IMG/VR virus record: IMGVR_UViG_2526164609_000022
Direction: 5' to 3' (one strand)
Length of the DNA stretch: 11,777 nt
From: a virus
Lineage: Duplodnaviria; Heunggongvirae; Uroviricota; Caudoviricetes
This document shows, in pieces, positions 1-11,777 of the stretch; positions within the stretch are counted from its first letter, which is position 1; each line of letters begins with the position of its first letter. The notes beneath the pieces are model-generated. The model did not search any database. It was not told the DNA's origin and saw nothing but the letters and a program-made list of their open reading frames with translations. Made by a program: the position numbers and the translations under genes.

Positions 1-1592
1 TTATTTATTGGTGAGTGCTACGTTCCATGGCAGGAGTTCGTCAACACGGTTGGAAGGCCATTCCGGCAGTACGCTCAGGATATAGCGCAGATACGCTTCC
101 GGATCGATACCGTTCAGTCGGCAGGTGCCGATCAGCCCGTACAGTAGCGCACCACGCTCTCCACCGTGATCGCTGCCGAAGAACATAAAGTTTTTCTTTC
201 CGAGACAGACTGCACGAAGCGCTCTTTCCGCGGCATTATTATCCGCCTCAGCCAGACCATCATCACTGAAGTTGCACAACGCAACCCAGTGCTTCCTGAT
301 ATACCGGAACGCATCTCTCAGACGGCATTTTTTCGATAACGTTGTTCTTTCTCCTGCATCAGCTTATACAGGGAAGTCAGTAGCGGTTTACTCTGCATTT
401 GCCTGACCGCCAGGCGTTCAGACACCGGCAACCCGCGTATTTCGTGCTCGATGGCGTACAGCTCACCGATTAGTTTCAGGGCTTCTTCCGCTGTCGCGCT
501 TTTGGTACTGATATATACATCGTGGACTTTGCGCCGCGCATGAGCCCAGCATCCTGCTTCCGTCAACGCGCCGCCTTCTCGTTCGGCACTGAACAGCCGA
601 TCGTAACCATTAAACGCATCTGCCTGCAGGATACCCCGGAAGGGACTAAGGTGCTGCTCCGGATGTTTACCCTGATGGTCCGGTGAGTAGGCGAACCAGA
701 CCGCCGGAGGCTCTGGCGAACCGGCATCCCTGTCATCCCGGACATACGTCCAGATATATCCTGTTTTCGCCTTCTTCCTGCCCGGTGCCAGCACTTTTAC
801 TGGTGTGTCATCAGTGTGAACTTTGCGGCTGTTCATCACATAACGGTACAGAGCATCATTCAGCGGCGTCATTAACTGGCAGCACGCGTCAACCCAGTTG
901 GAGAGTAATGCACGGCTCAGTTCGACACCCTGACGGGCAAAAATTTCACTCTGACGATACAGTGGCAGGTGTTCGCAGTATTTTCCCGTTAACACGCGGG
1001 CAAGTAACCCCGGGCCCGCGATACCACGCTCTATCGGACGGGATGGTGCCGGTGCTTCAACGATGCAGTCACATTTTGTACAGGCTTTTTTTACCCGTTC
1101 TGTGCGGATCACTTTCAGAGCGCTGCTCACCAGTTCCAGTTGTTCTGCGCTGACTTCCCCCAGATAATCCAGCTCACCGCCACACTCCGGGCAACAGCTT
1201 TCTTCTGGCTCCAGGCGATTTATTTCGCGGGGCAGATGCTCCGGTAACGGGCGACGATGACGAGACTGTCGCAACTGGCGGGGAACCTGCGGATCGTCTT
1301 CCCGCCCACTGTAACGATCACTGTCCTGTTCGCGTTGTTTCAGCAGGGCCTCAGCCTGTTCAACTTCACGACGCAGTTTTTCAGAACGGGTACCGAACAG
1401 CATCCGGCGCAGTTTTTCTATCTGAGCCCGCAGATGTTCTATTTCCCGTTCATCTTCTTCGATCTTTTCTTCGGCGCGGGCCAGTGCAGAGCGCAGGAAG
1501 GCCTCCGTCTCTTCAACCAGACTCAGTTGCTGGTCTTTCTGACGGAGCTGGCATTCCAGTTCTGCAATGCGAATGAGGTATTTTTGATTCAT
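1..1592 (-). pseudogene. tnpC: IS66-family transposase TnpC (orf3), frameshifted near the 3' end
   Basis: ORF 318..1592 (424 aa; CCPECGG motif, [20 protein letters not shown]) and ORF 1..279 (92 aa; DDGLAEADNN...[15 protein letters not shown]) are colinear with the N- and C-terminal parts of the intact 512-aa copy B TnpC. The frame changes inside the T6 (minus-strand A6) run at 328-333; adding one A restores ...RKKCRLRDAFRYIRKHWVALCNFSDDG..., matching copy B ...[23 protein letters not shown]. Confidence 0.85.
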
Positions 1593-1622
1593 GGCCGTTT
1601 TTATAATCCGGCCATGACATTT

Positions 1623-1916
1623 TTACAACATTGTCAGTGCGTTAAGGCGGGATGTTTTTGGCTGACGCCAGTCCAGCTTATCGAGGAGCATTGCCAGTTG
1701 CGAGCGGGTAATGGATACCTTGCCGTCACGCACAGCAGGCCAGATAAACTGGCCTTCCTCCAGGCGTCTGGTGAACAGGCACAGACCATCAGCATCAGCC
1801 CACAGGATTTTAATCATGTCACCCCGTCGGCCACGGAAGATGAACAGGTGACCGGAGAAGGGATTATCATTCAGCACATGCTGTACCTGTTCACCCAGCC
1901 CGTTGAAAGACTTACG
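1623..1916 (-). pseudogene. tnpB: IS66-family TnpB (orf2), 5'-truncated by insertion or junction of copy B
   Basis: ORF 1623..1877 (..NDNPFSGHLFIFRGRRGD..LAMLLDKLDWRQPK..) parallels copy B TnpB (SGHVFIFRGRNGS..LAMLLEGIDWRQPK). The in-frame upstream codons read RKSFNGLGEQVQH up to 1916 and then run into the copy B inverted repeat. The N-terminal ~20 codons and the start codon are missing. Confidence 0.8.
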
Positions 1917-1987
1917 GTAAGCGTACAGCCTGAACCGTCTGGTCAGAATCTGACGAATTAGACAAAGTGGTGTCCACCAAATAAGTA

Positions 1988-2389
1988 GTGGGAACCAAAG
2001 TGTCAGATATGCAGAAAAATGTGAATCCCGGCAGGCGAAAAGGCTGCCCTAATTATCCTCCCGAATTTAAACAGCAGCTCGTTGCTGCCTCCTGTGAACC
2101 CGGGATATCCATCTCAAAACTTGCTCTTGAAAATGGCATTAACGCCAATCTGTTGTTCAAATGGCGACAACAATGGCGCGAGGGAAAGCTGCTATTACCT
2201 TCTTCAGAGAGCCCCCAGCTACTTCCTGTGACTCTCGATGCAGCTGCCGAACAGCCAGAATCGCTCGCAGAGGATCCGGAAACCCTCAGTATCAGCTGTG
2301 AGGTAACGTTCCGGCACGGGACGCTCCGCTTCAATGGCAATGTCAGCGAAAAGCTCCTGACTCTGCTGATACAGGAACTGAAGCGATGA
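1988..2389 (+). CDS. tnpA: IS66-family accessory protein TnpA (orf1)
   Basis: First ORF inside IS66 copy B. Its stop TGA overlaps the tnpB ATG (ATGA at 2386-2389). The ORF-track start is GTG at 1988; an in-frame ATG at 2009 (MQKNVNPG..) is an alternative start. Confidence 0.8.
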   Translation: MGTKVSDMQKNVNPGRRKGCPNYPPEFKQQLVAASCEPGISISKLALENGINANLLFKWRQQWREGKLLLPSSESPQLLPVTLDAAAEQPESLAEDPETLSISCEVTFRHGTLRFNGNVSEKLLTLLIQELKR

Positions 2390-2733
2390 TCCCGTTACCT
2401 TCCGGGACCAAAATTTGGCTGGTTGCCGGTATCACCGATATGAGAAATGGCTTCAACGGCCTGGCGGCAAAGGTGCAGACGACGCTGAAAGACGCTCCGA
2501 TGTCAGGTCACGTTTTTATCTTCCGTGGGCGTAATGGCAGTCAGGTAAAGCTCCTCTGGTCTACCGGCGATGGACTGTGTCTGCTGACCAAACGGCTGGA
2601 GCGCGGCCGCTTCGCCTGGCCGTCAGCCCGGGATGGCAAAGTGTTCCTCACACCGGCACAGCTGGCGATGCTCCTTGAAGGTATCGACTGGCGGCAGCCT
2701 AAAAGACTGCTTACGTCCCTGACTATGTTGTAA
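2386..2733 (+). CDS. tnpB: IS66-family accessory protein TnpB (orf2), 115 aa
   Basis: Typical IS66 Orf2 sequence and size (MIPLPSGTKIWLVAGITDMRNGFNGL..FIFRGRNG..DWRQPK), translationally coupled to tnpA. Confidence 0.9.
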   Translation: MIPLPSGTKIWLVAGITDMRNGFNGLAAKVQTTLKDAPMSGHVFIFRGRNGSQVKLLWSTGDGLCLLTKRLERGRFAWPSARDGKVFLTPAQLAMLLEGIDWRQPKRLLTSLTML

Positions 2734-2781
2734 GCCTCTTTATCCTGGTCGACGCTGAATGAGCCTGGTAATATACCCGGT

Positions 2782-4320
2782 ATGAGCAGCTCACTTCCTG
2801 ACGATATCAATGCACTGAAACGTCTCCTTGCCGAACAGGAGGCGCTGAACCGTGCCCTGCTGGAAAAGCTGAACGAGCGTGAACGCGAAATAGACCATCT
2901 GCAGGCACAGCTGGATAAGCTGCGCCGGATGAACTTCGGCAGCCGCTCCGAAAAAGTCTCCCGTCGTATCGCACAGATGGAAGCTGACCTGAAGGCACTT
3001 CAGAAAGAAAGTGATACCCTTACCGGTCGGGTTGACGACCCGGCCGTGCAGCGCCCGCTGCGTCAAACCCGCACCCGCAAACCGTTCCCCGAATCACTCC
3101 CCCGCGATGAAAAACGGCTGCTGCCGGCAGCGTCATGCTGCCCGGAATGTGGAGGCTCACTGAGCTATCCGGGTGAGGATGCCGCCGAACAGCTGGAGTT
3201 GATGCGCAGCGTCTTCCGGGTTATCCGGACTGTACGTGAAAAGCATGCCTGTACTCAGTGCGATGCCATCGTGCAGGCCCCCGCGCCTTCACGGCCCATC
3301 GAGCGGGGTATCGCAGGACCGGGGCTGCTGGCCCGCGTGCTGATCTCAAAGTATGCAGAGCACACCCCGCTGTACCGCCAGTCTGAAATGTACGGCCGCC
3401 AGGGCGTGGAGCTGAGTCGTTCACTGCTGTCGGGCTGGGTGGATGCATGCTGCCGGCTACTGTCACCGCTGGAAGAAGCGCTTCAGGACTATGTGCTGAC
3501 TGACGGTAAGCTCCATGCTGATGACACGCCTGTCCCGGTGCTGTTGCCAGGCAATAAGAAAACGAAGACCGGGCGGTTATGGACCTACGTTCGTGACGAC
3601 CGTAACGCCGGGTTAACGCTGGCGCCGGCGGTGTGGTTCGCTTACAGCCCGGACAGAAAAGGCATCCATCCGCAGACCCATCTTGCGGGGTTCAGTGGTG
3701 TACTGCAGGCGGATGCATACGCCGGGTTCAACGAGCTGTACCGGGATGGCCGGATAACGGAAGCCGCCTGTTGGGCTCACGCCCGCCGTAAAATCCACGA
3801 TGTGCACGTTCGCACCCCGTCAGCCCTGACGGAGGAAGCGCTGAAACGGATCGGCGAACTGTACGCCATCGAGGCAGAGATAAGGGGAATGACGGCGGAG
3901 CAGCGCCTTGCCGAACGTCAGTTGAAAACGAAACCGCTGCTGAAATCCCTGGAAAGCTGGCTGCGTGAAAAGATGAAAACCCTGTCGCGACACTCAGAAC
4001 TGGCGAAAGCGTTCGCATACGCCCTGAACCAGTGGCCGGCGCTGACGTACTATGCAGATGATGGCTGGGCTGAGGCGGACAATAACATCGCTGAAAATGC
4101 GTTGCGGATGGTCAGTCTGGGCCGCAAAAACTACCTGTTCTTCGGTTCGGATCATGGAGGAGAGCGGGGAGCGCTGCTGTACAGCCTGATCGGGACGTGC
4201 AAACTGAACGGAGTGGAGCCAGAAAGCTACCTCCGCTATGTACTTGACGTCATAGCCGACTGGCCGATAAACCGGGTCGGCGAACTGCTCCCCTGGCGCG
4301 TAGCACTGCCGACTGAATAA
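2782..4320 (+). CDS. tnpC: IS66-family DDE transposase TnpC (orf3), 512 aa, intact
   Basis: Uninterrupted 512-aa ORF with an N-terminal coiled-coil/leucine-zipper region, CCPECGG zinc-finger-like motif and conserved [33 protein letters not shown] blocks. Confidence 0.9.
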
Positions 4321-4611
4321 CACATCCCCGTCAATACGGTTCTTGCTGCACGCTTACATTTTCATTTTCATTCCCGGCACAGATAAGAATAAGTCTTATT
4401 CTAACAATGCCACCCTGTCGGTCATCAATCCTCTGCTTAATGGCAACGACAATTATCCGACTTAAATCACAAATCAGACACATGACATAACAGAGCTTGC
4501 GAGGTAACACATCGTCCGGTTTCTTCCACCATCGCACCGGACCAGCGACCATGAGGGGACAACGCCGCGCTCCGTTAACGCGGTAAACCCCGGTGTGTAT
4601 CGTTTTTGATT

Positions 4612-4674
4612 ATCCCCGCACACTCGCGCAGAGGAGTCTCCCGGTCGGGCTGCGGTCTCTGTTAATGCGGGGAT
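4612..4674. repeat. 9-bp perfect inverted repeat ATCCCCGCA / TGCGGGGAT with 45-bp spacer, in a GC-rich noncoding stretch; also two copies of a CTCyGTTAAyGCGG motif (about 4570 and 4657)
   Basis: Read directly: 4612-4620 ATCCCCGCA and 4666-4674 TGCGGGGAT are exact reverse complements; CTCCGTTAACGCGG and CTCTGTTAATGCGG recur about 87 bp apart. Confidence 0.5.
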
Positions 4675-4709
4675 ACGGCGACAATACCGCGCATGGTTAA
4701 TAAGGTCGC

Positions 4710-4934
4710 TCAACACACTGGCTGTAATGCAGCGGATACCATGCGGCATTTAGCGGCATTCATCGTACACTCAACGGTTAGCTCTTCATTCGTGGCATTC
4801 ACCTGAAAGGTCCGGGAGTGTAATTGCGTACATTTACCACTGAACGAACCTTCAACAAGAACACGACCACGCTGCAAAATACGGAACGGAATTGTTCCCT
4901 GAAAAGGCTTTACGGTTACCAGTAATTTCTTCAT
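4710..4934 (-). CDS. hypothetical small protein (74 aa, four Cys) immediately downstream of Rz; unassigned
   Basis: ATG at 4934 preceded by GGAG 5 nt upstream, 23 nt after the Rz stop, same strand as the lysis cassette. Product MKKLLVTVKPFQGTIPFRILQRGRVLVEGSFSGKCTQ... has no signal peptide or TM segment that I can see. Confidence 0.5.
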   Translation of the reverse strand: MKKLLVTVKPFQGTIPFRILQRGRVLVEGSFSGKCTQLHSRTFQVNATNEELTVECTMNAAKCRMVSAALQPVC

Positions 4935-4957
4935 GCATTCTCCGGATAACAAAAATA

Positions 4958-5431
4958 CTAGTTAATACACTGAGTGCGGATATATTCCTGCGCCCCTTCC
5001 AGTTGCTTCTGCATTGTCATCAACCGCTCTCTGAGGGTGAAATAATCCCGTTCAGCGGTGTCTGCCAGTCGGGGGCCGGTTGCATTATCCATTCCGGAGG
5101 TGCCGGTGGCTTCACGCACGGTACCGGAGCAGGTGGCGTTGATCCGCAGGCGCTTACGACCAGCGGCAACATCAGCACGCAGAGTTTCATTTTCAGCTCT
5201 CGCATCGGCTAATTCCCTTGAGTATCTGGCATCAAGCGCAGCAACATCACGCTGGCGCTGCTGCATGTCAGTAATGGTTGCGTTTGCCAGCTCCAGCTCT
5301 CTGGCTTTTTTATCGCGCTGCGCTTTGTAGGTGATGGCGTTATCACGGTAATGGTCTGTTGCCAGCCACAGCGCACCACAGACCACCAGCAGAATAACGG
5401 TAAACGCGGAAAGCATTCGGTTTATGTTCAC
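4958..5431 (-). CDS. rzpD: spanin inner-membrane subunit Rz (i-spanin)
   Basis: N-terminal TM segment then [62 protein letters not shown], as in lambda/DLP12 Rz. The GTG at 5431 overlaps the upstream ORF stop (GTGA); an in-frame ATG at 5416 (MLSAF..) is an equally plausible start. Symbol given as family name; a Qin-type paralog is equally possible. Confidence 0.85.
5020..5205 (-). CDS. rzoD: spanin outer-membrane lipoprotein Rz1 (o-spanin), embedded in the +1 frame of Rz
   Basis: 61-aa ORF entirely inside Rz in another frame. Lipobox LVVSAC followed by a proline-rich segment and C-terminal [13 protein letters not shown], matching lambda Rz1. Confidence 0.8.
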
Positions 5432-5559
5432 CCCAGCAGCCCCGACGAAGACAACATCATCCAGGCCATGGAAAGAAAAAGAGCAACCAGCATTAGTGAA
5501 AATGAAATGCCGACAATTACACAGAGGATCTTCGCCAGCGTTATGAGTTTGTCTGACAT
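5428..5559 (-). CDS. hypothetical 43-aa single-TM peptide (orfY) between endolysin and Rz; unassigned
   Basis: ATG at 5559 preceded by strong SD AAGGGAGGA. Product [43 protein letters not shown] is almost entirely one hydrophobic helix. Its stop TGA (5430-5428) overlaps the Rz GTG (5431-5429). Confidence 0.5.
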
Positions 5560-5573
5560 GCTTAATCCTCCCT

Positions 5574-5756
5574 TCACGATTTCAACGCAATGACCAGTTT
5601 TGCCAGCCCATACAGCATCGGGGACACAGCAACACCGACCGCCACCCACTTAATGGCAAAAGCCAGTGCTCTGCTGATGTCATCAGTTACAGGCGCTTTC
5701 AGTTCAAGGCCGTTTTTCATGGTCAACCTCAACAGAATTCGTTTATACTTCGCCAT
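5574..5756 (-). CDS. hypothetical 60-aa protein with basic N-terminus and hydrophobic C-terminal helix (orfX); unassigned
   Basis: ATG at 5756 preceded by SD AAGGGAGAA. Product [60 protein letters not shown]. Its stop lies inside the orfY ribosome-binding region (14 nt before the orfY ATG). Alternative starts are GTG 5789 and ATG 5720. Confidence 0.45.
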
Positions 5757-5789
5757 GTTCTCCCTTGCCTTACTCAAGGTCAGAAACAC

Positions 5790-5823
5790 AAAACCCCGCT
5801 TGGTGCCAACAAACGGGGTTTTT
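5790..5823. terminator. GC-stem hairpin flanked by A-run and T-run (AAAACCCCG-loop-CGGGGTTTTT), candidate bidirectional intrinsic terminator located between endolysin and orfX
   Basis: 5790-5798 AAAACCCCG and 5814-5822 CGGGGTTTT are reverse complements with a 15-nt loop. T-runs follow the stem on both strands (TTTTTACTTTT on plus, TTTTGTGTTT on minus). Confidence 0.5.
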
Positions 5824-5912
5824 ACTTTTATTCACTTACGTTTCGCCAGTTCGCAGGATTTCGTGTTATCCGTCCGCGTGCTCATGCCTTATTTTTCAGC
5901 AAAATATTCTGC

Positions 5913-6446
5913 TTATCTGTCGATGTCCCAGCACGCCAGCGCACTTTCCTGGTCTCGCCGGGATACCTGACCGTAGCAATTATTTGAGCGGATACGGCAG
6001 TCTCTGCCACCGTCCTTAATCCACCAGCGAATCGCTTCGCATGCTCCCCTGCGGTCACCAGCATTAATCCGTCTGTAAAACGTCGACGGGAAACACTTAC
6101 CGGGGCCAATGTTATAGGGACAAAATGACGCGATACCCGCTTTCTGGGGTTCGGTCAGCGGCACTTTAATATTGCGCTCCACCCATGCCAGCGCCTTATC
6201 ACGCTCAATGGCGTTGACCTGGTCGCATTTTTCCTTCGACAACTTCATGCCCGGGACGACAGGTTTACTATCCACCAGGATGGCACCGCGGCAGATGGTC
6301 CAGATACCCGCGCCATCACGGTATGCCGTGGTGTGGTTACCTTCCTTTTCATCCAGAAACTGGTCGAGGATTTCAGGCGCAGGCGCACCTGCGGCAATCA
6401 GCGCCAGAATGGCAGCCGACAGGCCGTATTTGATTTTGGTGTTCAT
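5913..6446 (-). CDS. rrrD: phage endolysin, GH24 lysozyme with N-terminal signal-anchor-release (SAR) segment, RrrD/RrrQ type
   Basis: 177-aa ORF MNTKIKYGLSAAILALIAAGAPAPEILDQFLDEKEGNHTTAYRDGAGIWTICRG.. has a Gly/Ala-rich weakly hydrophobic N-terminus followed by the catalytic E-D-T triad region typical of T4-lysozyme-like SAR endolysins. It closely resembles my recollection of the K-12 cryptic-prophage lysozymes. Confidence 0.9.
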   Translation of the reverse strand: MNTKIKYGLSAAILALIAAGAPAPEILDQFLDEKEGNHTTAYRDGAGIWTICRGAILVDSKPVVPGMKLSKEKCDQVNAIERDKALAWVERNIKVPLTEPQKAGIASFCPYNIGPGKCFPSTFYRRINAGDRRGACEAIRWWIKDGGRDCRIRSNNCYGQVSRRDQESALACWDIDR

Positions 6447-6496
6447 GGATATTTATCAGGGTTTATCGATTTCAAATCCCTGGATATGTTAAGTCT

Positions 6497-6841
6497 TCAG
6501 GCCAGCGGTGGAGTCTTCAGAGAACCAGTAATTATTCCCGGTAGTTTTCCTCTGTAGGTTATCAACACATCCTGCGCCTCTAAAATTACGGGGCGCTTTT
6601 CCGGCAACGGACCATCCCCTTCACATAACCCGGCAGCAACATCCATGAAAAACTGCTTCGCCTGCTTTTTCGCCTCAGCTTCGTAAAACTCCAGCGTGGC
6701 ATCTTCAGTACGGTCAAGACTAATCGCCACATCTGGCAACAACAGTGACGGATACCCACCAATTTCCAGTGCCACAGTAACAGTAATCTTATTCGGGTAA
6801 TTATTTATCCCTTTAACAACCAGTTCGTATTTTTTCTTCAT
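6497..6841 (-). CDS. ydfR: YdfR-like (DUF1327) protein wedged between holin and endolysin
   Basis: 114-aa ORF, ATG at 6841 with SD GGGGAGAG, starting 4 nt after the holin stop and ending 50 nt before the endolysin start. Its position matches ydfR between essQ and rrrQ in the K-12 Qin prophage as I recall it; the sequence-level assignment is unverified. Confidence 0.65.
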   Translation of the reverse strand: MKKKYELVVKGINNYPNKITVTVALEIGGYPSLLLPDVAISLDRTEDATLEFYEAEAKKQAKQFFMDVAAGLCEGDGPLPEKRPVILEAQDVLITYRGKLPGIITGSLKTPPLA

Positions 6842-6845
6842 CGCT

Positions 6846-7061
6846 TTACTCTCCCCACGCCGCCTTACGACGGTCCTCTCTGATTTTGAAATACAGGTTA
6901 GTCAGATATGTCAGCAGCCCAAACAACAGACTCCCCAGCACGCCTATTGCCGCCCACTGAGACGGGGAAACCCTGTCCAGCAACTGCAGGAACCAGTAGC
7001 CCGTTCCCACCGCTGACGTGGTGTATGACACACCTGTTGTGATTTTTTCCATCTGGTACAT
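6846..7061 (-). CDS. essD: class II holin (phage 21 S21-type pinholin) with dual-start motif
   Basis: 71-aa product [71 protein letters not shown] has two TM segments and a charged C-terminus. Met1 (7061) and Met4 (7052) give the holin/antiholin dual-start arrangement. Family name essD/essQ. Confidence 0.85.
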
Positions 7062-7137
7062 ACCCCGTCTCCCGCAATCCGGAAGCTCACAACAATATAA
7101 AGACCACCGGCACACACCGATGGTCCCTTGCGCATGC

Positions 7138-7383
7138 TTACATCATCATGTCGCTGTCAGGTGTAGGTTCACCGCCATCTGAAGCACTCCCGTCACCCGC
7201 GATACCTTCCGGCTCAGGAACCACTGCTACGCCCAGCAGCTCATCCAGAATGGCATCCACTTCTGCATCAAGACGCGACTCAAGATTCAGGCGAAGTTTC
7301 TGTTTCAGTGCGCTCCGGACTTCTTCAGAGCGCAGGACTTCCTTCACTGCCTCTGCAGTGACCAGGGATGTGATTTCTGACAT
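7138..7383 (-). CDS. hypothetical acidic 81-aa protein upstream of the holin; unassigned
   Basis: First ATG (7383) of a longer stop-to-stop frame. Product [81 protein letters not shown] is helical and acidic. The SD is weak, so the call is tentative. Confidence 0.4.
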
Positions 7384-7686
7384 GGGATTTTCTCGCTGAA
7401 AGGGGTTGTTAAGGAGTAACGGGTTCTTCGGGTTTGCTTCCGGCTGACTGACTGGCGCTGATTTTCTCAGCGGCCCTTTTATCAATCTGCCTGTACCAGA
7501 AATCGCGCACAGCCCTGTACCCACCCGAAAGAAGATACAGCACAGACCGCCGTACAGAAGTACAGCATCACCTGATGAATAAATGTCATAATTTCTTACC
7601 GTTATGGTTGACAATGAGAATTGTTTTCATTTAAAAAACCAATGTACGAAAGCATCTTTTCTTTACATTCTCCATTGGGATTACCT

Positions 7687-7723
7687 CCGCCAGCTTCCAT
7701 TCCTGCCGCTGGCGGCTTTTTTT
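7687..7723 (+). terminator. rho-independent terminator, plus-strand orientation (CCGCCAGC-loop-GCTGGCGG followed by T7)
   Basis: 7687-7694 CCGCCAGC and 7708-7715 GCTGGCGG are exact reverse complements, followed by CTTTTTTT at 7716-7723. Confidence 0.5.
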
Positions 7724-7728
7724 AGCAA

Positions 7729-8227
7729 TTATGCGGCTGCTCCAGCTTTGTTTGCTTTAACTTCCACCGTATCAATAAGTACAGGGTAGGTTTCTGCACT
7801 ACCTGTAATATCCGTAATGACAAACCTGTTGAGTCCATTAGCAGTATTGGCCCATTTCACCAGGTCAAACGCCTGTCCATCCACACCATCAAGCACCGGA
7901 GTAACATTAATGCTGTTACTGCCCTTAAATTTAAATGCAAGCGTATGCCAGTCATGGTCGAATGCGCCAAACGTGCCAAGTTCTTTTTGTTGATTAACTG
8001 TATGATGGTATGCAACATTAATACTGGCTTTATCTGACTGGACAAAGAAAGAACTCAGATGGCCTTCACCACCCTCACCCGGCCATTCCGCTATTCGCCA
8101 GTACAAACCAAAGGCATACTTGTTTCTGGTTGTCTCAAGATTGACGTTTTCGGGGATTTTAAACCGGACAGCAATTTCCCCGCCTTTTTCCAGTAAAAGT
8201 TTTGCCTTGTCTGCAGCAATATCACAG
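7729..8227 (-). pseudogene. 3' fragment (about 166 codons) of a prophage gene whose 5' part was removed by the IS600-like insertion; product unassigned
   Basis: The minus-strand frame is open from 7729 through the IS end at 8228 with no native start; the only start codon is a GTG lying inside the IS terminal repeat. Sequence ..YAFGLYWRIAEWPGEGGEGHLSSFFVQSD..GTFGAFDHDWHTLAFKFKGSNSINVTPVLDG.. suggests an all-beta domain, which is inference only. Confidence 0.5.
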
Positions 8228-8338
8228 TGAGGTAGCCTGAGTTTAACGGACACTCCTTCCTGAAATAGAATGGCATCAGAAGGAGCTAATAATGAGCAGA
8301 AAAAAACAACGTTACTCTAAAGAGTTCAAAGCCGAAGC
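8228..8338 (+). mobile_element. IS3-family (IS600-like) left end: terminal repeat plus first 16 codons of orfA, truncated by IS1
   Basis: Begins TGAGGTAGCCTGAGTTTAACGGACAC (IS3-family style TG... end). SD GGAG then ATG at 8292 encodes MSRKKQRYSKEFKAEAV, the recognisable IS600 OrfA N-terminus, and is cut at 8338/8339 by the IS1 terminal repeat. Confidence 0.75.
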
Positions 8339-8353
8339 GGTAATGACTCCAAC

Positions 8354-8857
8354 TTACTGATAGTGTTTTATGTTCAGATAATGCCCGATGACCTTGTCAT
8401 GCAGCTCCACCGATTTTGAGAACGACAGTGACTTCCGTCCCAGCCTTGCCAGATGTTGTCTCAGATTCAGATTATGTCGCTCAATGCGCTGAGTGTAACG
8501 CTTGCTGATAACGTGCAGCTTTCCCTTCAGGCGTGATTCATACAGCGGCCAGCCATCCGTCATCCATACCACGACCTCAAAGGCCGACAGCAGGCTCAGA
8601 AGACGCTCCAGTGTGGTCAGAGTGCGTTCACCGAAGACGTGCGCCACAACCGTCCTCCGTATCCTGTCATACGCGTAAAACAGCCAGCGCTGACGTGATT
8701 TAGCACCGACGTAGCCCCACTGTTCGTCCATTTCAGCGCAGACAATCACATCACTGCCCGGTTGTATGCGCGAGGTTACCGACTGCGGCCTGAGTTTTTT
8801 AAGTGACGTAAAACCGTGTTGAGGCCAACGCCCATAATGCGTGCACTGGCGCGACAT
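8354..8857 (-). CDS. insB: IS1 InsB frame (167 aa; expressed as the InsAB' fusion by -1 frameshifting)
   Basis: ..[64 protein letters not shown] matches IS1 InsB; overlaps the insA 3' end in the -1 frame. Confidence 0.9.
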
Positions 8858-9051
8858 CCGACGCCATTCATGGCCATATCAATGATTTTCTGGTGCGTAC
8901 CGGGCTGAGAGGCGGTGTAAGTGAACTGTAGTTGCCATGTTTTACGGCAATGAGAGCAGAGATAGCGCTGATGTCCGGCAGTGCTTTTGCCGTTACGCAC
9001 CACGCCTTCAGTAGCGGAGCAGGAAGGACATCTGATGGAAATGGAAGCCAC
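8776..9051 (-). CDS. insA: IS1 InsA (91 aa)
   Basis: [40 protein letters not shown].. zinc-finger/HTH protein of IS1; GTG start in this copy. Confidence 0.9.
8794..8800 (-). promoter_or_regulatory. IS1 programmed -1 ribosomal frameshift motif A6C (TTAAAAAACTC on the minus strand)
   Basis: Plus strand GTTTTTT at 8794-8800 is the reverse complement of AAAAAAC. It lies in the insA/insB overlap just upstream of the insA stop, where the established IS1 frameshift site is located. Confidence 0.6.
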
Positions 9052-9106
9052 GCAAGCACCTTAAAATCACCATCATACACTAAATCAGTAAGTTGGCAGC
9101 ATTACC

Positions 9107-9354
9107 CGCTCGACGAGTGGAAACCAAAACGGTTCAGTCTCCCAATAACAAACACTACCCTGGTGAAATACGGAAAACTAGGATACATCGTTCCAAGACC
9201 ACAAAAAATTCGTGGGCGTTGGCTGATAGATCGCCGAGCAGTATTTGTTGGGCCTGGTGAAACGGGAATTGCGCCGGAAATTCATACTGGCGATGATGAT
9301 GCACTGAAGGAGATTTTAACTCATGTCACCGAGGCCACGAAAAAACAGCACTGA
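9107..9354 (+). pseudogene. xis: lambda-type excisionase Xis, missing roughly its first 4 codons because IS1 is inserted at its 5' end
   Basis: In-frame translation from the IS1 boundary reads (P)LDEWKPKRFSLPITNTTLVKYGKLGYIVPRPQKIRGRWLIDRRAV.., which aligns with lambda Xis MYLTLQEWNARQRRPRSLETVRRWV..PPPVKDGREYLFHESAV. Its stop at 9352-9354 overlaps the int start at 9323 by 32 nt, as in the lambda xis-int arrangement. Confidence 0.65.
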
Positions 9355-9718
9355 CGTAGCCGGTCTTTACGAAAAGTTTGATCGCAGAACTGGCAGAGTT
9401 TACTACCAGTATAAAAATCCTGTGACTGGAAAATTTCACGGACTCGGAACAGACAAAGGTAAGGCAGAAAAAATCGCTTCCACAGCCAATCAGCGAATAG
9501 CTGCAGCAGAAGCTGAATATTTCATGCGCAAAATTGATGAAAGTCCGTCAGCAACAAAACGTCGGGGTATCAGATTAAAGGCATGGGTTGATCGATATCT
9601 GAAAATACAGGACACGCGACTGAAAAATGGAGATATTGCAGCTACAACTCACAAAGAAAAAACTCGAATGGCTGCATACCTGGTTTCCCGTCTGGGAAAC
9701 CACCCATTGAAAGAACTG
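9323..9718 (+). pseudogene. int: lambda-family tyrosine integrase, N-terminal arm-binding part (132 codons), interrupted by IS2
   Basis: MSPRPRKNSTDVAGLYEKFDRRTGRVYYQYKNPVTGKFHGLGTDK.. resembles the lambda Int N-terminal domain (..RRDLPPNLYIR..YYCYRDPRTGKEFGLGRD..). The frame runs straight into the IS2 left end, where TAG at 9719-9721 is the first triplet of IS2. Confidence 0.85.
9714..9718. repeat. left copy of the IS2 5-bp target-site duplication (AACTG)
   Basis: Identical pentamer immediately outside both IS2 ends. Confidence 0.85.
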
Positions 9719-9809
9719 TAGACTGGCCCCCTGAATCTCCAGACAACCAGTATCACTTAAATAAGTGATAGTCTTAATACTAGTTTTTAGACTAGTCATT
9801 GGAGTACAG

Positions 9810-10175
9810 ATGATTGATGTCTTAGGGCCGGAGAAACGCAGACGGCGTACCACACAGGAAAAGATCGCAATTGTTCAGCAGAGCTTTGAACCGGGGATGA
9901 CGGTCTCCCTCGTTGCCCGGCAACATGGTGTAGCAGCCAGCCAGTTATTTCTCTGGCGTAAGCAATACCAGGAAGGAAGTCTTACTGCTGTGGCCGCCGG
10001 AGAACAGGTTGTTCCTGCCTCTGAACTTGCTGCCGCCATGAAGCAGATTAAAGAACTCCAGCGCCTGCTCGGCAAGAAAACGATGGAAAATGAACTCCTC
10101 AAAGAAGCCGTTGAATATGGACGGGCAAAAAAGTGGATAGCGCACGCGCCCTTATTGCCCGGGGATGGGGAGTAA
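9810..10175 (+). CDS. insC: IS2 OrfA / InsC (121 aa)
   Basis: [56 protein letters not shown].. is the IS2 InsC sequence. The true ATG is at 9810; the ORF-track start at 9765 is an upstream extension. Confidence 0.9.
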
Positions 10176-11038
10176 GCTTAGTCAGCCGTTGTCTCCGGGT
10201 GTCGCGTGCGCAGTTGCACGTCATTCTCAGACGAACCGATGACTGGATGGATGGCCGCCGCAGTCGTCACACTGATGATACGGATGTGCTTCTCCGTATA
10301 CACCATGTTATCGGAGAGCTGCCCACGTATGGTTATCGTCGGGTATGGGCGCTGCTTCGCAGACAGGCAGAACTTGATGGTATGCCTGCGATCAATGCCA
10401 AACGTGTTTACCGGATCATGCGCCAGAATGCGCTGTTGCTTGAGCTAAAACCTGCTGTACCACCATCGAAACGGGCACATACAGGCAGAGTGGCCGTGAA
10501 AGAAAGCAATCAGCGATGGTGCTCTGACGGGTTCGAGTTCTGCTGTGATAACGGAGAGAGACTGCGTGTCACGTTCGCGCTGGACTGCTGTGATCGTGAG
10601 GCACTGCACTGGGCGGTGACTACCGGCGGCTTCAACAGTGAAACAGTACAGGACGTCATGCTGGGAGCGGTGGAACGCCGCTTCGGCAACGATCTTCCGT
10701 CGTCTCCAGTGGAGTGGCTGACGGATAATGGTTCATGCTACCGGGCTAATGAAACACGCCAGTTCGCCCGGATGTTGGGACTTGAACCGAAGAACACGGC
10801 GGTGCGGAGTCCGGAGAGTAACGGAATAGCAGAGAGCTTCGTGAAAACGATAAAGCGTGACTACATCAGTATCATGCCCAAACCAGACGGGTTAACGGCA
10901 GCAAAGAACCTTGCAGAGGCGTTCGAGCATTATAACGAATGGCATCCGCATAGTGCGCTGGGTTATCGCTCGCCACGGGAATATCTGCGGCAGCGGGCTT
11001 GTAATGGGTTAAGTGATAACAGATGTCTGGAAATATAG
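10133..11038 (+). CDS. insD: IS2 OrfB / InsD (301 aa), DDE transposase catalytic part
   Basis: Overlaps insC in the -1 frame as in IS2; 301 aa with the integrase-core DDE region (..[27 protein letters not shown]..). Confidence 0.9.
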
Positions 11039-11049
11039 GGGCAAATCCA

Positions 11050-11054
11050 AACTG
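11050..11054. repeat. right copy of the IS2 5-bp target-site duplication (AACTG)
   Basis: Identical pentamer immediately outside both IS2 ends. Confidence 0.85.
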
Positions 11055-11777
11055 GAAGTAAGAGACTTTGCATTAATACTGGATGAGTGGCTGGATAAAG
11101 ACATGGTCAGCACAGCGAGAGTAAATCGTGGATTATGGGTTGATATTTATAAAGAAGCACAGCATGCAGGGGAAGTTCCTCCTGGATGGAATCCTCCGGA
11201 GGCTACCCGTAAACCGATCCCTAAAGTAACCAGAGCCAGGCTCACCATGGAAGACTGGCAAAAAATTTACAATGCAACGCCTGAAAAACACTTTATCCGT
11301 AACGCAATGCTTCTTGCGATTGTTACTGGTCAGCGCCGTGATGACATTTGCCACATGCGTTTTTCAGATGTGTGGAACGAACACTTGCATATCACCCAGG
11401 GAAAAACCGGAATGCGTCTGGCGTTACCGCTTACACTACGCTGTGATGCCATTGGGATAACGTTAAAAGAAGTTATTGATGGGTGCCGAGACAGAATATT
11501 AAGTCCATATCTAATCCATAGTCGGCACCAGAAACAACCGAAGCCGATGAGTAAAGACAACCTGAGCGACTACTTTGCCAAAGCACGGGATCTGGCTGGG
11601 ATAATTCCACCAGCAGGAAAAACTCCGCCAACATTTCATGAACAACGCTCTCTATCAGAACGGCTGTACCGTGCACAGGGTATCGATACAAAAACATTAC
11701 TAGGACATAAAGTCCAGGCAACCACCGATCGCTATAACGATACTCGAGGTCAGGAATGGGTTAAGCTGGTTATTTGA
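11050..11777 (+). pseudogene. int: lambda-family tyrosine integrase, C-terminal catalytic part (240 codons), continuing the frame interrupted at 9718
   Basis: After removing IS2 and one AACTG copy, codon 9716-9718 CTG joins 11055 GAA in frame (..HPLKEL|EVRDFALILDEW..). Catalytic signature residues are present: AIVTGQRRDD (Arg), FHEQRSLSERLY (His-x-x-Arg), LLGHKVQATTDRY (His, Tyr). The stop is at 11775-11777, the window end. Confidence 0.85.

Follow-up and report, generated by a model that had tools for sequence, protein, structure and literature searches.

Phage P2 encodes a non-essential membrane protein, LysA, whose gene lies between those of endolysin K and the spanins LysB and LysC, and an effect of LysA on the timing of lysis has been reported. 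LysA is much larger than the two small proteins considered here and has several transmembrane (TM) segments. Among the lambdoid phages, lysis by the Stx-converting members governs the release of Shiga toxin. The first-pass annotation of the present locus took it that canonical relatives run the endolysin gene R straight into Rz, and the Qin and DLP12 prophages of K-12, where R and Rz overlap by 4 nt, bear this out. The stretch of viral DNA analyzed here (the window, 11,777 nucleotides) has a gap between R and Rz that holds a terminator-like hairpin and two small genes, ORF1 and ORF2, homologues of which were absent from the K-12 prophages, Qin and DLP12 included. The reading that we favor, at a probability of roughly 0.45, is that ORF1 and ORF2 encode late-expressed inner-membrane accessories of lysis and that ORF2 is translationally coupled to Rz.

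The cassette lies entirely on the minus strand, and by Pfam assignment its order is holin / (YdfR) / SAR-type lysozyme / Rz-Rz1. The holin (6846-7061, 71 aa; Phage_holin_2_1, E = 1.9e-32) is of class II, the phage 21 S type; its RefSeq homologue is a 216-bp "class II holin family protein", and its N-terminus, MYQMEK, would allow translation to begin at either of two Met residues (M1 and M4). It is followed by a YdfR-family gene (6497-6841, 114 aa; DUF1327, E = 2.4e-45; phrog_406), placed between holin and lysozyme as ydfR is in K-12 Qin, and by lysozyme R (5913-6446, 177 aa; Phage_lysozyme, E = 2.8e-24). The hydrophobic N-terminus of R, read together with a survey of Stx-phage lysis cassettes that makes no mention of ORF1 or ORF2 (PMC8136144), suggests a SAR endolysin of the phage 21 type. 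Beyond the gap lie the i-spanin gene Rz (4958-5431; Phage_lysis, E = 7.1e-50), encoding 157 aa from a GTG at 5431 or 152 aa from an ATG at 5416, and, within it in the +1 frame, the gene for the o-spanin lipoprotein Rz1 (5020-5205; Pfam Rz1, E = 1.5e-19). From the R stop codon (5913-5915) to the Rz GTG (5431-5429) the gap measures 481 bp. The gap, both ORFs, the hairpin and a GTGA overlap were all found where the first-pass annotation had placed them, as were its strong Shine-Dalgarno sites and a single predicted TM helix for each ORF. The prophage is defective, of the E. coli type and riddled with IS elements, and its cassette is probably silent.

ORF1 (5574-5756, minus strand; ATG at 5756, TGA at 5574) encodes 60 aa and begins directly downstream of the Shine-Dalgarno site AAGGGAGAAC (5757-5766, minus strand), which is conserved in relatives. 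In its product (RefSeq WP_001151823.1), an N-terminal helix that is cationic and amphipathic is joined by a conserved MKNGLExxAP linker to a C-terminal TM helix. The hydrophobic moment of residues 1-13 is 0.56-0.63, the best 19-residue Kyte-Doolittle window (residues 38-56) scores 1.88, and the AlphaFold model contains two helices only, at residues 2-15 and 22-59, with pLDDT values of 87-90 over residues 31-60. A second in-frame start at Met13 (5720), with a GAGG site of its own, would yield a 48-aa form. Residues 1-60 align with positions 8-67 of the 67-position profile of phrog_1115 (E = 2.6e-42), a family of unknown function, and there are further matches to phrog_4493 (4.3e-30) and phrog_3246 (C-terminal half only). 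A search of 1.84 billion representative proteins with the ORF1 profile returned just 20 matches, all small and uncharacterized. Remote homologues retain the pattern xY[KR][KR]xFxxRL[ST]MK[ND]GLExxAP with a TM segment after it; a Yersinia homologue stops 2 nt ahead of an Rz gene. A scan of genome contigs with the ORF1 alignment yielded no confirmed locus. The dN/dS ratio of ORF1 is 0.41, the lowest among the three frames, and in its C-terminal half third codon positions are 2.5 times more variable than the first and second. A dip in synonymous variation over the 5' half, such as an overlapping antisense element might cause, was sought, and the difference proved too small to be of use.

A 14-nt spacer (5560-5573, minus strand), which carries the Shine-Dalgarno sequence AGGGAGGATTAAGC, separates ORF1 from ORF2; the site, GAAGGGAGGA, lies 6 nt upstream of the ORF2 start. 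ORF2 (5428-5559, minus strand; ATG at 5559, TGA at 5428) encodes a 43-aa micro-protein (RefSeq WP_001280932.1) with a single TM segment, and its best 19-residue Kyte-Doolittle window, residues 11-29, reaches 2.89. Residues 1-43 match positions 7-49 of the 49-position phrog_4906 profile (E = 2.1e-23; function of the family unknown), to which a 48-aa ORF of Stx2 phages also belongs by its match (E = 2.6e-31). Every one of the 234 matches in a profile search was a hypothetical protein from Enterobacteriaceae. Seven residues are invariant (D3, K4, V14, V16, G17, S19 and F20), and the annotated frame has the lowest dN/dS, at 0.51 and, for the 933W-type group, 0.09. A homologue with 67% identity, XECs191/ECs_1966 of Sakai prophage Sp10, lies directly upstream of Rz. 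Hucker et al. (2017, PMC5597208) included XECs191 among 465 small ORFs detected by RIBOseq and predicted that its product sits in the inner membrane with a single TM helix. The signal was weak (translatome RPKM 12.6, RCV 0.43, from uninduced cultures; PMC5597208) and has to be read with the fact that Sakai carries several near-identical prophages.

The first-pass annotation could assign neither protein to a family. That holds for families of known function, none of which was matched, and fails for catalogued ones, since profile searches place the two proteins in phrog_1115 and phrog_4906. Pfam, NCBIfam and PADLOC searches with both peptides gave only DUF3930, at a sub-threshold E of 0.08; matches to the known type I toxin families (Hok/Gef, Ldr, TisB and others) were likewise absent from these three collections, and Pfam, PHROG and profile searches detected no homology to holins, antiholins, spanins or releasin. 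Neither ORF matched a Pfam holin at E values up to 1 or any lysis-annotated PHROG, and the comparisons favor none of the antiholin, spanin-regulator and membrane-toxin roles suggested in the first-pass annotation over the others. Several specific identities were considered and rejected. An i-spanin was rejected for the post-TM tails of about 10 residues in ORF2 and 2 in ORF1 and for the lack of a Phage_lysis match, and an o-spanin or other lipoprotein for the absence of Cys from ORF1 and for the single Cys of ORF2 (AKILC), which does not fit the lipobox L-[ASTVI]-[GAS]-C. A releasin of SAR endolysins was rejected because the same ORFs accompany M15 and GH108 endolysins, the latter with a visibly soluble N-terminus. 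A literature search with the peptide sequences, the accessions, the R-Rz interval and anti-spanins or spanin regulators brought up nothing relevant except the Sakai small-ORF catalogue.

Upstream of ORF1 lies the hairpin (5780-5826, minus strand, with the stem-loop at 5790-5822), detected by a terminator scan and flanked by an A-tract. The stem-loop reads AAAACCCCGTTTG-TTGGCAC-CAAGCGGGGTTTT, followed by GTGTTTCT; its 13-bp stem contains 6 GC pairs, the loop is 7 nt, the tail is the U-tract TTTTGTGTTTCT, and the predicted folding energy is -18.9 kcal/mol. The scan and the fold agree with the terminator that had been proposed in the R-Rz gap. Read on the plus strand, the hairpin is followed by TTTTTACTTTTATT, a good T-tract, so that it looks bidirectional. 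Terminator-like sites as such were not enriched in the scan (4 found against 2.6 expected), and the only Rfam match of the hairpin, a rimP leader scoring 25.6 bits where the gathering score is 47, is attributed to chance. Comparison of relatives revealed at least four sequence variants with differing inner stems (GTTTG/CAAGC, GGCTG/CAG-CC, GATTG/CAGTC and GAACG/CGATC), all of which fold, at -12 to -21.6 kcal/mol; the hairpin is kept despite changes in both arms of the stem, and it invariably stands just 5' of ORF1-family genes, that of a remote metagenomic homologue included. With its GC-rich stem-loop, U-tract and conserved structure, it is predicted to be an intrinsic (Rho-independent) terminator.

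The arrangement had been singled out as unusual. It is in fact common, because both proteins are RefSeq hypothetical proteins present in many E. coli genomes: ORF1 and ORF2 occur together in 989 of 5,426 complete genomes, a large share, and PGAP annotates both as CDS under the name "hypothetical protein". The two genes are already catalogued, as hypothetical, and are common and widely conserved. In the surveyed loci ORF1 was intact in 250 places and ORF2 in 317, and the frames have stayed open in hundreds of loci despite about 20-25% synonymous divergence. ORF2 was also found just upstream of Rz in 276 phage records, mostly of Stx-converting phages, where it is frequently left without annotation (as in 933W). 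Surveyed cassettes with Rz have the order S-(YdfR)-R-ORF1-ORF2-Rz or S-(YdfR)-R-Ant-ORF2-Rz, and a third type reads holin-holin-(GH108 or M15 endolysin)-ORF1-ORF2-lipoprotein. The proposal that the two ORFs form a pair did not survive this comparison as an obligate association: about 75 surveyed loci have ORF2 and no ORF1, the same holds across the Stx phages, in which the antirepressor gene (ant) precedes ORF2 and the ant stop overlaps the ORF2 start, and ORF1-family genes without ORF2 occur as well. The slot after the endolysin is variable, and elsewhere it holds antirepressor genes, LT-IIb enterotoxin genes or an ORF of 70 or 93 aa. The hairpin and ORF1 shift as one unit among unrelated cassettes and alternate with the ant module, the boundary lying just 5' of the hairpin. 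All observed copies of ORF2 are in R-Rz intervals that hold an insert, none in direct R/Rz overlaps.

At the other end of the insert, the first-pass annotation proposed that translation of Rz is coupled to ORF2 through GTGA. The overlap is there (TGA at 5430-5428, in-frame GTG at 5431-5429), and the last codons of ORF2, CTGCTGGGGTGA, carry both an SD-like run of G residues and the overlapping GTG; the GTG, however, is only one of two possible Rz starts. RefSeq/PGAP begins Rz at the ATG at 5416, 12 nt past the ORF2 stop, and Stx-phage relatives use an ATG 8 nt past it, which in the window is ATA. In every one of 62 distinct contexts, 0-12 nt separate the ORF2 stop from the following start codon, whose Shine-Dalgarno sequence is GGTGGGG or GGTGGA, and the following gene is Rz or, in phiP27-like cassettes, one for a 60-aa lipoprotein (phrog_7528). 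Because loci entered the survey through matches to ORF1 and ORF2, any statement that ORF2 always adjoins Rz is biased by the way the loci were gathered. When the single sequence is folded, the region around the Rz start base-pairs with codons of ORF2 (z = -1.96), which would sequester the start, and a consensus fold of the junction across types gave no conserved structure.

In the favored reading of late-expressed lysis accessories, both genes occupy the variable post-endolysin slot of a lambdoid lysis cassette and their products would reside in the inner membrane. A consensus scan between R and ORF1 found no sigma-70-like promoter on the minus strand, and this result, together with the conserved terminator upstream of ORF1, suggests that the genes are most likely transcribed only within the Q-antiterminated late transcript, which would place their expression at the time of lysis. 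ORF2 would be the fixed 5' neighbor of the spanin gene, with its last codons serving as the ribosome-binding site of the next gene. Given the closeness of stop and start, ribosomes finishing ORF2 would pass translation on to Rz, and the coupling may thereby restore the link between Rz and R that insert-free phages have. Because the ORF2 peptide is under purifying selection, it probably has a function of its own in the inner membrane as well. ORF1 and its 5' hairpin form a swappable cargo module of this slot. Both proteins may then be non-essential accessories of envelope disruption, affecting the timing of lysis or the function of the spanins. We also considered an extension of this model, which we hold to be doubtful: that the ORF1 and ORF2 families make up a spanin-associated class of inner-membrane micro-proteins, co-translated with Rz, that tunes or gates the last, outer-membrane stage of lysis, for instance by keeping the i-spanin inactive or controlling its dosage.

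Position by itself does not imply a role in lysis, since the slot elsewhere holds obvious cargo such as an antirepressor or the LT-IIb toxin. Other points against the favored reading are the absence of homology to families of known function, the dual-start motif that the holin already has, the lack of a conserved fold at the ORF2/Rz junction, the weak RIBOseq signal, the seeding of the survey and the probably silent state of the cassette in the window. ORF1, perhaps with ORF2, may be a moron, that is, prophage-expressed membrane cargo (for superinfection exclusion or envelope modification) riding an insertion hot spot, although we think this unlikely. The unrelated genes found in the slot of relatives and the behavior of ORF1 and the hairpin as a discrete module that moves as a unit between conserved neighbors are consistent with it, and so are the RIBOseq reads for the Sakai homologue of ORF2, obtained from uninduced cultures, but spontaneously induced cells can supply reads in such cultures. 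Furthermore, the consensus scan detected no sigma-70-like promoter upstream on the coding strand, the terminator is 5' of ORF1 whereas it is 3' in classic morons, and ORF2 is tightly joined to Rz. A different proposal is that ORF2 is only a translated leader, with a functionless peptide, which delivers terminating ribosomes to Rz after an insert broke the R-Rz overlap. The restriction of ORF2 to R-Rz inserts, the stop-to-start distances of 12 nt or less with the Shine-Dalgarno sequence inside its last codons, and the overlap of its start with the ant stop in Stx phages all agree with such a leader. Selection on the peptide is nevertheless indicated by its invariant residues and, in the 933W-type group, by the dN/dS of 0.09, and the peptide is also encoded ahead of another gene, that of the phrog_7528 lipoprotein, so that we judge the leader proposal quite improbable.

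A type I toxin-antitoxin-like arrangement, in which ORF1 is a toxic membrane peptide masked in the lysogen by an antisense RNA, appears very improbable. The putative RNA would be roughly 75 nt long and would run from opposite the ORF1 start codon to the hairpin, near 5830. A candidate sigma-70-like promoter, TGGTCA-18-TATACT (5720-5749, plus strand; 9/12 in a consensus scan), lies antisense to ORF1 and is directed at the hairpin, which has a good T-tract on that strand and always accompanies the 5' end of ORF1-family genes, that of the remote metagenomic homologue included; the fold of the putative RNA has z = -2.39, a divergent relative (L085, 50% amino acid identity) keeps the geometry as TGGACA-18-TATACT, and some alleles have a perfect TATAAT. 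Promoter-like sites are, however, no commoner than in shuffled sequence (2 found against 2.2 expected), and both hexamers fall inside conserved codons (K-Y-K and L-T-M), so that coding constraint accounts for their conservation. In a remote homologue (L351) the -10 element is degraded to TACGGT, Rfam gave only a sub-threshold chance match and Pfam no toxin family, and the literature searched reports no sRNA at the locus. There is finally the proposal that the ORFs arose by chance or are what is left of a larger, decayed gene, for instance an antirepressor. Chance alone does make ORFs this short frequent (4 kb contain 48 that reach 30 aa or more), and chimeric ORF2-ORF1 fusions and partial copies occur. 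A single sequence would not suffice here, and it is conservation that raises ORF1, ORF2 and the hairpin above this background. The frames are intact in hundreds of loci and under purifying selection, the Shine-Dalgarno sites are strong, both proteins have PHROG families, and neither resembles Ant or any Pfam family; tblastn matches to the 933W Ant alternate with ORF1 and never overlap it. On these comparisons the proposal is essentially refuted, and with it the decayed larger gene that the first-pass annotation had named as a finding that would refute its reading; ORF1 and ORF2 are two independent and genuine small-protein genes.

Should the two proteins affect lysis timing or spanin dosage, the standard holin-endolysin-spanin picture of the clinically important Stx-phage cassettes would be incomplete; should they have no such effect, they would be more examples of small cargo carried at a known hot spot of recombination. 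If the spanin-associated class is real, most Stx-converting phages would have it in their lysis cassettes, as would prophages in over a third of the E. coli genomes sequenced. The phiP27-like cassettes, which lack Rz/Rz1, pair ORF1 and ORF2 with the 60-aa phrog_7528 lipoprotein, and this lipoprotein may offer a spanin-independent route to disruption of the outer membrane. For annotation, ORF2 should be marked in Stx phage genomes, the Rz start of this allele is ambiguous, and the hairpin goes with ORF1.

Parallels to described systems can be drawn at several levels. The lambdoid morons (bor, lom and stx, as well as ant and LT-II in the same slot) resemble ORF1 as mobile modules in a hot spot with a flanking terminator, but ORF1 has no detected promoter of its own and its terminator is upstream rather than downstream. 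Like ORF1, the type I toxins (hok/sok, symE/symR) and the P22 sar/ant system involve a small hydrophobic peptide, and a candidate antisense promoter and the terminator would cover the Shine-Dalgarno site and start codon; ORF1 has no homology to these families, its TM segment is C-terminal and not N-terminal, its gene lies inside a late operon, and the antisense RNA is putative. The holin/antiholin pairs with dual starts (lambda S105/S107 and phage 21 S68/S71) are also small inner-membrane proteins of lysis cassettes. ORF1, like these pairs, has two in-frame starts, each with a Shine-Dalgarno site (Met1 and Met13), the longer form having 4 additional positive charges, but unlike them it has a single C-terminal TM segment and almost no periplasmic tail, and the S21-type holin of the cassette already has a dual start of its own. 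Next to the Rz/Rz1 spanins, ORF2 adjoins Rz, and in phiP27-like cassettes ORF2 and the lipoprotein mimic the order of TM protein and then lipoprotein, yet both ORF products are far too short to span the periplasm as an i-spanin and neither has a lipobox. XECs191/ECs_1966 occupies the same place upstream of Rz as ORF2 does, but there an antirepressor gene precedes it instead of ORF1. The closest analogy, by position only, is P2 LysA: the sequences are unrelated, and the ORF products have only 60 and 43 aa with one TM segment each, but like LysA they are predicted membrane proteins encoded between endolysin and i-spanin in a late lysis operon.

The lysis cassette of the window lies on the minus strand, beginning with a class II holin gene of the phage 21 type (6846-7061; Pfam Phage_holin_2_1, E 1.9e-32), a YdfR/DUF1327 gene (6497-6841) and the gene for lysozyme R (5913-6446), whose product has a SAR-like hydrophobic N-terminus. 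An interval of 481 bp then separates R from Rz (4958-5431), in which Rz1 is embedded (5020-5205). This interval holds a terminator-like hairpin (5790-5822; detected by a terminator scan, with a fold of -18.9 kcal/mol), ORF1 of 60 aa (ATG 5756 to TGA 5574) with AAGGGAGAAC immediately 5', a 14-nt spacer containing AGGGAGG, and ORF2 of 43 aa (ATG 5559 to TGA 5428). Both peptides contain a single stretch of strong hydrophobicity (Kyte-Doolittle maxima of 1.88 for ORF1 and 2.89 for ORF2), and an in-frame GTG of the Rz ORF overlaps the ORF2 TGA. The first-pass annotation had read this same layout from the sequence, including the gap, the hairpin, both ORFs with their single hydrophobic stretches and the GTG/TGA overlap, and this observation was accurate. 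By itself the single-sequence observation does not rise above chance, and the case depends on cross-genome comparison: ORFs of 30 aa or more are common by chance, numbering 48 in these 4 kb, and the terminator scan finds terminator-like sites at about the frequency of shuffled sequence.

Two other genes in or next to the cassette can be mentioned here. YdfR/DUF1327 is a further conserved and uncharacterised lysis-cassette gene, also found in K-12 Qin. Downstream of Rz lies an ORF of 74-80 aa (4710-4952, minus strand; it starts MKKLLVTVKPFQGTIPFRILQRGR) that is conserved 3' of the phiP27-type cassette too (locus L320, 3696-3920), and its PHROG match covers just the middle of phrog_2571, a 291-aa family of unknown function.

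The ORF1/ORF2 insert is genuine, yet common and already catalogued in E. coli lambdoid prophages. The PHROG matches are phrog_1115 (E 2.6e-42), with its relatives phrog_4493 and phrog_3246, for ORF1 and phrog_4906 (E 2.1e-23) for ORF2, all families of unknown function; scans of both against Pfam, NCBIfam and PADLOC gave no match, and no tool places either in a family of known function. RefSeq lists them as WP_001151823.1 (ORF1) and WP_001280932.1 (ORF2), each labelled hypothetical protein. The 541-bp region is present in 2,135 of 5,426 complete E. coli genomes, with at least 80% of its length in 989 of the positive ones, and several prophages per genome are usual. Among more than 340 collected loci, an uninterrupted frame occurs at 250 places for ORF1 and at 317 for ORF2. 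By the Nei-Gojobori method, dN/dS for ORF1 is 0.41 in the annotated frame versus 0.71 and 1.55 when the frame is shifted; the values for ORF2 are 0.51 (0.09 in the 933W-type group) and 0.7-1.7. When 1.84 billion representative proteins were searched with a profile, just 20 relatives of ORF1 came up, the remote ones sharing the motif xY[KR][KR]xFxxRL[ST]MK[ND]GLExxAP, a TM segment and a C-terminal RWW or LK. The AlphaFold model of ORF1 has a short helix (2-15), a loop and a long helix (22-59), with pLDDT of 87-90 for residues 31-60; the first helix is amphipathic and positively charged (hydrophobic moment 0.56-0.63). Met13 of ORF1 is preceded by its own GAGG site and a 48-aa form is entered in many databases, so that a putative second translation product is possible.

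Published expression evidence covers the ORF2 family alone, in one case. The ORF2 homologue of O157:H7 Sakai prophage Sp10 (67% identity) is flanked by the antirepressor gene and Rz. RefSeq names it ECs_1966, and it is the same ORF as XECs191, which belongs to the 465 intergenic ORFs that gave a RIBOseq signal (Hucker et al. 2017, PMC5597208). In LB, XECs191 had a transcriptome RPKM of 30.0, a translatome RPKM of 12.6, an RCV of 0.43 and a coverage of 0.55, and the prediction for it was a single-TM protein of the inner membrane (PMC5597208). This weak signal was recorded in cultures that had not been induced. ORF1 is absent from this catalogue of 465 ORFs.

The hairpin reads AAAACCCCGTTTG-TTGGCAC-CAAGCGGGGTTTT, followed by GTGTTTCT. 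In the R-ant spacer of 933W, similarity to the sequence after R stops where the hairpin begins, and GH108-type cassettes have no similarity upstream, yet carry the hairpin, the Shine-Dalgarno site and ORF1; these comparisons make the hairpin a part of the ORF1 module. At least four variants have the inner stem changed on both arms (GTTTG/CAAGC, GGCTG/CAG(T)CC, GATTG/CAGTC and GAACG/CGATC), and all of them fold (-12 to -21.6 kcal/mol). A remote metagenomic homologue of ORF1 (59 aa; locus L351, 230-740) has a terminator hairpin 5' and a second hairpin with a 46-aa paralogue 3', a tandem of hairpin plus small-TM-gene units in which the paralogue shares an IRWW end with the homologue. The hairpin is flanked by an A-tract and, on the opposite side, by a T-tract, and so could act as a terminator for transcription from either direction. 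A consensus scan of the coding strand found no promoter-like site, and the simplest reading would thus be that only a terminator-resistant, Q-modified polymerase reaches ORF1, ORF2 and Rz, with the hairpin shielding the lysogen from stray read-through.

The survey of relatives was seeded by ORF1 and ORF2 matches and its frequencies are therefore biased; with that bias, the order S-(YdfR)-R-ORF1-ORF2-Rz was found in about 150 loci, the Stx-phage type S-(YdfR)-R-Ant-ORF2-Rz, 933W included, in about 75, and an unrelated phiP27-like cassette in 70. The last runs Phage_holin_8, Phage_holin_3_7, GH108 or M15 endolysin, ORF1, ORF2 and a 60-aa lipoprotein (phrog_7528), without a lambda-type Rz. Rarer forms are R-ORF1-Rz, R-(70 aa)-ORF2-(38-aa C-terminal half of ORF1)-Rz and M15-(93 aa)-(ORF1-like)-lipoprotein, and in a Yersinia enterocolitica prophage remnant the ORF1 homologue stops 2 nt 5' of Rz. 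By tblastn, 276 phage records, mostly Stx-converting, have ORF2 and 14 have ORF1; the ORF2 homologue between ant and Rz (44-48 aa) carries no annotation in many Stx-converting phage entries, as in the 933W RefSeq record (NC_000924), where it occupies 3425-3577 in our locus coordinates. In phage SerU-LTIIb (L348, 4943-6368), the endolysin gene is immediately followed by LT-IIb enterotoxin genes in the slot held elsewhere by ORF1 or ant, whereas in K-12 Qin and DLP12 the slot is empty and R and Rz overlap by 4 nt. Together these arrangements mark the post-endolysin position as a recombination and cargo hot spot, and indicate that ORF1 and ORF2 are separable and that ORF2 is far commoner.

Chimeras were also seen (proteins P0093 and P0114; loci L086, 827-1077, and L144). 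In one, ORF2 leads at the same GGGGTGA junction into the C-terminal half of ORF1 (38 aa, initiated at GTG), and others are database proteins in which ORF2 is frameshifted into the ORF1 C-terminus; the 3' end of ORF2 looks like a recombination joint. The phrog_7528 lipoprotein (L320, 3340-3522; also L085, 2655-2837) begins at most 5 nt 3' of ORF2 or an ORF1-like gene in the phiP27-like cassettes, which lack Rz/Rz1. Its 60 aa include a lipobox, LLVGC, and three Cys lie within the mature part of 30 aa; the family is of unknown function and a Pfam scan gave no match. In size it resembles Rz1 or a colicin lysis protein, and it might be a candidate means of outer-membrane breach in phiP27-like phages.

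The distance from the ORF2 stop to the next start codon is 0-12 nt in 62 of 62 distinct contexts, and the last ORF2 codons (GGTGGGG-TGA or GGTGGA-TAG) double as a purine-rich ribosome-binding site for the gene that follows. In Stx-type phages, the Rz ATG (ATG AAC CGT...) lies 8 nt past the ORF2 stop. The window allele has ATA at this place (ATA AAC CGA...; 5414-5431, minus strand), so that Rz must start either at GTG 5431, which overlaps the ORF2 stop and yields MNINRML, or at ATG 5416, the start picked by PGAP. The proposal that translation of Rz is coupled to ORF2 through the GTGA overlap is consequently plausible rather than certain: the overlap is present, but its GTG is one of two possible starts. 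In single-sequence folds the start region pairs with ORF2-internal codons (z = -1.96), and a consensus fold of the junction across three types revealed no conserved structure; coupling is therefore taken as termination-reinitiation by proximity and not as a demonstrated structural switch.

We favor, at a probability of roughly 0.45, a model in which ORF1 and ORF2 are late-expressed inner-membrane accessories and ORF2 is a translational coupler to Rz. Both would be made late, from a Q-antiterminated operon behind the terminator; ORF2 translation would feed Rz by termination-reinitiation, and both proteins would act as inner-membrane accessories of lysis. A lysis role is favored by the place of the genes within the late operon, 3' of a terminator, by the tight joining of ORF2 to the spanin gene, by the recurrence of the two families just 5' of Rz or a small lipoprotein gene in three unrelated cassette types, and by the predicted location of both proteins in the inner membrane, the site of action of holins, SAR endolysins and i-spanins. 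Against it, plain cargo genes (ant, LT-II) occupy the slot too. In a rival reading the pair is itself prophage-expressed cargo, which we consider unlikely. It is more doubtful still that ORF2 is merely a leader, slightly more so that the two genes form a type I TA-like module, and barely credible that they are an artefact or a remnant. Roles as spanins (almost no residues follow the TM helix in either protein), as lipoproteins or as partners specific to SAR endolysins were rejected.

A minor alternative, part of the TA-like reading, would have the hairpin end an antisense RNA of about 75 nt, starting at a plus-strand promoter-like site (TGGTCA-18-TATACT, 5720-5749) and covering the Shine-Dalgarno site and start codon of ORF1. 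The geometry is kept in a 50%-identical homologue (TGGACA-18-TATACT), with TATAAT in some alleles; however, the hexamers fall within conserved codons, the promoter scan gives no more sites than chance, the remote metagenomic homologue (L351) does not keep the -10, and neither Rfam nor the literature searched offers support.

The window itself is a degraded, IS-riddled prophage, with IS or integrase features at 318-1592 (-), 1988-4320 (+), 8354-8857 (-), 9323-9721 (+) and 10133-11038 (+). The DUF6645 gene upstream of the holin is cut by an IS1 transposase; just 3' of the cassette are two IS66-family elements, a partial transposase and a complete unit (HTH_Tnp_1, TnpB_IS66 and a 512-aa DDE transposase), and further on come an IS3-type integrase-core transposase and a lambda-integrase arm-binding fragment. 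In this genome the cassette has probably lost its connection to the late promoter and is probably silent. The finding would be of more interest should spanin function or the timing of lysis in Stx phages turn out to be regulated by these micro-proteins. The nearest precedent for an accessory role of ORF1 and ORF2 is LysA of phage P2, which is encoded between the endolysin and the spanins; the resemblance is positional.

Follow-up and report, generated by a model that had tools for sequence, protein, structure and literature searches.

A complete IS1 element separates the stub of an IS600 from an excisionase gene (xis) deprived of its start in the window, that is, in the whole stretch of 11,777 nucleotides analysed here. 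The question raised by this locus is which rearrangement brought these two truncated genes together, and whether the same event removed the early region of the lambdoid prophage to which xis belongs. An earlier note on this DNA had answered the second part in the affirmative, reading the arrangement as the signature of an IS1-mediated deletion of the prophage early region.

Anatomy of the remnant

Table 1. Features of the window with their positions, strands, and the basis of each assignment
Feature	Position	Strand	Basis or remark
Two IS66-family elements, head to head	1-4358		ORFs; Pfam IS66 families on equivalent L003 genes
Lambdoid lysis cassette, overall	4958-7383	-	
Rz	4958-5431	-	ORF list; Pfam on identical L003 gene
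Lysozyme	5913-6446	-	ORF list; Pfam on identical L003 gene
DUF1327	6497-6841	-	ORF list; Pfam on identical L003 gene
Class II holin	6846-7061	-	ORF list; Pfam on identical L003 gene
DUF826	7138-7383	-	ORF list; Pfam on identical L003 gene
nanS-p (SASA family phage esterase), 3' fragment	7729-8227	-	99.5% identity to E. coli ML35 gene; Pfam DUF6645
CAG, left copy of the IS600 3-bp target duplication	8225-8227		CAG on both sides of IS600 in CP026766 (L062)
IS600 stub, nt 1-111 of 1264	8228-8338	+	Differs at 1 of 111 nt from the complete IS600 of L062 (CP026766)
AGCCGAAGC, 9 nt adjoining the insB-proximal IS1 end	8330-8338		Read directly; equals IS600 nt 103-111
IS1, complete	8339-9106	-	768 bp; ORF list, inverted-repeat reading, flank comparison
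insB-proximal inverted repeat of IS1	8339-8361		
insB'	8354-8857	-	167 aa ORF, intact
insA	8776-9051	-	91 aa ORF, intact
insA-proximal inverted repeat of IS1	9084-9106		
xis (excisionase) without its first 22 nt	9107-9354	+	Comparison with intact xis of L001 and L010
int, 5' part (integrase of potB/potC prophage)	9323-9718	+	Pfam Arm-DNA-bind_1
IS2, 1331 bp, inside int	9719-11049	+	Comparison with intact int of L001; ORFs
int, 3' part	11050-11777	+	Extends past the window end; potC next in source genome

The left end of the window is taken up by the pair of IS66-family elements, which occupies the place of the prophage head and tail genes; its right boundary is at 4358 and its left member extends past the window start. 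Less decayed relatives (L026, L061, and L064) match the window only from 4359 on and carry TonB/DUF3950 genes beyond that point, to which L026 adds HNH and terminase genes. The transposase of the left element is split into ORFs of 424 and 92 aa in the window, as opposed to 530 aa in CP026807, and no tnpA was called in this element. In CP026805, an IS110-family element lies between the two IS66-family elements. The draft genome record AAUULR010000099.1 (L026/L043) contains the same cassette of nanS' and lysis genes on a contig that stops at the IS600 site; there the cassette runs on into TonB-like, HNH, terminase, and further late genes and not into IS66, making this record less decayed on the late side.

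The lysis genes follow, with Pfam matches to PF03245, PF00959, PF07041, PF04971, and PF05696 on the identical genes of L003. Rz copies vary in length: the product has 157 aa in the window, 132 aa in CP026766, 127 aa in CP049285, and 130 aa in CP011511, and the gene in the window (5175-5237 region) exceeds that of CP026766 by ~75 bp. A break in the Rz alignment with a 12-nt overlap suggests that a short-repeat deletion may have occurred in the clade of CP026766. The next gene, nanS-p, is interrupted by IS600. Its fragment matches the 3' part of the 636-aa SASA esterase of E. coli ML35, and the ORF called for it (7729-8253) starts at a GTG within the IS600 inverted repeat.

Only 9% of IS600 is present in the window, namely the left inverted repeat and the start of orfA (ATG at 8293), of which 15 codons and 2 further nt remain. 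The assignment to IS600 of the IS3 family relies on the terminal repeat starting TGAGGTAGCC and on the complete copy in CP026766, which is 1264 bp long, encodes orfA and orfB (ORFs of 100 aa and 272 aa), and is bordered by the 3-bp CAG duplication at the same nanS-p site; E. coli records annotate sequence matching the stub as IS3-like element IS600. After nt 111, where the window passes into IS1, the complete copy continues TGTCAGAACGG. The loci L061 and L064 were considered as empty-site controls for IS600 and rejected, since the corresponding part of nanS-p is replaced in them by another IS3-family element and an IS2 fragment.

The IS1 copy is identified by its length of ~768 bp, its terminal repeats of ~23 bp, and its insA and insB' frames. 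The 23-nt terminal inverted repeats (GGTAATG...CATTACC) are imperfect, their arms being 87% complementary, and the A6C frameshift motif CTTAAAAAACTC is found on the minus strand near 8795. Genes identical to its insA and insB' match PF03400, PF03811, and PF12759, including the DDE_Tnp_IS1 family.

On the other side of IS1, intact xis comprises 270 nt and reads ATGAGCGAACAGTACCTGATAA followed directly by CGCTCGACG in L001 and L010, which places the IS1 junction in codon 8. The xis/int pair is that of a prophage family found integrated between potB and potC. Of 5426 complete E. coli genomes, 1628 contain a match to positions 9107-9718 (xis and the int 5' part), 1318 of them with an identity of at least 99%; the top-ranked matches are 100% identical. 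The target duplication of IS2 (AACTG) is found at 9714-9718 and 11050-11054. This IS2 is specific to the lineage of the window; int in the sister clades lacks it and encodes 372 or 368 aa or is cut elsewhere. Because int is split by IS2 and xis is truncated, the remnant cannot excise. L010-L012 were examined as possible cases of an IS2-cut int beside an intact early region, which would have dated IS2 before the deletion. They were rejected on account of their contig ends: L011 and L012 stop within an intact int, and L010 continues with unrelated sequence, not with IS2. L010 (Logan ERR10177535, 10380-10426) carries an intact xis and early region, and its int breaks after AACTG, at the exact IS2 site of the window; past the break it reads TGATGCGCCGCGCGATAAATGC..., which is neither IS2 end, so that the same 132-aa product arises by another route.

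The missing target duplication of IS1

A direct target duplication of 9 bp (rarely 8 bp) is a regular attribute of IS1 and is absent here. The nine nucleotides on the left (AGCCGAAGC) and on the right (CGCTCGACG) are unrelated, and no duplication of any length was found: the 15-nt flanks have no word of 4 nt or more in common, so that shifting the boundaries cannot create one. Moreover, each boundary can be placed to the nucleotide: sister loci part directly before GGTAATG on the left, and the match to intact xis sets in with CGCTCGACG, at the first base past CATTACC, on the right. Other elements serve as controls, as the IS2 in the window has retained a perfect 5-bp AACTG and the complete IS600 in CP026766 its 3-bp CAG. 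Since these duplications have been kept, the absence of one at IS1 is a specific signal of rearrangement. It constitutes no argument against the identity of the element and shows that this copy is outside the simple-insertion state. The description given in the earlier note, of an IS1 without target duplication next to an IS3-family, IS600-like stub, is therefore accurate, and the reservation made there that corrected boundaries might reveal a matching duplication can be dropped. Two of its positions need amendment: orfA is cut inside codon 16 rather than at codon 17, and xis after nt 22, in codon 8, rather than at about codon 4.

Occurrence of the junctions

The window is 100% identical to the Shigella assembly AKNG01000042.1, and the same region is present at 99.86-99.98% identity in CP026807, CP026823, CP026805, CP026832, CP026828, CP026825, CP176669, and UYIT01000009. 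In CP045784, whose record opens with this locus, the match begins at 4232 and has 99.99% identity. Both junctions thus occur in at least nine assemblies besides AKNG01000042 (10 assemblies, 99.86-100% identity). One of these, CP026832, is Shigella dysenteriae 14 ATCC 49346 and is described as a PacBio sequence (PMC10132075). Identical junctions in 10 assemblies including this one exclude an assembly artefact.

Neither IS1 junction was found among the E. coli RefSeq complete genomes, a collection without Shigella. Exact-pattern scans of species-representative genome and metagenome contigs, collections that do not contain the window's lineage, yielded no simple IS1 insertion in xis, and the real IS1-xis junction was likewise absent from them. 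The index lists 197 blocks with the truncated 69-aa Xis product, as against 36 blocks with the nanS' fragment and 24 contigs with the IS2-cut int, which marks the window's class only; the xis junction is therefore more widespread than the other two features. Its sequence, IS1 followed by CGCTCGACG, is identical in 10 of the 10 loci listed with the truncated Xis product.

One prophage between potB and potC

The remnant is bracketed by potA-potB and potC-potD in the Shigella genomes, with chromosomal synteny intact on both sides. A tail-fibre-assembly stub adjoins potB, int adjoins potC, and the C-terminus of PotB is rebuilt to ...NKKVSELDD in the Shigella loci. The lysis genes point to potB, and xis and int to potC, as in the intact E. 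coli relatives L001 and L065. The locus accordingly displays what characterizes a lambdoid prophage at this site: int next to potC, xis upstream of int and co-oriented with it, late genes on the other strand, and a potB 3' end rebuilt by the phage. E. coli examples with intact xis and int at potB/potC are L001 and L044. The remnant has none of the Q, nin, replication, immunity, and recombination genes, in agreement with the earlier note, which had stated their absence between the late region and xis. That the lysis genes and int/xis might derive from different prophages, a possibility the note had held against its own reading, is contradicted by their location in one attachment interval in lambdoid order. 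The same arrangement upholds the proposal that an IS1-associated deletion within a single lambdoid prophage explains the absent duplication.

In the mosaic lysis module, nanS-p and DUF826 are 99% identical to their counterparts in the ML35 sapC prophage, and the lysis cassette is 78-87% identical to the lysis genes of the E. coli potC prophage with the same int/xis. Mosaic modules are normal in lambdoid phages and do not per se argue for two prophages. Descent of the lysis genes and xis/int from a single phage fits the position and order of these genes, which are its basis, and not their sequence similarity. The ML35 prophage, the source of the best nanS-p match (99.5%), was considered as an ancestor and rejected; it sits at sapC, has a different integrase, and has a mosaic module in common with the remnant.

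Junction classes in sister clades

The IS1-xis junction is common to three sister clades of Shigella boydii and S. dysenteriae, which can be divided into classes by the left flank of IS1. In class B, the lineage of the window (AKNG01000042, CP026807, CP026805, UYIT01000009, and others), this flank is IS600 ending at nt 111 (..AAAGCCGAAGC). In class A1 (CP026766, CP049285, and CP011511), it reads ..CCAGGCAGTCGGCG and lies inside a phage DNA-methyltransferase gene. Class A2 (UAUR01000006, CP049281, and CP026762) has the same methyltransferase junction as A1, and an IS2 has subsequently entered its IS1 end. CP049281 and CP049285 belong to S. boydii clade B1 (PMC7545283), and CP011511 is S. boydii ATCC 9210 (PMC6456863). 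A variant of the methyltransferase junction is found in PUGO01000793, where IS1 is cut to 93 bp. The left flanks part by class from the first nucleotide outside IS1, and a target duplication of IS1 is absent in both left-flank classes. At the same xis junction, the IS1 copies of classes B and A1 differ from that of the window at 0-3 positions and those of class A2 at 3-6 positions beyond nt 17; the SNPs are exclusively clade-private and form no mosaic pattern. Flanking SNPs in the 7.6 kb of chromosome to the right of xis describe a three-way star, with 5 private derived sites per clade and 0 shared.

Compared with the intact E. coli copy in L065, the methyltransferase gene at IS1 is without its first ~41 nt. 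In this intact relative, ~14.3 kb extend from the methyltransferase start to xis and encompass Q, rusA, DUF968, P, a DnaT-like replication gene, cro, cI, dicB, and an exonuclease gene; the methyltransferase-IS1 junction is already devoid of this early region. The nine nucleotides left of IS1 in the methyltransferase class (CAGTCGGCG, L062 9186-9194) match CGCTCGACG (window 9107-9115) at 6 of 9 positions. Given an identity of ~99.8% elsewhere, the two are too divergent for a decayed duplication; their likeness may be due to chance or to IS1 target preference.

The most informative relative is CP026766 (L062), which contains an intermediate. In window orientation, its gene order is Rz, lysozyme, DUF1327, holin, DUF826, DUF1378, a 174-aa nanS' fragment, the complete IS600 (1264 bp, CAG duplication), a 462-aa 5' nanS-p, ~0.8 kb, the truncated methyltransferase gene, IS1, and xis'. 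The two nanS-p fragments sum to the full 636 aa (462 + 174). The window corresponds to this structure minus exactly 4,320 bp (L062 4875-9194), with a clean gap: the alignment stops after IS600 nt 111 and is taken up again at the first IS1 base. The right-hand IS600 junction seen in CP026766 is also found in L057-L059, and as the junction between the IS600 right end and nanS-p is present in class A2 too, the insertion site is common to all three clades.

A probable history of nested deletions

The reading proposed in the earlier note is thus confirmed with respect to an IS1-associated deletion in one prophage, and is not supported where it takes the junction in the window as the record of early-region loss, since the methyltransferase-IS1 state was already without the early region and the window is only 4,320 bp short of CP026766. 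The early region (~14 kb) was most likely lost in an older IS1 deletion common to the clades, and the joint between IS600 and IS1 most likely reflects a later, smaller deletion from the same IS1 end. Two nested deletions are the most parsimonious solution because the xis junction is common and the window lacks only these 4,320 bp relative to CP026766. An identical methyltransferase-IS1 junction is implausible to have arisen twice, in A1 and in A2, and is therefore ancestral to the three clades unless A1 and A2 are sisters; even in that case it may be ancestral. That the junction of the window derives from an ancestor with the methyltransferase junction is, in our judgement, highly probable.

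The order of events and the role of the transposase, which we infer from the anatomy, from the common and variable junctions, and from the exact 4,320-bp difference, would be as follows. One IS1 copy would have been fixed at xis nt 22/23 since before the split of the three sister clades. In a first step, this IS1 would have joined xis' to the methyltransferase gene without its first ~41 nt, with the early region gone. By the time of the second step, IS600 would already have resided in nanS-p with its CAG duplication. In the lineage of the window, a deletion of 4,320 bp starting exactly at the insB-proximal end of the same IS1 would then have removed the methyltransferase fragment, the 5' nanS-p, and IS600 nt 112-1264, ending in codon 16 of IS600 orfA. 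Each step was most likely carried out by the IS1 transposase through intramolecular replicative transposition (adjacent deletion), in which a site close by in the same DNA molecule would be attacked by the IS1 ends. The chromosome would keep an IS1 with one old and one new flank and no duplication, and the intervening DNA would leave as a circle carrying a second IS1 copy and be lost. On this model, AGCCGAAGC would represent the retained target copy of the later adjacent deletion.

What is observed conforms to such a process: IS1 is intact, the deletion begins at its exact terminus, the right flank is constant in the 10 of 10 loci listed, the left flank is replaced, and the endpoints, in the methyltransferase gene and at IS600 nt 111, are nested. 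Adjacent deletion promoted by IS1 classically leaves one flank fixed while the endpoints vary. That IS1 gives rise to nested adjacent deletions is well established, and Reif and Saedler in 1975 and Turlan and Chandler in 1995 are said to have described them. We give about even chances to the account taken as a whole, that is, two nested deletions from one IS1 end by transposase-mediated adjacent deletion. With regard to the mechanism of deletion, action of the transposase appears fairly probable and recombination carries clearly less weight. Deletions ending exactly at the terminus of an intact IS are a recognised outcome of either adjacent deletion or IS-IS recombination (PMC11708052). A variant in which one of the steps was a single-event insertion of the IS into a deletion break, as proposed in the same study, is less likely.

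As to where IS1 first inserted, either xis or the methyltransferase gene may have been the original site. A simple insertion in xis with a duplication would be expected to display the joint ACCTGATAACGCTCGACG-GGTAATGACTCC, and no genome of this kind was found. If IS1 first inserted in the methyltransferase gene, the expected joint is GGCAGCATTACC-CAGTCGGCG, followed by the 5' end of the gene.

Alternative explanations

The same two steps could have proceeded with the last, and perhaps also the first, being a RecA-dependent recombination between two direct IS1 copies; recombination between two copies was the second option of the earlier note. A second IS1 would have inserted in IS600 orfA with a duplication of AGCCGAAGC (expected joint GGCAGCATTACC-AGCCGAAGCTGTCAGAACGG), and crossing-over with the resident IS1 would have excised 4.3 kb along with one IS1. 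The product, an intact IS1 with flanks from two insertions, would be identical to that observed, so that sequence alone cannot tell the two routes apart. Shigella genomes contain many IS1 copies, and recombination between identical IS copies is listed as a frequent cause of missing duplications (PMC11708052). Some E. coli records (H81/H82) have an IS600 5' end and an IS1 end within ~0.5 kb, which suggests that IS1 can insert in or near IS600. However, recombination calls for an extra, correctly oriented insertion within 4.3 kb for each step, and a second IS1 was seen in 0 of the 10 loci examined. The retained IS1 also shows no mosaic of variants, which is weak evidence as IS1 copies are nearly identical, and adjacent deletion directly predicts the combination of a fixed IS end and differing endpoints. 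Recombination as the route of these steps is consequently considered somewhat unlikely, and transposase-mediated adjacent deletion is preferred.

Another scenario, the single event of the earlier note, dispenses with the intermediate: an ancestor with IS1 in xis (or in IS600) and a full early region would have undergone one IS1 deletion of ~19 kb, independently of the deletion in the sister clades. IS1 deletions of this size are feasible and would lead to the same final product, and as the SNP star groups no two clades together, the two methyltransferase-junction clades could be sisters. Yet this scenario demands that one particular tree out of three is true and that two independent deletions set out from the same IS1 end, where the nested series needs one extra small deletion only. 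It also has to accommodate that the window fits CP026766 to the nucleotide on either side of the 4,320-bp gap and that, among the loci carrying the IS1-xis junction, no genome combines IS1 in xis with an early region. A single large deletion is thus improbable. Finally, the arrangement might not reflect a deletion at all and stem from misassembly across repeats or from two unrelated prophage fragments joined by an IS1 inversion or translocation. Three different IS elements within 3 kb are indeed hard for short-read assembly, and the lysis module is mosaic in comparison with E. coli prophages carrying the same int/xis. Against this stand the identical junctions in 10 independent assemblies, including the PacBio-sequenced CP026832 (PMC10132075), the location of both sides in one potB-potC interval in correct relative orientation with intact synteny, and the existence of the intermediate structure in CP026766. 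This explanation is already largely refuted, and we regard it as extremely improbable.

Implications and comparison with known systems

The outcome is a prophage that is locked and reduced: xis was truncated and the early region lost, int was later split by IS2, and the morphogenesis genes were replaced by IS66-family elements. IS-driven genome reduction is a general trait of Shigella, and the remnant constitutes a clear but ordinary case of IS-driven prophage decay, a well-known phenomenon that opens no new mechanistic question. It is of mild interest only in that the sister clades preserve an intermediate, so that the steps can be ordered. As such, it offers a worked example of how an IS without duplication can be traced via sister genomes to specific ordered deletions, and of how most of the missing DNA may have been removed by an event other than the one recorded at the junction of a given genome. 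It is tempting to extend the nested deletions to a resident IS1 at xis acting as a repeated one-sided deletion engine, eroding the prophage stepwise from the early region outwards during the S. boydii/S. dysenteriae radiation; we consider this generalization doubtful. If true, the stepwise endpoints would provide clean lineage markers and a natural gauge of how frequent IS1 adjacent deletion is in relation to IS-IS recombination in host-restricted pathogens.

The classical IS1 adjacent deletions of the gal region resemble the Shigella remnant in that IS1 remains intact, the deletion starts at its exact terminus, one flank is constant, endpoints vary, and no duplication is present. In contrast to those laboratory-selected deletions, the Shigella series is a natural one rebuilt from genomes, and its endpoints lie in a phage methyltransferase gene and in IS600. 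A study of evolving E. coli (PMC11708052) likewise recognized IS-associated deletions by an absent duplication together with missing neighbouring DNA. It dealt mostly with IS150, plus IS5 and IS481, and proposes a one-step insertion of the IS into a break (PMC11708052), a route for which there is no evidence in the Shigella remnant. At the same attachment site, the potB-potC remnant of E. coli O157:H7 PV15-279 (L044) has an int/xis that is 100% identical and has also suffered a large internal deletion. There, however, the exonuclease and tail-tip genes are both truncated and directly adjacent, with no annotated IS at their joint (18582-19917), xis and int are intact, and the effector genes espK, espN, and nleL have been kept; this remnant is a different, independent route of decay. 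The stx region of S. dysenteriae 1, reportedly described by McDonough and Butterton in 1999, is said to be an IS-riddled defective lambdoid prophage. It shares with the remnant described here a lambdoid late region (nanS-p and lysis genes) broken by IS600, IS1, and IS2, and an immobilised prophage. It differs in locus and lineage, and the potB-potC remnant carries no stx and permits its steps to be ordered by comparison of clades.
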